64,000 nucleotides of DNA from Bacteroidota bacterium (lineage in GTDB: Bacteria > Bacteroidota > Bacteroidia > Bacteroidales > JAAAOM01). Positions 1-64,000 of this stretch are shown piece after piece. Each line of letters starts with the position of its first letter. Positions within the stretch are counted from its first letter, which is position 1. The notes below the pieces were generated by a model. The model was not told where the DNA came from and did no database searches. It was given only the letters and a program-made list of their open reading frames with translations. The stretch covers positions 67,249 through 131,248 of the forward strand of contig JAAAOM010000012.1 of assembly GCA_009908855.1 (NCBI GenBank), in the 5' to 3' direction. The position numbers were made by a program, and so were the translations under genes.

Positions 1-3000
1 GATAATATCATCAATCAGGTTGATAAGCATTTTGCCGTTACTGTTAATAATATCGATGTATTTCTTTTTATTGCCGGCGCTTACTTTGTCATCATTAAGC
101 ATTTCGGCAAACCCCAGTATACCATTCATGGGTGTACGAATCTCATGGCTCATATTGGCCAGAAAGGCTGTTTTTAATTTATCACTTTCTTCGGCCTTTT
201 CCTTTGCCTTTATTAATTCATACTCAAGCTGGCTACGATGTAAAACAACACTAATTTGATGTATAAATGTTTCAATAATATGTTTAAACTTAATAATGCT
301 CTTTTTGCGTGTAATGACCGTTACATTTCCAAAAAGTTTGTTGTGTCTTACCAGCGCAATATTGTATACTTTATTTACCTCCAGTTTACCCAATATTTGT
401 TTCAACAAATTATCGTTCAAGGCATCAATATTACTTGTATCAAATTCGTCCTGGATAATGATCTGACTACCACTTTGAATAATTTTCTCAATTTCTTCCT
501 GTAAGGGAAAAGTGATATCGGTAACAGGAATACCCAGTTTTTTTTCTATCCAGGGAATTACATCGTCCAATCCGGCATGATTCTTAATCCTGAAGTAATT
601 ATTAGTTTCGCTGTAGGAGGAAACAACAATACCTGAGTTGGAAAGAAAAGCTTCCAGTTTATGTGCTATGTATTTGAATATCTCGTCCCGGGATGAAAGA
701 CCTAATAGATCAAGTGCCGAATTGCTTAAAAAGATCAGGTTATCGTGATATACTTTTTCTTTTAATTCCGACATTTTTCGTTCGGAAACATCACGGGTAT
801 TTACCACAATACCTTTGATCATGGAATTTTGGAATTGGTTGGTGAAAATACTTTCCACATATATCCAACGTTTGTTCCGATGCAGGCTTCTGTATTCAAT
901 TTTTACTGAAACATTTTCCCGTTGTCTGACCTGTTGAAGTGTATTTTTCACGATGCTTACATCATCAGGGTGTACAATATCAAATATTGATTTACCGGGC
1001 AGTTCATCCAGTTTAAAATCAGATATCTTGCTTTTATAAGAGCTTTCGAATATTATTTTACCCTCACCATCGAGTATATTGATGGCATCAGATGAATTTT
1101 GAAGCAATGATCGCAATTGCTCACCAGAGGTTCGGATGGTTTCCTCCATGTGTTTGCGTTCGGTAATGTCCCGGGATATTCCGGTAATTCCCATCACCTC
1201 ACCATCGGCATTAAAAATGGGTGTTTTAAAAGTTTCTGACCATCTTTTTCCGCCATCTGCAGTAATTTCTTCCTCACTTAACTCTCTTTTTTTATTGTTG
1301 ATAACCGCTAAATCGTTTTGATGGTATTTCGTGGCTACTTTCTTTTCACAAATATCAAAATCCGATTTTCCGGCAATTTCATTTGGACTGGAATTGTAAT
1401 AATTGGCAAAAGGCTCATTTACCATCACGTACTTACCGTCTTTATCTTTAAGCCATGCCAAATACGGAATATTGTCAAGAATGGCCTGCAACTGCGTTTT
1501 GTTTTTTATCAGGGCAAGCTCAAGTTCTTTTTGTTCAGTTATATCACTGAATACCAGAGCATAACGATATGGTTCGCCCAGCTGATTGTAGATTACAAAA
1601 TTCCGTGTCCATATCCATTTCACCGCCCCGGAAGGCAACGAAATTCGATACCTTTTACCTTGATTATCAGACGGGTAATCGAGAAAGTCTTGTTGATTAT
1701 TAAAAAAAAGATGTTTGTCCTCGGGGTGAACTGCATTGTGAATTATTGCGGGATCCCTGATCAATTCTTCCTGATATCTGCCATATATTTTTTCAAATGC
1801 CGGATTCACATAAATTATTTTTTCATGTGATCCTAAAATAAAGGCATCGTTTATATTTTCAGCCAGCTGTCTGAATTTTTCCTCACTTTCGCGCAAGGCT
1901 TCTTCGGCCTTTTTACGTTCGGTTATGTTATAGGCAAATATGGTAACACCGGTAACATTTAACCCACCATCTACAATTGGATTTATAGAAAGTTCAAAAA
2001 AATTAGGAATCCCTTGTATATTAACACTTATTTCCTCATTCCATCTTTCACCTTTTAATGCTTTATCATATTTTGCCTTCCAAATATCCCGTTCATGAGC
2101 GGGTAAATAATCCAGAATACAGTCTCCTTGTTTCAGGTTATGTTTGAATTGATATTCAAATGAATCCCTAAATGATGAATTAATACTTAGAATACAGTAT
2201 TTTCGATCAACCGACCAGATAGAACTATTGGTGCTTTCAATGAGCACGTTTAAATTAATCTCATTGTCGGCAATTCGTTTTTGGGCCATTCGCAAATCGG
2301 TAATATTGCTACTTATACCGACAATGCCTGTTACATGGTTATTTTCATCCTGAATGGGCAAAACCGATGTATAGGAATAAATTTTTTGACCGGTATCCTT
2401 GCTTATTATTTCAAGCTCCTTATTACGAATGGCATTTTTTTCAGAAATTATATTTTTAAGATCATAGGTAAATCCTTTTTCAAAATCAGACTTCAGGTAA
2501 TCTTCAGCGTTTTTGCCAATCAATACCCGGGGATCGCTATAACCCAAAAATTCAGCAAAAGGTTTATTAACAAATACAAACCGGAAATTGGTATCAATAT
2601 AAAAAATGAATTCTGGTACGTTATCTATTAAAAATCGATGCTGGTCTTTTTCATGCCGAAGGGTCTCTTCAGCTATCTTGCGTAAGGTAATATCCTGTAC
2701 CACCCCTTCCAGGCATACCATGTTGTCATGATCATCAGTAACAAGTTTTACATTCAGACTAACTGGTATGAGTTGGCCATCCTTTTTACGGAAATAAGAC
2801 TCCCTGTTCACAGGTTTTTTTGTCTTACTGGCTTGGTTAATAATATCATCGCGCTCATGAGGCTCGATATAAACATCAGATGATACATTTTCAACCATCT
2901 CAATCAATTCACTTGTTGATTGATAGCCTAGCATCGAAGCGAGCGTATGATTCACTTCAATATATTTTCCTTCTGGTGTGGTTCGAAATATTCCTAATGG

Positions 3001-3099
3001 CGAATTGTCAAACAGGGTTTGCAAACGTTCATTCTCTTCCTGCTGAGACTTTACACGGGCTTCGAGCTGTTGTATGTATTCTTCACGATTTTCTGACAC
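1..3099 (-). CDS. multi-PAS sensor histidine kinase; the C-terminal end runs off the window start
   Basis: The minus-strand frame is open from GTG at 3099 to position 1, with an in-frame TAA at 3106-3108 just upstream. My translation starts VSENREEYIQQLEARVKSQQEENERLQTLFDNSPLGIFRTTPEGKYIEVNHTLASMLGY, which is PAS-like. Near 100-170 it reads FLANMSHEIRTPMNGILGFAEML, a HisKA H-box. The plus-strand track ORFs at 20-3179 are antisense shadows of this gene. Confidence 0.8.
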   Translation of the reverse strand, partial: MSENREEYIQQLEARVKSQQEENERLQTLFDNSPLGIFRTTPEGKYIEVNHTLASMLGYQSTSELIEMVENVSSDVYIEPHERDDIINQASKTKKPVNRESYFRKKDGQLIPVSLNVKLVTDDHDNMVCLEGVVQDITLRKIAEETLRHEKDQHRFLIDNVPEFIFYIDTNFRFVFVNKPFAEFLGYSDPRVLIGKNAEDYLKSDFEKGFTYDLKNIISEKNAIRNKELEIISKDTGQKIYSYTSVLPIQDENNHVTGIVGISSNITDLRMAQKRIADNEINLNVLIESTNSSIWSVDRKYCILSINSSFRDSFEYQFKHNLKQGDCILDYLPAHERDIWKAKYDKALKGERWNEEISVNIQGIPNFFELSINPIVDGGLNVTGVTIFAYNITERKKAEEALRESEEKFRQLAENINDAFILGSHEKIIYVNPAFEKIYGRYQEELIRDPAIIHNAVHPEDKHLFFNNQQDFLDYPSDNQGKRYRISLPSGAVKWIWTRNFVIYNQLGEPYRYALVFSDITEQKELELALIKNKTQLQAILDNIPYLAWLKDKDGKYVMVNEPFANYYNSSPNEIAGKSDFDICEKKVATKYHQNDLAVINNKKRELSEEEITADGGKRWSETFKTPIFNADGEVMGITGISRDITERKHMEETIRTSGEQLRSLLQNSSDAINILDGEGKIIFESSYKSKISDFKLDELPGKSIFDIVHPDDVSIVKNTLQQVRQRENVSVKIEYRSLHRNKRWIYVESIFTNQFQNSMIKGIVVNTRDVSERKMSELKEKVYHDNLIFLSNSALDLLGLSSRDEIFKYIAHKLEAFLSNSGIVVSSYSETNNYFRIKNHAGLDDVIPWIEKKLGIPVTDITFPLQEEIEKIIQSGSQIIIQDEFDTSNIDALNDNLLKQILGKLEVNKVYNIALVRHNKLFGNVTVITRKKSIIKFKHIIETFIHQISVVLHRSQLEYELIKAKEKAEESDKLKTAFLANMSHEIRTPMNGILGFAEMLNDDKVSAGNKKKYIDIINSNGKMLINLIDDII

Positions 3100-3348
3100 C
3101 TTATTTTACGCGTTTAGTGAATATTAGGCATTGTTTACAACTAAATAATTTCTGCAATGCCGCCTCCACCGTAAGTTAACATCGAATAAACAAAGATTGC
3201 GGCCGGTGGATAGTTATAACAATTTAAACCACAATGCCTACACAATATCAATGAATTATGCCTGAGTAATAACAAAGGTAATCAAAGTGTTTGAGGTTTG
3301 CATAAAATTAATTATCCAACGTAATCTGCACACTAACAAGGTAGATTT

Positions 3349-3963
3349 CTATTCTTGTTTACGTTTGTTAATTTCCTTTTTAATTTCAGAGGCTTTTTCG
3401 TAATCTTCGGCTTTTACCGATTCTTCCAGCAATAACTCAAGATCTTGCATGGAGTATTTAGCATAAGGCCTTCCGCCGGTGCCGGTAGGTGTATCCTCCA
3501 CATTCACATGCCTGGAAGCTTCTGAGGAGGCCGATTTGGATTCTTTATCGAAGTCAAGTACAATACCTGCTTTATTAATAATATCATCGGTGGTGTAAAT
3601 GGGGCATTTAAACCTCAAAGCCAGGGCAATAGCATCAGAAGTTCTTGCATCGATTTCCACTGTTTGCACCCCATTATCACATTTTAACTGGGAATAAAAC
3701 ACGCCCTCTTCCAGTTTATAAATTGTAACCTCAAGCAAGGTAATATTAAATGTTTGGGAAAAATTTAAAAAAAGATCGTGTGTTAATGGTCTTGGAGGTT
3801 TTAATCCTTCTAACTGAATGGCTATTGATTGAGCTTCAAAACCTCCCACAATAATGGGAATTCGTCGATCGCCTGCTTCTTCGGTTAAAACCAGTGCATA
3901 AGCCCCGGTTTGGGTTTGACTATAGGATATTCCCAATACATTTAGCTTTATCTTTTTACTCAT
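3349..3963 (-). CDS. bifunctional nuclease (BFN/DUF151) family protein with a C-terminal UVR-like motif
   Basis: 204-aa ORF with an ATG start. It contains RRIPIIVGGFEAQSIAIQLEG...RPLTHDL and DARTSDAIALALRF, typical of the bifunctional nuclease family. The C-terminal ELLLEESVKAEDYEKASEIKKEI resembles a UvrB/C motif. Confidence 0.75.
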   Translation of the reverse strand: MSKKIKLNVLGISYSQTQTGAYALVLTEEAGDRRIPIIVGGFEAQSIAIQLEGLKPPRPLTHDLFLNFSQTFNITLLEVTIYKLEEGVFYSQLKCDNGVQTVEIDARTSDAIALALRFKCPIYTTDDIINKAGIVLDFDKESKSASSEASRHVNVEDTPTGTGGRPYAKYSMQDLELLLEESVKAEDYEKASEIKKEINKRKQE

Positions 3964-4261
3964 TATTTGCTAACCGCTTCTCTTATTATTCTTTATTTTT
4001 TTAGTAGACACAAATATAATGAAATAAGTTTAGCATGTTTTCATAATTTCAGGCGGATAATTAATGAATTCCGGAATGAACCATAACCTAAATGCCACCC
4101 AAAAAAATATACAGAACTACTAACATATTTCTGTTCAAATTTTCGACACCACCTCGTACCTACATTCAGCTATTTTAGCAAGAAACAGACGGATGAAAAC
4201 TGCGTTGAGTCCTGAAGTTTATTGGTATCAGGATTTACGGAATATAAAAATATAATTATAC

Positions 4262-4292
4262 TTTGTTATTCACCGAAACTTTTATATTTTTG
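4262..4292 (+). promoter_or_regulatory. candidate Bacteroidota-type housekeeping promoter for rplU-rpmA (-33 TTTG, -7 TAnnTTTG)
   Basis: TTTG lies at 4262-4265 and TATTTTTG at 4285-4292, with a 19-nt spacer, about 40 nt upstream of the rplU ATG at 4331. Confidence 0.4.
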
Positions 4293-4330
4293 CACACTCC
4301 AAAATTAACAACGATTATAACAATATATAA

Positions 4331-5035
4331 ATGTACGCAATAGTCGATATACAGGGACAACAATTTAAAGTTGAAAAAGAGCAGAAAGTATTTGTCCATC
4401 GGTTAGAAGACAAAGAAGGCAGTAAGGTTACTTTCGATCAGGTGTTGTTAGTTGACAACGATGGTAAGATCGACGTGGGCGCACCAGTCGTAAAAGGCGT
4501 CAGTGTAAATGCAACTGTTGTTTCTCATGTTAAGGGCGATAAAGTTAAAGTCTTTAAAAAGAAACGCAGAAAGGGATACCAGAAGCTGAATGGTCATCGT
4601 CAAAGCTTTACTGAATTGATGATTGATGATATTGCCTCTGGTGGCACGGCAAAAAAATCCGAAACCCAAGCATCAGCCACTAAAGCAGCCACAAAATCTG
4701 AAACAGCCCAGGAAACAACAACCGAAAAACCATCCTCCACAGAAAAGGAGACCAAAGCAAAAGCTGCTCCTAAAGCTTCTGCTGGCTCAAAAACCGCTTC
4801 TGCAACGTCAAAGAGTAAATCGACATCAGGAGAAACGAAAGAAACCAAATCAACTGCTGCTGCAAAACAGCAAGAAGAAACTAAAAAACCTGTTTCAAAA
4901 ACCAAATCGACTACAAAATCGCAGTCAACATCAACAACCACTGCCGGCAAAAAAAAGGCAGCGGATGAGACTAAGGATGAAAAGACTACAGAGAAAAAAG
5001 ACGATAACGAATCCACAAAATCTGAAAACGAATAA
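4331..5035 (+). CDS. rplU: 50S ribosomal protein L21 with a long K/T/S/E/A-rich C-terminal extension
   Basis: The N-terminal ~100 aa ([25 protein letters not shown]...[25 protein letters not shown]) is canonical L21. The gene is followed by rpmA in the usual order. Residues ~105-234 are low complexity. Confidence 0.9.
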
Positions 5036-5048
5036 AACACGATAACAA

Positions 5049-5306
5049 ATGGCACATAAAAAAGGAGCCGGTAGTTCAAGAAACGGAAGAGAATCGGAAA
5101 GTAAACGCTTAGGTGTCAAACTTTACGGGGGCCAGATTGTAAAGGCCGGAAATATTCTTGTGCGTCAAAGAGGTACGCAGCACCATCCCGGTAAAAATGT
5201 GGGAATGGGTAAAGATCATACTTTATTTGCGATGACCGACGGGACAGTTGAATTTAAAAAACGGAAAGACAATAAATCATACGTATCCATATTGCCTACG
5301 GTTTAG
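5049..5306 (+). CDS. rpmA: 50S ribosomal protein L27
   Basis: [48 protein letters not shown] is canonical L27. The gene lies immediately downstream of rplU. Confidence 0.95.
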
Positions 5307-5343
5307 GTATCGCGCAATTAAAATACATGAATAAATGAACCTG

Positions 5344-5400
5344 GCTTCTGAGTTTTTATGACCTGACCGCATAAAAATTTCAGGAGCTTTTTTATTTTTT
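5344..5400 (+). terminator. intrinsic terminator after rpmA
   Basis: A long imperfect hairpin pairs GCTTCTGAGTTTTTATG (5344-5360) with CATAAAAATTTCAGGAGC (5370-5387). It is followed by TTTTTTATTTTTT. Confidence 0.6.
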
Positions 5401-5404
5401 GCTT

Positions 5405-6679
5405 ATGCTTACGCTCCAGTTTATTCGCGAAAATGCCGAATTTGTAGTTGACCGACTGAAAATTAAAAATTTCGATGCTTCCGGTTTGGTTGAACAAGTG
5501 TTAGCTGCCGATAACGAAAGGAGAACCCTGCAAACCCGGACTGATCAAAAACAAGGTGAAATGAACAACCTGTCCAGACAAATCGGGCAATTGTTTAAAG
5601 AAGGTAAGCAGGATGAAGGCAACCAGGCAAAAGAAAAAACATCCCAATTAAAAGAGGAGATAAAACACCTCTCGCAACAATTTTCCGAATCAGAAAAAAA
5701 ATTAACTACACTGTTGGTACAGTTACCCAATCTGCCCTATAAGGATGTACCCGCCGGAACCTCAGAGAAGGATAATGAAATTGTGCGTGAAGGAGGCAAA
5801 ATGCCTAATTTGATCGATAATGCATTGCCACACTGGGATTTGGCCACCAATTACAATTTGATCGATTTTGAATTGGGAAATAAAATAACCGGTGCCGGTT
5901 TTCCCGTATACAAAGGCAAAGGAGCCAGGTTGCAAAGGGCATTAATAAATTTCTTTCTGGAACAGAATGTAGTTGCCGGATACACAGAGATTCTCCCCCC
6001 ATTTATAGTCAATGAAAGCTCCGGCTTTGGTACTGGCCAGTTACCCGATAAAGAAGGCCAGATGTACCATGTTACGGATGATAATTTGTACCTCATACCT
6101 ACTGCCGAAGTACCGGTTACCAATATCTACCGCGATGTAATATTGTCGGCCAACGACTTGCCGGTTAAAAACACGGCTTATACACCCTGCTTCAGAAGAG
6201 AAGCCGGTTCGTATGGCAAGGATGTCAGAGGACTTAACCGCCTGCACCAGTTCGATAAAGTAGAAATTGTACAAATTCAACATCCCGACAAGTCGTATGA
6301 GAGTCTGAATGAGATGGTTGATCATGTTGAAAGTCTGATTCAAATGCTGGAATTGCCTTATCGCATTGTTAAATTATGCGGCGGTGATATGAGTTTTACT
6401 TCAGCCCTTACGTACGATTTTGAGGTATATGCAGCTGCACAAAAAAAATGGCTTGAAGTAAGCTCAGTATCCAATTTCGAAAGTTACCAGGCCAATCGGC
6501 TAAAATTACGCTTTAAAGAGGATAATCAAAAAAAGAATGTGTTGGCACACACCCTTAATGGCAGTTCATTAGCGCTCCCCAGAATAGTAGCTGCCCTGCT
6601 CGAGAATAACCAAACGGCTGAAGGAATTCGTGTACCCAATGTTCTAAAACCTTTTTTTAACTTTGAGTTTATTGATTAA
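5405..6679 (+). CDS. serS: seryl-tRNA synthetase
   Basis: MLTLQFIRENAEFVVDRLKIKN is followed by a coiled-coil arm and a class II core (FRREAGSYGKDVRGLNRLHQFDKVE, TLNGSSLALPR). I prefer the ATG at 5405 over the TTG at 5399 used by the track. Confidence 0.95.
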   Translation: MLTLQFIRENAEFVVDRLKIKNFDASGLVEQVLAADNERRTLQTRTDQKQGEMNNLSRQIGQLFKEGKQDEGNQAKEKTSQLKEEIKHLSQQFSESEKKLTTLLVQLPNLPYKDVPAGTSEKDNEIVREGGKMPNLIDNALPHWDLATNYNLIDFELGNKITGAGFPVYKGKGARLQRALINFFLEQNVVAGYTEILPPFIVNESSGFGTGQLPDKEGQMYHVTDDNLYLIPTAEVPVTNIYRDVILSANDLPVKNTAYTPCFRREAGSYGKDVRGLNRLHQFDKVEIVQIQHPDKSYESLNEMVDHVESLIQMLELPYRIVKLCGGDMSFTSALTYDFEVYAAAQKKWLEVSSVSNFESYQANRLKLRFKEDNQKKNVLAHTLNGSSLALPRIVAALLENNQTAEGIRVPNVLKPFFNFEFID

Positions 6680-6901
6680 TATTACTTTTTTTCCCTCGGC
6701 AAAAGAAATTCTTCAAAAATACGTTATTTAAACAAAGCATAACGCAACCATTATGCTTTCAAATCAATCTTATATCTGGCAAATAAAGCATTGCGGAAGA
6801 AATTGCATGCAATGTTTTAACAGAAATGAAAATTAAATCACTTTTTTACGGCTAACAGACATATTATATCTCGGAGGATTTTGAAATTAAAGACTGGTAA
6901 A

Positions 6902-8194
6902 ATGAGAAGCTGGGTGTACATTCTATTAATACTAACTGTTGCAGGTTGTGAGGAATCGGATGAAGATCAAAATTCATATTTTGAATCTGACATAGAAATA
7001 GTCAACACAGATATATACCAAACCATGAAAGATATCTATCTATGGTACGAATATCTGCCGAATATTAATCCGAAAACATTCGCATCGCCTTATGAATTAA
7101 TGGATACATTAAAACACGCAAAGGACAGGTACAGCTATGTAGTATCACAAACCGAATTTCTAAGGTATTATGAAGAAGGTAAATCAACCGGACATGGATT
7201 CGGACTGGCATCAGATGCAAACAAACAACTTTATATAGCTTATGTGTACAAAAATACACCCGCCTATTATGCCGGTGTAAAGCGTGGATGGAAGATTGAA
7301 ACGGTCAATGAAACCGATGCATATTCGAATAATTATCAGGTTGTCACAGAATCGGGTGATTCAGCCACCTTTAATACATTTACCTTCAGACTGCCGAATG
7401 ATTCAATGGTAACACGAGTCATAGAGAAAAAGGAAATTGATATAAATCCGGTAATACTGGATACCGTTTACACCTACGGAGATCGAAAAATAGGCTATCT
7501 TGTATTTCAGGAGTTTATTAATGTAGCCAATGATTATCTGAACCAGGCCTTTCAGAAATTTAACCAACAACAAATAAATTATTTAGTGGTTGATTTACGA
7601 TACAACGGGGGCGGATTTGGGCATGTTGTTGAACATCTCGGCAATTTAATTGCCGGTTCAGAACACGCCGGCGATGTATTTTACCAAACCAGCCATAACA
7701 ATAACAACCAAGACAAAAACCAGACAGTAAAATTTGAATCCGTTTCAAATTCGCTATCCGTCCTTCAGGAAATATACTTTATAAGCACTATCAACACCGT
7801 ATCTGCCAGCGAATTATTAATGAACGGTATGTCAACGCATTATCCTACAACCTTTATAGGGACTGTCACCCACGGTAAGCCTGTTGGTATGTATGTGTAT
7901 AATTTTAAATTATACGATTATACTTTTGCTCCGGTTAGTTTTAGGGTTGAAAACAGCGAAGGATTCGCCGACTATTTTGACGGCCTTCCGGCTGATTATG
8001 AAATACCGGATAACCTGAATTATGATTTTGGGGATATAAACGAACCCAATTTAAACAAAGCATTGCAATTAATTGGTGTTGAAGTCAGTTTAACGGATGA
8101 AAACACATTATTAAAATCATCTTTCGGGGAATTTAATTACCTTTCAGGCAAAGATCATTTTCGGAATTTATACTTCAAAAATTTTGTCCAATAA
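6902..8194 (+). CDS. S41-family (C-terminal processing type) peptidase lipoprotein
   Basis: The signal/lipobox is MRSWVYILLILTVAGC. VVDLRYNGGGFGHV and TVSASELLMNG match the S41 core. I prefer the ATG at 6902 over the TTG at 6881 used by the track. Confidence 0.75.
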   Translation: MRSWVYILLILTVAGCEESDEDQNSYFESDIEIVNTDIYQTMKDIYLWYEYLPNINPKTFASPYELMDTLKHAKDRYSYVVSQTEFLRYYEEGKSTGHGFGLASDANKQLYIAYVYKNTPAYYAGVKRGWKIETVNETDAYSNNYQVVTESGDSATFNTFTFRLPNDSMVTRVIEKKEIDINPVILDTVYTYGDRKIGYLVFQEFINVANDYLNQAFQKFNQQQINYLVVDLRYNGGGFGHVVEHLGNLIAGSEHAGDVFYQTSHNNNNQDKNQTVKFESVSNSLSVLQEIYFISTINTVSASELLMNGMSTHYPTTFIGTVTHGKPVGMYVYNFKLYDYTFAPVSFRVENSEGFADYFDGLPADYEIPDNLNYDFGDINEPNLNKALQLIGVEVSLTDENTLLKSSFGEFNYLSGKDHFRNLYFKNFVQ

Positions 8195-8750
8195 ATCTGA
8201 CGTTGAAAATAGAATATTAGGCATTGATCCCGGCACCAGTGTAATGGGTTTCGGAGCCATAGGTTATGAAGGTACAAAGGTACGTATTATTGATCTGGGT
8301 GCCCGGGTTTTAAGCAATAAAGAGGATCATTTTGTACGCATCAGAAATATTTTTGATTATACCCTCCGGTTAATAGACACCTATTTACCTGATGAACTGG
8401 CCATTGAATCCCCCTTTTATGGTAAAAACATCCAATCAATGTTGAAACTGGGCCGTGCACAAGGTGCAGCCATTTCTGCCGCATTACAAAGATCTATCCC
8501 GATATTTGAATATGCACCCCGAAAAATTAAGATGTCCATTACCGGGCACGGGAATGCATCCAAAGAAAAAGTTGCTCAGTTTCTTACAAGCCTTTTGCAT
8601 CTCAAAAAATTGCCTGATGAATTGGATGCTACCGACGGACTGGCAGCGGCTATGTGTCATTTTTATGAAAAACAAAATGCCGTTGGAAGCCATAAAAAAA
8701 ACAGTAACTGGGCTGATTTTATTAAAAACAACCCACACCGCGTTCGTTAG
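8184..8750 (+). CDS. ruvC: crossover junction endodeoxyribonuclease RuvC
   Basis: ILGIDPGTSVMGFG, ELAIESPFYGKNIQSMLKLGRAQG and TDGLAAAMCH are present. The frame starts at TTG 8184 and overlaps the upstream gene by 11 nt, so the exact start is uncertain. Confidence 0.85.
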   Translation: MSNKSDVENRILGIDPGTSVMGFGAIGYEGTKVRIIDLGARVLSNKEDHFVRIRNIFDYTLRLIDTYLPDELAIESPFYGKNIQSMLKLGRAQGAAISAALQRSIPIFEYAPRKIKMSITGHGNASKEKVAQFLTSLLHLKKLPDELDATDGLAAAMCHFYEKQNAVGSHKKNSNWADFIKNNPHRVR

Positions 8751-8837
8751 ATGAATTGTTATCCTTACATCCTGCAGGTAAAACTATAATAATCAGCCGT
8801 TGGTCTACAGGCGTTGTAATTACTAAAAAGATGATAA

Positions 8838-9230
8838 TTACAGATTGCTGCGAATGGCAGCGGCAATTTCCTCAAACTCCTGTTGCGATAATTCAAGTTT
8901 TGGTTTACCAAAGTACATGTCATTGATCCCGTTAATGGGTATTAAATGAATGTGGGCATGGGGTACCTCAAGACCGATAACGGTTATGCCTACGCGTTTG
9001 CATTCGACAGATTTATCAATCGCTTTGGCAACTTTTTTGGCAAATATATTTAATCCGGCCAGTATATTGTCATCCAGGTCAAATATATAATCAATTTCCA
9101 CTTTAGGAATGACCAATGTATGGCCCTTGGCCAACGGATGAATATCCAGAAATGCATAATAATGTTCATCTTCGGCTATTTTATAACCAGGAATTTCACC
9201 GTTTACAATTTTGGTAAATATGCTTGCCAT
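8838..9230 (-). CDS. HIT (histidine triad) family protein
   Basis: MASIFTKIVNGEIPGYKIAEDE...HPLAKGHTLVIPK...VPHAHIHLIP contains the HxHxH histidine triad. Confidence 0.9.
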   Translation of the reverse strand: MASIFTKIVNGEIPGYKIAEDEHYYAFLDIHPLAKGHTLVIPKVEIDYIFDLDDNILAGLNIFAKKVAKAIDKSVECKRVGITVIGLEVPHAHIHLIPINGINDMYFGKPKLELSQQEFEEIAAAIRSNL

Positions 9231-9242
9231 GATGTTACATAC

Positions 9243-9716
9243 TTAAATGGAAATTTCTACAATCTCGAATGGAATAGTACCGGAAGGAACAGTTATGTCA
9301 ACTGATTCACCAACCTTTTTACCAATTAATCCTTTGGCAATAGGTGTGTTAATAGAAATCTTACCTTGTTTCAGATCAGCTTCACTATCAGAAACCAGTG
9401 TATACGTCATTTCAGTATTATTTTTTTTGTTCTTGATCTTAACTTTGCTAAGAAGCTGTACAGAACCATTCTGTAACTTAGATTCATCAATGATTCTGGA
9501 GTTAGCCAAAGTATCTTTTAGCTTGGCAATTTTCATTTCAAGCATACCCTGAGCATCTTTTGCTGCATCATACTCAGCATTCTCAGACAGGTCGCCTTTA
9601 TCGCGGGCTTCAGCAATTTGTTGTGAAATTTTTGGCCTTTCAACGTTTACCAGTTGATCCAGCTCTTCTTTCAATTTGCGCATACCCTCTTCTGTTACGT
9701 ATGATAACTTACTCAT
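9243..9716 (-). CDS. greA: transcription elongation factor GreA
   Basis: 157 aa. YVTEEGMRKLKEELDQL...RPKISQQIAEARDKGDLSENAEYDAAKD is followed by a C-terminal FKBP-like domain. Confidence 0.95.
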   Translation of the reverse strand: MSKLSYVTEEGMRKLKEELDQLVNVERPKISQQIAEARDKGDLSENAEYDAAKDAQGMLEMKIAKLKDTLANSRIIDESKLQNGSVQLLSKVKIKNKKNNTEMTYTLVSDSEADLKQGKISINTPIAKGLIGKKVGESVDITVPSGTIPFEIVEISI

Positions 9717-9823
9717 GACTCTATCCTCCTTAAATTAACTGTGAGAAATAAAAAAAAGAATCCCGGGGATTCAGGACTCTCAATCGTACAAAGATACGAA
9801 AAAAGAAACCGAAAATAAAAAAA

Positions 9824-10336
9824 TCAATAATGTTTCCGATTAATTATCTCGCTCATTATTATGGCCTGACGTGGATCATTGCTAAATCGTTTCAGGATTT
9901 GCTGAATGGATTCCTGTCCATCGGATTGAAATGAGTTCTTCCGATAGGTTTTTTTTTCGTACCCCTGATCGTCTATATTATCCTGGTCTGTTGATTTCTG
10001 CCCCTCTTCAAACACTTCCTGTGTAGCAGGATTAAAATGTCCGTATTCATCCTTTTTCTTAGCTATCTCATCTTTTTCTTCTTCAATATGCTCCTGCTGT
10101 TGTTGATATTGATCCGAACCAGTTTCCTCCTCAGAAAAATTTTGCGCAAAAAAATCATCTATCGATTTAATTCCGCTGTTAAAATAATTATCACTTGTGC
10201 GGTAGGCGGGTTCTTCATCAAATTCGGGATAGGTTTGTTTAACCTTATCCTGTTTATTTTTTTTATGAATTGCACTTGCAATAATACCCACTACAGCAAT
10301 GAGAATGGGTATTAATGTCCCAAAAAATTCTTCCAT
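9824..10336 (-). CDS. hypothetical N-terminally membrane-anchored acidic protein
   Basis: 170-aa ORF with an ATG start. It has one N-terminal TM helix (LIPILIAVVGIIASAI) and then an E/D/Q-rich tail. I recognise no family. Confidence 0.5.
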   Translation of the reverse strand: MEEFFGTLIPILIAVVGIIASAIHKKNKQDKVKQTYPEFDEEPAYRTSDNYFNSGIKSIDDFFAQNFSEEETGSDQYQQQQEHIEEEKDEIAKKKDEYGHFNPATQEVFEEGQKSTDQDNIDDQGYEKKTYRKNSFQSDGQESIQQILKRFSNDPRQAIIMSEIINRKHY

Positions 10337-10339
10337 AAT

Positions 10340-10642
10340 TTAGTTTTTTGCTTTTCGTTTACCAAATAATCTTTCCCAAAATTCCTGCCGGTTCCTTTCT
10401 CGCATACGCTTTTTGGCAGCTTTTTCATTTTCACGCATGCGTTTTCTTACTTCGGGCGATTGTTTTTCGAGGTGTTTCTCTTTAAAATCTTCACGCGCTC
10501 TTTCATACTTCCTTTCCTGCATTTGTTCGGTTTTCTCCTTTTTTCGCCGGGCCTGAACAACCTTACTTTTGGACATGCATTGCGAAGACATCATAACAAT
10601 CACACAAGAAAACAGGATAAATTTCGTTAATTTTAACCGCAT
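10340..10642 (-). CDS. hypothetical secreted, highly charged (K/R/E-rich) small protein
   Basis: The signal-like N-terminus is MRLKLTKFILFSCVIVMMSSQC. I prefer the ATG at 10642 over the TTG at 10648 used by the track. It lies 3 nt upstream of the next minus-strand gene. Confidence 0.45.
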   Translation of the reverse strand: MRLKLTKFILFSCVIVMMSSQCMSKSKVVQARRKKEKTEQMQERKYERAREDFKEKHLEKQSPEVRKRMRENEKAAKKRMRERNRQEFWERLFGKRKAKN

Positions 10643-10658
10643 ATACAATTATTTTCAA

Positions 10659-11138
10659 ATGGCCGACCAATTGTTTACAAAAATACGTATAGTTCTGTTA
10701 TTTAGTATTTTATTTATACCCGGATGTGATAAAAAAAAATGCGATGTTATACCCAATGTAACCGTCGATTTCACCATTAACCTAAATACTCCACCATTTA
10801 ACACTTTGCAGGCACCGGGTAACTCGGTTGAAGTACCGATAAATCATGCTCCTTATGCCGATGGTTTTGATAATAATGGCATCGTTATTTATCGCCGAAC
10901 GAATGATGAATTTATCGCTTTCGACCGCACCTGTACTTTCCCGCATCAGGAAAGTGTTGCGATAGAAAAACAACCGGATGACCCGACCACTGCCAAATGT
11001 CCGGAGTGTGAATCGGAATTTCTGCTACCTTCTTATGGCAGTCCGCTTGAAGGCAGCTCTGCCTCCTGTCCGCTCAAAGAATATAACACTACTTATTATG
11101 CGAACAGAAATGCCGTTCGGGTTGTAAACTTCCGTTAA
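10659..11138 (+). CDS. hypothetical lipoprotein, Cys-containing
   Basis: An internal ATG at 10659 gives MADQLFTKIRIVLLFSILFIPGCDKKKC, a lipobox. The longer track ORF from 10569 would overlap the divergent gene. CTFPH...CPECESEF hints at a metal or Rieske-like site, but the spacing is not canonical. Confidence 0.55.
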   Translation: MADQLFTKIRIVLLFSILFIPGCDKKKCDVIPNVTVDFTINLNTPPFNTLQAPGNSVEVPINHAPYADGFDNNGIVIYRRTNDEFIAFDRTCTFPHQESVAIEKQPDDPTTAKCPECESEFLLPSYGSPLEGSSASCPLKEYNTTYYANRNAVRVVNFR

Positions 11139-11241
11139 TGCGAGTTCTCCCGAATACCAAATTAATAAAACGTCGCTGATTAGTATTGGCAGGAAAGTCC
11201 GTTAAAAACGCAGCTGCCATTAAGTATATCAGCATACTAAA

Positions 11242-12228
11242 TTATTGTTTATAAAAACCCGATGGATAAGCCTTTGTAAGCATTTTTTGCGCTACATTTT
11301 TATCAAGCCTTAGTTGCTCAACCAATGCATTGAGGTTTTCGAATTTTTTCTCTTCGCGAATGCGATCAATAAAATGAATACGAATGGATTGGTCGTAAAC
11401 GTTTTCCTCAAAATCAAACAAGTTTACTTCCATTGTGATATCATTCTGATTGGCAGATATGGTAGGACGTTTACCAATATTTAACATCCCCCGGTAAACC
11501 AATCCACTTTTTAATATCTCAACATAAACGGCATATACACCCATTGCCGGTATCAGTTTATCAGGTGAGTTTACACGAATATTGGCAGTTGGGTACCCTA
11601 ATTTTTTCCCTAATTTATTTCCTTCTACAACCATTCCTTCAACAAAATAAGGATAGCCCAGCATTTTTTGTGCAACACCAATATTGCCCTGCCACAGCGT
11701 ATTGCGTATAAGACTGGAACTTACGGTCCATTCCTGCACATGAAAAGGTTCCAGTCGTTCGGCAATAAACCTGAATTTATCACCCAGGGCTTTGAGGGTC
11801 TCATAACTACCCTCCCTGTTTTTACCAAAATGATGATTGTATCCGATTAAAATATACTCCGCATGGATGGCATCATAAACATATTGCCGGATAAAATCCT
11901 GGTATTGTGTATTGGCCAGTGCCTTATCAAATGGCAGCACAACCATATAATCAATGCCGGTTTGTTCAATCCGCTCATACTTTTCCTCAAGGGTTGTTAA
12001 TAAAGCAATATCCTTATCAGGATGCAGAATTTTGCGCGGGTGAGGCCACAGGGTAAGCAGAACAGAAGGACAATCCAGTTCTAATGACTGCTTTTTGATC
12101 CGTTTGATGATCTCCTGATGGGCCAGATGTACACCATCAAATATACCAATGGTAGCAACTGATCTGGCCAGTTTAAATGATTCAATATGCGATATTATCT
12201 CCAATAGCAAAGCCTTTTGAGAATGCAA
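11242..12228 (-). CDS. ribF: bifunctional riboflavin kinase / FMN adenylyltransferase
   Basis: VATIGIFDGVHLAHQEII, GYNHHFG and GYPTANI...GVYAV...MLNIGKRPT are present. The frame opens with TTG at 12228 and has no early ATG, so the start is uncertain. Confidence 0.9.
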   Translation of the reverse strand: MHSQKALLLEIISHIESFKLARSVATIGIFDGVHLAHQEIIKRIKKQSLELDCPSVLLTLWPHPRKILHPDKDIALLTTLEEKYERIEQTGIDYMVVLPFDKALANTQYQDFIRQYVYDAIHAEYILIGYNHHFGKNREGSYETLKALGDKFRFIAERLEPFHVQEWTVSSSLIRNTLWQGNIGVAQKMLGYPYFVEGMVVEGNKLGKKLGYPTANIRVNSPDKLIPAMGVYAVYVEILKSGLVYRGMLNIGKRPTISANQNDITMEVNLFDFEENVYDQSIRIHFIDRIREEKKFENLNALVEQLRLDKNVAQKMLTKAYPSGFYKQ

Positions 12229-12504
12229 AAATAATATTTCCGGTATACTAAACAGTAAATATGACTACCTGTTTACCTGCCAATCACTGATCATCCCAAT
12301 TCAACCTGACCCGGTTTCTGTTAACAACGGTATAACATATTTTGATTTCCGGGTATTAAGGCAAAGAATGGGTTTAAAATATTTTCCGGGGGCAATGTCA
12401 GTTTGGGCAGAAAATGACAAGAAATTAATGAAATTATGTTCGTTGAATTTAACACGATTCTGTAACTTTAACCTTATGGTATTTGTTCTCTGAAGTAGAA
12501 AATA

Positions 12505-14556
12505 ATGGAAAACACAATTATAAAATCACACAACATGACAAAACCCGGCATTGTAGAAAACGACCCCTGGTTAGAACCTCATCAGCCAAAAATTGAAGAT
12601 CGTATTAATAAATGGCAGGCCAAAGAACAACAACTATTGCAAAATGCTGCCTCGCTCAAAGAATTTGCTTCCGGCCATTTATATTTCGGATTGCACAAGA
12701 CATCCGAAGGATGGGTAATCAGGGAACTGGCGCCAAATGCCACCGCTATTTATCTGGTAGGTGAATGCAATCACTGGCGTATTTCAGATGATTTTAAATT
12801 TACTTCCCTGCCAAATGGTGTATGGGAGTTGAAATTACCTCAGTCAGCATTGCTACATGGACAAAAATACAAGCTACATATTACCTGGGAAGGAGGAGAA
12901 GGTGATCGAATTCCTGCCTACACCACACGCGTAATTCAAAACCCCGATAATCATATTTTCGATGCCGTTGTATGGGCATCTGATGAGCCTTACCAATGGA
13001 AAAACAAAGCCCCTGATATTTCAACTTATCCACCAATAATTTATGAAGCCCATGTGGGTATGGCCACTGAAAACGAAGGAGTGGGAACCTACAATGAATT
13101 TCGGGAGAAAATTCTCCCCCGAATACATAAAGCCGGATATAATACCATCCAGCTAATGGCCATTCAGGAACACCCGTATTATGGCTCATTCGGTTACCAT
13201 GTATCTAATTTCTTTGCCGTCAGTTCAAGGTTCGGCACACCGTATGAACTAAAGCAACTGGTTGATGAAGCACATGGTTTGGGTATTGCTGTGATAATGG
13301 ACATTGTGCATTCTCACTCAGTTAAAAATGAGCTGGAAGGCCTCGGTAAATTTGACGGGACAGGCCATCTGTATTTTCATGAGGGCCCCAGGAGAGAGCA
13401 TATAGCCTGGGATTCGCTGTGCTTCGACTATGGTAAAATTGAAGTATTGCATTTTTTATTATCCAATTGTCGTTACTGGTTAGAAGAATTTAATTTTGAC
13501 GGTTTCCGTTTCGACGGAATAACCAGCATGCTCTATTTTGATCATGGACTGGGGCGTGATTTCAACTCTTACGATTTTTATTTTGATGGCGGACAGGACG
13601 ACGATGCCATTACCTATATCACCCTGGCCAATAAACTTATTCAGGAAGTAAAACCCGGCGCTATAGCCATTGCAGAAGATATGAGCGGTATGCCGGGCTT
13701 GGCAGCCCCCATCGCAGATGGCGGAATGGGATTTCATTTTCGCCTGTCGATGGGAATACCCGATTTCTGGATCAAACTTATTAAAGAAGCAACCGACGAT
13801 ACATGGCCCATGGGTGGCATTTTTCATGAACTTACCACGCGCCGTGCCGATGAACGTACAATCAGTTACGCCGAAAGCCATGACCAGGCTTTAGTGGGTG
13901 ATAAAACAATCATCTTTCGTCTCATTGACCAGGAAATGTACTGGCACATGGATAAAAAATCTGAAAACCTGGTGATTGATCGCGGAATGGCTTTACATAA
14001 AATGATCCGACTGGTAACCCTCTCAACGGCCAGTGGTGGCTACCTTAATTTTATGGGCAATGAATTCGGACATCCGGAATGGATTGATTTTCCACGTGAA
14101 GGCAATAACTGGAGTTATAAATACGCACGCAGACAATGGTCGCTGGCAGATAACCGGGAGCTTCGCTATCACTGGCTGGCCGATTTTGACAGAGATATGC
14201 TAAACCTCATAAATGTTGAGAACATTTTACAACAGGAATGGTGTAACCATGTGGTTAGTAACGAAGGCGATAAAATATTGGCCTATGAGCGCAAAGGATT
14301 GCTCTTTGTTTTTAACTTTCACCCCACCCATTCATATACCGATTATGGCATAGCTGTACAACCCGGTAAATACCGCATATACCTGAACACCGATTCCAAT
14401 ATTTACGGTGGTTTTGGCCATATAGATGAATCTATTACTTATTACACCGAAAAACCCGGTAAACCCGCTAGTTTGCAACCACATTATATAAAACTATATT
14501 TACCCAGTCGCACCGCACTGGTATTAAAACACATGCCAAGCAAGAGCGTTTATTAA
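12505..14556 (+). CDS. glgB: 1,4-alpha-glucan branching enzyme, GH13 (eukaryote-like subfamily)
   Basis: The GH13 conserved regions are present: VIMDIVHSH, GFRFDGITSM, IAEDMSGMP and YAESHDQALVGDK. Length is 683 aa. Confidence 0.85.
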   Translation: MENTIIKSHNMTKPGIVENDPWLEPHQPKIEDRINKWQAKEQQLLQNAASLKEFASGHLYFGLHKTSEGWVIRELAPNATAIYLVGECNHWRISDDFKFTSLPNGVWELKLPQSALLHGQKYKLHITWEGGEGDRIPAYTTRVIQNPDNHIFDAVVWASDEPYQWKNKAPDISTYPPIIYEAHVGMATENEGVGTYNEFREKILPRIHKAGYNTIQLMAIQEHPYYGSFGYHVSNFFAVSSRFGTPYELKQLVDEAHGLGIAVIMDIVHSHSVKNELEGLGKFDGTGHLYFHEGPRREHIAWDSLCFDYGKIEVLHFLLSNCRYWLEEFNFDGFRFDGITSMLYFDHGLGRDFNSYDFYFDGGQDDDAITYITLANKLIQEVKPGAIAIAEDMSGMPGLAAPIADGGMGFHFRLSMGIPDFWIKLIKEATDDTWPMGGIFHELTTRRADERTISYAESHDQALVGDKTIIFRLIDQEMYWHMDKKSENLVIDRGMALHKMIRLVTLSTASGGYLNFMGNEFGHPEWIDFPREGNNWSYKYARRQWSLADNRELRYHWLADFDRDMLNLINVENILQQEWCNHVVSNEGDKILAYERKGLLFVFNFHPTHSYTDYGIAVQPGKYRIYLNTDSNIYGGFGHIDESITYYTEKPGKPASLQPHYIKLYLPSRTALVLKHMPSKSVY

Positions 14557-14575
14557 CCTCAAAAATTGGTTTAAC

Positions 14576-14865
14576 ATGAAAAAACAAACCGTTGGTATTT
14601 TTATATTCGACGAAGTTGAAGTACTTGATTTTGCCGGACCCTATGAAGTATTTTCTAAAGCCGAACAGGATGAAAAAAGCTGTAGAAAGATTATACCAAC
14701 CTGACGGTTCTGGAAAACGAAAAATTTGTTGATGAGGGAAAAATTATTACCTCCGGGGGATATAAGCAGGTATTGACATGAGTTTGTACATACTTAAAAG
14801 ATTATGTAGGAATAGAAATAGCGCGGGTAACCGCCAAACGGATGGAATACAACAATCCGGTTTAA
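14576..14865 (+). pseudogene. decayed DJ-1/PfpI (class I glutamine amidotransferase-like) gene remnant
   Basis: An N-terminal piece MKKQTVGIFIFDEVEVLDFAGPYEVFS stops at 14702. A different frame then reads LTVLENEKFVDEGKIITSGG. A further shifted frame reads GIEIARVTAKRMEYNNPV followed by a stop. The roughly 100-codon central part, including the nucleophile elbow, is missing. Confidence 0.6.
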
Positions 14866-15671
14866 ATTTTAAATACCCGATTCAATAACCTGGATAATAA
14901 ATACATAGCTACCAAGAAAAGGATGATGGTTGCCCCGGTCGGAACGTCAATTATACCGGCCAGCACGATACCCATACCCGTTCCTGCCATTGATATAAGA
15001 ACAGAAAATATAAACATGGGTTTGTTGCGAAGGGTGAACAAATTGGCTATGTTTTGTGGAATGGTAAACAATGAAATTACCAATATAATACCAACAATTC
15101 GGATGTTTAATACGATGGTAAGCGCAATAAAAACCATCATGACATAATCGATCAGTGCAACCGGATATTTACGGGATTTGGCAAAATCCCTGTCGAAGGC
15201 AACATAGATAACAGGTTTATAAAAAACCAGAAAGGTGGTAATCAAAACTATATCCAGCAATAACAAAAAAAACAATTCTGCTTCAGAAACCACCAAAATA
15301 CTTCCAAACAGATAACTCATAAGGTTTGGCGGCCTTCCCGGTGTAAGGTAAACAAAAATTATCCCGATGGCCATACCCAGAGACCACATAATGGCAATGG
15401 CCGAATCGTTGCGCATGGCACCTTTGCGGGTTGTATATTCAATACCAAGCGCTGATAACACAGCTGCCACCAGCGCACCGGCCAACGGATGCCATCCCAG
15501 GTAATAGCCTATACCTATCCCGCCGAATGAGGCATGTGTGATTCCACCACTGATAAAAACCAATCGTCTGATAACAATATAGGTGCCGATAATACCGCAG
15601 GACAAACTTGCAAGTACAGCAGTAATATAGGGCTTTATCTCAATGGGAATGTGTGGTAAAAATTCTGTCAA
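14862..15671 (-). CDS. metal (Zn/Mn) ABC transporter permease, ABC-3 family
   Basis: 269 aa and polytopic, for example ISGGITHASFGGIGIGYYLG. It lies in an operon with an ATPase and a ZnuA-like binding protein. The frame opens with TTG at 15671. Confidence 0.85.
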   Translation of the reverse strand: MTEFLPHIPIEIKPYITAVLASLSCGIIGTYIVIRRLVFISGGITHASFGGIGIGYYLGWHPLAGALVAAVLSALGIEYTTRKGAMRNDSAIAIMWSLGMAIGIIFVYLTPGRPPNLMSYLFGSILVVSEAELFFLLLLDIVLITTFLVFYKPVIYVAFDRDFAKSRKYPVALIDYVMMVFIALTIVLNIRIVGIILVISLFTIPQNIANLFTLRNKPMFIFSVLISMAGTGMGIVLAGIIDVPTGATIILFLVAMYLLSRLLNRVFKI

Positions 15672-15691
15672 TCTAAAATATTATTAATGGA

Positions 15692-16423
15692 TTAGTGATT
15701 CTTAAGCACACGATGCGGAACAGTACCATGTGTAATAATATCAATCGGACAATTATATGCTTTTAGCAACTCTTCATTGATTTCATGGGAATGATGATGA
15801 TGCAGTGTTTTGTTCACACAAGCAATGGTTTTAACATAGCTTGATATCATTCCTAAATCGTGAGATACCAGTATGATAGCCATCTGTTTATTCAGCTTGA
15901 CTAAATGGTTGTACAATTCATGTTCAAACTCATTATCGATGTAAGTATCCGGTTCATCCAGAATCAGTAAACCCGGCGAGGATACAACAGCCCGCGCAAG
16001 CAATGTTTTTTGGAGCTGCCCGCCTGAAAGGGTTCCTATCTGTCTTTTTCGAAAATCCTGCAGTCGGAATTCACTAAGCAAATGATCCAGCTTTTCCTTT
16101 TTGTTTTTTTTACCTGCCGTATTGTATCCGGCCCCAAGAAATCCGGCATCCACTACTTCTTCCACTGTTATTGGAAATTTGGTATCCATGTGGTTTACCT
16201 GGGGTAAATAACCAATACTAAGTTGAGGAGCATGGTACATGTTGCCGGTAAATGGCACAATTTCTCCAAGTATGGTACGAATTAAAGAGGTCTTACCACT
16301 ACCATTTGGGCCTATTACGCCAATAAAATCTTCGTTTACGATGCGAAAATTTATGTTTTCAAGCACTACCTGCTCACCGTAAGCAATGCCTATATCCTGA
16401 AGTTCTATTAATGTGTTACTCAT
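15692..16423 (-). CDS. metal ABC transporter ATP-binding protein (ZnuC-like)
   Basis: Walker [10 protein letters not shown], signature LSGGQLQK and Walker B LLILDEP are present, with a His-rich C-terminal stretch LHHHHSH. Confidence 0.9.
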
Positions 16424-17573
16424 CTGCGTTCAGGGCTATCTTTAGCTTGGTGTATATATCATGAATGGCAAATTCCAGGTTTTCGTTCAACGGATCAATC
16501 TGAATAACCTCTGCACCAATCTCATTGGCCAGAACCTGAGCATTTTCAATATCAAATTGCTGTTGTATGAAAATGGTATTGATATCATTTTGCAAGGCTG
16601 TTTTTTTTACATTTTTTACACGGCCGGCAGTGGGTAGTTTTCCATCATGTTCCAGGGCGTGCTGTTTTAAATCATAATCGCGGGCTATATACGAAAGTGC
16701 CGGATGATATATAATAAATTCATTTTTCTCAATGTAAAGGAATGACAAATCGAACAGTGAATCATAGGTATTCACCATGTCCTTTAAGTCAAGAAACCGA
16801 TTATGCATACCGGCTGTATCGATTGGTAACTGTGCTAATTTCTCATAATACACAGGCAGTGCCTCAAGCAATGTCTTTGGTGATATCCAATAATGCGGAT
16901 CAATATGATGATGATGATGGTGGTGATGACTATGGCCCTGTATGGTATTGATATGCTCACTTAAATGAACAAATTGCAATTCCTGATTAACCGATTTGAA
17001 TTTTTCATACCAGCTCACCTCAAAATCAAGGCCTCCGTTTAAAAAGTAGATATCGGATTCTGATAATTCCCTGACCTGCGAAGATGTAGGTTCAAAAATC
17101 TCGGGGTTGGCATTATCGGCCAGCATAACCTGCACCTGCACCGAATCGCTTACCAATTGCTGTACAATATATTTTTGTGGTGGTATGCTCACTGTAACCA
17201 CTGTATTATCGGATGAATCCTTTACCGGTGGTTTGCAGGATAATAAAACCAGGATAAAAATGATAAATATGGGCGTTCCGGAATGCTTGATTTTTCTAAA
17301 AAAATTAAATTTCTCAGGCACAGGATCATATCCATGCGTTCCCCAGGGGTTGCAACGCAATATGCGCCATATACCCAGCCAAAGCCCTTTAATGGGCCCA
17401 TGTTTTTGCAATGCCTGTATGGTATATTCCGAACAGGTAGGTACATGTCTGCACGATGCCGGTATTATTGGCGAAATAATATATTGATATACTTTAACCA
17501 ACATGATAAAAGGAAGGGACAGATATTTTAGGAAATTATCATTCATTATGTAAGAATCCGCTTTTGTGAACAT
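16416..17573 (-). CDS. in-frame fusion of a YidD-like membrane insertion efficiency factor domain with a ZnuA-like metal-binding lipoprotein
   Basis: Residues ~11-88 ([58 protein letters not shown]) are a full YidD. With no stop, the frame continues into [20 protein letters not shown] (lipobox) and a ZnuA-type domain with a His-rich loop [17 protein letters not shown]. Possible starts are ATG 17573, ATG 17546 and an internal in-frame GTG at 17321. Confidence 0.75.
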
Positions 17574-17729
17574 CAAAATTAGTGATTTTAAAGGATTTTT
17601 TCGGAAGTAATAATTTCTACCTTATTTCCGCCATTAAAAAAATTAACGAAAACCTTAGCAGTTAGCGCTGAATGTTGGTAAGAATACAATATCACACCAA
17701 TTATTTATAGCATGTTAAAAATAAAAAGG

Positions 17730-18602
17730 TCAATTAATCATTCGGACAATTTCATCGGCCACGTTTTGCATCAACCACTGCGGAGTGGAAGTAGCACCAC
17801 AAATTCCTGTTTTTTCGGCATTGATAAACCAGGATTTTTCAATTTCAGACAATGATGAAATATAATAACAATTAGGATTTGCCTGTGAACAAACTTCATA
17901 CAATTGCTTGCCATTCGAACTTTCGCGCCCGGCAACAAAAATAACGACATCCTGCTTTTCCGAAAATTCACGCACTTTTTGCCTTCGGTTGGCAACTTTC
18001 CCACATACTGAATGCATACATTTCAGGTTTTCTTCCACATTAATACCCTGATGGGTAAGTTGTTCGTGAATTTTAAGCTGAATAGTTTCATACTCTTCAC
18101 GGGGCATGGTTGTTTGGGATAAAAGATGAACAGGTGGGGTTAAATCGAGTTTGTCAATTTCATCAATACTGCTTACTATTTGTGTTTTATAGGATACCTG
18201 ACCGGATAATCCAATAACTTCAGGATGATTTTTCTTACCGAATATAATCACATTGGTTGCCGGATTATCCTTCAAAATGTTTTTAACACGTTGCTGTAAT
18301 TTTAGTACAATGGGACAGGTTCCGTCGATCAGTTCGATATTATTCTTCCGCGCTATTTGGTATGTTTCGGGAGGTTCACCATGGGCCCGCAGCAGTACCC
18401 GGGTATTTTTTAGTTGCCTGAATGTATCATAATCTATTGGTATCAATCCCTGTTGTTGAAGGCGTTTAGTTTCCTCCTCGTTGTGCACAATAGCGCCCAG
18501 GCAATATAACTGCTCATGTTCTTTGAGTCCGGCTTCGGCCTTTTCCACCGCTTTTAGCACTCCAAAACAAAAGCCTGATGAGGATTCGATTTCAATATGC
18601 AT
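17730..18602 (-). CDS. ispH: 4-hydroxy-3-methylbut-2-enyl diphosphate reductase
   Basis: MHIEIESSSGFCFGV, AIVHN and GTCPIV are present. Length is 290 aa, typical of IspH/LytB. Confidence 0.9.
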   Translation of the reverse strand: MHIEIESSSGFCFGVLKAVEKAEAGLKEHEQLYCLGAIVHNEEETKRLQQQGLIPIDYDTFRQLKNTRVLLRAHGEPPETYQIARKNNIELIDGTCPIVLKLQQRVKNILKDNPATNVIIFGKKNHPEVIGLSGQVSYKTQIVSSIDEIDKLDLTPPVHLLSQTTMPREEYETIQLKIHEQLTHQGINVEENLKCMHSVCGKVANRRQKVREFSEKQDVVIFVAGRESSNGKQLYEVCSQANPNCYYISSLSEIEKSWFINAEKTGICGATSTPQWLMQNVADEIVRMIN

Positions 18603-18605
18603 AAT

Positions 18606-19310
18606 TTACACCTCAATGATCTTTTTATCGGCTAATATTCCCATCACCCAGTCCATTTGTTGTTCAATGGACATGTGGCTGTTATCCAATTCCAATGCAT
18701 CCTGCGCTTTAATAAGCGGACTAATATTGCGCGTTAAATCTAAATGGTCGCGATGTTCAATATTCATTTTAATCTCTTCAAACGCCACCTCCATCCCTTT
18801 AGCTATTAGCTCATCATATCGGCGTTTTGCACGTATATCGGTGCCTGCAGTCATAAAAATCTTTAACTCAGCATCAGGAAATACCACTGTACCAATATCC
18901 CGGCCATCCATTACAACCCCCCGGTGCTTACCCAATTGCTTTTGCAGATCAATCATTTTTTTTCTCACTTCAGGATTGGAACTAACCACACTTACTTTGT
19001 CTGATACTTCAACACCTCGAATGTAAGACTCAACATTTTCATTGTTCACATATATTTCATGTTGGCCGGATGCGCGATTCTTTTTAAAATGAATATCCAC
19101 TGCGCTCAATGCCCGCTTGAGTTTATAATGTTGAGTTTCAACTTTATTAATAATCCCCAGGCGCAGGCAATACCATGTAAATGCCCTGTACATAGCCCCT
19201 GAATCGATATACAAATACTTTAACTGCCGGGCAATTTCCGTAGCAAAAGTGCTCTTACCACAGGATGAAAAACCGTCAATTGCAATAATAATTTTTTTAC
19301 GCACCTGCAT
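18606..19310 (-). CDS. cmk: cytidylate kinase
   Basis: IIIAIDGFSSCGKSTFATEIARQL...YIDSGAMYR...VVMDGRDIGTVVFPDAELKIFMTA is present. Confidence 0.9.
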   Translation of the reverse strand: MQVRKKIIIAIDGFSSCGKSTFATEIARQLKYLYIDSGAMYRAFTWYCLRLGIINKVETQHYKLKRALSAVDIHFKKNRASGQHEIYVNNENVESYIRGVEVSDKVSVVSSNPEVRKKMIDLQKQLGKHRGVVMDGRDIGTVVFPDAELKIFMTAGTDIRAKRRYDELIAKGMEVAFEEIKMNIEHRDHLDLTRNISPLIKAQDALELDNSHMSIEQQMDWVMGILADKKIIEV

Positions 19311-19360
19311 GGTAGTAATTTTGCCCTAAAATTAGTGAAGTTAACGGAATGAATGAAGTA

Positions 19361-19741
19361 TTAAAGATATTGGCTTAATTTTTCAAGGAGCGTATTGCCA
19401 ATAATTGGTTTGGCAATATAATCATCACAACCTTCTTTTAAAAATTTATTCTTATCAGAAATCAGCGCAAAGGCAGTTTGTGCAATTACTATTACTGATT
19501 TTTTCAGCTTTTTCATGTCTCGTGTTACTTCCAGTCCATTGATATCCGGAAGCTGTATATCCATTAATACAACATCTATTGTATCCATGTTTTCTTGAAA
19601 CAATTGCATGGCTTGATTGCCATTTACAGCATACAGCAATTTAACTTTGGTAGCTCTTAGAAGCTCCTGCAGGTATTCGGCACTGGATTGATCGTCTTCA
19701 ACAATCAGTATACATTTTTGGTGCCAGTCTAAGGTTTTCAT
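19361..19741 (-). CDS. single-domain response regulator (CheY-like receiver)
   Basis: 126 aa. ILIVEDD, DVVLMDIQLPDINGLE and IAQTA...KP match a receiver domain. It lies immediately downstream of the histidine kinase. Confidence 0.85.
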   Translation of the reverse strand: MKTLDWHQKCILIVEDDQSSAEYLQELLRATKVKLLYAVNGNQAMQLFQENMDTIDVVLMDIQLPDINGLEVTRDMKKLKKSVIVIAQTAFALISDKNKFLKEGCDDYIAKPIIGNTLLEKLSQYL

Positions 19742-19748
19742 TTATAAG

Positions 19749-22700
19749 TTATTTAATTGATGATTTATCATTTAGCGGAATTGTAAAATAAAAAGTGGAC
19801 CCTACACCCAATTTGGAATCAACCCATATTTGTCCTCCCAACAAATTTACATAAGACCTGCAAATAGCGAGACCCAATCCGTTCCCGCCATAGGTACGGG
19901 TTAAGGTATCTTCAACCTGTCGGAATCTTTCAAAGATCATTTCTTTGTTGTTTTCGGGAATACCAATGCCCGTATCGCGAATAAATGTTAAAATTGAATT
20001 CTTCTGTATTTGAAAGCCCATTTCTACCTCACCATCAAGTGTAAATTTCAGCGCGTTGTCTAATAAATTATTAATAACCTGATTTAGTTTATGCCGGTCA
20101 GAAATAATGATGGTTTTACTTTTGGTATCGGGCAGTGCAAGGGTTATATTGACATTTTTATTCTCCAGCAACTTGAGTTTATTAATATGAAAATCACATA
20201 TTTCCTTAAATAAAGCATGTATATCAATTTTATCATTGCTAATACTAACCTGTCCGGTCTCGATAGAGGATATATCGAGAATATCACTAATAATACGCAT
20301 CAAATCGTCGCTGCGAGATTTTATGATTTGTATAAACCGGTGCCTGCGTTCAATATCCAGGTTGTTGTTTTCTAATAAACTGGCAAAGCCGATAATGGCG
20401 TTCATGGGTGTACGTACCTCATGGCTCATATTGGCTAAAAAGGCTGATTTTAAGCGGTCAGATTCTTCTGCCTTATCTTTGGCCAACATCAACTGATGTT
20501 CAAATTTTTTCTGTTCGGTTACATCACGTGCGAGGCTTAAAACACTGGTTACATTACCATTATCATCAAATTCAGGAAGAAACCGCCAATTGAAATATAT
20601 TTTATGATGCCGAATATTAATTTCAAATTCCTTTTCGGTCGAGTTTTTCAATTTAAAAACTTCGTCAATCTCATACATTATTTCATTAGGTATCATTGGG
20701 TCATTGATGATGTCATTAAGTTTTTTGCCAATTACATCCTCTTTTTTGAATGTAGCATACATCTCAATGCTTTGATTTATAAAAAGTATTTTCAATTTTT
20801 TATCAAAGCGCATGGTAATGTCGGGCGAGTTTTCGGTAAGCGCTTTGAAGGACTCTTCCCGCTCTTTCAGGGCCTCTTCAGCTTTTACCCGTTCGGTTAT
20901 GTCATTGAATAGAACGGCAAAATAATCTTTTTCAGGTGAATAGGCCACTCCTTCATAGAATTTATTATTATCGCCTAAATAATTGTTAAACCTGTATGCC
21001 TTGCCTTCTCTGGCTACATGCTGAAATTGCCTGATCCAGTTTGAGTCGGCATCTGGTATTACTTCTGAAACAGTTTTGTTAATTACATCTTCTTTTTTAA
21101 AGCCGGTTAGTTTTTCAAAGGCCGGATTTACTTCCAAAAATATGTAATCGATAGGATTTTCCTCGGCATCGTAAAACATTTTATGAAGCGCAAAACCCGA
21201 GGCCATTGTATTGAACAATTGCTTATAGTGATTTTCAATGGCGTTAAATTGCTGATATACTTTATCCTTATTCATTTTGGTTTGCAGCAGTTCTTCATTC
21301 AGTGTTTTTAATTCGTCAACCTGATGGGCAATTTCTTCATTTTTGGCTTTCAGAATTTCTTCATTGTGCTTGCGTTTAGATATATCTCTGTACAGGCCGA
21401 TTATATAACGATGATGATCATCATCTTTAAAAACGTTTGAACTAATCTCCACAGGTACCCAATGGCCTTCATTATGGTATACTGATATTTCCTTGAGTCG
21501 TGGTTTACCGGATTTAACATCCTCGATGAAATTTTGTTCCGCTATGGTTTTCAGCTCATTCGGAAATAAATCCATCTGCGAAGAACCTACCAGCTCAATG
21601 GCAGGCTTACCCAACAAAGAGGAGGCAAATGTATTGGTATCAACGATAACAGCCGACTCCGCATCGGTAATTATAATGGCATCGTTTGCTGCATCAATCA
21701 CATTTCTTAATTTTTGCTGATGCATGCGCAGTGCGTATTCTATTTCTTTTTGACCGGATATATCGAGCATGGAAATGGTAACTCCCTCCACGGTTTGCTC
21801 AGGATTCAGCCAGGTTGCCGATAACATGATGTTTTTATAGATACCAGACCGGCATTTTATGATGGTTTCTTTGTTAACGCTACCTATTACACCCAGATTT
21901 TTGTATATATCGGTAAAAAGTTTTTCGTATTCCGGTGTATCATCAAACAAAATAGCAAGGTCTTTATCCTGCAACTGGTCCGATGTATATTCCGTAAGTT
22001 CACAAAACTGGTTATTTACCTGGACAACCTTGTTATTCTTAAGATAGCAGATACCCGTAGGCACGGCTTTAAATATACTACTGATTAATTTTTCGTGTTG
22101 TTGGTTTTCCTGTTCAATTTGCCTTTTTTCAGTGATGTCAGATCCGATGGCTATAATTTCCTCGAATTTACCTTTTCGGTTATACATTTTACGTAATGTC
22201 CACGAAACCCATACTTTCTCACCCATACTGGATTGTAGTTCTGTTTCGATAAATGATGAATTCTCGGCGCTTGTATTTATTTTTTTTGTTACTTCCTGCA
22301 GTTCCTGGTCGGCGGAGAGGATTTGGGTAAAATTTCCGCCAATAATTTCATCAAATCGATAGCCCAGTAGTTTTTCAACTTCTTTATTGACAAATATAAT
22401 TTCACCATCGGATTTTAACCTGAGAATAATGCTGCTGCCGCTGTGTACGATGTCTTTATATTTCTTTTTACTTTTCTTTAATGTACGAGTCAGCAACGTT
22501 TCTGAAGTAATATCGGTTAATGTATTAATTATATATTTCTCTTCATTAATAATTCTGATTTCACAACTTGTTTTGAAAAAAAAACCACCGATTTTTAAAG
22601 ATTGTTGATTGTTCAGAAGTGGTAATTCGGTATTATGACCCAAAGGGCAATTTTTACAGGATGTAGGTGAATTAAAAAATGTTTCATGGCATTTTTTCCC

Positions 22701-22838
22701 GACAACAAAATCCAGTTTTGACCTGGCCAGGTTGTTTGCAAAAACAATCTGATTTTGACTGTTTGTAGCAACTACCCCTACATTTAGGTAATTATAGGCC
22801 TGAAAGTAATCATATAATTTTTCGGAAATCTCATTCAT
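19749..22838 (-). CDS. multi-PAS sensor histidine kinase (HisKA + HATPase_c) with a Cys/His-rich N-terminal module
   Basis: It has several PAS-like repeats, the H-box ANMSHEVRTPMNAIIGFASLL, and N/G boxes NNLLDNALKF and DTGIGI...GLGLAICRSY. ATG at 22838 is preferred; the track uses the GTG at 22850. Confidence 0.85.
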   Translation of the reverse strand: MNEISEKLYDYFQAYNYLNVGVVATNSQNQIVFANNLARSKLDFVVGKKCHETFFNSPTSCKNCPLGHNTELPLLNNQQSLKIGGFFFKTSCEIRIINEEKYIINTLTDITSETLLTRTLKKSKKKYKDIVHSGSSIILRLKSDGEIIFVNKEVEKLLGYRFDEIIGGNFTQILSADQELQEVTKKINTSAENSSFIETELQSSMGEKVWVSWTLRKMYNRKGKFEEIIAIGSDITEKRQIEQENQQHEKLISSIFKAVPTGICYLKNNKVVQVNNQFCELTEYTSDQLQDKDLAILFDDTPEYEKLFTDIYKNLGVIGSVNKETIIKCRSGIYKNIMLSATWLNPEQTVEGVTISMLDISGQKEIEYALRMHQQKLRNVIDAANDAIIITDAESAVIVDTNTFASSLLGKPAIELVGSSQMDLFPNELKTIAEQNFIEDVKSGKPRLKEISVYHNEGHWVPVEISSNVFKDDDHHRYIIGLYRDISKRKHNEEILKAKNEEIAHQVDELKTLNEELLQTKMNKDKVYQQFNAIENHYKQLFNTMASGFALHKMFYDAEENPIDYIFLEVNPAFEKLTGFKKEDVINKTVSEVIPDADSNWIRQFQHVAREGKAYRFNNYLGDNNKFYEGVAYSPEKDYFAVLFNDITERVKAEEALKEREESFKALTENSPDITMRFDKKLKILFINQSIEMYATFKKEDVIGKKLNDIINDPMIPNEIMYEIDEVFKLKNSTEKEFEINIRHHKIYFNWRFLPEFDDNGNVTSVLSLARDVTEQKKFEHQLMLAKDKAEESDRLKSAFLANMSHEVRTPMNAIIGFASLLENNNLDIERRHRFIQIIKSRSDDLMRIISDILDISSIETGQVSISNDKIDIHALFKEICDFHINKLKLLENKNVNITLALPDTKSKTIIISDRHKLNQVINNLLDNALKFTLDGEVEMGFQIQKNSILTFIRDTGIGIPENNKEMIFERFRQVEDTLTRTYGGNGLGLAICRSYVNLLGGQIWVDSKLGVGSTFYFTIPLNDKSSIK

Positions 22839-23072
22839 GTGCTTAACCACTCATTTACAATGATAATTTACTAAAAACTACCATCAAGTACAAAATAAAC
22901 TTCAGGGAAATATAATGATTGGACAATACGGTTGCTTACAATCAATCATTTAAGAAATAGTTCTTTTTTAATGTTAGAAACAATTTAGCCTTACATTTAT
23001 TACTTTTATAGTTTGTAGATTTATCATAACTATTTTAAAAGCCTTATTAATAGCTTTATTAGCATTTGAACT

Positions 23073-24185
23073 ATGACCAATTACAAAAAAGATAAACGCA
23101 TTGTACTCACATTGGCTGCCGGTGGCACAAATTTTGTTTTTTCGGCACTTAGGGGATATTCCGAAATTATTGAACCTGAATCTTATCCGGCTTATGCCCA
23201 TGACCTGGATAAAAGTCTTAAAACCATCATTTCAGCCTTTAAAAAAATCATTGATCAGCTATCGGAAAAACCCACAGCCATTAGTTTTGCTTTTCCCGGC
23301 CCGGCTGATTATCCCAATGGTATTATACAAAATGTTGGTAACCTGCCCGCTTATGCCAATGGTGTGGCCCTGGGCCCTATGTTGGAGGAAATTTTTAAAA
23401 TGCCCGTTTTTATTAATAACGACGGCGATTTATTTACGTTCGGTGAAGCCGCTGCAGGCTTATTACCATTTATTAATAACCAGTTTTATCAGAAAGGAAG
23501 CATCAAACGATTTCATAACCTGTTCGGTATTACATTGGGTACCGGCTTTGGTGGCGGAATTGTGCGAAATAATGAAATTTATATCGGCGATAATTCAAAT
23601 GCCGGAGAAATCTGGATCATGCGTGATAAATTAACTCCCGGTTCGTTTGTTGAAGAAAGCGTTAGTATGCGTGCCATTATTCGGAATTATAAAAAATATG
23701 CACTACAGGTTACAAGTCAGTCATACGCTTCAGAAGATATTTATAAAATAGCCATAGGTGAAAAAGAAGGAGACCAAAATGCGGCTCTGAAAAGTTTTGA
23801 ATTGCTGGGTGAATCAATTGGTGAGGCACTGGCTAATGCTATTGCACTACTAGACGGATTAGTTGTAATTGGCGGTGGTATATCTGAATCGTATTCGCTG
23901 TTTGCCCCAACGCTTTTTCAAACATTGAACGGGATTATTCAAAAGGCTGACGGATCATCCATCAGTCGTTTGCCTATAAACTTTTACGACCTGGAATCGG
24001 ATGAGGAATTAAATAATTTCTTTGAAGGGCATGAGGATACGCTACCCATTCCGTTCAGTAATAAATCGATTACCTACGATTCGGCCAAAAGATCAGGTAT
24101 TGGATTATCCAAACTCGGCACCAGTAAAGCGATAGCCATTGGCGCCTATGAATTTGCCCTTCGTAAGATTGATATGTATTTATAA
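23073..24185 (+). CDS. ROK-family sugar kinase (glucokinase-like)
   Basis: LAAGGTNFVFS, FINNDGDLFTFGE and GITLGTGFGGGIV are present. Length is 370 aa. Confidence 0.7.
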   Translation: MTNYKKDKRIVLTLAAGGTNFVFSALRGYSEIIEPESYPAYAHDLDKSLKTIISAFKKIIDQLSEKPTAISFAFPGPADYPNGIIQNVGNLPAYANGVALGPMLEEIFKMPVFINNDGDLFTFGEAAAGLLPFINNQFYQKGSIKRFHNLFGITLGTGFGGGIVRNNEIYIGDNSNAGEIWIMRDKLTPGSFVEESVSMRAIIRNYKKYALQVTSQSYASEDIYKIAIGEKEGDQNAALKSFELLGESIGEALANAIALLDGLVVIGGGISESYSLFAPTLFQTLNGIIQKADGSSISRLPINFYDLESDEELNNFFEGHEDTLPIPFSNKSITYDSAKRSGIGLSKLGTSKAIAIGAYEFALRKIDMYL

Positions 24186-24193
24186 CCCCGCAA

Positions 24194-24712
24194 TTATAAC
24201 TCACTCAGCAGATATTTCTCAATGTGGTCTTTAAACATTTGTTTGGTTTCTTCTGGTGACTGCGCGATACCCGATGTCATAGTGGGCTGACCTTCCATCG
24301 GGATGTATAAAAATGAGGGCAGGCCACGTACGCCAAATACGGATGCCAACTCCTGCTGTTCATCGGTATCAATTTTATAAATGAGGATTTTACCTGCATA
24401 TTCTTTGGCCAATTCATCTAAAATGGGAGAAGTAATTCGGCATGGCGCGCACCAGTCAGCATAAAAATCAATCAATGCCGGTTTATTGCCTTCATAAACC
24501 CACTTATCCGTATTTTTTTCGTAATTCATCACGCGATCCAGGAACATTTGCTTGTCCAGGTAAACAGGCTCACCTTCTTTAACCGATTTTTTATCTGACT
24601 CCTGCTCCGTGGTAACCGATGCTTCCTGTTGGTTTGTCTTGTTTGCTTTGGAGCCACAGCTCAATGTGATGAATACAAGTGCCAAGGCAAATACAAATAT
24701 TTTGTTTTTCAT
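24194..24712 (-). CDS. thioredoxin-family lipoprotein
   Basis: The signal/lipobox is FVFALALVFITLSCGS. The thioredoxin motif is FYADWCAPCR. Confidence 0.85.
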   Translation of the reverse strand: MKNKIFVFALALVFITLSCGSKANKTNQQEASVTTEQESDKKSVKEGEPVYLDKQMFLDRVMNYEKNTDKWVYEGNKPALIDFYADWCAPCRITSPILDELAKEYAGKILIYKIDTDEQQELASVFGVRGLPSFLYIPMEGQPTMTSGIAQSPEETKQMFKDHIEKYLLSEL

Positions 24713-24898
24713 AATTATTTATTGTTTTTCTTAATGGTCGTTATTATTATTTATACCTTACATTTATATGTAAATGTTTATATAATTAGATATGTAAAAA
24801 TAGTTATTTTTTTGAAAGTATTCTTATTTAATCACGCTAAAAAGTGTTAATAATCATCCGTATTTTTGAATTATGCCTATACAGTCTCGTGTAAAAAC

Positions 24899-24938
24899 AT
24901 AAAAAAAGGTGGCTAAAAAAGTCGGCCACCTCTTTTTG
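24899..24938 (-). terminator. intrinsic (potentially bidirectional) terminator downstream of the 24950-25306 gene
   Basis: Stem AGGTGGC (24907-24913) pairs with GCCACCT (24925-24931). It is flanked by an A7 run on the plus strand (a T-run on the minus strand) and by CTTTTTG on the other side. Confidence 0.5.
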
Positions 24939-24949
24939 AGCCAAAAACC

Positions 24950-25306
24950 CTAATAGCGTATTACCGGTCGTAACGTATTGCTATTATAGGTTTCCACTCT
25001 ATTCACCATTTCATGGTATGCTTTGCCACTGAAATCACGCCAGGTTAATACCTCGGCGGAATGATTGGTCATATAATCCAGGTAAGACTGAATCATAGCG
25101 GTATTAACCGCAATTATGACTTGTTCTTGTTTGTTGGTTTCTGCTTTCTCCATTTCAACTGACTCATAACTGTCAGCATTTTTAGTTGTTCCTTCTGCCT
25201 TTAAAGATACAGACAGAAATAACAAAGCCAGGCATAGTACTAATTGATAAAAGAACATGCTTTTGGCTTTTGACAATACATGTTGATTTGAAATTGAATT
25301 TGACAT
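24950..25306 (-). CDS. hypothetical secreted protein
   Basis: 118-aa ORF with an ATG start and a hydrophobic signal-like segment LVLCLALLFLSVSLKA. A terminator hairpin lies just downstream. Confidence 0.5.
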   Translation of the reverse strand: MSNSISNQHVLSKAKSMFFYQLVLCLALLFLSVSLKAEGTTKNADSYESVEMEKAETNKQEQVIIAVNTAMIQSYLDYMTNHSAEVLTWRDFSGKAYHEMVNRVETYNSNTLRPVIRY

Positions 25307-25718
25307 AGCAGGAATTATTTGTGTGTGTATTTACATAAACGTAAAATATGGGGTGACAGGTTACGTTTAATTGATGATAAATCTCAGTTTTTTGGTGACG
25401 AATGTATCATCATCCATATAACTTACCTTAGAACCTGGTGATTGCTTTGTGTTTCGAAGACATCAGTTTGGTTACCGGCTTGCCCTTATCTAATTTGGGA
25501 ATTACTAAAGAAATTAACTTAAATGCGTTTACGAAAATTCATCCGTTTATAATTTATTTTCATTTTTCGGATAGAGTTCGCCATGATGAATCATTCATGT
25601 GTGTGTCAATTATATTAGTATGGCTCGGATTATTATTATTCTTTGACAAAACAAGGAAATGTCATAACAGATCGAAAAAAGATGCTTAATAAAAAACACA
25701 CCGCATTAAAGCGTTTGT

Positions 25719-27236
25719 TTAGCTTTCTTTATCCCATGAAGATTCACGTTTCTCGGCTTTTTTAATCCATTGGGGCACAACTTTTTCAAGAAATTCCTGC
25801 TTTTCCTCATTTAATTTCTCCATTTCCAGTCCAACAAATTCCTGCGCTTTTTCTTTGGTTGAAATATCAGGATACGGAACGGGTTCATTATGTCCGAGAT
25901 CAGCCAATACCCTTGCCAGCTTAATTCTTGCCTCCTGAATTTTAGTCATTCCGGTAGAAATTATTCTGCTTACCTCAACCGGTGCATGAAATGACCCGCC
26001 ATGACTGGCAGCGGCATAATCCCATCGCCATTGGGCATGACGAATATGTTGCAGTATCTCATTCATTTGGTTTTCTGTGGCGCCTAAATCCCATGCTTTT
26101 TTGGCTTCTACATGGGCATGGACAATTTGCTTTTCAAGTTCATCACGGTTTTGTATGATCTTATCCTGCCGCTCATAAACATCTGAAATTAGTTCATTGG
26201 CATCCTGACGATGGCATACCTGACATGAATTGGCCACATTGTTCAAGGGACTTTGGATATGATGATCGGTAAATTTCTGGCCACCTTCACTTTTGTAGGG
26301 CATGTGGCAATCGGCACAGGATACACCTCGCTTGGCATGCACGCTGGTTTGATACAATTCATATCCCGGGTGCTGCGCTTTAAGCATAGGTGCTTTACTT
26401 AAAGGATGTGTCCAGTCTTTGAAACCCATATTGTCATAATATTCTTCTGCAGCATCGACGGTCATGCCGTTATCCCACGGGAATTTTAAGTAAGGGACGC
26501 CTTTAACCATGTCTTTGTTGAAGTAATATTCAACGTGGCACTGTGCACATACCAACGACCGCATCTGTTGATGGGAAACCTGGTTAATGTCTTTATCCAT
26601 ATTGTCAAATGCTTCCAGTAAAGCAGGCCGTGTTATCTTAAGCTGCATGGTTTTCGGATCATGACAATCGGCACATCCGATGGCATTCACAATTTCGTCT
26701 CCATGTTCTTCCCAGCTTCCCTTGTAAAATTCTTCGGGAGAACCTAATTCATCGATTAAACGTGGAACATCCGGACTTTTACAGGTCCAGCAGGTATTGG
26801 GCATGGGACTTTCTTTATCACCTATAGGCGCCCCGGTGCGAAGCGTGTTACGTAAATCTTCAACGGCGTAATAGTGGCCGCGTGATTGGTTGTAATCTTT
26901 GGAAAAACCATATCCGGCCCACAGCACAACCAGTCGTGGGTCTTCTTCAAGCATATCAATCATGGATGAGCCATTATATTTACTTCTGAAAGAAGTATCC
27001 TTTGTTTCGATCAGGGATTGATACTGCCGCGGAAAATATTTACCCCATTCTTCATTTCGCGGTTCAATTCTGTCTTCAAATTCCAGCTCCGGTGAATAGG
27101 CAAAAACAGCTTCAGTACGACGTTCAACGATTGAACTGGCCAGTAAGCCGATTAAAAAAACGATGATCATGGTACCAATAAAAAGCAACCATCCGATAAT
27201 GGGTTTTTCTTTAATAATTTCTCGTACTGATTTCAT
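25719..27236 (-). CDS. nrfA: ammonia-forming cytochrome c nitrite reductase, pentaheme catalytic subunit
   Basis: Five heme motifs are present: CWTCK (the CXXCK active-site type), CADCH, CAQCH, CADCH and CQVCH. There is an N-terminal membrane anchor/signal. The gene directly follows nrfH. Confidence 0.9.
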   Translation of the reverse strand: MKSVREIIKEKPIIGWLLFIGTMIIVFLIGLLASSIVERRTEAVFAYSPELEFEDRIEPRNEEWGKYFPRQYQSLIETKDTSFRSKYNGSSMIDMLEEDPRLVVLWAGYGFSKDYNQSRGHYYAVEDLRNTLRTGAPIGDKESPMPNTCWTCKSPDVPRLIDELGSPEEFYKGSWEEHGDEIVNAIGCADCHDPKTMQLKITRPALLEAFDNMDKDINQVSHQQMRSLVCAQCHVEYYFNKDMVKGVPYLKFPWDNGMTVDAAEEYYDNMGFKDWTHPLSKAPMLKAQHPGYELYQTSVHAKRGVSCADCHMPYKSEGGQKFTDHHIQSPLNNVANSCQVCHRQDANELISDVYERQDKIIQNRDELEKQIVHAHVEAKKAWDLGATENQMNEILQHIRHAQWRWDYAAASHGGSFHAPVEVSRIISTGMTKIQEARIKLARVLADLGHNEPVPYPDISTKEKAQEFVGLEMEKLNEEKQEFLEKVVPQWIKKAEKRESSWDKES

Positions 27237-27238
27237 GG

Positions 27239-27832
27239 TTATTCTGATTTAAGATTTTTCATTTGCTCCTTAAGCCACTCCGGAACCGGTGATTCAGGTA
27301 AAGGCACGCGTGCATGCGGAACGCTCGATAAGCTATTGACACGCCCGTGAGGGACTTCACGATGGCAATCCCAACATTTTTTTTCGGTGCGCTGATGGTT
27401 AAAATGGGTATTATAGGTTGCCAGTTGATCGTCAACCAGCAGATTTTGATGGCATCGTACACAATTCTGTTGCACCACTTCCCTGCCTTCATCCCTTATG
27501 AATATAACCTGCGGCTCACGTCTCAATGTAAAAATGGTTGCATGCCGCATGCCGTCCTTAGCTTTGAAATAGTATTTGTTAATGATATTATCATGTGGCA
27601 CATGACAATCGTTACATGTGGCTACTTCTCGATGTGAACTATGACTCCACGTTGCATATTGCGGGGCCATGATATGACAATTCACACATGTCTCAGGCTC
27701 ATCAGACAAATATGAATGTGCTTTGGAAATATACACCAAATAAAAAACCATCCCCACGGCTATTGCTACCAGAAAGAAAACCGGTACAAACCATTTATCA
27801 GGAGGTATTAATTTTTTAAGCCGTTTAATCAT
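27239..27832 (-). CDS. nrfH: cytochrome c nitrite reductase small subunit, tetraheme NapC/NirT family
   Basis: An N-terminal TM helix is followed by four CXXCH motifs (CVNCH, CNDCH, CVRCH, CWDCH). Length is 197 aa. Confidence 0.9.
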   Translation of the reverse strand: MIKRLKKLIPPDKWFVPVFFLVAIAVGMVFYLVYISKAHSYLSDEPETCVNCHIMAPQYATWSHSSHREVATCNDCHVPHDNIINKYYFKAKDGMRHATIFTLRREPQVIFIRDEGREVVQQNCVRCHQNLLVDDQLATYNTHFNHQRTEKKCWDCHREVPHGRVNSLSSVPHARVPLPESPVPEWLKEQMKNLKSE

Positions 27833-27885
27833 AGATCGGATTTCATATTACTGTACTAATTTCATGCAAACGATCCAAAACTTTT

Positions 27886-28212
27886 TTATAACTCCTTGTT
27901 TAACAGCATGATCAACATCATTTTAAATTTCTCTTTTGCCAACAGGGCATGTGGTATGTTGGCAGGCATCAATATGGATTCTCCTTCAACCAATTCATGT
28001 GTTTTTTGGTCAATTTTAATTGCTGCTTTACCCTCCAGAATCATAACAAGTGCATCAAAGGGAGCTGTGTGTTCACTTAGTTCCTCATCCTTATCAAAGG
28101 CAAAAAGGGTAATATTCCCTGCCTTGTTTTTTTGAATTACCTGGCTTACAATGCTATTGGGTGAATATTCAACTGAATTTTTCAAATTTTTCTTTTGAAC
28201 TGGTTCCATCAT
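27886..28212 (-). CDS. cupin domain protein
   Basis: 108 aa. The core is LSEHTAPFDALVMILEGKAAIKID...ILMPANIPHAL. Confidence 0.7.
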   Translation of the reverse strand: MMEPVQKKNLKNSVEYSPNSIVSQVIQKNKAGNITLFAFDKDEELSEHTAPFDALVMILEGKAAIKIDQKTHELVEGESILMPANIPHALLAKEKFKMMLIMLLNKEL

Positions 28213-28222
28213 AATATGCTGT

Positions 28223-29107
28223 TTAAATCCATTCTTCTTTTAAAATTTCTCCTTCTAAGCCCACAACGGTAAGTTTAACCGGCACTTTCCGTTGTGCCTG
28301 TTCAGCAGCGGACTTTACCAGTTGAAGCAATCCGCCGCAACAAGGCACCTGCATAATCATTACCTGTAAGGTATTTATCATCGCCTGATCGATCAATGCC
28401 ATAATTTTTTGCGCATACACTTCCTGGTTGCTGTCCAGTTTCGGGCAGGCAATAGCCAGGCTTTTGCCCGCGAGGTATTGGCTATGAAAATTACCCAGGG
28501 CATACGCCACACAGTCAGCAGCAATAAGTAAATCGCTTTGCCTGAAATAGGATGCATTCGGGCTTATTAAATGCAGCTGAACGGGCCACTGAGCCAACGC
28601 CGATGCCGGTACATTTTGCCGGGAATCCATAACAATACTTTCTGCTTTAGGTGTCAGGCTCCGGGCCTGAGAACCCGGACAACCGCCACCACCATGAGCA
28701 TGCCCATGTCCATTATTGTCCTTTGCATGCAGGGCATTTCGAATATCTTCCAGGGTAAAATCAAGTTCATTTTCGTGGTCAATAATGTAAGCGATACCTT
28801 CCTTCAGATAATCCCTTTCGTTGTGATCTTTTAAGTGTTTCAGATGCGCCACCACGGTATTTTTACCTTTCTGTGCCATCAATGCCATCACCTTGGTTTC
28901 GTTATAGGGCTCGGCCTCTCTTTTTTCAATGGTTATTGCTTCCTGCGGACAATGGCCGATGCATGCACCCAACCCATCGCATAATAAATCACTTATCAGT
29001 CGTGCTTTGCCGTCAATAATTTGCAATGCACCTTCATGGCAGCCTGGTACACATAAACCACAGCCATCACATTTATCTTCGTCTATTTTAACAACTTCAC
29101 GAATCAT
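28223..29107 (-). CDS. 4Fe-4S dicluster domain protein with a His/Gly-rich linker and a C-terminal CCGG motif
   Basis: The N-terminus has CDGCGLCVPGC and CDGLGACIGHCP, which are ferredoxin-type cluster motifs. The middle has NNGHGHAHGGGGCPGS and the C-terminal part has MQVPCCGGLL. Confidence 0.7.
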   Translation of the reverse strand: MIREVVKIDEDKCDGCGLCVPGCHEGALQIIDGKARLISDLLCDGLGACIGHCPQEAITIEKREAEPYNETKVMALMAQKGKNTVVAHLKHLKDHNERDYLKEGIAYIIDHENELDFTLEDIRNALHAKDNNGHGHAHGGGGCPGSQARSLTPKAESIVMDSRQNVPASALAQWPVQLHLISPNASYFRQSDLLIAADCVAYALGNFHSQYLAGKSLAIACPKLDSNQEVYAQKIMALIDQAMINTLQVMIMQVPCCGGLLQLVKSAAEQAQRKVPVKLTVVGLEGEILKEEWI

Positions 29108-29158
29108 AGTATTTTGTATTTAATGACTGCTAATATAAGTGAGTGGGTAAGAAAAGAA

Positions 29159-29174
29159 TGTAACAAATGTTACA
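29159..29174. promoter_or_regulatory. perfect palindrome TGTAAC-AAAT-GTTACA, a candidate Crp/Fnr (HcpR-like) operator of the 4Fe-4S/cupin/nrfHA operon
   Basis: The 6-4-6 perfect inverted repeat lies 52-67 nt upstream of the ATG at 29107. On the minus strand, a TATATTAG box (one mismatch to TAnnTTTG) lies at 29137-29130, placing the palindrome centre roughly 40 nt upstream of a likely start site. Confidence 0.5.
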
Positions 29175-29194
29175 AAATGCAAATTATTATAAAT

Positions 29195-29280
29195 TCAAAA
29201 AGCCCCGCAGGTGGCGGGGCTTTCATTTAGATAAAACCTTAATATTACGAAATTTTGCTGTATAAAAAAGCTGTGTTATA
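29195..29280 (-). ncRNA. candidate small RNA, unit 1 of a tandem triplet
   Basis: It lies downstream of TGCAAC-N18-GTCT (29313-29286). It contains ACAGC...ACAGC and the core TTTCGTAATATTAAGGTTTTATCTAA. It ends in the hairpin AGCCCCGC/GCGGGGCT (29201-29221) followed by TTTTTG on the minus strand. Confidence 0.5.
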
Positions 29281-29285
29281 GTCAC

Positions 29286-29313
29286 AGACTAATTGGGGGT
29301 AAAAATAGTTGCA
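29286..29313 (-). promoter_or_regulatory. ECF-type promoter candidate (TGCAAC-N18-GTCT) for unit 1
   Basis: The minus strand reads TGCAACTATTTTTACCCCCAATTAGTCT. The spacing is identical to the motif upstream of the ECF sigma gene. Confidence 0.55.
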
Positions 29314-29403
29314 TCCATTATCAGTGCCAAATAATACGATGGTTAGTTACTCACATTTACCGGAAGTTTATTAACAATTTATGTCATTAGAATCTGTTAG
29401 GCA

Positions 29404-29498
29404 GGAAATAACACACCCCGAAATTTCTTTCGGGGTGCGAAGACAGTCTGTGACCTTAATATTATGAAACGCTGTAAGTATAAAGTTGGCTGTCTTAT
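29404..29498 (-). ncRNA. candidate small RNA, unit 2 of a tandem triplet
   Basis: It lies downstream of TGCAAC-N18-GTCT (29531-29504). It contains ACAGC...ACAGC and the core TTTCATAATATTAAGGT. It ends in the hairpin CACCCCGAAA/TTTCGGGGTG (29414-29437) followed by a weaker T-rich tail, TGTTATTTCC. Confidence 0.45.
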
Positions 29499-29503
29499 GT
29501 ATT

Positions 29504-29531
29504 AGACCAAAAATTAGGCCAAATGGTTGCA
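29504..29531 (-). promoter_or_regulatory. ECF-type promoter candidate (TGCAAC-N18-GTCT) for unit 2
   Basis: The minus strand reads TGCAACCATTTGGCCTAATTTTTGGTCT. It begins a few nt after the unit 3 terminator tail. Confidence 0.55.
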
Positions 29532-29537
29532 TAACTA

Positions 29538-29632
29538 ATAAAAAAGAAATGCCCCGTTTCACAACGGGGCATTTCACGTACTTAGATAAAACCTTAATAT
29601 TACGAAAAAGCTGTTTTTTATTTGCTGTCTAT
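29538..29632 (-). ncRNA. candidate small RNA, unit 3 of a tandem triplet
   Basis: It lies downstream of TGCAAC-N18-GTCT (29665-29638). It contains ACAGC...ACAGC and the core TTTCGTAATATTAAGGTTTTATCTAA. It ends in the hairpin ATGCCCCGTT/AACGGGGCAT (29549-29572) followed by TTTCTTTTTTATT on the minus strand. Confidence 0.55.
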
Positions 29633-29637
29633 AAGGT

Positions 29638-29665
29638 AGACAAGGATAAACTCAAAAAGGTTGCA
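29638..29665 (-). promoter_or_regulatory. ECF-type promoter candidate (TGCAAC-N18-GTCT) for unit 3
   Basis: The minus strand reads TGCAACCTTTTTGAGTTTATCCTTGTCT. It starts 27 nt after the anti-sigma stop codon. Confidence 0.55.
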
Positions 29666-29691
29666 CGGGAATAAAAAAGTTTATGATTTTT

Positions 29692-30870
29692 TTAATATCC
29701 GTAGATATCCCTGATGCCTTCATGCTTAACGGTAACCCGTCCATTTAAAGAAAATGGCTCTCCATTAACATATTTACCTTCCGCATGCCAAATATACTGA
29801 CCATTGGGTGCCAGTCGGCCATGTATATAACCATTCCATCCCTGATTAATATTATCAGTCCTGAAAACCTCCATCCCATTGGGTGCTTTAATGGTCAGTG
29901 AATATTCACTAACCCCGTTATACTGCGGATGAAAAATGGATTCCGGCCAGTCGGCTTTGTGATAGTATCCGTTATTTTGACGGCCCTGTGGACCGGGTAC
30001 AAAATTTTGCGGATAAGACAATCCATATTGCTCCTTAAGAAAATTGGCTGTTAACTCACTTGTATCCTTACAAGCATTTTCAGAAGTGGCTATTAATTTG
30101 ACATTATAAGACTGGTAATTGCTGTATTGATGTAAAGGTTCTTTTTCGCGGGATGATTGGCCATCACCAAATAACCATAAATATTCATCTGCATTTTTGG
30201 ATTTGTTTTCAAACTGAATGGTTTTTTGGGTATTGCTTGATTTTGCTTCATCGATTGAAAAACCGGCTTTGGGGCGACTATGTACGATCACCTCCCTGAC
30301 CTCCTGGTCTGCATTTCCGCTCACCGATATTGCCTGTAAACGAATTGTATGGGTCCCGGGTTCATTAAAAATATAGGTGGTGTTTGGTGAACTTATTTCT
30401 TCCTTCTCATCCAAATACCAGGTAATCGCTTTTGCATTATGGGATGTGTTTTTCAATTCAACTTTTAATGGAGCACATCCTGCCATAGCTGACATTGTAA
30501 ATTCAGCCTCCGGGGTTATAACCTCTTCTTCCGATTCATTTTTCCTGGATATAGGCTGTTCTTCCGCAGAATTTAATTCCGTTTTATTGGTAATATTTTT
30601 GCCGGCAGCCGCTTTTTCATGTTGAACCTCCACGGTATTGACCGGGGAATTTGATTCAGGTGAATTATTAGCTACAAAATATCCGGTTGAAACACCTGCC
30701 AGTAATAAAATGGTATAATAAATATTAAAATGGGAAAGTTTAAGGGAAAAGAAATCTCTTTTCCATAATTTTTTTCGAAGTCCTTTTAAAGCCCTTGTTG
30801 AAGGATTTACCTCATGTGCATCAAAGGCATTTTGGAAGAACTCCTCTATATTAAATGATTCCTTACTCAT
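29692..30870 (-). CDS. putative anti-sigma factor: short cytoplasmic N-terminus, one TM helix, PKD-like domains and a CHU_C/T9SS type B-like C-terminal domain
   Basis: It overlaps the ECF sigma gene by 8 nt. The TM helix is IYYTILLLAGVSTGYFV at about residue 50. The extracytoplasmic part has PKD-like repeats (FTMSAMAGCAPLKVELKNTS...; FENKSKNADEYLWLFGDG). The tail NGMEVFRTDNINQGWNGYIHGRLAPNGQYIWHAEG...GRVTVKH resembles the gliding-associated C-terminal domain. Confidence 0.65.
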   Translation of the reverse strand: MSKESFNIEEFFQNAFDAHEVNPSTRALKGLRKKLWKRDFFSLKLSHFNIYYTILLLAGVSTGYFVANNSPESNSPVNTVEVQHEKAAAGKNITNKTELNSAEEQPISRKNESEEEVITPEAEFTMSAMAGCAPLKVELKNTSHNAKAITWYLDEKEEISSPNTTYIFNEPGTHTIRLQAISVSGNADQEVREVIVHSRPKAGFSIDEAKSSNTQKTIQFENKSKNADEYLWLFGDGQSSREKEPLHQYSNYQSYNVKLIATSENACKDTSELTANFLKEQYGLSYPQNFVPGPQGRQNNGYYHKADWPESIFHPQYNGVSEYSLTIKAPNGMEVFRTDNINQGWNGYIHGRLAPNGQYIWHAEGKYVNGEPFSLNGRVTVKHEGIRDIYGY

Positions 30871-31408
30871 TTTCCCAATTCATTTTTTGCATTTGTTTAA
30901 CAACCCAGTTTTTTGCTCTTAAATACTGTGATTTAGAGGTGCTTTCATCAATATTCAATTTTTCAGCAATCTCTTTATGCTTATAACCTTCAACGGCATA
31001 AAGATTAAAAACCATTCGGTACCCTTCCGGCATTTGAGCCAATAAATCATGCAATTCTTTCACCGAATACTCGGTATCCGGTGTAATATTTATCTTCAAT
31101 TCCTCCTCTGTCATGTCCTCCACGTCCTGATGATGATAGTATTTTTTATTTTTATGATAATGGGTAATTGCGGTGTTAATCACAATTCTTTTCATCCATC
31201 CTTCAAAATTTCCTTTCCCGGTATAACTATCAATATTGTCGAATATCTTCAAAAATGCTTCCTGTAAAATATCTTCAGCTTCCGGTTTGCTCTCGGCATA
31301 GCGAATACAAACCCCCAACAGCAATGCCGCGTAATGCTCATACAAATACATTTGAGCTTTTCGCTTATTCTTCTTACATCCTTCTATGATCTTTTCAAGA
31401 TCAAACAT
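30863..31408 (-). CDS. ECF-subfamily RNA polymerase sigma-70 factor
   Basis: 181 aa. Region 2 is EAEDILQEAFLKIFDNIDSY...FEGWMKRIVINTAI. Region 4 is LAQMPEGYRMVFNLYAVEGYKHKEIAEKLNIDESTSKSQYLRAK. Confidence 0.9.
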   Translation of the reverse strand: MFDLEKIIEGCKKNKRKAQMYLYEHYAALLLGVCIRYAESKPEAEDILQEAFLKIFDNIDSYTGKGNFEGWMKRIVINTAITHYHKNKKYYHHQDVEDMTEEELKINITPDTEYSVKELHDLLAQMPEGYRMVFNLYAVEGYKHKEIAEKLNIDESTSKSQYLRAKNWVVKQMQKMNWENE

Positions 31409-31423
31409 TCCTTTCCGTTTTTA

Positions 31424-31451
31424 AGACTCGCAATTTGATAAAAAAGTTGCA
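31424..31451 (-). promoter_or_regulatory. candidate autoregulatory ECF promoter (TGCAAC-N18-GTCT)
   Basis: The minus strand reads TGCAACTTTTTTATCAAATTGCGAGTCT and ends 15 nt upstream of the sigma factor ATG at 31408. The AAC-containing -35 and GTC-containing -10 are the classical ECF layout. Confidence 0.6.
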
Positions 31452-31769
31452 TCGCTATCGAGAATAAAAATATAAATTTATTCCTTTCAGCCTGCGTGCA
31501 ATCAATATTATTGATTAACAATTGAATACCTGTATAGCCAAATGATAGAGGAACGGGAATTGGACACCGGGCATGGAGGTGCAGAGGGCTGAAATTGGAT
31601 TGGAGATTTAGGTTTCGGGTATTGCGTATTTAAATGTAAATAAACATGCAACTTTAATAAGAAAAATCAGGTTATCCGGAACATCGTAAATTATATATTC
31701 CCATTAATGCATGTAATATATGCATAGATAAATTCAATTTCTGTATATTTCTAAAAACATTTTTTAATT

Positions 31770-32444
31770 ATGAACCAAACCCTTCAAGATATTCTTCAAA
31801 ATGCACTTTTTCAGGGTTTTACTTATAGTGAGCTGGAGCCGTTGATGCAACAGATCAATTACCAGGTTATACAATTTGAAAAGGGCGATGTGCTGGTACA
31901 ATCAGGTGATTCCTGCGATTACTTATTGCTGCTCACACGGGGAAGTGTGAGTGGCGACATGATGGATTTCAGCGGTAAAACCCTGAAAATTGAAGATGTA
32001 CATGCAGGAAAACCTCTGGCAATCGCTTTTATTTTTGGTAAACAACATACATTCCCGGTAACTTTAACAGCCAATGAACATGTAAAGGCAGTTCGCATTT
32101 GGCGTGATGATTTGCTCAAGCTCATGCAACTGAACAGGAAATTTTTACATAATTACCTGAACCTAATTAGCAACAAAGCACAATTCCTCTCTGAAAAGCT
32201 TCATTTTCTTTCATTTAAAACCATTCGGGAAAAATACGCGCATTTCCTGCTTAAATACTATCCCGACGCAAATATAAACCCGGTCAGGATAAAAGAATCT
32301 CAACAACAAATGGCTGATTTATTTGGTGTTACGCGACCATCACTGGCCCGGGTAATGGCTGAATTTGAAGATGAAAAAATTATTTCCGTCAGGAAAAAAC
32401 AGCTAACCATTCTTAATATGGACCAGTTACAAGGGATGACCTGA
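31770..32444 (+). CDS. Crp/Fnr-family transcriptional regulator
   Basis: 224 aa. It has an N-terminal cNMP-binding-like beta-barrel (FEKGDVLVQSGDSCDYLLLLTRGSV) and a C-terminal HTH (QQQMADLFGVTRPSLARVMAEFEDEKII). Confidence 0.85.
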   Translation: MNQTLQDILQNALFQGFTYSELEPLMQQINYQVIQFEKGDVLVQSGDSCDYLLLLTRGSVSGDMMDFSGKTLKIEDVHAGKPLAIAFIFGKQHTFPVTLTANEHVKAVRIWRDDLLKLMQLNRKFLHNYLNLISNKAQFLSEKLHFLSFKTIREKYAHFLLKYYPDANINPVRIKESQQQMADLFGVTRPSLARVMAEFEDEKIISVRKKQLTILNMDQLQGMT

Positions 32445-32626
32445 TTCCTGAAAAACCTGTTTACATAGTATTCCATTCTTCTTATTCCGTTATTTTAATT
32501 TCCTTAAATTAATTCCATTAGGTCCGCTTGAATAAGCCATAATAACATCAAATCCCAAAGTCAGTATTGAAAATAATTTAAATATTGCCATGTTCTATAT
32601 ATTTTTGTCATTCAAAATCGATGAAT

Positions 32627-32968
32627 ATGAAAATTTATCATAATCCAAATTGCACAAAAAGCCGGGAGGGTCTTAAATATCTGAAGGAAAAAACGGTTGA
32701 TTACCAGGTGATCAACTACATGAAAAATGGGTTGACTGAAGAAGACCTGAAAGAAATATTATTGAAGCTCAATCAAAAGCCTGAGGATATAATTCGAACC
32801 AAAGAAGCGATTTACAAAAGCGATTTCAAAGACAAGAAGTTTACAGACGATGAATGGATAAAAATCATTATTGAACATCCAAAATTGTTACAACGTCCTA
32901 TCGTTGTAGATAAAACCAAAGCGGTATTTGCACAGCCGCCGGAGGAAATTGACAAACTCATTCCATAA
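32627..32968 (+). CDS. ArsC/Spx-family (arsenate reductase-like) protein
   Basis: MKIYHNPNCTKSREGLKYLKEK...IEHPKLLQRPIVV is present. I prefer the internal ATG at 32627 over the track start at 32585. Confidence 0.8.
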   Translation: MKIYHNPNCTKSREGLKYLKEKTVDYQVINYMKNGLTEEDLKEILLKLNQKPEDIIRTKEAIYKSDFKDKKFTDDEWIKIIIEHPKLLQRPIVVDKTKAVFAQPPEEIDKLIP

Positions 32969-32971
32969 AAT

Positions 32972-33448
32972 ATGAGAGATTTTTTTATCACCGGGTTAAT
33001 CATATTCACGATTCTATCCTGCGAAGATAAATCTGAAGTTACAGATTCGGGATATAGCAACTTTGAAGTGAATATTTTAAATGAAGTGAATACATACCGG
33101 AATGATCAATCCCTGGCAACAGTTGAAATGAACGACATTATGTGGGAACAAGCACGCATTCACAGTCAAATGATGGCCAATGGCCAAAAAGACCCCGGAA
33201 CTGATAATATTAATGAACGTTACCAGGTTATTCGCAACCAAATCGATAGTATTGCCAACCTTCAAACGGTTGTGGCTTTCCGCATCAATGAATCAACCGA
33301 TCTACTTAATTACTGGCTCTCATTTCCTTCCTTCAGTAAAATTGTAAAGGGTGATTTTAATTATACCGGTATTGGCGTGGCTGAGAATAACGACGGAGTT
33401 AAGTATACAACACAAATATTTGCCAAAATCATACTTGAAGAAGAATGA
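32972..33448 (+). CDS. CAP/SCP (PR-1-like) domain lipoprotein
   Basis: The lipobox is IIFTILSC. ILNEVNTYRNDQSLATVEMNDIMWEQARIHSQMMANG resembles YkwD/SCP domains. Confidence 0.6.
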   Translation: MRDFFITGLIIFTILSCEDKSEVTDSGYSNFEVNILNEVNTYRNDQSLATVEMNDIMWEQARIHSQMMANGQKDPGTDNINERYQVIRNQIDSIANLQTVVAFRINESTDLLNYWLSFPSFSKIVKGDFNYTGIGVAENNDGVKYTTQIFAKIILEEE

Positions 33449-33478
33449 TGATATAACGATACATAAAAAGAAAGCATT

Positions 33479-34873
33479 ATGAGTTTTAGAATTGAAAAAG
33501 ATACAATGGGACAGGTACAGGTACCTGCTGATAAATATTGGGGCGCACAGACCCAGCGTTCAAAGGAAAATTTTAAAATAGGTCCCGAGGCTTCTATGCC
33601 AATCGAAATTGTTCAGGCATTTGGTTATTTAAAAAAAGCCGCTGCTTATGCCAATCATAAACTGGGTGTGTTGGATAAGCAAAAACGAGATCTAATAGGC
33701 TTGGCATGTGATGAAATTATCGAAGGAAAATTAAACGACCAATTCCCGCTGGTGATCTGGCAAACCGGTTCGGGTACACAATCAAATATGAATGTGAACG
33801 AAGTGGTAGCCAATCGTGCGCATGTGATTGATGGCAATCAATTGGGTGAAGGCAATCGATTGATCCATCCCAACGATGATGTGAACAAATCCCAGTCATC
33901 AAACGATACATTCCCCACAGCCATGCACATTGCGGCCTATAAAATAATTAAAGAAACGACCATCCCGGGCATCAAAACCCTGCGGGATACATTGGCCAAA
34001 AAAGCCGAAGAAATGAAGGAAGTGGTAAAAATAGGCCGTACCCATTTTATGGATGCCACACCGCTTACCCTGGGACAGGAATTTTCCGGGTATGTTTCGC
34101 AGCTTGATCATGGCATGAAGGCCCTGGAAAATACCTACGACCATTTAAGTGAATTGGCCCTGGGTGGTACGGCAGTAGGCACCGGACTCAATACACCCAA
34201 AGGTTATGATGTTGAAGTTGCCGGATTCATTGCCGATTTCACCGGTCTCCCTTTCCGCACAGCCTATAATAAATTTGAATCCCTGGCTGCCCACGATGCC
34301 ATTGTTGAAACACATGGCGCACTGAAACAAATTGCAGTAAGTCTGATGAAGATCGCCAATGATATTCGTATGTTATCCTCCGGTCCCCGTTCAGGAATCG
34401 GTGAAATCATTATCCCTGCCAACGAACCGGGTTCATCGATTATGCCCGGCAAAGTTAATCCTACACAGGTAGAAGCTATTACTATGGTGGCTGCACAGGT
34501 AATGGGAAATGATGTAGCCATTTCGGTTGGAGGAAGCAACGGCCATTTTGAGCTCAATGTATTTAAGCCGGTCATGATTGCCAATCTGCTGCAATCGGCC
34601 CGACTCATAGGTGATGCATGTGTTTCCTTCACCAATAACTGTGTATCTGGTATGGAACCCAATTACGACCGGATACAAACATTGCTGGATCAGTCGTTGA
34701 TGTTGGTAACAGCCCTTAATACACACATTGGCTATGAAAAGGCAGCCGAAATCGCTAAAAAAGCCTACAAAGAAAATTCGACCCTGAAAGAAGCTGCCGT
34801 GGCGCTGGGATACTTAACCGAAACCCGGTTTGACGAATGGGTCGATCCTTCGAAAATGATTGGGACGTTGTAA
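33479..34873 (+). CDS. fumC: class II fumarate hydratase
   Basis: [26 protein letters not shown] and the signature [13 protein letters not shown] are present. Length is 464 aa. Confidence 0.95.
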
Positions 34874-35013
34874 GAAATAAAAGTACAACGAATCCTAAGT
34901 TGAGCGAGATGATTAGGTTAATTTGATTCTTATGAATTAATTGCGACAAACATAACCAATAGTTACTCGTTAATGTTTTGATACTTTTATATTTGCAACC
35001 AAAACAAAATCGA

Positions 35014-36216
35014 ATGGCAAAAGTATTAATCATAGGAGCAGGTGGCGTAAGCAATGTTGTTGTACATAAATGTGCGGCTGTTCCCGAAGTTTTTGGTGAA
35101 ATAATACTTGCCTCACGCACCCGGGAGAGATGCGAGGAAATAGCAGCACGCGTCAAAAAGCACCTGAACAGGGATACTATAACCGACCAGGTTGATGCTG
35201 ATGACGTGCGCCGGACTGTACAGCTCATACAAAAACACAATCCTGACCTGGTGCTGAATGTAGCCCTGCCCTACCAGGATATTAGCATTATGGACGCCTG
35301 TTTGGAAACCGGTGTCGATTACCTCGATACGGCCAACTACGAACCCCCTGATGAAGCCAAATTCGAATACAAATGGCAATGGGCTTACCGGGAAAAGTAT
35401 CAACAAAATAACATCATGGCACTCCTGGGCAGTGGTTTCGATCCCGGTGTGACCAATGTTTTTTGTGCTTATGCCCAAAAGCATTTGTTTGATGAGATTC
35501 ACACCATCGACATTGTCGATTGCAACGGTGGTGATCATGGAAAAGCATTTGCCACTAATTTCAATCCCGAAATTAACATTCGCGAAGTAACCGCCCGGGG
35601 GAAGTATTGGGAGAATGGCCAATGGAAATCCACCGATCCCCTTTCGGTTCATCAATCTTTTAATTTCCCGGAAGTGGGTGAACGCAATATGTACCTGATG
35701 TACCACGAAGAAATGGAATCATTGGCTCTCAATATTAAAGGACTCAGGCGTATCCGTTTCTGGATGACATTTGGCGAAGAATACCTCACCCATTTGCGCG
35801 TATTGCAAAATGTAGGCATGACACGTATTGATAAAGTTGATTATCAAGGCCATAAGATAGTACCTTTGCAGTTCTTAAAAGCCGTATTGCCCGATCCCGG
35901 ATCACTCGGCGATAACTACAAAGGCAAAACATGCATTGGTTGTGTGATTGGAGGTGTAAAAGACGGTAAGCCCTCCCGTAAATTTATTTACAACATTTGC
36001 GACCATGCCGAGACTTATAAAGAACTGGGATCGCAGGCTGTATCGTATACAACCGGTGTGCCCGCTATGATAGGTGCCAAACTGATGCTTACCGGAAAAT
36101 GGAAAAAAGCAGGTGTATGGAATATGGAGCAATGGGACCCTGATCCGTTTATGGAAGACCTGAATACTTATGGTTTACCCTGGAAAGTAGAAGAATGGAG
36201 CCATTCGGTAAAATAA
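35014..36216 (+). CDS. saccharopine dehydrogenase-family carboxynorspermidine dehydrogenase/synthase
   Basis: MAKVLIIGAGGVSNVVVHKCA is a Rossmann motif. Length is ~400 aa. The gene is adjacent to and overlaps the carboxynorspermidine decarboxylase gene. I prefer the ATG at 35014 over the track start at 34978. Confidence 0.8.
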   Translation: MAKVLIIGAGGVSNVVVHKCAAVPEVFGEIILASRTRERCEEIAARVKKHLNRDTITDQVDADDVRRTVQLIQKHNPDLVLNVALPYQDISIMDACLETGVDYLDTANYEPPDEAKFEYKWQWAYREKYQQNNIMALLGSGFDPGVTNVFCAYAQKHLFDEIHTIDIVDCNGGDHGKAFATNFNPEINIREVTARGKYWENGQWKSTDPLSVHQSFNFPEVGERNMYLMYHEEMESLALNIKGLRRIRFWMTFGEEYLTHLRVLQNVGMTRIDKVDYQGHKIVPLQFLKAVLPDPGSLGDNYKGKTCIGCVIGGVKDGKPSRKFIYNICDHAETYKELGSQAVSYTTGVPAMIGAKLMLTGKWKKAGVWNMEQWDPDPFMEDLNTYGLPWKVEEWSHSVK

Positions 36217-37367
36217 ACCTGTCAGAGCAACAGTTACAAAACATCATCACCCCGTGCTATGTAGTGAACGAGGTGAAGCTGGAGGAAAACCTGAAAATCC
36301 TGAAACGCGTGCAGCAAGAGGCCAATTGCAGGATTCTGCTGGCCCTGAAAGGATTTGCCATGTGGAGTCTTTTTCCACTAATCCGGCGGTATTTACAGGG
36401 TGTAACTGCCAGTTCCATCAATGAAGCCCTGCTGGGCAGGAAAGAATTTGGGAAAGAAGTACATATTTACGCCCCCGCTTACAGTGAAAAGGAAATGGAT
36501 CGGATTTTGTCCATTACCGATCATATTAGTTTTAATTCGACAGGCCAATGGAAAAAATATAAGCCCTTTGTTCAGGCGCATAAAGCAAAAATATCAGCCG
36601 GTGTACGTATCAATCCTGAGCACTCAGAAGTATCCACACCGATATACGATCCCTGCGCGCCCTATTCACGCATGGGCATAACAATCGAAAATTTTAACAA
36701 GGAATTAAATGAACTGCAAGGTATCGAAGGTTTGCATTTTCATAATTTATGTGAGCTTAACAGTGACTCCCTGGAACACACCCTGAAAGCCGTAGAGGAA
36801 AAATTCGGTTTCTATTTCAACAACATTAAATGGATCAATTTTGGTGGCGGGCATCACATTACCCGGGCCGATTACAATGTGGATCACCTCATCCGTCTAA
36901 TTAAAGACTTTAAAACCAGGTACGACCTGGAAGTGTATCTCGAGCCCGGGGAAGCCATTGGTCTGAATACCGGCGTGCTGGTTTCCAAAGTGATGGATGT
37001 ATTTGAGAACAAAATGCCCATTGCCATTCTGGATACCAGTGCCACCGCCCATATACCTGATGTACTGGAAATGCCTTACCGACCAGCCATATTGGGCGGC
37101 GGAGAACCCGGAGAAAAACCTTATACCTATCGACTGGGTGGTCTCACCTGCCTGGCCGGTGATGTGATTGGCGATTACTCCTTCAATCAACCCCTAAAAG
37201 AAGGCGATGCCTTAATATTTGGCGATATGGCCCATTATACCATGGTTAAAAATACAACTTTCAACGGTATTCATTTACCGGCCATTTACATTTATAATTC
37301 CCACAAAGGCGAATTGCGGCTGCAACGGTTGTTTAGTTATGAAGACTATAAGGGAAGGTTGAGTTAG
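36195..37367 (+). CDS. nspC: carboxynorspermidine decarboxylase
   Basis: 390 aa with a PLP decarboxylase fold (ALKGFAMW, FGGGHHIT, LEPGEAI, CLAGDVIGDY). It overlaps the upstream dehydrogenase by 22 nt. Confidence 0.8.
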   Translation: MEPFGKINLSEQQLQNIITPCYVVNEVKLEENLKILKRVQQEANCRILLALKGFAMWSLFPLIRRYLQGVTASSINEALLGRKEFGKEVHIYAPAYSEKEMDRILSITDHISFNSTGQWKKYKPFVQAHKAKISAGVRINPEHSEVSTPIYDPCAPYSRMGITIENFNKELNELQGIEGLHFHNLCELNSDSLEHTLKAVEEKFGFYFNNIKWINFGGGHHITRADYNVDHLIRLIKDFKTRYDLEVYLEPGEAIGLNTGVLVSKVMDVFENKMPIAILDTSATAHIPDVLEMPYRPAILGGGEPGEKPYTYRLGGLTCLAGDVIGDYSFNQPLKEGDALIFGDMAHYTMVKNTTFNGIHLPAIYIYNSHKGELRLQRLFSYEDYKGRLS

Positions 37368-37465
37368 ACTAATTCCCACAAAGATGTCCAGCAATAAATG
37401 TAACACCTTTGCGCAGATTAGTAAAAATTAGTAATTTAAAGGATTATTAAATGTTATAAACATAC

Positions 37466-37987
37466 ATGAATCTTAAATATGTACCTGCGCTCGTATTATT
37501 TCTGATGATCATTCAAAATATGGCTTTTGGTCAGCTAATCACCGAAAAAGAAGAGATTGATATCCCAAAGAACAATACAATCTTGTTGGAGGCATTTGGG
37601 CATGGGTTTATGTATTCATTAAATTATGAACGAGTTTTTTATAAGCATCCGGTAACCCATACAAGTGCACAAATTGGCATTTCATACTATGGAAATCATT
37701 CGGGAATAGTTCCGCTGTGGATGCCACTGAGTATCAATCAATCCATAAAAATGGCTGAAAGCAATTATATTGAATTTGGTGTTGGTAAGATGTTCAGAAA
37801 TGATGGATATGTTGCTGAAGAAGGAGAATTTATCAATGACTATCAGATCGAAGAATGGATATTCCGTGTTGGATATAAACATTATTTCAATAACAACTGG
37901 TTAATAAAAGTGGCTTATACGCCCATCTATCAGGATAAATCAGAATATATGCATTGGGGAGGCATAAGTATTGGTTATAATTTTTAG
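37466..37987 (+). CDS. hypothetical secreted protein, possibly a small beta-barrel
   Basis: The signal peptide is MNLKYVPALVLFLMIIQNMAFG. It has alternating aromatic-rich strands and a C-terminal ...GGISIGYNF. Confidence 0.5.
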   Translation: MNLKYVPALVLFLMIIQNMAFGQLITEKEEIDIPKNNTILLEAFGHGFMYSLNYERVFYKHPVTHTSAQIGISYYGNHSGIVPLWMPLSINQSIKMAESNYIEFGVGKMFRNDGYVAEEGEFINDYQIEEWIFRVGYKHYFNNNWLIKVAYTPIYQDKSEYMHWGGISIGYNF

Positions 37988-38198
37988 GTTCGGGTTCCAG
38001 GGACAGGAAATGGAAAACGACATAAATGGAATAACCAGCTCGTTATATACGGCCGAATACTGGATGTACGATGCAAGGTTGGGCAGGCGGTGGAACATTG
38101 ACCCGGTAACCTATCCATGGCAAACCTCTTATGCTGCCTTTAATAATAACCCTATATATTTTATTGACTCCGCTTGGACCCAACCAAGCGTAGAATAA
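37986..38198 (+). pseudogene. orphan fragment of an Rhs/YD-repeat-associated core domain
   Basis: It reads FGFQGQEMENDINGITSSLYTAEYWMYDARLGRRWNIDPVTYPWQTSYAAFNNNPIYFIDS. This matches the conserved Rhs core end (GxQGQE...YDARLGRW..DP...YP..SPY.F..NNPI.FID). There are no upstream YD repeats, and the DPxGL cleavage motif is replaced by DSAWT followed by a stop. Confidence 0.6.
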
Positions 38199-38525
38199 AA
38201 TAAAAAAACGAAAACTGAGCGTTAGCATTTGCTACGCTCATTGTTTTGTGTAGCATTTCTACATGCTATTAAGCCGGGTTAGCTTGCTTGGTTTTGTAGT
38301 CTCTTAAATAGGTGTCAACAATATCAAATATTTTAGTTTTAGTTGCGGGTACCCCGTTAGTCCCGGCGCAAAAAATAAACTAACCGCTAGTTAGATCCCG
38401 ATAATTATCAGGATTGGTTCGGACTATCCCTATCTCGTATCCCTCATTATTCATCTGTTTATATTTCATTTTACATCAATAGTATTTATATTTGCGCAAC
38501 CAAATTTTTATGTAATTCCAAAATT

Positions 38526-39110
38526 ATGAACATCTCCGAATCCAAGCTTTTTACCGTATTACTTATAGGATTGTCATTTTTAGCACTAATAAGCTGTATG
38601 AACAAAGAAAAGCCCAATCAATCCTCGAACAGCAAGCATCAAAATGAGACAAAAGCATCCGATACAATTACCCTGGCTTCCATTTCGGATTTTCCTGTTC
38701 TGAAGATTGCAGGTTTCGCCCCTGCTTACAAGGATGAAGACCGTGGTTGTCTTGCTATTGATGCAGCATTATACAAGGGTGAATTTGCAGCGGCTAAAAC
38801 AAGCTTTCCAGGGAAAACCGGAGAGTATGATATAAAACTTGTTACTTTATTAGAATTTGATGGGGAGTCAAAATATGTTGTTAAAATAAATAATAATACA
38901 ATAGGCGGTTATAAAAATGCCAGGACTAATAAGAAAGGGGACATGTCTTTGTCCGACACCACTTTTAAATCAGTGAAAGTTGAAAAAGGGGATTCCATTC
39001 AGGTGGAATTTAATTCACATACCAACGAGTTAATACCTGAGGATGGCGGCACCGCCTATTCACGAGGCCGCTGGAAATACCTGAGATTTATACCGTCTTC
39101 AAAGGAATAA
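38526..39110 (+). CDS. hypothetical lipoprotein
   Basis: The lipobox is LIGLSFLALISC. The 194-aa ORF has an ATG start. I recognise no family; it could be a sugar-binding-like beta sandwich. Confidence 0.55.
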   Translation: MNISESKLFTVLLIGLSFLALISCMNKEKPNQSSNSKHQNETKASDTITLASISDFPVLKIAGFAPAYKDEDRGCLAIDAALYKGEFAAAKTSFPGKTGEYDIKLVTLLEFDGESKYVVKINNNTIGGYKNARTNKKGDMSLSDTTFKSVKVEKGDSIQVEFNSHTNELIPEDGGTAYSRGRWKYLRFIPSSKE

Positions 39111-39349
39111 TTTACACCAGTAAAATTTTATTGTGTTGTCAAAATCATAAAAAAAAATTAACAACCCGCTAGCAAAGCCTTTCAAATGAATTTATACAGG
39201 AGAAATTTTAAATCAGTTAGCTAATTTAATAATTATACCATCAGAGGGGTGGCATGAGAAATACAAACCACAAGCCGATCCAAGGGTATTCTTGGTCAGT
39301 CAGGAAGTACAAATTGTTTATTCAAAAAAAGAACTGGACTTTGATCCGA

Positions 39350-40654
<1,305 letters not shown>

Positions 40655-40909
40655 CTATATTTTTTTTTGACATTTAAATTTGAGTAAAAATAAACGAACA
40701 GAAAAATAATTTTTAACGAATACAAAAAATATAACCCTACATTCTCCCCTTTCATTACCAGAAACTTAAAAAAAAGGCATCCTGTGCATTGCATTCGTTT
40801 TTAGGCTTCAGGCTCATGGGCATTGGTTATGCTCAACCATTTTTAGTTATGCTTAAGTTGCTTATTAATAAGCGTCTATTTGGCTTTTTAAAAAATTCAA
40901 CTTTCATGG

Positions 40910-42343
40910 TTATCGCAAAAAATCCCTAAACCATCGGCCTGAATCCTTCACAATGCGTTCCTGTGTATCAAAATCAACATACACCAACCCAAATCCGGGA
41001 TCGTATCCATCGGCCCATTCAAAATTATCGGTAAAAGTCCAAACAAAATAACCGTCTATCGGTATGCCATCATTACGCATCTTTTGTAATTCCTTTAAAA
41101 CATTCTGGTGATATGCCTGTCGTTTATCATCTTTCACTCGTCCGTTCACCACTTCATCATCAAAACATACACCACTTTCTGAAATGATTAGATTGGGAAT
41201 ATCAGGGTATGACCAGTATTGTTCAACAACCTGTCGAATGCCTTCGGGGTAGTATTCAAACCCCATTTCGTTGGTGGGCACCTCTCTTTTTTCAGCCGGA
41301 ACTTCATTGGCAAATACAAAAGGCGGGAAAAGTGAGAACCTGGCAACGGTGCGGTAATAATACTGTATACCGATAAAATCATAATCAAATACCAATCTCT
41401 CCTCATCACCGGGGCAATAGTATTTTTCAATATAGTTGAGCAATGGAAATTCATCCGTTGGATAGCCCATACCGAGTAGTGGCTCAATAAAAAACCGATT
41501 AAGCAGTGCGTCAACCTTATTAGCTGCTTGTTTATGACGATAGGCTCCATTTTTGGGTGCCACGTACGACGAGAATTGTGTAGTACCAATATTGGCGTTT
41601 GGCAGATTGGTTTTCGCTATGCGTCCACCTTCACCCTGACATAAGGCTGCATGATGAGCGGCTTTCAGAAATGTTTTAAATCCGCGACGGCCAGGAGCAT
41701 GATAACCCAAAAAATAACCGAGGCCAACAAAACTCATTGGTTCATTTAATATGATCCAGTTATTTACTTTATGGCCATATTCACGGGTGCAGAAATCCAC
41801 ATATTCGCCAAACCAATCAACGATTTCACGATTCTCCCAACCGCCTTTATCCTCCAGAAACTGGGGCAGGTCCCAATGATAAAGGGTTACCCAGGGTTCG
41901 ATATTTTGTTTCAGACATTCATCAATAACGCGATGGTAAAAGTCAATTCCTTTTTGATTGCGTTGACCAATACCACTGGGTATGATGCGCGACCAGGACA
42001 ATGAAAATCGAAATATGGGGAAATTGAGTGATGCCAATAATTTGATGTCCTCGACATAGCGATTGTAAAAATCACTCGCAATGTTGCCATTGGTACCATC
42101 TTTCACATTGCGTGGTTGTTGGGTAAACGTATCCCAAATTGATGGCCCTTTTCCCTCAGCATCCCATGCACCTTCGGTCTGATAAGCGGCTGTGGCAACC
42201 CCCCATTTGAAATCGTTGTCAAAAGCCGTTCTGTCCAATATGAATTCCTCTTTTTTCGACGACCCAAAAATAGCCAAAGCAGGTACGAAAGGAATGGTAC
42301 TTCCGGTTGTAAGCAAGTATTTTATAAGATCACGTCGGTGCAT
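40910..42343 (-). CDS. GH1 beta-glucosidase with a Tat-like signal
   Basis: The N-terminus MHRRDLIKYLL is a twin-arginine motif. FKWGVATAAYQTEG, ILNEP (acid/base) and ISESG (nucleophile region) are present. Length is 477 aa. Confidence 0.85.
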   Translation of the reverse strand: MHRRDLIKYLLTTGSTIPFVPALAIFGSSKKEEFILDRTAFDNDFKWGVATAAYQTEGAWDAEGKGPSIWDTFTQQPRNVKDGTNGNIASDFYNRYVEDIKLLASLNFPIFRFSLSWSRIIPSGIGQRNQKGIDFYHRVIDECLKQNIEPWVTLYHWDLPQFLEDKGGWENREIVDWFGEYVDFCTREYGHKVNNWIILNEPMSFVGLGYFLGYHAPGRRGFKTFLKAAHHAALCQGEGGRIAKTNLPNANIGTTQFSSYVAPKNGAYRHKQAANKVDALLNRFFIEPLLGMGYPTDEFPLLNYIEKYYCPGDEERLVFDYDFIGIQYYYRTVARFSLFPPFVFANEVPAEKREVPTNEMGFEYYPEGIRQVVEQYWSYPDIPNLIISESGVCFDDEVVNGRVKDDKRQAYHQNVLKELQKMRNDGIPIDGYFVWTFTDNFEWADGYDPGFGLVYVDFDTQERIVKDSGRWFRDFLR

Positions 42344-42359
42344 CGTTCATACATTTTAG

Positions 42360-43184
42360 TTATTTTTCGGCTACGGCAATCAGTGCTGAATAATCCAATA
42401 CCAGCTGATTTTCTCGCTTATATCGCTGCAACATTTCGTATACTTCTTCTTTGAATCTACCATATTCAGCCGGTTTCAATTTCGATAAGAAAATTCCCAC
42501 ACCACTATTATGCCACATTTGAATGAATTCATTTTCATTTTTATAATAGCAATCCAATTGCTCGGTATAGATCTCTTTGCATTTCCAACCAGCCTTTTCA
42601 ATAAGATTTTGCAGTCCTTCTTTGCTATAAAAATTTACTGTTTCCTCGTTTTTATTGTGCACATCTGATATCGTTGGTTCATCCGTCAAATATTCCTGCA
42701 TTTTCTCCACCAGCCACTCAAAATGATATTGTTTGGCCCAGGTAGAAAAAACAAATGTACCTGGAGAACGAAGCACACGATCAATACCTTGAAGAGTGGC
42801 TTTTAGATTTTCAAAGAAGAACAATGCAAAACTACAAATTACCTTGTCGAAGGCATTATCCGGGAAAACCAAATTTTCGGCATCCATCACCATAAAATGT
42901 GCCTGTTGAAGAGCCAGGTATTCATATCTGCAATAATCGATCATTTCCTGAGCCAGGTCTATACCGATAATGGAACCTTCGGGGCCCAAATGATGAAAGG
43001 CCGGCAATACAGTTGCGCCTTTTCCGCAGGCCAGGTCCAGAATTTTATCATCGGCCTGAATACCGGCATATTCAACCAGTTTTTCTCCAAAATTCGTGAA
43101 AAATGGTGTGCCTATTTCATTGTATTTAGCAGATGCTCTGTTAAATGTATCAATAATAGATTGTTTGTAACTGCTAAGTTCCAT
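42360..43184 (-). CDS. class I SAM-dependent methyltransferase
   Basis: The motif I region is ILDLACGKGATV. I prefer the ATG at 43184 (MELSSYKQSI...), because the longer track ORF would overlap the upstream gene. Confidence 0.75.
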   Translation of the reverse strand: MELSSYKQSIIDTFNRASAKYNEIGTPFFTNFGEKLVEYAGIQADDKILDLACGKGATVLPAFHHLGPEGSIIGIDLAQEMIDYCRYEYLALQQAHFMVMDAENLVFPDNAFDKVICSFALFFFENLKATLQGIDRVLRSPGTFVFSTWAKQYHFEWLVEKMQEYLTDEPTISDVHNKNEETVNFYSKEGLQNLIEKAGWKCKEIYTEQLDCYYKNENEFIQMWHNSGVGIFLSKLKPAEYGRFKEEVYEMLQRYKRENQLVLDYSALIAVAEK

Positions 43185-43249
43185 GTGGGCTAAAATAAAA
43201 AAACCCGACATTTGCCGGGCAATTATTAACACATTTATTTTACTGTATA

Positions 43250-43855
43250 CTACCTTGTGAAGGTATAATGATAAGATTTTGTATCCGTATCGAGCCACAA
43301 ACTATATGTTCCCTGGTGCAGTTGGGTAATATCAAATTTTTTACGAATGAATTGTGAATCCGTTATTTTCTCACTGTGAATTTTTTGGGTCTCGTCGTAT
43401 ATGCTAATATTAACCTCTTCATTGTGCAGATTAGTGAAATATACATACAACTTTTCAGGAGTTTCATTGAATTTTGGTTTCATGAATTTTACTTCATGTT
43501 CCACTTTCAATTCGTCCCCACTTATATGAATTACTTTTTCAAGTGTTTCATACTCATCATCAAAAACAATCCTGTAACTACCATCTTCAAACTCCTTCAG
43601 ATCATATATCTTACTATATGAATTATTACCTGAAATAGCTTCTTTATAGTAGTTTGTATATCCGTTCTCGCTACTAACGGATACATTTACCTTTTTACCC
43701 TGGTAGTTATTGATGGTTACTACCGCCTTTTTTGAGCCTTCAACAGGTTTTACTTTAACATCTCCGATAGTGCGGGCGCTAATTGTATTAACCCCGGCTA
43801 TCAGTCCTAACATCAGAAACACACGTAGTGTCCGTTTAATTCCATTTTTCTTCAT
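43250..43855 (-). CDS. hypothetical secreted protein
   Basis: The signal peptide is MKKNGIKRTLRVFLMLGLIAGVNTISA. Length is 201 aa. I recognise no family. Confidence 0.5.
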   Translation of the reverse strand: MKKNGIKRTLRVFLMLGLIAGVNTISARTIGDVKVKPVEGSKKAVVTINNYQGKKVNVSVSSENGYTNYYKEAISGNNSYSKIYDLKEFEDGSYRIVFDDEYETLEKVIHISGDELKVEHEVKFMKPKFNETPEKLYVYFTNLHNEEVNISIYDETQKIHSEKITDSQFIRKKFDITQLHQGTYSLWLDTDTKSYHYTFTR

Positions 43856-44082
43856 AACTATACGATTTAATGAATTATAAATCTGTTACAAAGCTAGATA
43901 TAACTTTTGTTTGGTTGATTAATGGAAAATAAACTTTACTTTAATAAAATTTGAAATATAAGGCCCGTACTTAAAATTTGTGTGAATATTGCGGCAACAT
44001 TGGTAAGTATTGTTTTTGTTATTTTTACATTGGAATGATAAAAAGCGGAATAACAGCTACTTAACCATTAAAAATTGAAACG

Positions 44083-44110
44083 AAAAAAAGGGTATTTTAA
44101 AAATACCCTT
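44083..44110 (-). terminator. intrinsic terminator after the L,D-transpeptidase gene
   Basis: Stem GGGTATTT (44090-44097) pairs with AAATACCC (44101-44108). The plus-strand A7 run is a T7 run right after the hairpin on the minus strand. Confidence 0.65.
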
Positions 44111-44150
44111 CGATAAACAGGGGGTTAAATAAAATTTGAATGGATGTTTG

Positions 44151-45788
44151 TTAATTTAACTGTCCCTGCTTATAATTATAGATATCCTGGTAAAAAACCA
44201 GGTTTTCATTTTCGTCAACACCGCATAAATTGTAGGTTATATAAATTTTTACAGGATTTCTAAGATTAATAAATTCCCTCGAATTGCTTAAAAGCCTGGT
44301 TTTGTGGTGCGGGTCTTCATCCTGTGTAAGTTGCAAAAGATCATCGGCAAAATGCATCGGGTTTTGTACTCTTACACAACCGTGTGAATAAGCCCGGTAT
44401 TGATGATTAAACTGTGCTTTGCTGGGTGTATCATGCAAATATACACTGTATGGATTGTCGAATAAAAATTTAATTTTTCCCAGGGCATTACCATCGAATG
44501 ATTCCTGACGGAATTTATAATTAAAATTCCGGTAAGTGACATTGTTAAAATCAATTTGGTCAACATCCACTTCATTAAAATCGTGATCGATTAATTTAAA
44601 CCCATTTCTGGACAAATAGGTTGAATCCCTTTGAATTTTAGGGATTAACTCATTCATTGCGATTTTTTTCGGAACGGTCCAATATGGATTGGTTACGATG
44701 GTGGAGATATCACTTTCCAGCATTGGTGTGGGGGATGTTTTTTTCCCTACTATTACATTGTAATTTTTTACTATGCTGTTATTGTTAATGAGCTTAAGCG
44801 AAAAAGAAGGTATATTAACAAAAACACAGGTGTTTTGCATACCAGGTTTCTTACGGTAGAAATCAAGGTTATTGGCCACCCTGTCAAAAAGCTCGTAAGT
44901 GCTTTTATTTAATTGGTTTATCGTTTTTTTGGTTAACAATCCGTTTGGTTTAATGGAATGAATTTGCTGATATTTTTTAAGTGCATTCCTGTAAATAGTA
45001 TCATTTTTAATGTTGGCGGAATCGAGCAATCCCTGGTGATACAATACAATAGTGATTGATTTTTTAGCCGAATCTTCGTTATTTATCGGAAATGTAAGTC
45101 CATTTGTTGATTGATCCAGTCCTGTATTTTGAATAAATTTTTTATTGGCTGCCTGCAATCTCTGGTATTCAATAAATTGAGGTTGTACTGATAAGACCAT
45201 CCGTTTAAAATCGCCCTGAATGGCCAGGTGTAATTTTTCGATTAAATAATGACTTTCCGCTGCCGATAATTGTAAAGTGTCAAAATGCACCTTACCCCAT
45301 TTTAGATTGATAAGAAAGCGCAGACTCATTTCTGTCATTAAATATTCATATTCAAAACGATTTTCAATAATTTTTTTATAGTCCTGCGATTCTTTCAATT
45401 GCTCCATGCTAATCTTTAATCCTGATACGGCATATAAATCTTTTCTGAACCCATAATATTCAGCATGGTTTAACAATTGCATTAAAATTTGTGCCCTATT
45501 ATTTATTTCCGTTTCAAAGGTCCATACCGGTTTATAATTGACTTCGTAATAAAAGGCTGATACCAAATGTTTTATTTTTCCGAAACCGGTTGAATCATTC
45601 ATAATTGGCGAGAACTGTTGATTAAGAAGCAATTGCGTTTCGGGCAGGAAGAAATCGTTATATTCCTCTTTATTCAAAGGGTTCTGATAACTACTTAGCA
45701 ACAATATCCCAAAAAATAGCGCGGCAACTGCAATTTTTTGAAATCCCTTTTTATAAATCTCTTTTTTTCTAAATTTTTGTGGTGACAT
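44151..45788 (-). CDS. L,D-transpeptidase (YkuD) family protein
   Basis: The C-terminal catalytic region is YLHDTPSKAQFNHQYRAYSHGCVRVQNP. There is an N-terminal membrane anchor. Length is 545 aa. Confidence 0.8.
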   Translation of the reverse strand: MSPQKFRKKEIYKKGFQKIAVAALFFGILLLSSYQNPLNKEEYNDFFLPETQLLLNQQFSPIMNDSTGFGKIKHLVSAFYYEVNYKPVWTFETEINNRAQILMQLLNHAEYYGFRKDLYAVSGLKISMEQLKESQDYKKIIENRFEYEYLMTEMSLRFLINLKWGKVHFDTLQLSAAESHYLIEKLHLAIQGDFKRMVLSVQPQFIEYQRLQAANKKFIQNTGLDQSTNGLTFPINNEDSAKKSITIVLYHQGLLDSANIKNDTIYRNALKKYQQIHSIKPNGLLTKKTINQLNKSTYELFDRVANNLDFYRKKPGMQNTCVFVNIPSFSLKLINNNSIVKNYNVIVGKKTSPTPMLESDISTIVTNPYWTVPKKIAMNELIPKIQRDSTYLSRNGFKLIDHDFNEVDVDQIDFNNVTYRNFNYKFRQESFDGNALGKIKFLFDNPYSVYLHDTPSKAQFNHQYRAYSHGCVRVQNPMHFADDLLQLTQDEDPHHKTRLLSNSREFINLRNPVKIYITYNLCGVDENENLVFYQDIYNYKQGQLN

Positions 45789-46218
45789 GCGTATCCTTTC
45801 AATTCGTTTATCAGGATATACGCAACCAGTTTTCAGAAGTATGCGAGTATTACACCAATCGCGGACTTTATTTGATGAATTTTTAAACTACTGGGAATCA
45901 ATAACTTTTACTGAATAGGCCATACAGCAATGAATACAGAAATACCTTTATTGGGTATTTATTAGTGAAAGTTATAAAGTTAGAAATCATTCACAGGGTA
46001 CGATACAGATCCTGCAATCTGTTCCAGACTTCTGTAATTTCTTCCTGTTTCACTTCTTCAATGATAATTCTGTTTTTCTTTTCTGTTTTTAGGACGTAGC
46101 GGGTTGTTTCTGTTTCCAAAATATTACATTTTTAGTGTTGGAGATATACTAATTTAATGAAATTTCTCTTACATAGTATTTAAAACGCTGAATTTTGCAT
46201 TATTTGGCGTTTTAATAT

Positions 46219-46785
46219 CTATTTCACAAAGAATTTAAGCGGATAGGAAGCGTAGTTAACCTCTCTCCCTTCACTATTCCAGCCCCAAATTCCCCAATAA
46301 TATACTGTATTTGAATTCAAAGGTTTCGGAATGGCCTTAAAATTTTCAATAAAGAAATCTGCATTTTCATCATCAGGGTATTTACCGTCTGAATAAAACA
46401 CTTCTCCTTCCCGGGATTCAATATCATCTGCTTCCAGCCCTGAATGCCATATCCAGGTAATATCTCCGGGATTTAATATATTCATATTATCCGCTGAGAT
46501 AACAGGGGGGTTTTTAAAAATGGCCGCAACCACAAAAGGAGCATTGGTGGGGTCCCATTTCAAAAAAGGTTCATTGGTTAGGGTATCGCAAATACTATCA
46601 ACATTAAACAGGCTATCGCCAAATACAACAATACTATCTCCGTTGTGGGTATATTGGTAAGGATCAACATCAATTTTAATGGCCCGTGGAAAAATAAGAT
46701 CCGGGTCTAAAAACTGAATCAGTATTTGGTCTTCACACGAAACCAACAGCAAGGCTAACAACAGAAATTGAATTTTTTTCACCAT
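46219..46785 (-). CDS. hypothetical lipoprotein
   Basis: The lipobox is LLALLLVSC. The 188-aa ORF has an ATG start. Confidence 0.5.
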   Translation of the reverse strand: MVKKIQFLLLALLLVSCEDQILIQFLDPDLIFPRAIKIDVDPYQYTHNGDSIVVFGDSLFNVDSICDTLTNEPFLKWDPTNAPFVVAAIFKNPPVISADNMNILNPGDITWIWHSGLEADDIESREGEVFYSDGKYPDDENADFFIENFKAIPKPLNSNTVYYWGIWGWNSEGREVNYASYPLKFFVK

Positions 46786-46827
46786 GGATTATTTAATCTT
46801 CTAAGATCGTAAAGATAATAAGCCTCT

Positions 46828-48024
46828 TTAAAAAATAACCTGTACACCCAGATTTACCATGATTTTTTCATTGAGTACTGATTTTGTTGATCGTATGGCT
46901 GATCCGGACACATTTCCCTTAAATTCGGTGATTTCAATTTGATGTGATAAATACCTTAATTCCAGGCTTATCGCCTTAGACAAATCAAGAAAATAACGGG
47001 TTCCTATATATGGCTGGTTTACCAAATCCCCGGTTTTAAACGAAAAGCCCAATGTATTTCCTATGTATGTGCTAAACATTCTGTTTTGTGGTTCAATAAT
47101 CCAGAACTTAAGGGTTGGTCCGGCATATCCGTCAATATAAAAACTGTCAATAATGGCATCATTTTCATTAGGCAGCAAATTAAATTTATCTGAATATTCA
47201 GAGGTAGAAACTGATAATTCAGCGCCGATAGAAAAACGTCTAAAAAAATTAACCGAAGAAATATGCTGTAAATAACTCATACTTAAAAACCACCCTTTAT
47301 AATCAGCACCAATATGCAAAGGTTTTAATGGAGGTACCAGTTTCAAATTAAGATTATGTCGCGGAAAATCAGGGATATATTGTGCATAGTTAAGCCGTAT
47401 ATCCATAAGATCACCATCATATTCGGCAAATTTTAATGTTTTTAGCAGCGGATTATATCCTGATTTTGAAAAAAACACTTTAATACTATCATTTGGATTC
47501 TGTGTGGTGATATCGGCTTTAAACATACCCAGGTACAGGCAATTCCAATAGTCTTCACTATCATAATAGCATCCCAGTGTTTTTTGGTTATACACCTGAT
47601 CCTCATGTTTAATCGTTACATTTACATCTTCCAGAGGCATATTGCCAACCCTTACCCGGCCTTTTAAAAGGATGCGGTATCCGGGATATAATCTGACATT
47701 AATATCTTCTAAAAGCCTACCGGCAGGAATAGAATGTGTAATTGTATGCGTGCGCAAACCGCTTTTCATGAACTCCATGGTTATTTCCTGATCAGCCAGT
47801 GAAACGGGGACGGCCAGCGAAAAATTACCGTTATGGATTTCATATTGTTTAATTAATGTATTGGTTGTAATTTTTACCTGCGCCGTATCGATGGGTTGAT
47901 TTTGTATATTCATGATACGGCCCTTAACGATCAATGTATCCCCGCTTGCAAAAGTGTTTGCGGTACATAAAAGGCTTACAGTGAGTAAAAATACTGCCAG
48001 GATATTATGTTGAAAATTTTTCAT
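46828..48024 (-). CDS. hypothetical outer-membrane-type protein (CarboxypepD_reg-like N-terminal domains plus a C-terminal beta-barrel-like region)
   Basis: The signal peptide is LAVFLLTVSLLCTANTFA. LIVKGRIMNIQNQPIDTAQVKI resembles carboxypeptidase regulatory-like domains. The protein ends in ...MVNLGVQVIF, an aromatic terminal residue. Confidence 0.5.
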   Translation of the reverse strand: MKNFQHNILAVFLLTVSLLCTANTFASGDTLIVKGRIMNIQNQPIDTAQVKITTNTLIKQYEIHNGNFSLAVPVSLADQEITMEFMKSGLRTHTITHSIPAGRLLEDINVRLYPGYRILLKGRVRVGNMPLEDVNVTIKHEDQVYNQKTLGCYYDSEDYWNCLYLGMFKADITTQNPNDSIKVFFSKSGYNPLLKTLKFAEYDGDLMDIRLNYAQYIPDFPRHNLNLKLVPPLKPLHIGADYKGWFLSMSYLQHISSVNFFRRFSIGAELSVSTSEYSDKFNLLPNENDAIIDSFYIDGYAGPTLKFWIIEPQNRMFSTYIGNTLGFSFKTGDLVNQPYIGTRYFLDLSKAISLELRYLSHQIEITEFKGNVSGSAIRSTKSVLNEKIMVNLGVQVIF

Positions 48025-48337
48025 GTATCAATTAAACTGTCATTAACCACTTTAAAGTAAGCATAATTAACGATTTTAACAAATCCTATATATAATCTTA
48101 AAACCGCAAATTTTTCTGTTCTCTGGTTAGGACTTCTATTCTGCCCGTCCTCAACCTCACCCGTAGCAAAGTTGAAGGGCGGCGTATTATAGAGCAATGC
48201 CATTGAACCTGCGGTTTTTGGTATTCTTTTCTTACGAAAATTCAAAACAATGGTTATATCATAAGCTGAAATAGTGCATAAATGCTATAATTATAAATAA
48301 ATATAATCAAACCTTGTTTATAATTCACATTTTTAAT

Positions 48338-48345
48338 TATCTTTG
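48338..48345 (+). promoter_or_regulatory. candidate -7 box (TATCTTTG) for rpsT
   Basis: It matches TAnnTTTG and lies 44 nt upstream of the rpsT ATG. The upstream -33 element is only CTTG with a 22-nt spacer. Confidence 0.35.
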
Positions 48346-48388
48346 TGGCTCGAAAAAAATGCGGTAATTAAAAAGATTTAAGAATACG

Positions 48389-48640
48389 ATGGCAAATCAC
48401 AAATCGGCATTAAAACGAATTCGTCAGAACGAAACACGCAGATTGCATAACAGGTATTATGCAAAAACCATGCGTAATGCGGTGAAACATTTAAGAAATC
48501 TGGAAGATAAAAGCGAAGCAACAGAATTATTGCCCCAAGTAACAGCAATGGTTGATAAGCTGGCCAAAAAGAATATTATTCACAAGAACAAAGCCGGTAA
48601 TTTAAAATCAAGTCTTGCCAAACACGTTAATAGTCTGTAA
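48389..48640 (+). CDS. rpsT: 30S ribosomal protein S20
   Basis: [33 protein letters not shown] is canonical S20. Confidence 0.95.
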
Positions 48641-48661
48641 AAAAAATATTCCTTAACTTGG

Positions 48662-48692
48662 AGCCTTCTCATAACCTGGGAAGGCTTTTTTT
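48662..48692 (+). terminator. intrinsic terminator after rpsT
   Basis: Stem AGCCTTC (48662-48668) pairs with GAAGGCT (48680-48686) and is followed by TTTTTT. It lies inside the N-terminal extension of the track radC ORF, which argues for the downstream radC start. Confidence 0.65.
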
Positions 48693-48696
48693 GTTT

Positions 48697-49386
48697 ATGG
48701 ATAAAAAACTCAGCATTAAAAACTGGTCGAGTGATGACCGCCCCCGCGAAAAACTGCTACAGAAGGGCACAGCGGCCCTATCCGATGCCGAATTAATTGC
48801 AATATTATTGGGATCGGGCAGCCGTGACGAATCAGCTGTTGAACTTGCCAGGCGATTATTGAATAGTGCTGCCAATAATCTCAATGAATTGGGCAGGCAA
48901 ACCGTGCATGACCTTCAAAAACACAAGGGAATTGGCGAAGCAAAAGCATTAACCATTGTGGCAGCACTGGAAATTGGCCGCAGAAGAAAAATATCTGAAG
49001 TGCTGGAAAAAGAGCAAATTAGTACAAGCAATGATGTTTTTGAACTCATGCAATCTGTACTGGCCGATTTACCCTACGAAGAGTTTTGGATACTACTTCT
49101 CAACCGTGCCAACCGGATTATTGAAAAAATTAAGCTAAGCCAGGGCGGTATTTCCGGTACAGTAACGGATGTAAGGTTAATTTTAAAATTTGCCATTGAT
49201 AAACTGGCTTCTGCCATCATCCTTTGTCATAATCATCCGTCGGGAAATATTCAGCCAAGTCATTCCGACCGCAACATAACCCATAAATTAAAAGAAGCCT
49301 GCATACACATGGATATAAACCTGATCGATCATATTATAATCGGTGAAAACAAATATTATAGTTTTGCAGATGAGGGAATCCTGTAA
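48697..49386 (+). CDS. radC: RadC-family JAB/MPN domain protein
   Basis: MDKKLSIKNWSSDDRPREKLL..., the HhH region and the JAMM motif ILCHNHPSG are present. The start is placed after the rpsT terminator. Confidence 0.85.
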   Translation: MDKKLSIKNWSSDDRPREKLLQKGTAALSDAELIAILLGSGSRDESAVELARRLLNSAANNLNELGRQTVHDLQKHKGIGEAKALTIVAALEIGRRRKISEVLEKEQISTSNDVFELMQSVLADLPYEEFWILLLNRANRIIEKIKLSQGGISGTVTDVRLILKFAIDKLASAIILCHNHPSGNIQPSHSDRNITHKLKEACIHMDINLIDHIIIGENKYYSFADEGIL

Positions 49387-49427
49387 TTTGGTTATATCTG
49401 TAAACCGTACTTGAAAACAATAATTAA

Positions 49428-50339
49428 TTGGCCATACAATTTTTAGCAAATAAAGACATCAACTACCAACGCTGGAACAATTGCATCCAAAAGTCATATA
49501 ATGGCAATGTGTTTGGTTATACCTGGTACCTGAATATTTTAGATGACGATTGGTATGGAATCATTGAGGACGATTATAAAACAGTAATGCCGGTGTTTGC
49601 TTATAAAAAGTACAATCGTCTTATTGGATACACACCCGAATTAGGGAGTCAGTTCGGGATTTACAGCCAGCAAATTCTTTCAACTCAAAAAACCAATGAA
49701 TTTATTGACCTGCTGAATAAAAAACTATCCGCTTATCATATACACCTCAATAAATTTAATACTATCCGACGAACCGATATACAAGTAAAACATGTGCCGG
49801 TATACGAGCTTGATTTAATAAAACCTTATAAAAAAATTTTCTATTCGTATGATTTCGATACCCGCAAAAAAATTCAGCAGGCCGAAAAAAATAATATCTC
49901 GATATTAAATGGCCTGCGCCCGAGCGAATTCATCAACTTTCTTTACAAAGAAGAAAAAAATCTTAAGTTTGAAGTGGAGACCATCCGCATTGCCCGCCTG
50001 CGGTTGCTAATTTCAACAGCCCTGCGTTATCGTATGGGGCAAATGATGGGTGCCTATACACGCGAGAATACATTATGCGCCGTGGCTTTTTTGGTATGGG
50101 GTAAAAACAAAATTCACCTTAAATTTCTGGCTTCCAACCAAATAGGCATTGATGAAAAAGCCATTTATTTATTATTAGATCATTATGTTAAAGGAAAATC
50201 AGAAAAAAATTTAATTTTGAGCATGGAACCAGGTGCATTTATCAAACACCCGGACCTATTTAAAGAATTTGGAACCATTGAAGCCAAAAGTCAGGTAATC
50301 ATCAAGAAAAAAAATAACTGGTTCCGATTAAAAAGATAG
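49428..50339 (+). CDS. hypothetical protein; possibly an acyltransferase/FemAB-like fold, unverified
   Basis: The 303-aa ORF opens with TTG at 49428 and is tightly packed between radC and upp. I recognise no clear motif. Confidence 0.5.
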   Translation: MAIQFLANKDINYQRWNNCIQKSYNGNVFGYTWYLNILDDDWYGIIEDDYKTVMPVFAYKKYNRLIGYTPELGSQFGIYSQQILSTQKTNEFIDLLNKKLSAYHIHLNKFNTIRRTDIQVKHVPVYELDLIKPYKKIFYSYDFDTRKKIQQAEKNNISILNGLRPSEFINFLYKEEKNLKFEVETIRIARLRLLISTALRYRMGQMMGAYTRENTLCAVAFLVWGKNKIHLKFLASNQIGIDEKAIYLLLDHYVKGKSEKNLILSMEPGAFIKHPDLFKEFGTIEAKSQVIIKKKNNWFRLKR

Positions 50340-50341
50340 AA

Positions 50342-50992
50342 ATGTTAAGAATATTAGGCGACCATAATTCAATCATCAATAACTTTCTGTTGCAAATGCG
50401 CGATGTAAATTTGCAGCAGGACAGAATGCGCTTCAGACGAAACCTTGAGCGTATTGGTGAAATATTTGCCTACGAAATTAGCAAAGCGCTTACTTATAAA
50501 AATTATGAGGTAACCACCCCTTTAGGAGTGGCCAGGGTACCGGTTTACGAGGAAAACATTGTACTGGCCACCCTGCTTAGGTCAGGCTTACCCTTTCAGC
50601 AAGGTATATTGAATTATTTCGATCAGGCCGAAAGTGCATTCATATCGGCTTATCGCAGATTTGAAGAAGGAGATGAGTTTAAAATTTCCTTTGGCAATAT
50701 TACCTCTCCTGATATTAATAATAAAACCTTAATACTGAGTGATCCCATGCTGGCCTCAGGTTCATCAATGTACATGGCATACAAAGCGTTGCTCGACAAA
50801 GGAAAACCGCAACACACGCATATTGTATCCATTATTGCCAGTGAAGAAGGGGTGAATTACCTGAAAAAACATTTATCAACCAAAAATTCAACTATTTGGA
50901 CGGTTGCGATCGATAACGAATTAACCGTAAAATCATACATCGTACCAGGCCTGGGTGATGCCGGAGACCTGGCTTATGGGCACAAAGCTTAG
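50342..50992 (+). CDS. upp: uracil phosphoribosyltransferase
   Basis: The PRPP motif is LILSDPMLASGSS and the C-terminal motif is YIVPGLGDAGD. Length is 216 aa. Confidence 0.9.
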   Translation: MLRILGDHNSIINNFLLQMRDVNLQQDRMRFRRNLERIGEIFAYEISKALTYKNYEVTTPLGVARVPVYEENIVLATLLRSGLPFQQGILNYFDQAESAFISAYRRFEEGDEFKISFGNITSPDINNKTLILSDPMLASGSSMYMAYKALLDKGKPQHTHIVSIIASEEGVNYLKKHLSTKNSTIWTVAIDNELTVKSYIVPGLGDAGDLAYGHKA

Positions 50993-51486
50993 TTGTTGTC
51001 AAAAACATGAACCGTCAATTCATCCTTACATACATGTAACAATTCGCTTACCTTTTTACGATACACGGGGTGTATAAAATCAGGTAACAATTCATTCAAC
51101 GGAACGAGGGTAAATTTTCTTTCATGCAGGCGGGGATGTGGTATGGTTAAATTATTTTTTTCAATAATATCATCATTGTAAAAAAGTATATCAATATCGA
51201 TTTTTCGGGAAGTATAGCCTTCTTCAGGATTGCGTATACGTCCCATAGCTGATTCGATTTGCTTGGTAGTATGAAGAAGGTCAACTGCACTTAACGCTGA
51301 CTGACAGATAATTACCTGGTTCAGAAAGTTAAATTCCGTTATAAAACCCCAGGGTTCTGTCTCATATAATTGTGAGTGACGGGTAATGTTCCCGACTTTT
51401 TCACGAATATGTTCCACAGCATCTTTTATGTATTGTGTGCGGTTATATAGATTACTGCCAAGCAGCAGCACAACGGTATTCATCAT
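50989..51486 (-). CDS. folK: 2-amino-4-hydroxy-6-hydroxymethyldihydropteridine diphosphokinase (HPPK)
   Basis: VVLLLGSNL, YETEPWG, IDIDILFY and IPHPRLHERKFTLVPLNEL are present. I prefer the ATG at 51486 (MMNTV...) over the track start at 51519. Confidence 0.85.
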   Translation of the reverse strand: MMNTVVLLLGSNLYNRTQYIKDAVEHIREKVGNITRHSQLYETEPWGFITEFNFLNQVIICQSALSAVDLLHTTKQIESAMGRIRNPEEGYTSRKIDIDILFYNDDIIEKNNLTIPHPRLHERKFTLVPLNELLPDFIHPVYRKKVSELLHVCKDELTVHVFDNN

Positions 51487-51780
51487 ATTTAGTTTAATTA
51501 AAAAGGTGTAAAGATACATCGTTGGTTTCTATTTCTAAAGTTCTTATTTTAGGCTTGACCAAGTTGTTACCGAATTGCTGTAGGTCTAAAACCTATTCCT
51601 GTTCATGTTGCCGCCTTCCTGCTTAGCAGCAGCGTAATTATGATGCCGGGACAAGGGATACATTCTGTTCAGTATAACTATTAGACCAGCAGGTTTTGCG
51701 TGTTACGAAATTTTAAAACATTTTTGGTCGAATGAATGTTTCCATCAAAACAAAAATGAAACAGATGAATATAAATTAAA

Positions 51781-51920
51781 ATGCGTATCGGATTATTAAC
51801 CCAAGTATTAAAAAACTAAAAATGAACACCACAAATTCCCCTCTTCAGAGGGGTTTAGGGGTGTGTTATTATAAAAACCTGTTCATTTTTTAGTTTTTGG
51901 GTACAAAATCCAATACCCAT
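51781..51920 (+). mobile_element. 140-bp MITE-like palindromic element, copy A, flanked by the 10-bp direct repeat ATAAATTAAA
   Basis: Terminal inverted repeats are ATGCGTATCGGATT... and ...AATCCAATACCCAT. Identical flanks lie at 51771-51780 and 51921-51930. The core is nearly identical to the copies at 59811 and 61854. Confidence 0.75.
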
Positions 51921-51936
51921 ATAAATTAAATAACCC

Positions 51937-53706
51937 ATGAGAAGCTTTTTAAAATATGTTTTAGCCAGTATGGTTGGCGTGCTTGTAGCATCGAGTGTAC
52001 TCCTGTTGATAGGTGTTGCCATGATCGGTTCGGCACTATCAAAATCCGATAAAGCTATTGAAGTTAAAGATAACAGCATTTTGTATCTGAAACTGAATTA
52101 CGAGATAAAGGACCGTACCTCCAAAGACCCTTTTGAGTATTACGATTTCCGACAATTAAAAATGAAACCCCAACTGGGATTAAATGATATACTGCTGTAT
52201 ATTGAGAAAGCCGGTACCGATGAAAATATCAAGGGTATTTTTCTTGATCTTTCCGCTGTTCCGGCAGGAATGTCTCAACTGGAAGAAATCAGAAGAGCGC
52301 TGGATGAATTCAGGCGCAACAATAAATTTGTGATAGCACATGCCGATTCCTATTCCTATAAAAGTTATTACCTGGCATCAGTAGCAGATAAAGTTTTTTT
52401 AACACCAACCGGGCTTATTGAATTTACCGGATTAAGTGCAGAAATTCTGTATTTCAAAAAAGCCTTGGAAAAGCTGGGTGTTGAGGCAACCATTTTCAGA
52501 ACAGGAAAATACAAAAGTGCTGTTGAGCCATTGATGCAGGAGGAGATGAGCGAAGCAAACAGGGAACAGATATCCGCCTTTCTAAACGGTACCTGGAAAC
52601 ACAGTTTGGATAAAATAGCCGCTAACAGAGCATCAACAGTTGATAAACTGGATTACCTGGCTGATAATTTATCGATTAATAACACCCAGGCCTGCCTGGA
52701 AGAAAATTTGGTGGACAGCCTGATCTATGCTGACCAGGTGATCGATTATCTTAAATCGCTGGTGAATTTTCCTCCGGAAAAGGACCTGAATATGCTCAGG
52801 CTTCACAGCTATGCCAATACCCCTAAACCCCGTTCAGGTAAAGGGCTGGCAAAAGATCAACTGGCTGTTATTTACGCTGAAGGAGACATTATGACCGGTG
52901 AGGGCAATGAAGGTACTATCGGCGCAGACCGGTTGGCCGCTGCCATCCGAAAAGCAAGAAAGGACAGTGCAGTTAAGGCCATTGTTTTCCGTGTAAATTC
53001 ACCCGGTGGCAGTGCGCTGGCTTCGGAAATAATTTTAAGAGAAATGGACCTGGCACGTAAAGAAAAACCTGTGATTGCCTCTATGGGCAATATGGCCGCA
53101 TCGGGTGGTTACTATATTTCGTGTATGGCTGATACAATCATTTGTAATGCAACTACTTTAACCGGTTCTATAGGCGTATTTGGCGCGCTCATTAACATAC
53201 GGGAATTTATGAATGAAAAAGCCGGCATTCATGTTGACGTTGTAAAAACCAATGAACATGCCGATCTGTTTTCACCATTCAGGGAGATGGAATCATCCGA
53301 AAAACAGGTTATTCAAAGTGCCATTGATACCATATACACAACCTTTCTTAACCATGTATCAGCAGGAAGAAATTTACCGGTGAGTACCGTTGAAAGCCTG
53401 GCACAGGGACGTATTTGGCTGGGTGAAGATGCCGTTGATAATAACCTGGCCGATATGATTGGCGGCCTCGACCTGGCTATTGACATAGCGGCCCAAAAAG
53501 CAAACCTTGAACATTACCGTACCATTGAATTGCCGGAACAGGTTACCCCTTTGGAAGAAATTTTCAAACAAATGGGGCAGGAAATAAAAACATTTTTTAT
53601 GAAAGATGAGCTGGGTGAATATTATCAGCACATTAAAACCCTTAAAAACATGACGGAGCAAAAAGGTATCCGGGCCCGACTACCTTATGACCTGGAGATA
53701 AAGTAA
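51937..53706 (+). CDS. sppA: signal peptide peptidase SppA, 67K type
   Basis: 589 aa with an N-terminal TM helix and two S49 domains (RVNSPGGSALASE; GNMAASGGYYIS). Confidence 0.9.
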   Translation: MRSFLKYVLASMVGVLVASSVLLLIGVAMIGSALSKSDKAIEVKDNSILYLKLNYEIKDRTSKDPFEYYDFRQLKMKPQLGLNDILLYIEKAGTDENIKGIFLDLSAVPAGMSQLEEIRRALDEFRRNNKFVIAHADSYSYKSYYLASVADKVFLTPTGLIEFTGLSAEILYFKKALEKLGVEATIFRTGKYKSAVEPLMQEEMSEANREQISAFLNGTWKHSLDKIAANRASTVDKLDYLADNLSINNTQACLEENLVDSLIYADQVIDYLKSLVNFPPEKDLNMLRLHSYANTPKPRSGKGLAKDQLAVIYAEGDIMTGEGNEGTIGADRLAAAIRKARKDSAVKAIVFRVNSPGGSALASEIILREMDLARKEKPVIASMGNMAASGGYYISCMADTIICNATTLTGSIGVFGALINIREFMNEKAGIHVDVVKTNEHADLFSPFREMESSEKQVIQSAIDTIYTTFLNHVSAGRNLPVSTVESLAQGRIWLGEDAVDNNLADMIGGLDLAIDIAAQKANLEHYRTIELPEQVTPLEEIFKQMGQEIKTFFMKDELGEYYQHIKTLKNMTEQKGIRARLPYDLEIK

Positions 53707-53742
53707 CGCATTGCGGTCTTTGATATAACACAATAATTTGCC

Positions 53743-54810
53743 ATGAAACCAGGTCTGATCCATAAGCTGAATAAAGCACAATTGCTCCTGCTGCCATTCA
53801 GTTTAATGTATGGTTTCGTGGTTTTAATACGCAATAAGTTGTTCGACTGGCAATGGCTGGGGTCCCGTCAATTTGAGATACCGGTTATTTCAGTGGGCAA
53901 TATTTCGGTTGGCGGGACTGGTAAAACTCCGCACGTAGAGTATATTGCCAGGCTTTTTCAATTCAATATGGCCGTATTAAGCCGCGGTTATGGCCGAAGT
54001 ACTAAAGGGTTTAGAATTGTCCGTGAAAATGATAAGCCCGAAAACACGGGAGATGAACCCCTGCAAATCAAATCCAAATTTCCGGATATCACTGTGGCCG
54101 TTTGTGAACAACGTGTTATTGGTGTGGAAAGGTTATTGTCGATACATAATCAGCTACAACTTATTATGTTGGATGATGCTTTTCAGCACCGGTATATCAG
54201 GCCGGGATTATCTATTGTGCTCATAAACTACCATAAATTGATCTACCACGATTATTTATTGCCTGCCGGTCGGTTGAGGGAACCTGTAAAAGGACTTAAA
54301 AGGGCGCATGTCGCAGTGGTAACAAAATGTCCCGTTGAATTATCACCGGAGGAAAAAATAAAAATTGTCAGCAGACTCAACAGGATAGCATCAATGCCCG
54401 TGTTTTTCAGCACTTTTAAATATGGCACTGCGGTAGGTGTTTTTACCAGTCAGTCGTTGACATCCATTACGAATCATCATATTTTGCTGGTTAGCGGCAT
54501 TGCTGACCCGGCACCGCTTAAAAAATATCTGAATGCGGAACAAATAACCGAATTACGCTATCCCGATCATCATACATTTACACAAAGCGACGTAAATCAC
54601 ATTTTAAAAACCTTTAATAACATTCACAATAAAAACAAGGTATTGATTACCACCGAAAAGGATATGCAACGGTTTAAGCCATTCGAATCATTATTCACGG
54701 AAACTCGCGATAAATTCTTTTATGTACCCATTGAAGTAAATTTTTTATTTGATGATGCTGAAAAGTTTAACAAAATAGTGGTGAATTATGTGGAAGAACA
54801 CAAACCGTAA
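53743..54810 (+). CDS. lpxK: tetraacyldisaccharide 4-prime-kinase
   Basis: The P-loop GNISVGGTGKTP is followed by LSRGYGR and MLDDAFQH. Confidence 0.9.
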   Translation: MKPGLIHKLNKAQLLLLPFSLMYGFVVLIRNKLFDWQWLGSRQFEIPVISVGNISVGGTGKTPHVEYIARLFQFNMAVLSRGYGRSTKGFRIVRENDKPENTGDEPLQIKSKFPDITVAVCEQRVIGVERLLSIHNQLQLIMLDDAFQHRYIRPGLSIVLINYHKLIYHDYLLPAGRLREPVKGLKRAHVAVVTKCPVELSPEEKIKIVSRLNRIASMPVFFSTFKYGTAVGVFTSQSLTSITNHHILLVSGIADPAPLKKYLNAEQITELRYPDHHTFTQSDVNHILKTFNNIHNKNKVLITTEKDMQRFKPFESLFTETRDKFFYVPIEVNFLFDDAEKFNKIVVNYVEEHKP

Positions 54811-54880
54811 AAATAATTAATGAATATCCGTAATCGCTCATAATTGAAAATGCGTGTTTAAAACATATTTTATATTCCTG

Positions 54881-57800
54881 TTACTGTACTTTCCTGCCCA
54901 CTACACAAGTTTCCTTAAATACCTCTACATGTCCGCTTTCACTTACGAATTCAACATATACAAGATAAATTCCAATCGGGCATATCAAGTCATTTCTGTT
55001 TCTGCCGTCCCAGGTAAAGAAACCGTTATGACTCACCAGTTCATCCTGTTTTATGCGCACAACAAACTGTCCGTTGCTATTGTAAATCCAGGCATGGAGG
55101 ATATAGTTCCCCTCGGGTAATGCATAGGTAAAAATAACTTCATCCTGATAGCCATCAGCGTTGGGTGTAATCAAACGCGGTTCTGCGGTAAACTTACTTT
55201 CATTATCCATGCCCGAAGTGAAATTGGCATTTTTACAACCCGGTGTGCCATAGTGGGTAGCTGCAATGCCTGACCGCCAGTTATCAGCCTGTTGCCCCGG
55301 CCAATTCGGATTTAACCTTTCCAGTGCTACCCCGTCTTCATTCTTTACCCAGTCTGAATGCCAGGAATGATCGTAATATAGGCTATCAATTCGTACCTGC
55401 TCTTGATTAATCAATGCCAATCCACCCGATTCATAAGGCATTGAGGGCATCTGTGTTGTTTCAATACGGAATCCATTACATGACTCATAGTTTTCGGAAA
55501 GAAAGGTAGTATCGGAACTCACCACAAATAGTTGATCAGGATATAGCAGATACGACGACTCACTCAGGCTCAATGGCGGCTCCTTAAACTGATTTCCGGA
55601 TTCGAGCGATACGAGTGCAAGCTCTTTTAGGTCCAGGATTTTATCAGATCGGTTTATCATTTCAATATAGTCAGGGCCACCAGGTAAAGGATTAAACATC
55701 AGTTCGTTCATTATTACATCTTGTTTTTGTGTTTGCTGCGGATAACTAAATTGAAAGGTATGGCCCGATTGATTGCGATTACCCGCACAATCTGCAAATC
55801 CCTCGTCCATCTGTAGTTGATATGATTGTGCAGAGTCAAAATGAATGGTGAAATAGACATCGATATATCTTCGCATCGGAAACTCAAAATCGATCGCATG
55901 GGGTATAATTTCATCATTCACCCTTATCAAATCAAGTGAGACCGAGGTTGTATCCAGCGGTTCACTGAAATGGATACGAAGGATTGAATCGTGCGTAAAC
56001 CCGATTCGTTTAGCAAAGGGTGATTTGGTATCCCGGTTCGCAGCGGAAACAGAATTTTTTTCTCCCGGTGTGCCGCCACTTTTATTTATACTTTCCTGCC
56101 AATTCAATTCACCGTCACAAGGATTATGAATATCTGTCATTTCAAGCGACCATCCGCCATTTTGTTTGTATTCACTTGCCATCCAACTTTTGTTATAGGT
56201 AGTTGCATGAATAACCATTGACAAACTATCCAAAAGCGCTATCTCGCCTTCATTATTGGCGATGGCAGGCAGATTGAACAGCAACATATTGACAGAATCC
56301 GGAAATTTATTTTGTGCCGATTCGTTGGCCAACACCACATAATTGTCCGGATCAAGATTATAAAATGGTAAATTGCTGATACTGCCATTAATAAATAATT
56401 GCCATTTATCCAGATTTACCGGGTAATTACTCCGGTTGTAAAGCTCAATATACTCTTCCTCGGGCAGTCCGTAAACAGGAACGGGATCCGCCATTATTTC
56501 GGTGATTAATACATCATTGGGTTGGGCTACTACCCATTGAATGGTGGCTTCAATGGTGGTATTGACATTTCCGCATAAATCAATGATTTCAGTAATGGAT
56601 AACTGATAATCTTTCCCTTTTTCAATGGCAGATTGAAAGGATACATTCAGCGTAGTATCATTTATCCAGCGCATATATTTCGGTTGGCCAAGGTCCGGAT
56701 TTAACGTGAAATTACCAGTGTTAAGCGCTGATTTTTGGATGGGTTCAGAAAACACAAGCTGTACTTGCTTACTATCCAATATATTGTATCGGTTAAGCAT
56801 TGGTTTTTCGGCATCCTGGTTGAATCTGTGGACGGAATTGATGCGTCCGGGTGTACCACCTGACGAATGCTTGCTGGATGACCAATTTATCGCCGGATGA
56901 CATTGATTCAGGGGGTCTATTATTTCAAGCGACCATCCGCCATTTTGTTTCTCGGTATTTGCATGAATTGCCGGGTGATATACAAATGCATTAATCACAA
57001 CACCCTTTTCATTCTTAATATTTATGGAATCACCGTCATTGGATAAGCTATATTTGGAAGTAAACAACGGCATGGTACTAATCGAATCTCCAAACAGTTC
57101 TGTACCGGCATCCTGGCATACGATCATATATTCACCGGGAGCTATGATTTTATCAGGTAAAATCCATTTTTCCTCACCCACATTCAATTCCCATTGATAT
57201 AAACATTGCGAATGTGGGGATGTATTCAAAACCTCAATATATTCAACATCAGGTAAACCAACCACAGGAGTCGGATCATACATAACTTCTGAAATAATGA
57301 GATCATTCATATCCGGTTGATAATAATTCAATTCCAGGATGGTGTCAGTTAGAAAATTACCGGATAAATCTTCAATGCCATTCAAATGAATATCTAATGG
57401 GTTTTCATACCCGATCTCAGGGTTTATCCATAACCTGCATTCCTGGTTTGAGATGGTTTCAATATGTTTAACAATACCGGGAATACCGCCGAAAATATTA
57501 TTGTGAATAAAACCGGCAGCATTACAGGGTTCATTAAATTTAATTTTAATCAGCGTGTCCGTTAAAAAATATGCCGCTTCAATGGCAGGTGGCACGGTAT
57601 CGGATACAAATGCTCCGGTTATCGAGAGATTATCGAACCACAATGCCCGATCATAAGATTGGGTGTAGGCATAGTAAATACCAAATGAAGTTGTAGCCAT
57701 TGATTGTTGATCTGTTACCTGTCCCAGTTTTGTTAGCTGCGTGCTATCACCTTCAATATTTATAAATAATTCCCAAAGTCCCTGAACAGACCGGTGAATT

Positions 57801-58345
57801 TCAATATATGGTGCCAATTCGGTGCCAATGCTATCCTGCCAGTTCAGATCCGTATCAATGCGTGTTGACAATATTCCGTTCTTCACGCTCCACAGTTTAA
57901 GCTCATCATCATTACCGGTAAAGTTTACGCCTACACAATATGCATTTTGTATCAAATCGGGTGTCAGGTGATGAACGGAAGCATCAGAAACCGGAAATAC
58001 ACACCAGTTGTTCGATGCAGACGGATTTTGCCCATGTCTGACACGAAATGACCAGATAGTTGATAACGAATCCGGTATTAATGGTTTATGTTTCAATGCA
58101 ATTTGGTCGTGGCCGGCATCCTGGTTGTCGAAAATATGCTGTAATGAGAACAGACCTGAAATTGCCTGATTTTCTGTTATATCCCAATTATTTGGTGTGG
58201 ATTGCACCCATTGCCCGGATAAATTCTCTTCAAAATTTTCAACGATCTGTGCCTGTATATGAACTGTTAGGGCAAAAAGAAGCACCGGATATTTTAGAAA
58301 ACCAAAATAAATTGCGAATTTTGTGCTCCTAAACGCAAATTCCAT
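54881..58345 (-). CDS. large secreted protein with three lamin-tail-domain (LTD) repeats and a beta-sandwich C-terminal domain
   Basis: There are three LTD starts: ISEVMYDPTPVVGLPDVEYIEVLN, ITEIMADPVPVYGLPEEEYIELYN and MNELMFNPLPGGPDYIEMIN. Each is followed by ...NGGWSLE. The C-terminus ITPNADGYQDEVIF...WDGRN...GIYLVYVEF is like gliding/T9SS-associated tails. Confidence 0.75.
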   Translation of the reverse strand: MEFAFRSTKFAIYFGFLKYPVLLFALTVHIQAQIVENFEENLSGQWVQSTPNNWDITENQAISGLFSLQHIFDNQDAGHDQIALKHKPLIPDSLSTIWSFRVRHGQNPSASNNWCVFPVSDASVHHLTPDLIQNAYCVGVNFTGNDDELKLWSVKNGILSTRIDTDLNWQDSIGTELAPYIEIHRSVQGLWELFINIEGDSTQLTKLGQVTDQQSMATTSFGIYYAYTQSYDRALWFDNLSITGAFVSDTVPPAIEAAYFLTDTLIKIKFNEPCNAAGFIHNNIFGGIPGIVKHIETISNQECRLWINPEIGYENPLDIHLNGIEDLSGNFLTDTILELNYYQPDMNDLIISEVMYDPTPVVGLPDVEYIEVLNTSPHSQCLYQWELNVGEEKWILPDKIIAPGEYMIVCQDAGTELFGDSISTMPLFTSKYSLSNDGDSINIKNEKGVVINAFVYHPAIHANTEKQNGGWSLEIIDPLNQCHPAINWSSSKHSSGGTPGRINSVHRFNQDAEKPMLNRYNILDSKQVQLVFSEPIQKSALNTGNFTLNPDLGQPKYMRWINDTTLNVSFQSAIEKGKDYQLSITEIIDLCGNVNTTIEATIQWVVAQPNDVLITEIMADPVPVYGLPEEEYIELYNRSNYPVNLDKWQLFINGSISNLPFYNLDPDNYVVLANESAQNKFPDSVNMLLFNLPAIANNEGEIALLDSLSMVIHATTYNKSWMASEYKQNGGWSLEMTDIHNPCDGELNWQESINKSGGTPGEKNSVSAANRDTKSPFAKRIGFTHDSILRIHFSEPLDTTSVSLDLIRVNDEIIPHAIDFEFPMRRYIDVYFTIHFDSAQSYQLQMDEGFADCAGNRNQSGHTFQFSYPQQTQKQDVIMNELMFNPLPGGPDYIEMINRSDKILDLKELALVSLESGNQFKEPPLSLSESSYLLYPDQLFVVSSDTTFLSENYESCNGFRIETTQMPSMPYESGGLALINQEQVRIDSLYYDHSWHSDWVKNEDGVALERLNPNWPGQQADNWRSGIAATHYGTPGCKNANFTSGMDNESKFTAEPRLITPNADGYQDEVIFTYALPEGNYILHAWIYNSNGQFVVRIKQDELVSHNGFFTWDGRNRNDLICPIGIYLVYVEFVSESGHVEVFKETCVVGRKVQ

Positions 58346-58406
58346 TTGATCTTAGGGTTTTGAATGTGATTAAGGATATTAATATTCAACTAAAATAAAC
58401 AAAAAA

Positions 58407-59414
58407 ATGAAAGTAGCAATTGTCGGAGTCAGTGGCGCAGTGGGTCAGGAATTTTTGAGCATTTTGGAGCAGCGCAATTTTCATATCGATGAACTGGTAT
58501 TATTCGGATCAGCACGCAGTGCAGGTAAAGAATATACATTCAGGGGAAAAACACTGAAGGTGAAGGAACTGGCACACAACGATGATTTTAGAGGGATAGA
58601 CATTGCACTTACATCTGCCGGGGGAGGCACTTCCATTGATTATGCCTCAACCATTACCAGGCATGGTACCTTAATGATCGATAATTCCAGTGCCTTCCGA
58701 ATGGAAAACGATGTGCCATTGGTTGTGCCGGAAGTGAATGCCGAGGATGCCAAAAACAGGCCCCGAAATATCATTGCCAATCCCAATTGCACAACCATAC
58801 AAATGGTGGTAGCCTTAAAACCCATTGAGGATTTGTCGCATATTACCAAAATTTATCTGTCCACCTATCAGTCGGCAAGCGGTGCAGGTGCCGCCGCCAT
58901 GCACGAACTGGAAGAACAAACCCGGCAATGGGCGAACAATGAGACATTGAGCGTAGATAAATTTCCGCATCAACTGGCCTTTAACGTGCTTCCACAGGTT
59001 GATAAATTTATGGAGAACGATTACACCAAAGAGGAAATGAAAACTTTCTACGAGACACAAAAAATTATGCATTCCGATGTGCTGGTAAGCACCACATGTG
59101 TTCGTGTACCCGTTCTTCGCGCACACTCCGAAGCTATTTGGTGTGAAACCGAGCGTGCATTAACAGTTGAAGAAGTAAAAGAAGCATTTAAAAAGGCCAA
59201 AGGCATCACGGTGGAGGATGATTCCCGGGCTGCTAAATACCCGATGCCATTGTATGTTGCCAACCAGGATAATGTTTTTGTTGGGCGTATCCGTAAGGAT
59301 CTGGCCAACCCGAATGGTATTGCCTTTTGGTGCGTGGGCGACCAGTTACGCAAAGGAGCAGCGTTAAATGCCATTCAGATTGCCGAATATGTGGTGGAAA
59401 ATAAGTTATTATGA
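58407..59414 (+). CDS. asd: aspartate-semialdehyde dehydrogenase
   Basis: [16 protein letters not shown], the active-site region IANPNCTT and [10 protein letters not shown] are present. Length is 335 aa. Confidence 0.95.
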
Positions 59415-59467
59415 GCGATATAATGCCAGTTGATTCGATTTATGGCAATTAATTACCAACCAGGTTT

Positions 59468-59689
59468 ATGCAGCAACTTGCCAAAATACTCATTGCCATA
59501 GGTATTATTACCATCATTATCGGGGTAATTATGTATCTTGGCGGAAATAAGTTAAACTGGCTCTTCCGGCTGCCTGGCGATATTCGCATTGAAAAAGAGA
59601 ATTTTCGTTTCTATTTTCCCGTCACGTCTATGATTATTATCAGTATCGTACTAACACTCATAATACAGTTACTGAAGCGTTTTTTTTAA
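59468..59689 (+). CDS. DUF2905-like small membrane protein
   Basis: 73 aa with two TM helices and the central LPGDIRIEKENFRFYFP motif. Confidence 0.7.
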   Translation: MQQLAKILIAIGIITIIIGVIMYLGGNKLNWLFRLPGDIRIEKENFRFYFPVTSMIIISIVLTLIIQLLKRFF

Positions 59690-59810
59690 TCTTATAGGTT
59701 AATACCGAATCAGTATTGTACCCAACACCAATTACACCTATAAAAAAGCCAATGGTCAATAATATTTTTAAATTTCGCATGAGCTGTCTATATTCGTGCA
59801 TATTATGAAA

Positions 59811-59950
59811 AATGAGTATCGGGTTATTAACCTAAGTATTATAAAACTAAAAATGAACACCACAAATTCCCCTCTTCAGAGGGGTTTAGGGGTGTGTTAT
59901 AATAAAAACCTGTTCATTTTTTAGTTTTTGGGTACAATATCCGATACCTA
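59811..59950 (+). mobile_element. 140-bp MITE-like palindromic element, copy B, flanked by the 10-bp direct repeat TATTATGAAA
   Basis: Identical flanks lie at 59801-59810 and 59951-59960. It has the same orientation as copy A and a nearly identical core. It ends 19 nt upstream of the GHMP kinase ATG. Confidence 0.75.
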
Positions 59951-59969
59951 TATTATGAAATAAAACAAC

Positions 59970-60965
59970 ATGATCATCGAATCAAGGGCATTCGCGCGTG
60001 CCGGGTTATTAGGAAATCCTTCTGACGGTTACTTTGGAAAAACAATATCAGTTATCATCCGTAATTTTGGCGCACGGATATCGTTATACGAAACACCTGA
60101 GCTGGAAATAGAAGAACAGGAAGTGGACCGCAATAAATTCCGAAATGTTTACCAATTGCTCGATAGTGTAAAGCAAACAGGATATTACGGCGGCTCCAGG
60201 CTGGTGAAAGCAACCATTAAGAAATTCACTGAATACTGCGAGCATAACCAAATTAAGCTGGGCAATAAGAATTTTACCGTCCGTTATCAGTCGTCTATTC
60301 CCCGGCAGGTTGGACTGGCCGGTTCAAGTGCCATTGTAACAGCCACCATGCGTGCACTGATGCGGTTTTATAACATTCAAATTCCCAATGAAATCTTACC
60401 GGGTCTGTGCCTGGAAGTAGAAACACAGGAACTGGGTATCAATGCCGGTTTACAAGACCGGGTAATTCAGGCTTATGAAGGATGTGTGTATATGGATTTT
60501 GACAAAAACTATTTCAACAAACACGGCTACGGCAAATATATACCGCTGGACCCAAATAAGCTGCCAAAATTATACCTGGCCTATAAAACACAATTGAGCA
60601 AAGTATCCGGACAAGTTTTGAATAACATCCGCGAACGTTACGAAGCCGGCGATTCTGAAACCATCGATACCCTGCATGAAATTGCCTCGCTCGCCGATGA
60701 AGGTAAAAAAGCCATTGAAAACGGTAATTATGCATCATTGAACAAGCTCATTAATAAGAATTTCGATTTACGCTGCAAGATTATGAACATATCCGAAAGC
60801 AACCATGAGCTGGTTATGACAGCCAGGAACTGCGGAGCCTCGGCCAAATTTTCCGGTTCCGGCGGCGCAATCATCGGTATTTATGAAGATGATGAAATGC
60901 TGCAAAAACTAATCGTCAACCTGAAGAAAATTAATGCAAGAGTTATAAAACCTTATATGATATAA
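59970..60965 (+). CDS. GHMP-family sugar-1-kinase resembling plant-type glucuronokinase
   Basis: SRAFARAGLLGNPSDGYFGKTISVIIRNF, GYYGGSRL, the GHMP motif SIPRQVGLAGSSAIV, GINAGLQDRVIQAYEGCVYMDF and KFSGSGGA are present. As far as I recall the Arabidopsis glucuronokinase sequence, these blocks match it closely. Confidence 0.65.
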   Translation: MIIESRAFARAGLLGNPSDGYFGKTISVIIRNFGARISLYETPELEIEEQEVDRNKFRNVYQLLDSVKQTGYYGGSRLVKATIKKFTEYCEHNQIKLGNKNFTVRYQSSIPRQVGLAGSSAIVTATMRALMRFYNIQIPNEILPGLCLEVETQELGINAGLQDRVIQAYEGCVYMDFDKNYFNKHGYGKYIPLDPNKLPKLYLAYKTQLSKVSGQVLNNIRERYEAGDSETIDTLHEIASLADEGKKAIENGNYASLNKLINKNFDLRCKIMNISESNHELVMTARNCGASAKFSGSGGAIIGIYEDDEMLQKLIVNLKKINARVIKPYMI

Positions 60966-60970
60966 ATGTT

Positions 60971-61840
60971 ATGGTAAAAAAAGCTGTTATTCCCGCCGCA
61001 GGATTTGGGACCCGGTTCCTTCCGGCCACCAAAGCCCAACCAAAAGAAATGTTACCAATTATCGATACACCAACCATTCAGTACGTAGTGCAGGAATGTG
61101 TGGACTCCGGAATTGAAGATATCCTCATTATCACCGGTCGCGGTAAACGAAGCATCGAGGATCATTTCGACCGCAATACCGAACTGGAATCACGCATCAA
61201 AGAAAAAGAAGACGAAACATTGTACAATCAAATCCGACACATTGAGGATATGGCAAACATTCACTACATCCGTCAAAAAGAATTAAACGGACTGGGTGAT
61301 GCCATTTACTATGCGAAGGATCATTGCGGACATGAACCTTTTGCAGTGCTGCTGGGCGATACAATCATCAATTCGGTTATACCGGTTACCCAGCAAATGA
61401 TTGATACCTTCGAGCAATACCACCAAACCATTATAGCCGTTGAAACAGTACCGCGCGATAAGGTATCGCGATATGGAATTGTTGGCGGAGAAAAGATCAG
61501 CGACCACCTGATGCAGCTAAACGAACTGGTTGAAAAGCCCGATGTCGATAAATCCCCTTCAAACTGGGCTATTGCCGGCCGTTATATCCTGACTCCCGAA
61601 ATATTTGATGCCATTGAAAAAACACCCCGCGGGAAAGGGAATGAGATACAATTAACCGATGCATTGCGTTTGCTTATGAAGCATGAAAACCTGATGGCAT
61701 TATCGATTGAAGGCCAACGTTACGACATTGGTAACAAGCTCGATTATCTTAAAACCACCGTTGAATTTGCCTTGCGACGGAAAGAATTTGCCGGCCCTTT
61801 TGCTGATTTTCTTAAAGAAACAGTTAATAATATGAAGTAA
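60971..61840 (+). CDS. galU: UTP--glucose-1-phosphate uridylyltransferase (GalU-type sugar-1-phosphate nucleotidyltransferase)
   Basis: KAVIPAAGFGTRFLPATKAQPKEMLPIIDTPTIQYVVQE and LGDTI...VEKP are present. Length is 289 aa. It starts 5 nt after the kinase gene. Confidence 0.85.
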   Translation: MVKKAVIPAAGFGTRFLPATKAQPKEMLPIIDTPTIQYVVQECVDSGIEDILIITGRGKRSIEDHFDRNTELESRIKEKEDETLYNQIRHIEDMANIHYIRQKELNGLGDAIYYAKDHCGHEPFAVLLGDTIINSVIPVTQQMIDTFEQYHQTIIAVETVPRDKVSRYGIVGGEKISDHLMQLNELVEKPDVDKSPSNWAIAGRYILTPEIFDAIEKTPRGKGNEIQLTDALRLLMKHENLMALSIEGQRYDIGNKLDYLKTTVEFALRRKEFAGPFADFLKETVNNMK

Positions 61841-61853
61841 ATATGCCATTTTT

Positions 61854-62000
61854 ATGATTATCGGTTTTTATATTATTAACCTAAGTATTAAAAAACTAAA
61901 AATGAACACCACAAATTCCCCTCTTCAGAGGGGTTTAGGGGTGTGTTATAATAAAAACCTGTTCATTTTTTAGTTTTTGGGTACAAAATCCGATATCCAT
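61854..62000 (+). mobile_element. MITE-like palindromic element, copy C (147 bp, with a 7-nt insertion near the left end and no clear target duplication)
   Basis: The core from ATTATTAACC to AAAATCC differs from copies A and B by about 2 substitutions each. The left end reads ATGATTATCGGTTTTTATATTATTAACC. The flanks TGCCATTTTT and ATTGGGATAT are not duplicated. Confidence 0.7.
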
Positions 62001-62140
62001 ATTGGGATATTTTTCCACGGATAACACATGAATGCCGGATTATAACGTTTGAAACAATAATATTTCTATATTTAATTTGTTTTTATCAAAAATATGTTTA
62101 CTTTCATATCACCCTAATTTACTTAGAATATATTTCATTC

Positions 62141-63121
62141 ATGCAGTATTTAAATAACAGCAAACCCAAAAATGGCTGGATGTTCCGTATTTACAAGATA
62201 AATATTGCCATCAGCCAGTATCTGACAGGTAAGATTTCCGGAAGACATAACCAGGAAATGTGGACCTATTTTTCCAAAAACCCTGAAATGTTCGATGAAC
62301 TGGTAATCCGTGTTAAAATGGAAAAAGCGCTCCGGGCTGGTAAGATCGATGAAATAATGGAAAACTGGGATAATTTCATTGAGATAATGAATAAAAATAA
62401 TGACCAGACAAAATTCGATGAACAGGTTGATGAGCATTTACTGGGTGCATCGAAGGTTTTCAGGGATATATCCAACAAATTACAGGATTTCAAAGTTAAA
62501 ACCGGAAGTGATAAATTTCCCTGGGCCGGATATGTCGATCCTGAAATTCCTACACTTCAGGAATCATATAAAAATCAACTAAACATTATAAAGGAAAAAA
62601 CGAACACCCAAAAAATTCTGTCGTTTTACCGGAAATATGCAGCCGCCGCTATTATATTGTTTGTATTGTGCATGGGTACCACATTATATTTTTTCTTTCC
62701 CCGGCCAGACAATGACCAAATTTATAATCAGTATTACAAAGAATATCCGTTCAGGGCCAAATCAGCCAATTACGAATTTTCTGACTTTATAGTGCACTAC
62801 CAGGACAAACAGTATACCAAATCGAGACAGGCATTGAATGAGGTGAATATTTCAAGACCTTATTATCAGATGGTGAAGGATTTTTACATGGGCATCTCAT
62901 TTTTAGGGAGCCGGGACTTTAATGAAGCCGTCCGGTATTTACAATATGTAATCGATTCGCCCTATGATTCGGGTTTCAAAGACCATGCACTGTGGTATCA
63001 GGGACTCGCTTTTTTAAAAATGGATGAGGAAGAGGAAGCAGCGATATGTTTCAGAATACTTAAACAAAGAGAAATACCTAATAAAACACAGGTGAAAAAA
63101 GTAATGCGAAAAATTCGTTAA
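62141..63121 (+). CDS. hypothetical single-pass membrane protein with a TPR-like C-terminal region
   Basis: 326-aa ORF. The TM helix is AAAAIILFVLCMGTTLYFFF at about residue 170. The C-terminal part has helical repeats (ALWYQGLAFLKMDEEEEAAICF). The start codon choice is uncertain. Confidence 0.5.
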   Translation: MQYLNNSKPKNGWMFRIYKINIAISQYLTGKISGRHNQEMWTYFSKNPEMFDELVIRVKMEKALRAGKIDEIMENWDNFIEIMNKNNDQTKFDEQVDEHLLGASKVFRDISNKLQDFKVKTGSDKFPWAGYVDPEIPTLQESYKNQLNIIKEKTNTQKILSFYRKYAAAAIILFVLCMGTTLYFFFPRPDNDQIYNQYYKEYPFRAKSANYEFSDFIVHYQDKQYTKSRQALNEVNISRPYYQMVKDFYMGISFLGSRDFNEAVRYLQYVIDSPYDSGFKDHALWYQGLAFLKMDEEEEAAICFRILKQREIPNKTQVKKVMRKIR

Positions 63122-64000
63122 TTCCTCAGCTTACGCCTGTAAAAATACAAACCTGTTATTAGCAATATGATCGCCGGCCCCAAATAAAAATACCAGGAAA
63201 TGCCTTTTTGCTCTATGGCCGATGCATTACCAATGATGATATGTCCTGCCCATTTATGCGGACTGGCCTGATTGGGTTTGGCACGGGAAATATATTTCAG
63301 TTTGGCCTTATTTAAAGCACTGGCTTTGTCATACCCTTTTGAAAGATATTTGTAAAACAGGGGATAAATAACCTTGTCAACATCACTGTATGATTGCCAA
63401 ATAGAAAAAACAACCGATTTGCTTCCGGCAGCAATAAAACTTCTTCCCAGCGACATAATCCCTTCTCCTTTAACAAAAGCACCACCCCCGGAATGACAGG
63501 AGCTAAGCACCACCATTTTTAGCGGCAGGTAAATATTGCTGATCTCATAATCATACAGTATGGAGGTGTCATTCAATGCCGGATAAAACATCAGTCCTGT
63601 AAATTGACGGGAAGTATCCATGATACCATGTGCAGCTATATGGGCCAAATTATATCGGGCCATATTTTGGGAGAGTTCGGAAACGGTTGCCTGCTCACCC
63701 ATGTAAAGCCGGCTATCAAAATAGCTGGATATATCTTCGATTTCCGCTTTAGTATCGCCATATATCGGAGAAAATGCTGATTCCGCCGGATACTTCGGTG
63801 CAACACCCAACAATTTATTCTCGCCTTGTACAGACCGGTTTACACTTTGATAATAGTGGGTTAAGCTGTATGAATAGCTTATTATGTGCTTTTTAAGCAT
63901 ATAAGGCCATTTATTCATGTTTGTATGATCGGTCTTTTCATAGAGCAGCGACTCGAAGGATAGGTAGCCTAATTTTTCATCGGGAATGATGATTAACTTT
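63118..64000 (-). CDS. CHAT domain protein, C-terminal part; the N-terminus lies beyond the window end
   Basis: The minus frame stays open to position 64000, and upstream of the track ATG it reads KLIIIPDEKLGYLSFESLLYE. AHIAAHG and VVLSSCHSGGG form a caspase-like His/Cys dyad. There is a C-terminal TM helix. The stop overlaps the convergent gene by 4 nt. Confidence 0.75.
   Translation of the reverse strand, partial: KLIIIPDEKLGYLSFESLLYEKTDHTNMNKWPYMLKKHIISYSYSLTHYYQSVNRSVQGENKLLGVAPKYPAESAFSPIYGDTKAEIEDISSYFDSRLYMGEQATVSELSQNMARYNLAHIAAHGIMDTSRQFTGLMFYPALNDTSILYDYEISNIYLPLKMVVLSSCHSGGGAFVKGEGIMSLGRSFIAAGSKSVVFSIWQSYSDVDKVIYPLFYKYLSKGYDKASALNKAKLKYISRAKPNQASPHKWAGHIIIGNASAIEQKGISWYFYLGPAIILLITGLYFYRRKLRN

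Follow-up and report, generated by a model that had tools for sequence, protein, structure and literature searches.

The stretch of DNA analysed here over its whole length (64 kb, referred to as the window) comes from an uncultured member of the Bacteroidota and carries on its minus strand a gene for an ECF-type (stress-type) sigma factor, followed by a gene for a membrane protein with PKD domains, three short repeated units and the genes of a 4Fe-4S protein (Fer4), a cupin, NrfH and NrfA (Table 1). These Pfam assignments agree with the flanking genes named in a first-pass annotation of the sequence. For the sigma factor, only the ECF superfamily model of NCBIfam passed its cutoff, with no named equivalog, and the orthologs are 52–80% identical. 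The PKD protein comprises a conserved N-terminus of ~45 amino acids, one hydrophobic segment, two PKD domains, which are extracytoplasmic, and a C-terminal domain that is conserved and weakly resembles CHU_C (T9SS type-B signal; E=0.016, below cutoff). Considering its position and topology, we regard it as a putative anti-sigma factor. The protein is rare: about eight full-length homologs were found, at most 47% identical, each encoded directly 3' of a sigma ortholog.

Table 1. Sigma operon and repeated units of the window; TSSs and 3' ends of the units are predictions from the sequence.
Feature	Position	Strand	Details
ECF-type sigma gene, 181 aa	30863..31408	-	Pfam Sigma70_r2, Sigma70_r4_2, Sigma70_ECF
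Putative anti-sigma gene, 392 aa	29692..30870	-	Pfam PKD domains; 8-nt overlap between its start and the sigma stop
Predicted autoregulated ECF promoter of the sigma/anti-sigma operon	31424..31451	-	-35 box TGCAAC at 31446-31451, -10 box GTCT at 31424-31427
Unit 3 promoter	29638..29665	-	TGCAAC-N18-GTCT
Unit 3 predicted RNA, ~91-93 nt	29538..29630	-	Start AGACAGC at 29630; core 29591-29607; hairpin 29546-29575; U tail
Unit 2 promoter	29504..29531	-	TGCAAC-N18-GTCT
Unit 2 predicted RNA, ~92 nt	29404..29496	-	Start AAGACAGC at 29496; core 29453-29469; hairpin 29412-29439
Unit 1 promoter	29286..29313	-	TGCAAC-N18-GTCT
Unit 1 predicted RNA, ~83 nt	29194..29277	-	Core 29236-29252; hairpin 29199-29223; then UUUUU

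The first-pass annotation had described one order of blocks that occurs three times on the minus strand between the anti-sigma stop (29692) and the ATG of the 4Fe-4S gene (29107), and this arrangement is real. The 17-nt core TTTCRTAATATTAAGGT is present in exactly three copies in the 64-kb window, all on the minus strand, and allowing up to three mismatches added a single, unrelated match (site 59830). Each core is followed on its 3' side by a perfect GC-rich inverted repeat (29414–29437 in unit 2; in units 1 and 3 coextensive with the hairpins of Table 1) and then by a T-rich tail. The hairpins reported earlier are present, with limits slightly longer than those first given. A terminator scan called terminators in units 2 and 3, with stems of 12–13 bp, and in unit 1 TTTTT follows a hairpin stem of 10 bp. 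Units 1 and 3 have an exact 26-nt repeat in common, as detected by a repeat finder. Unit 2 departs from the other two 3' of the core; its tail, UGUUAUUUCC, is weak and poor in U, and its 5' end is able to pair with the stretch immediately before its terminator. The two ACAGC blocks of each unit are 8, 13 and 9 nt apart, which corrects the 9–14 nt reported at first, and the exchange of A-tract and U-tract around the second ACAGC is indeed seen in the sequence. The predicted transcripts, at 83–93 nt, agree with the earlier estimate of roughly 85–95 nt. With a GC content of 0.33–0.40, the cassette is not distinct from its flanks.

On the minus strand, each unit is preceded by the motif TGCAAC-N18-GTCT, and the repeat finder placed the TGCAAC block in register with the cores. 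When the spacer was allowed to vary (TGCAAC-N15-20-GTCT), the 64-kb window contained four matches compared with 0.47 expected, and none of 100 shuffles reached four. The spacer measures 18 nt in all four copies, which are all on the minus strand; three stand before the units and one before the ECF sigma gene. The latter is located 16 nt upstream of the sigma ATG, and its predicted TSS at ~31416 would leave a 5' UTR of 8 nt. Boxes of the type AAC...GTC with ~17 nt between them represent the classic ECF architecture, as in the targets of S. coelicolor sigma-E, GGAAC/TGCAAC-N17-CGTCT (PMC6767563).

An alignment of sigma orthologs served to collect 80 loci from GTDB genomes and another 80 among the metagenome matches listed, almost all from uncultured Bacteroidales or Bacteroidota. 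Among these matches listed, 90 of the 156 evaluable loci had TGCAAC-N18-GT at most 130 nt before the sigma ortholog, compared with a background of 0.007 occurrences in 130 nt; the 3' end of the motif was found at a median distance of 19 nt before the ATG, and its consensus upstream of the orthologs is aTGCAACCaTTt-N-GTCttaaaaatg. Over 2.5 Mb, TGCAAC-N18-GT occurred 131 times, with ~100 of the occurrences corresponding to sigma promoters or RNA units. Considering that ECF sigma factors typically autoregulate, this footprint upstream of the orthologs marks the motif as the sigma family's own promoter, and we strongly infer that TGCAAC-N18-GTCT is recognised by the adjacent ECF sigma. As in the class of ECF-dependent sRNAs, the promoter sequences of all three units agree with the consensus of the cognate sigma factor. 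The -7 box of the housekeeping sigma-ABfr, TAnnTTTG, was absent from all 11 units compared (see below), and a sigma-70 promoter scan of the window gave nothing above the shuffle expectation, with a sigma-70 model that is not applicable to Bacteroidota.

For the comparison with relatives, all of which are metagenome-assembled sequences, 11 units from 8 loci were available, two of them cut by the end of a contig. In the sub-clade with sigma factors at least 60% identical, one or more short units with this promoter motif and a terminator lie 3' of the anti-sigma gene in every contig with enough sequence. The gene is followed by two units in L001 and by a single one in each of L002, L005, L008, L006 and L007, with the units of L006 and L007 cut short by the end of the contig; in L009, a single unit is located 1.7 kb upstream of the sigma gene. 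The anti-sigma proteins of the unit-bearing relatives are 37–47% identical to that of the window. No unit was seen in the sequence at hand for L003 and L004, a relaxed search for the -35 box in more distant loci revealed none outside the sub-clade, and in a metagenome scan with the sub-clade sigma alignment none of the matches listed, all at most 54% identical, had RNA units. Viral contigs gave no match to the window core; five viral matches to the AGGAATTTATATCAAAGRAA flavour of the unit, devoid of both the ECF motif and a terminator, were rejected as chance.

Distant relatives thus have homologous units at an equivalent position relative to the sigma operon, with conservation that sets in at the predicted TSS. 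The units come in two 5' flavours, AGACAGC..., as in the window, and AGGAAUUUAU(AU)CAAAGGAA. Common to them are a core rich in A and U that contains AAGG(A/U) and, immediately before the terminator, AUCU(G/A)A. In 10 of 11 units, the conserved RNA begins exactly 7 nt past the -10 box, with AGACAGC or AGGAAUU. The position 7 nt past the -10 box is also the one at which an ECF transcript would start.

How selection has acted on the units can be read from unit 3 and its counterparts in L007 and L006, two loci with anti-sigma proteins 46–47% identical to that of the window. Both the -35 box and the -10 box are the same, the spacer between them has only ~33% and the discriminator ~40% identity, and the ~52 transcribed nucleotides differ by one substitution and two frame-breaking indels (4 nt and 1 nt), with a transcribed core that is ~100% identical. 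Conserved boxes and a conserved transcribed part around a diverged spacer fit a conserved promoter with a non-coding transcript, rather than a protein gene or neutral debris. The same comparison bears on the idea that the units are duplication leftovers of the sigma promoter and terminators, or decoys that titrate the sigma factor, with an RNA that has no function. The units are local tandem paralogs with the sigma gene's promoter, and their number varies from one to three by locus, as such an origin would predict. Nevertheless, we consider this explanation improbable: the core is retained at ~100% between the window and L007 while the spacer has diverged and the neighbouring protein is 47% identical, related cores recur across loci at 37–39% anti-sigma identity, and a pure decoy would need nothing beyond the -35 and -10 boxes.

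It is very improbable that the units encode small proteins. Short ATG ORFs do exist in some of them, such as MKAPPPAGLFEF... in unit 1; however, ATG ORFs of at least 6 codons are absent from unit 2 and from the units of L002 and L009, the remaining ORFs begin within the terminator hairpin or beside it and specify unrelated peptides, and the indels between unit 3 and L007 break the frame. The earlier statement that no ORF is conserved between the units can therefore be extended from the window to the units of the relatives. As far as can be judged from sequence, the units are real, conserved and non-coding, and the first-pass reading of three paralogous sRNA-like units, each with its own terminator, is supported.

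Folding predicted the same layout for all nine complete RNAs (59–93 nt), namely a strong terminal hairpin, a weakly structured body and a core that is largely unpaired. The predicted RNAs are small, non-coding at the level of their sequence and end at an intrinsic terminator, which are features of the ECF-dependent sRNA class. Folding energies of the 5' segments are 0 to -0.7 kcal/mol. A small conserved hairpin with CAGC in the loop, which the first-pass annotation had proposed from the exchanged tracts, did not hold up: the A/U stems, when formed explicitly, have energies of +2.0 to +6.2 kcal/mol, and several homologs contain a single ACAGC. RNAalifold found no consensus structure for the segments from core to terminator, owing to the unrelated terminator stems, which do not align.

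On the 3' side of the units, the Fer4, cupin, NrfH and NrfA genes follow, with 87 nt between the end of unit 1 and the 4Fe-4S start codon, which is on the same strand. This proximity would be expected if the units were cis-acting leaders or attenuators of the 4Fe-4S-cupin-nrfHA operon, a function that presupposes a conserved linkage to one downstream gene. Yet the next gene differs by locus, being the nrf set in the window and unrelated genes on the opposite strand in L001 (SUI1) and L002 (DUF2752), and the Fer4-cupin genes have orthologs without units. In the two closest of these, L168 (72%) and L169 (69%), a Crp/Fnr-family gene adjoins Fer4-cupin in divergent orientation, and the ~90 nt between them contain the palindrome TGTAAC-N4-GTTACA in place of a unit or an ECF motif. 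The window has its only perfect copy of this palindrome at 29159–29174, downstream of the strong terminator of unit 1, and no riboswitch or leader family matched the units at gathering score. Taken together, a leader function is highly unlikely, and the 4Fe-4S/nrf operon keeps a conserved operator of its own, of predicted Crp/Fnr type, downstream of unit 1.

The Crp/Fnr ortholog of the window is encoded at 31770–32444 and is 43% identical. As the regulator gene and the palindrome adjoin each other in L168 and L169 and are split in the window, the 2.3-kb block of sigma gene, anti-sigma gene and three RNA units looks like a cassette inserted between the regulator gene and its operator. The units had been placed merely between two operons; with the same promoter motif as the sigma gene and a linkage to nrf that is not conserved, they belong instead to the sigma/anti-sigma operon and not to nrf. 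No hairpin was seen between the anti-sigma stop and unit 3, and the terminator of unit 3 therefore probably also ends the transcript of the sigma operon.

Short RNAs beside an ECF sigma gene in Bacteroidota are also known from the dCas12f/sigma-E system of RNA-guided transcription (PMC13472631), and on this superficial likeness the units could be taken for its guide RNAs. We give this reading hardly any credence. The neighbourhood of the sigma gene consists of genes for the PKD membrane protein, Crp/Fnr, ArsC, CAP, fumarase, Fer4, cupin, NrfH and NrfA; the dCas12f/sigma-E system does not fit because no TnpB/Cas12f-like gene lies beside the sigma gene or within ~10 kb. In addition, the partner of the sigma factor is the PKD membrane protein, and the RNA-guided system works without promoter motifs (PMC13472631), whereas a conserved motif is the main feature of the window units.

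We conclude that the units are probably ECF-sigma-dependent small RNA genes attached to the sigma/anti-sigma operon. Because each of them carries the promoter signature of that sigma factor, they would constitute its built-in RNA output. In the mechanism that we propose, the membrane-anchored PKD anti-sigma would release the sigma factor, presumably on a signal from the cell surface or the envelope, and the freed sigma would activate its own operon from TGCAAC-N18-GTCT together with the three identical promoters directly downstream. Each unit promoter would then yield an RNA of ~85–93 nt, made up of a 5' body that is unstructured and rich in A and U and of an intrinsic terminator. The core, conserved and predicted to be single-stranded (UAAUAUUAAGGUUUUAUCUAAG; the related AUCAAAGGAAU...AUCUGAA in the relatives), would most likely serve as a seed that pairs with mRNAs elsewhere in the genome. 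Such pairing would provide an activator-only sigma factor with a repressing arm, as MicA, RybB and MicL do for sigma-E.

The search for pairing partners covered the 64 kb of one genome for complements of the core, and at each locus a duplex scan against the start regions of all ORFs of at least 80 amino acids, which found no recurring target. The window contained 7 stretches of at least 11 nt complementary to the core, compared with 2.05 in shuffles, of which 5.7% reach 7. This is no significant enrichment (p about 0.06), and the stretches were mostly inside coding sequence, including exact complements of 14 nt at 50721 and 11 nt at 49818. An 11-nt complement at 60945, 26 nt upstream of an NTP-transferase gene, is a lead only. 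Feedback pairing with the sigma and anti-sigma mRNAs was rejected, given z values of -1.5 to +1.7 and longest complementary runs within the range of the shuffles.

If the RNAs instead bound or sequestered a protein, for example RbpB of the RRM type, a recurring mRNA target would not be needed, consistent with the outcome of the search. Proteins could bind at the SD-like AAGG and at the long tracts of A and U, a higher dose, as expected of a sponge, would result from three copies in tandem, and Bacteroides sRNAs, including FopS and BTnc231, are ligands of RbpB. We nonetheless regard sequestration as unlikely, since a conserved single-stranded core of 20–25 nt beside a terminator is the typical layout of a seed sRNA, and since a target search confined to 64 kb of one genome is one whose failure weighs little. 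For the ECF-dependent sRNAs proposed here, repression by base pairing in trans is the most probable mode of action that we infer.

The position of the units suggests a broader proposal, which we offer as possible and hold tentatively: in this sub-clade of Bacteroidia, the PKD anti-sigma as sensor, the sigma factor and one to three sRNAs as effectors may form a portable module, insertable as a block, whose sRNAs are the main and perhaps the sole output of the sigma factor besides its own operon. If so, this would be the first ECF 'noncoding arm' known from Bacteroidota and, among all such arms, the first one joined physically to its sigma operon, with a terminator in common.

The units match no named RNA family, as the first-pass annotation had surmised: Rfam 15 gave no match at gathering score for the window and five related loci. 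The best sub-threshold match, in a 1-kb search, was BTnc231 (RF04180), with unit 3 alone scoring 33.1 bits against a threshold of 80.4 (E=9.4e-05). BTnc231, an intergenic sRNA candidate of Bacteroides thetaiotaomicron, has a TSS and a terminator of its own and was confirmed on Northern blots (PMC7366714). Identity with it was rejected: 45 positions of the model are deleted, most of the score comes from the terminator, the 5' end of the model falls on the untranscribed -10 region, and units 1 and 2 as well as the units of the relatives give no match. In a permissive scan, FopS (RF04319) reached 17.9 bits against a gathering score of 56, and GibS (RF04182) 21.9 against 115. Both are multicopy sRNAs of Bacteroides, a genus of the same phylum as the window, and FopS, like the window units, combines a single-stranded seed with a terminator (PMC11697453). 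FopS sRNAs repress translation at start-codon regions and target those of susC (PMC11697453). Their genes, however, are dispersed in the genome, have canonical sigma-ABfr promoters and carry another seed (PMC11697453), whereas the window units lack TAnnTTTG; on these grounds and given the sub-threshold score, identity with FopS was rejected as well.

In the literature that was searched, no ECF-dependent sRNA is reported from Bacteroidota, and the sole precedent found is Rfp11 of Flavobacterium psychrophilum, a putative regulatory RNA whose TSS has a predicted ECF-type motif, SM6 (PMC9723704). By its published description rather than by sequence, Rfp11 is set apart from the window units: SM6 has a CGT -10 box and a link to T9SS genes, and Rfp11 is a single gene, not reported beside a sigma operon. 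A confirmed role of the window units would extend the principle of an sRNA arm of ECF sigma factors from Proteobacteria and Fusobacteriota to Bacteroidota. Genomes of this phylum encode dozens of uncharacterised ECF sigma factors and have unusual translation signals. The analysis provides the defined promoter motif of an ECF family that is widespread and unnamed, a promoter-anchored route to sRNAs in uncultured Bacteroidota, and a compact candidate set of sensor, sigma factor, promoter and sRNA that could be reused in the genetics of Bacteroides or Flavobacterium.

The closest functional analogues are the sigma-E (ECF)-dependent sRNAs. We know of none that is encoded beside rpoE, and to our knowledge Bacteroidota have no Hfq. 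ECF-sigma-dependent sRNAs are established in Proteobacteria and Fusobacteriota, namely MicA, RybB and MicL in Enterobacteria, VrrA and MicV in Vibrio, and FoxI and FoxJ in Fusobacterium nucleatum (PMC11005410). Like the predicted units, they are small, end at a terminator and have promoters that match the consensus of the cognate ECF sigma, with several per sigma factor possible (PMC11005410). Through them, a sigma factor that only activates gains a repressing 'noncoding arm' (PMC11005410), and the sigma dependence that the window units would share with them is deduced from the promoter motif. The two groups have no sequence similarity and no Rfam match that would connect them, and the sigma family of the window is a separate, uncharacterised ECF group of Bacteroidota with a PKD-domain anti-sigma. 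Unlike the sigma-E sRNAs, units of the window type adjoin the anti-sigma gene on its 3' side in one to three tandem copies and appear to move together with it as a cassette. Going by their sequences, they are a new RNA family within a known regulatory design.

The ECF-type promoters of the RNA units, which in the window are three predicted sRNA genes on the minus strand (units 1-3), retain the family consensus -10 box, GTC(T/A/C), whereas the sigma gene's own promoter carries a non-consensus -10 box (GTAA, GTTA or GTGT) at six loci of the related sub-clade (see table). Judged from these boxes, the autoregulatory sigma promoter may be the weaker of the two promoter types. Because several sub-clade sigma genes have a GTTA or GTAA box, a plus-strand TGCAAC-N18-GTTA site located 96 nt upstream of the Crp/Fnr-family gene could be an additional ECF promoter; alternatively, it could be one of the 2-3 background matches expected in the window. 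On the minus strand, a TGAAAC-N18-GTCA site precedes, by ~110 nt, a hairpin that ends in a long run of T; its sequence is unrelated to units 1-3, and the match is probably due to chance.

Positions of promoter-like, operator-like and core-complementary sites
Feature	Locus	Position	Strand
Sigma promoter, non-consensus -10	L001	5420	
Sigma promoter, non-consensus -10	L002	35	
Sigma promoter, non-consensus -10	L004	2409	
Sigma promoter, non-consensus -10	L005	356	
Sigma promoter, non-consensus -10	L008	4957	
Sigma promoter, non-consensus -10	L009	4959	
TGCAAC-N18-GTTA	window	31647-31674	+
TGAAAC-N18-GTCA, hairpin	window	~9750-9894	-
Perfect palindrome TGTAAC-N4-GTTACA	window	29159-29174	
Perfect palindrome TGTAAC-N4-GTTACA	L168	1322-1337	
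Perfect palindrome TGTAAC-N4-GTTACA	L169	4993-5008	
ATAAAACCTTA(ATA), within coding sequence	window	50721-50734	+
ATAAAACCTTA(ATA), within coding sequence	window	49818-49828	+
ATAAAACCTTA(ATA), upstream of NTP-transferase gene	window	60945-60955	+

Among the units, unit 2 (29404-29496, minus strand) departs from units 1 and 3 downstream of the core, and AAGACAG at its 5' end could pair with the complementary CUGUCUU immediately 5' of the terminator, which would place the core inside a large loop; unit 2 may be a functionally diverged paralog. In the nearest relatives, L006 (1801) and L007 (1355), the contig ends fall within the conserved RNA core, and since tandem paralogous copies are frequent break points of assembly graphs, these genomes probably likewise carry more than one RNA unit. 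At L004 a degenerate tandem repeat (GATGTTG/GATGCTA..., 4150-4225) lies immediately 3' of the anti-sigma stop, the position of the RNA unit elsewhere, and the ECF motif is absent from the 288 nt of available sequence. The window has three plus-strand copies of ATAAAACCTTA(ATA), an exact complement of the core UAAGGUUUUAU; one copy is in the last codons of an ORF, 26 nt upstream of the following NTP-transferase gene (60971-61840).

At the loci of the two closest orthologs of the 4Fe-4S gene (Fer4), L168 (1307-1395) and L169 (4979-5080), the Crp/Fnr gene and Fer4 are divergent and directly adjoining; in the window the sigma/anti-sigma/RNA block is interposed between them (29190-31770), along with ~320 nt without an assigned feature (31452-31769). 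No clear flanking repeats were found around the interposed block. The sequence GAATTTAT is present close to each of its edges, possibly by chance. The palindrome ~50 nt upstream of Fer4 is kept in the Crp/Fnr-to-Fer4 intergenic region of both relatives and is probably an operator for the Crp/Fnr-family regulator (31770-32444) controlling the Fer4-cupin(-nrfHA) operon.

The conserved C-terminal domain of the putative anti-sigma factor (~120 aa, 29692-30050) weakly matches the CHU_C / T9SS type-B sorting signal (PF13585, E = 0.016), which is present in the distant homologs P0011 and P0013, and at L003 (6495-8211) PorP/SprF and OmpH genes come after the operon. These observations hint at a possible role for the sigma/anti-sigma system in monitoring the cell surface or type IX secretion.

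Follow-up and report, generated by a model that had tools for sequence, protein, structure and literature searches.

The closest described counterparts of the locus analyzed here are the sRNAs under the control of sigma-E factors, with MicA, RybB, MicL, FoxI and FoxJ as precedents in which several sRNAs serve one response (PMC11005410). MicA, RybB and MicL of E. coli and Salmonella, together with VrrA and MicV of Vibrio, form the 'noncoding arm' of the envelope stress response, and the same logic would apply to the present locus. The likeness comprises short, terminator-ended sRNAs with sigma-consensus promoters and an ECF sigma factor kept in check by a membrane-bound anti-sigma factor, which are predicted features here. 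MicL is transcribed from a promoter inside the 3' end of another gene, and at the present locus the predicted promoter of the first unit similarly lies directly behind the stop codon of the preceding gene. However, the sigma-E-dependent sRNAs belong to another phylum and have no sequence or Rfam similarity to the present units, whose genes form a cassette directly behind the sigma/anti-sigma operon, and the partner of the sigma factor is a PKD/CHU_C-like protein here instead of RseA. FoxI and FoxJ of Fusobacterium nucleatum show that multiple sRNAs and the sigma-E-plus-sRNA principle occur beyond the Proteobacteria (PMC11005410). Unlike the present units, they are experimentally validated and larger (FoxJ about 156 nt), with unrelated sequences, and the accessible part of that report describes no placement of their genes behind the sigma operon (PMC11005410).

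The sRNA biology of the Bacteroidota is young. To our knowledge, the phylum is without Hfq and ProQ, and no Bacteroidota ECF sigma factor with an experimentally defined sRNA output was found in the literature. The sole precedent found there for an ECF-type promoter motif before a putative regulatory RNA from this phylum is the sRNA candidate Rfp11 of Flavobacterium psychrophilum, in which such a motif, SM6, was predicted before Rfp11, an ECF sigma/anti-sigma pair and T9SS genes (PMC9723704). The SM6 motif has a CGT-type -10 box in contrast to the GTCT found here, and Rfp11 (at 182564) is far apart from the ECF sigma/anti-sigma pair (at 2057098), unlike the adjacency at the present locus (PMC9723704). 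BTnc231 of Bacteroides thetaiotaomicron (Rfam RF04180) is likewise an intergenic sRNA with its own transcription start site and terminator. It is the best sub-threshold Rfam match and concerns unit 1, units 2 and 3 not matching this family, and the assignment was rejected at 33.1 bits versus a gathering score of 80.4; the alignment covers mostly the hairpin of the terminator and leaves out 45 model positions. In the dCas12f-sigma-E systems of Bacteroidetes, an ECF sigma gene is also linked to small RNA genes, and these systems depend on guide RNAs and a dCas12f gene and work without promoter motifs (PMC13472631). This class was rejected since no Cas12f-like ORF adjoins the sigma gene; the neighbouring gene here codes for a PKD membrane protein, and the central feature is a strict promoter motif.

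The window, that is, the whole stretch of 64 kb analyzed, contains the following features of the locus.

31424..31451, minus strand: putative autoregulatory ECF-type promoter of the sigma operon, TGCAAC-N18-GTCT
30863..31408, minus strand: ECF (group IV) sigma-70 family factor, 181 aa, assigned by Pfam and NCBIfam domains
29692..30870, minus strand: putative anti-sigma factor or sensor, 392 aa, assigned by synteny and topology
29638..29665, minus strand: predicted promoter of sRNA-like unit 1, TGCAAC-N18-GTCT
29540..29631, minus strand: predicted sRNA 1, about 91 nt, with core and terminator, z = -3.9
29504..29531, minus strand: predicted promoter of sRNA-like unit 2, TGCAAC-N18-GTCT
29405..29497, minus strand: predicted sRNA 2, about 92 nt, with core and terminator, z = -5.2
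29286..29313, minus strand: predicted promoter of sRNA-like unit 3, TGCAAC-N18-GTCT
29196..29279, minus strand: predicted sRNA 3, about 84 nt, with core and terminator, z = -3.6

The sigma protein consists of regions 2 and 4 only, matching Pfam Sigma70_r2 (2e-16) and Sigma70_r4_2 (3e-16), and reaches 96.3 bits against NCBIfam TIGR02937 (cutoff 42.9), in agreement with the ECF identity proposed in a first-pass annotation of this DNA. Its homologues at E<=1e-30 number 2487; among the matches listed, 119 non-self homologues are 60-70% identical, and the few with a named source are Bacteroidales MAGs. The ORFs flanking the sigma gene encode the PKD membrane protein and a Crp/Fnr-family regulator. 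The start of the partner gene overlaps the sigma stop by 8 nt, a translationally coupled arrangement, and the pairing of the two genes is kept in all 11 related lineages with a readable region downstream of the sigma gene. The partner protein has a conserved cytoplasmic N-terminus of ~45 aa, one transmembrane helix (single-pass), a pair of PKD domains and, at its C-terminus, a domain similar to CHU_C (T9SS type-B sorting domain). The first-pass annotation had called its gene an anti-sigma gene. A coupled single-pass membrane partner is indeed present, but searches of Pfam and NCBIfam gave no known anti-sigma domain in it, and the anti-sigma label is used here as a putative one, derived from synteny and topology. 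The term 'PKD' is absent from the main text of the ECF classification paper.

An exact-pattern search of the window showed exactly four TGCAAC-N18-GTCT sites, all on the minus strand, compared with ~0.05 expected from the mean of 100 dinucleotide-preserving shuffles, none of which reached four. The count, strand and coordinates of these sites and the 15-nt distance to the sigma gene are those reported from the initial reading of the sequence, which had also seen no further exact copies in the window. The relaxed pattern CAAC-N18-GTCT gave no match beyond the four sites in the 64 kb, GCAAC-N17-19-GTC gave the four sites and one more at 42195 on the plus strand, and permitting one mismatch in TGCAAC-N18-GTCT gave two extra sites only, which is the chance level. 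The TGCAAC hexamer alone occurs 36 times in the window. By sequence match, the -35 element, the spacing and the -10 element are identical at the predicted promoters of the sigma gene and all three units. Classical ECF promoters combine a -35 element that contains AAC and is extended by a T-rich stretch with a -10 element of the GTC type, comparable to the ECF-type CGT box of SM6 (PMC9723704), and the sequence of the motif fits this layout. The housekeeping sigma-A box of Bacteroidota has the consensus TAnnTTTG (PMC7366714); inspection of the units showed no consistent match to it, and it was rejected as the unit promoter. A distance of 15 nt separates the end of the sigma-proximal site from the sigma ATG at 31408, so the leader of the sigma operon would be very short. 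The predicted promoter of unit 1 starts 26 nt past the putative anti-sigma stop codon, with no terminator between. An inverted repeat, GTCT-N7/8-AGAC, covers the -10 element and the predicted +1.

The three units are AU-rich, and each is closed by a GC-rich intrinsic terminator hairpin and a T-run; the terminators of units 1 and 2 are reported by the terminator scan proper. A shared core, TTTCRTAATATTAAGGT, follows each of the three unit promoters (three in the window vs. 0.09 expected), and the fold z-scores of the predicted transcripts range from -3.6 to -5.2. Predicted sRNA 1 carries a 5' TAGACAGC, has its core TTTCGTAATATTAAGGT at 29591-29607 and is closed by a hairpin terminator at 29546-29575 with a U-run behind it. 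Predicted sRNA 2 carries the core TTTCATAATATTAAGGT at 29453-29469; its 5' end is paired with the stretch just 5' of the terminator (29412-29439), whose U-run is weaker. Predicted sRNA 3 has the core TTTCGTAATATTAAGGT at 29236-29252 and a terminator at about 29198-29223. The three units are paralogues of one another. Sequence inspection showed no conserved reading frame in the units. Across the window, every Rfam 15 family stayed below its gathering score, and the weak matches at E<=10 are terminator-driven and were rejected as homology; the units are probably a new family absent from Rfam. The sequence model R1 found no extra units within the 64 kb; its match at 44708-44779 falls within an ORF of 545 aa and was rejected as chance.

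Comparison with 12 non-redundant related loci (79 kb) gave nine TGCAAC-N18-GTC[TC] motifs vs. 0.14 expected, all on the sigma strand. Two of the nine stand before sigma genes and seven before sRNA-like units, which are located just 3' of the gene for the orthologous PKD-domain membrane protein. In seven other lineages the hexamer, the 18-nt spacing and GTCT are kept before syntenic units, whereas the spacers and much of the RNA body have diverged. Alignment of 17 sites showed conservation of the hexamer, a yWTTT extension, the 18-nt spacing and GT(C)(T), but not of the spacer sequence; within the sRNA-carrying clade the motif is invariant. A TAG is found at fixed positions +7 to +9 past the -10 element in eight of the nine aligned sRNA units, and every unit that is complete combines an AU-rich body with a strong terminator. 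The sigma gene is preceded by the TGCAAC hexamer and 18-nt spacing in every clade member, and both orthologous and more distant sigma genes have TGCAAC-N18-GTnn or an xCAACC-N17-(G/A)(T/A)CT-like variant just upstream. However, the -10 element of the sigma gene in most relatives is GTAA, GTTA or GTGT and not GTCT, and autoregulation in these relatives would be weaker or is putative.

The position and motif of unit 1 have orthologous counterparts in the related loci L073, L074, L075 and L076. Unit 1 and the L076 unit are identical over 48/48 aligned nucleotides, whereas the gene adjoining the L076 unit has only 63% nucleotide and 47% amino acid identity to the window gene, a difference indicating that the RNA body is under purifying selection. 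A sequence model built from six units, with the L076 unit left out, recovers that unit with E = 1.5e-6. In L085-L088, a terminator after the anti-sigma gene is followed by TGCAAC-N18-GTCT and an sRNA unit; since the terminator separates the unit from the operon, the unit needs its own promoter. The unit of L078 is located about 310 nt downstream of the stop. The first-pass annotation had suggested a dedicated triplet of small RNAs and a comparison with orthologous loci. Adjacent units preceded by the motif recur in seven lineages, but the number three does not, the relatives having zero to two units and the triplet being specific to this genome. Adjacent units are absent from five related lineages (L082, L083, L079, L080 and L001), including L082, which has the closest sigma factor (70% identical) and yet no adjacent unit. 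Thus, the link between the sigma factor and the sRNAs is frequent, not obligatory. The R1 model detected no further units in these five lineages or in L077. The core motif is absent from 60 genome loci found through the sigma protein; the distant sigma relatives in this set have the upstream promoter variant without extra copies nearby. Eleven metagenome matches to CAGC-N0-8-TTTCRTAATATTAAGGT were rejected as chance, being without promoter or terminator and in unrelated contexts. RNAalifold on a MAFFT alignment of the units gave no consensus pairs because the terminators differ in sequence and fail to align.

We consider it fairly probable that the sigma factor of this Bacteroidota genome, probably from the Bacteroidales, recognizes TGCAAC-N18-GTCT and drives its own operon together with the three adjacent sRNAs. 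In this model, an inducing signal would cause the membrane-anchored PKD/CHU_C-like partner, the putative anti-sigma factor, to release the sigma factor, and RNA polymerase bearing it would recognize TGCAAC as the -35 and GTCT as the -10 element across the 18-nt spacer. One output would be the sigma/anti-sigma operon itself, a positive autoregulation through a transcript with very little leader. The other would be the three paralogous non-coding RNAs of about 85-92 nt encoded immediately downstream, each predicted to start about 7-8 nt past GTCT at the conserved TAG, to depend on the sigma factor and to end at its own intrinsic terminator. The AU-rich core of the RNAs, which is conserved as UAAUAUUAAGG here and as UAAUCAAAGG in relatives, would be exposed, and the RNAs would act in trans, most likely by base pairing with target mRNAs; sRNAs of the sigma-E class typically pair with mRNAs for envelope proteins through a conserved seed. 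A sigma factor that can only activate would thereby gain a repressing 'noncoding arm', as in the sigma-E systems of Proteobacteria and Fusobacteria. The sigma operon in this genome has no terminator of its own, so read-through transcripts should end at the unit 1 terminator, and unit 1 can therefore double as the 3' UTR of the operon. Every part of the original sigma-plus-sRNA proposal that can be checked computationally, namely the domains, the coupling and the conservation of motif and units, was borne out.

The motif might instead be a genuine ECF promoter read by a different paralogous sigma factor or by several, in which case the sRNAs would not be the dedicated output of the adjacent one. 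Many ECF sigma factors exist in Bacteroidota, with overlapping specificities known or suspected (PMC9723704; PMC13472631), and in most relatives the -10 element of the sigma gene departs from the GTCT of the sRNA promoters as described above. However, the sRNA units stay linked to this sigma/partner pair in eight lineages, the hexamer and spacing before the sigma gene hold throughout the clade, and the four window sites agree in both elements, which makes control by another sigma factor unlikely. The direct succession of stop codon and unit 1 with no terminator between, observed in the window and in L073-L076, would also fit units that are 3'-UTR, terminator or processing modules, with TGCAAC...GTCT...AGAC serving as an RNA-level or protein-binding element and not as a promoter; the inverted repeat, present in six of the seven complete type-A units, could form a small hairpin in read-through RNA. 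This explanation is hard to reconcile with the motif upstream of the sigma gene, which sits in an untranscribed divergent intergenic region, or with the spacer between the elements, which is neither conserved nor pairing. Moreover, strong terminators stand before units 2 and 3 and before the only unit of L085, and the distance of about 310 nt in L078 separates that unit from the stop. We therefore judge a purely 3'-UTR role to be quite improbable.

The similarity among the units could also result from recent duplication only, the units encoding small proteins or being a repeated or mobile element with no regulatory role. The short ATG-started frames that overlap the unit region differ among the units and fall inside the terminators, and further copies of the units were found neither in the rest of the window nor across 270 kb of related loci. 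Since the window units are paralogous, their similarity alone is not independent evidence; however, syntenic units occur where the neighbouring protein is only 37-47% identical, and the pattern of conservation (-35, -10, 5' end, core and terminator) is that of a transcription unit. This origin of the units thus appears very improbable.

Transcription of the operon and the sRNAs by the adjacent sigma factor would probably make the locus a new case of a known design, that of an ECF sigma factor also switching on regulatory RNAs. The locus has the form of a compact regulon with one sigma factor, one putative sensor, one to three sRNAs and a highly specific 10-nt bipartite motif. The arrangement is conserved across many uncultured Bacteroidales; it supplies a putative promoter consensus for a widespread sigma clade and offers a way to ask if a third phylum shares the sigma-E-plus-sRNA principle of Proteobacteria and Fusobacteria. 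The sensor domain, which is unusual, points tentatively to the cell surface or type IX secretion. A more specific reading, which we hold to be rather doubtful, is that the module monitors the cell surface or type IX secretion and couples secretion or surface status to sigma release; it derives from the inner-membrane anchoring of the partner and from the relation of its C-terminal domain to the type-B sorting signal (CHU_C). In that case, the adjacent sRNA cassette would be the principal and best-conserved output, and the system would be the first ECF 'noncoding arm' in the Bacteroidota, a phylum without Hfq, and its anti-sigma sensor would be of a type with no precedent. In most relatives the sRNA promoters are closer to the consensus than the sigma gene's own promoter.

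Duplex scoring of the sRNAs against all ORF start regions in the window gave no significant mRNA target among these regions by duplex energy. The best in-window duplex, with the galU start region at 60971, has an energy of -23.3 kcal/mol and involves two blocks of 9-10 nt on either side of the start codon; 63 of 200 shuffled seeds were equal or better. The R1 model also matches the antisense strand of the galU region (E about 0.02), and galU is kept only as a lead.

The best-supported reading of this locus is the one proposed by the first-pass annotation, in which an ECF sigma factor drives its own gene and adjacent sRNA-like units, and independent comparative evidence supports this interpretation. 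The ECF sigma factor would be released from its membrane partner, the freed sigma would recognise promoters of a single specificity and transcribe from them both its own operon and the neighbouring sRNA genes, and the sRNAs would then act post-transcriptionally. An exact pattern search of the window with the motif TGCAAC-N18-GTCT returned exactly four copies in 64 kb, all on the minus strand. Every coordinate and sequence originally reported for these sites was correct when checked on the window sequence.

Motif copies and sigma operon in the window
29286-29313, minus, motif copy
29504-29531, minus, motif copy
29638-29665, minus, motif copy
31424-31451, minus, motif copy ending 15 nt ahead of the sigma ATG
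30863-31408, minus, ECF sigma factor ORF, 181 aa, with Sigma70_r2 and Sigma70_r4_2
29692-30870, minus, putative anti-sigma ORF (PKD protein), 392 aa, overlapping the sigma gene by 8 nt

Dinucleotide-preserving shuffles of the window gave a mean of 0.05 motif matches, and none of 100 reached four. The shortened pattern CAAC-N18-GTCT recovered the same four sites only, GCAAC-N17-19-GTC added one at 42195 on the plus strand, and allowing one mismatch added two sites, which is within chance; the bare hexamer TGCAAC occurs 36 times. The four-copy observation is real and far above chance. The motif fits the established layout of ECF promoters, in which the -35 element contains AAC and is extended on its 3' side by a T-rich stretch, and the -10 element is of the GTC type. 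A weaker fifth site, TGCAAC-N18-GTTA, lies at 31647-31674 on the plus strand, ~95 nt upstream of the divergent gene of a Crp/Fnr-family regulator (31770-32444), and its GTTA is a -10 variant also seen at the L074 sigma promoter. This site may be a chance match, because the non-core TGCAAC-N18-GT was observed three times in the window against ~2 expected.

In each of the three window units the motif is followed by an AU-rich body and then by a GC-rich hairpin with a T-run; the terminator scan itself lists the hairpins of units 1 and 2. The bodies lie at a constant distance from GTCT, start with (T)AGACAGC or, in unit 3, with ACACAGC, and have the core TTTCRTAATATTAAGGT in common, which is present in three copies in the window against 0.09 expected. 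Predicted RNA lengths, counted from ~7 nt past GTCT, are 84-92 nt. Compared with shuffled versions, units 1, 2 and 3 have fold z-scores of -3.9, -5.2 and -3.6; the fold strength comes mostly from the terminators, and the core is largely unpaired. No terminator was found in the window sequence between the PKD gene stop codon (29692-29694) and the unit-1 promoter, and operon read-through should therefore end at the unit-1 terminator. The units look non-coding, because the short ATG-started frames read from their sequences differ in each copy and lie inside the terminators. An inverted repeat, GTCT-N7/8-AGAC, links the -10 element to the predicted sRNA 5' end, in the window (29627-29641 and 29492-29507) and at the sRNA promoters of L073, L075, L076 and L085. 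Six of the seven complete type-A units have it, as do the L075 and L076 units, which are truncated; unit 3 has CTGTG-N7-CACAG in its place. The repeat may be a coincidence or a hairpin with a role in regulation or processing.

At E<=1e-30 the sigma factor has 2487 homologues; among the 119 non-self matches listed, identities are 60-70%, and the few source-named ones are Bacteroidales MAGs. Comparisons were made with the DNA around 12 non-redundant related loci (79 kb). The expectation that orthologous loci would carry both motif and downstream units held in seven lineages and failed in five, which have no adjacent unit. In the seven, TGCAAC-N18-GTCT (GTCC once) lies on the sigma strand shortly past the orthologous PKD gene and is followed by an sRNA-like unit.

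sRNA-like units at related loci
L073, two units
L074, one unit
L075, at least one unit; the contig ends within the unit
L076, at least one unit; the contig ends within the unit
L078, one unit, ~310 nt downstream of the PKD gene stop
L085-L088, one unit; the four loci represent one widespread species

The motif occurs nine times in the 79 kb (0.14 expected), always on the sigma strand, seven times ahead of sRNA-like units and twice ahead of sigma genes. Alignment of 17 sites gave the consensus (a/g)TGCAAC-yWTTT-...-GTCT with invariant spacing and a non-conserved spacer, and eight of the nine aligned sRNA units have TAG at +7..+9. This pattern is the footprint expected for a promoter. All 48 aligned positions agree between window unit 1 and the L076 unit, with two short indels, while the adjoining gene has only 63% nucleotide and 47% amino-acid identity; thus the predicted RNA body is constrained much more strongly than its surroundings. 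A sequence model trained on six units, the L076 unit not among them, finds that unit at E = 1.5e-6. L073 unit 2 and the L078 and L085 units retain AGACAGC at the 5' end together with a related core, either GTAATCAAAGG or GTAATCAATGG. L073 unit 1 and the L074 unit begin with TAGGAATTT and are probably homologous to the remaining units, a weaker case because only TATATCAAAGRAA is common to them.

The units could instead be 3'-UTR or processing modules. However, one promoter copy sits in a divergent intergenic region, terminators separate the units, and at L085 a terminator after the PKD gene and before the motif insulates the unit, so that the predicted L085 sRNA must be an independent transcription unit. 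Syntenic conservation of the units argues against their being repeat elements or coding for peptides. A further alternative is that a paralogous sigma factor, rather than the adjacent one, reads the motif. The whole chain, from a motif that acts as promoter for the adjacent sigma factor to products that are trans-acting sRNAs, appears reasonably likely.

The cassette is frequent but not universal, being present in 8 of 13 lineages including the window, in one to three copies. In the five related lineages with no unit in the available flanks (L082, L083/84, L079, L080/81 and L001), the motif is present before the sigma gene. The L082 sigma factor is the closest among the matches listed (70% identical), and its upstream Crp and ArsC neighbours are also common to the window. 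The L077 contig stops 290 nt past the PKD gene stop codon, too early to judge unit presence; tandem 7-nt repeats (GATGTTG / GATGCTA, ~4146-4225) directly follow its PKD gene, at the position of the sRNA unit in other lineages. The -10 element of the sigma gene is GTAA, GTTA or GTGT in most relatives (L073, L074, L077, L078, L082, L083 and L085), and that of the sRNA promoters is GTCT or GTCC in every case. Because of these deviations from GTCT, the comparison suggests that the sRNA promoters are stronger than the sigma gene's promoter, and autoregulation is less certain outside the window, L079, L001 and L080. Two sites stand in tandem ahead of the L080 sigma gene, TGCAAC-N18-GTCA and AGCAAC-N18-GTCT. 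At L079 (6495-8211), PorP_SprF and OmpH genes come after the orthologous sigma/partner pair. Distant sigma relatives (30-53% identity) have xCAACC-N17-(G/A)(T/A)CT ~60 nt ahead of the sigma gene, and no further copies lie nearby at their loci. The presence of this variant shows that the wider sigma family has long had a predicted upstream promoter of such a type.

The sigma ORF passes the NCBIfam ECF superfamily model and has no domains besides the two sigma regions. The PKD protein comprises a conserved ~45-aa N-terminal segment, one transmembrane helix, a variable linker, two PKD domains and a conserved C-terminal domain; its homologues are few and divergent (29-47% identity). Its C-terminal ~100 aa (29695-30003, minus) resemble Pfam CHU_C, a T9SS type-B sorting domain (E = 0.017), which is matched by eight of nine members of the PKD protein family (best 1.3e-8). 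A domain resembling a sorting signal is odd in a sigma partner anchored in the inner membrane, and it hints at a connection with type IX secretion. PKD-type partners are not mentioned in the main text of the ECF re-classification paper.

The predicted window units would belong to an already known class, the ECF sigma-dependent sRNAs. The same regulatory logic is found in the sigma-E 'noncoding arm', with MicA, RybB and MicL in E. coli and Salmonella, VrrA and MicV in Vibrio, and FoxI and FoxJ in Fusobacterium (PMC11005410). The only Bacteroidota precedent found in the literature is in Flavobacterium psychrophilum, where predictions place the ECF-type motif SM6 (CGT box) upstream of Rfp11, an sRNA candidate, as well as of an ECF/anti-sigma pair and of T9SS genes (PMC9723704). 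Small RNAs are also tied to Bacteroidota ECF sigma genes in the dCas12f-sigma-E systems for RNA-guided transcription, described recently; these need dCas12f and no promoter motif, the opposite of the window locus (PMC13472631). No Rfam 15 family reached threshold in the window, and membership in BTnc231 of Bacteroides, the best of the weak matches, was rejected, as the match was confined to unit 1, terminator-driven and scored 33 bits vs. 80.4. The locus is noteworthy for its phylum, for units that are linked to the sigma operon like a cassette and vary in copy number, and for the unusual putative sensor protein. Specialists in bacterial RNA or Bacteroidota regulation would see in it less a surprise than a useful system that is easy to test.

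Duplexes predicted with every ORF start region of the window established no mRNA target. The top-ranked duplex, with a galU-like gene (60971-61840), has -23.3 kcal/mol and is not significant, 63 of 200 shuffled seeds being equal or better. In the start region of this gene (60945-60987, plus), blocks of 9-10 nt, CAGCUUUUU and AAGGUUUUAU, are complementary to units 1 and 3 and pair either side of the start codon. R1, the sequence model built from six sRNA-like units, independently matches the antisense strand of this region with a rough E of 0.02. The galU-like gene is a candidate target as a lead only.

A perfect palindrome, TGTAAC-N4-GTTACA, lies at 29159-29174, ~52 nt upstream of a 4Fe-4S protein gene (28223-29107, minus); a second copy, with one mismatch, is at 310-325. 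The palindrome may be bound by a Crp/Fnr-type regulator. Translations of 25719-27832 (minus), read by eye, show two ORFs (505 and 197 aa) that are rich in CXXCH and hence multi-haem, and that resemble a pair of the nrfA/nrfH type, for a cytochrome c nitrite reductase. Taken with the cupin, Fe-S and Crp/Fnr genes, they suggest an anaerobic respiratory neighbourhood.
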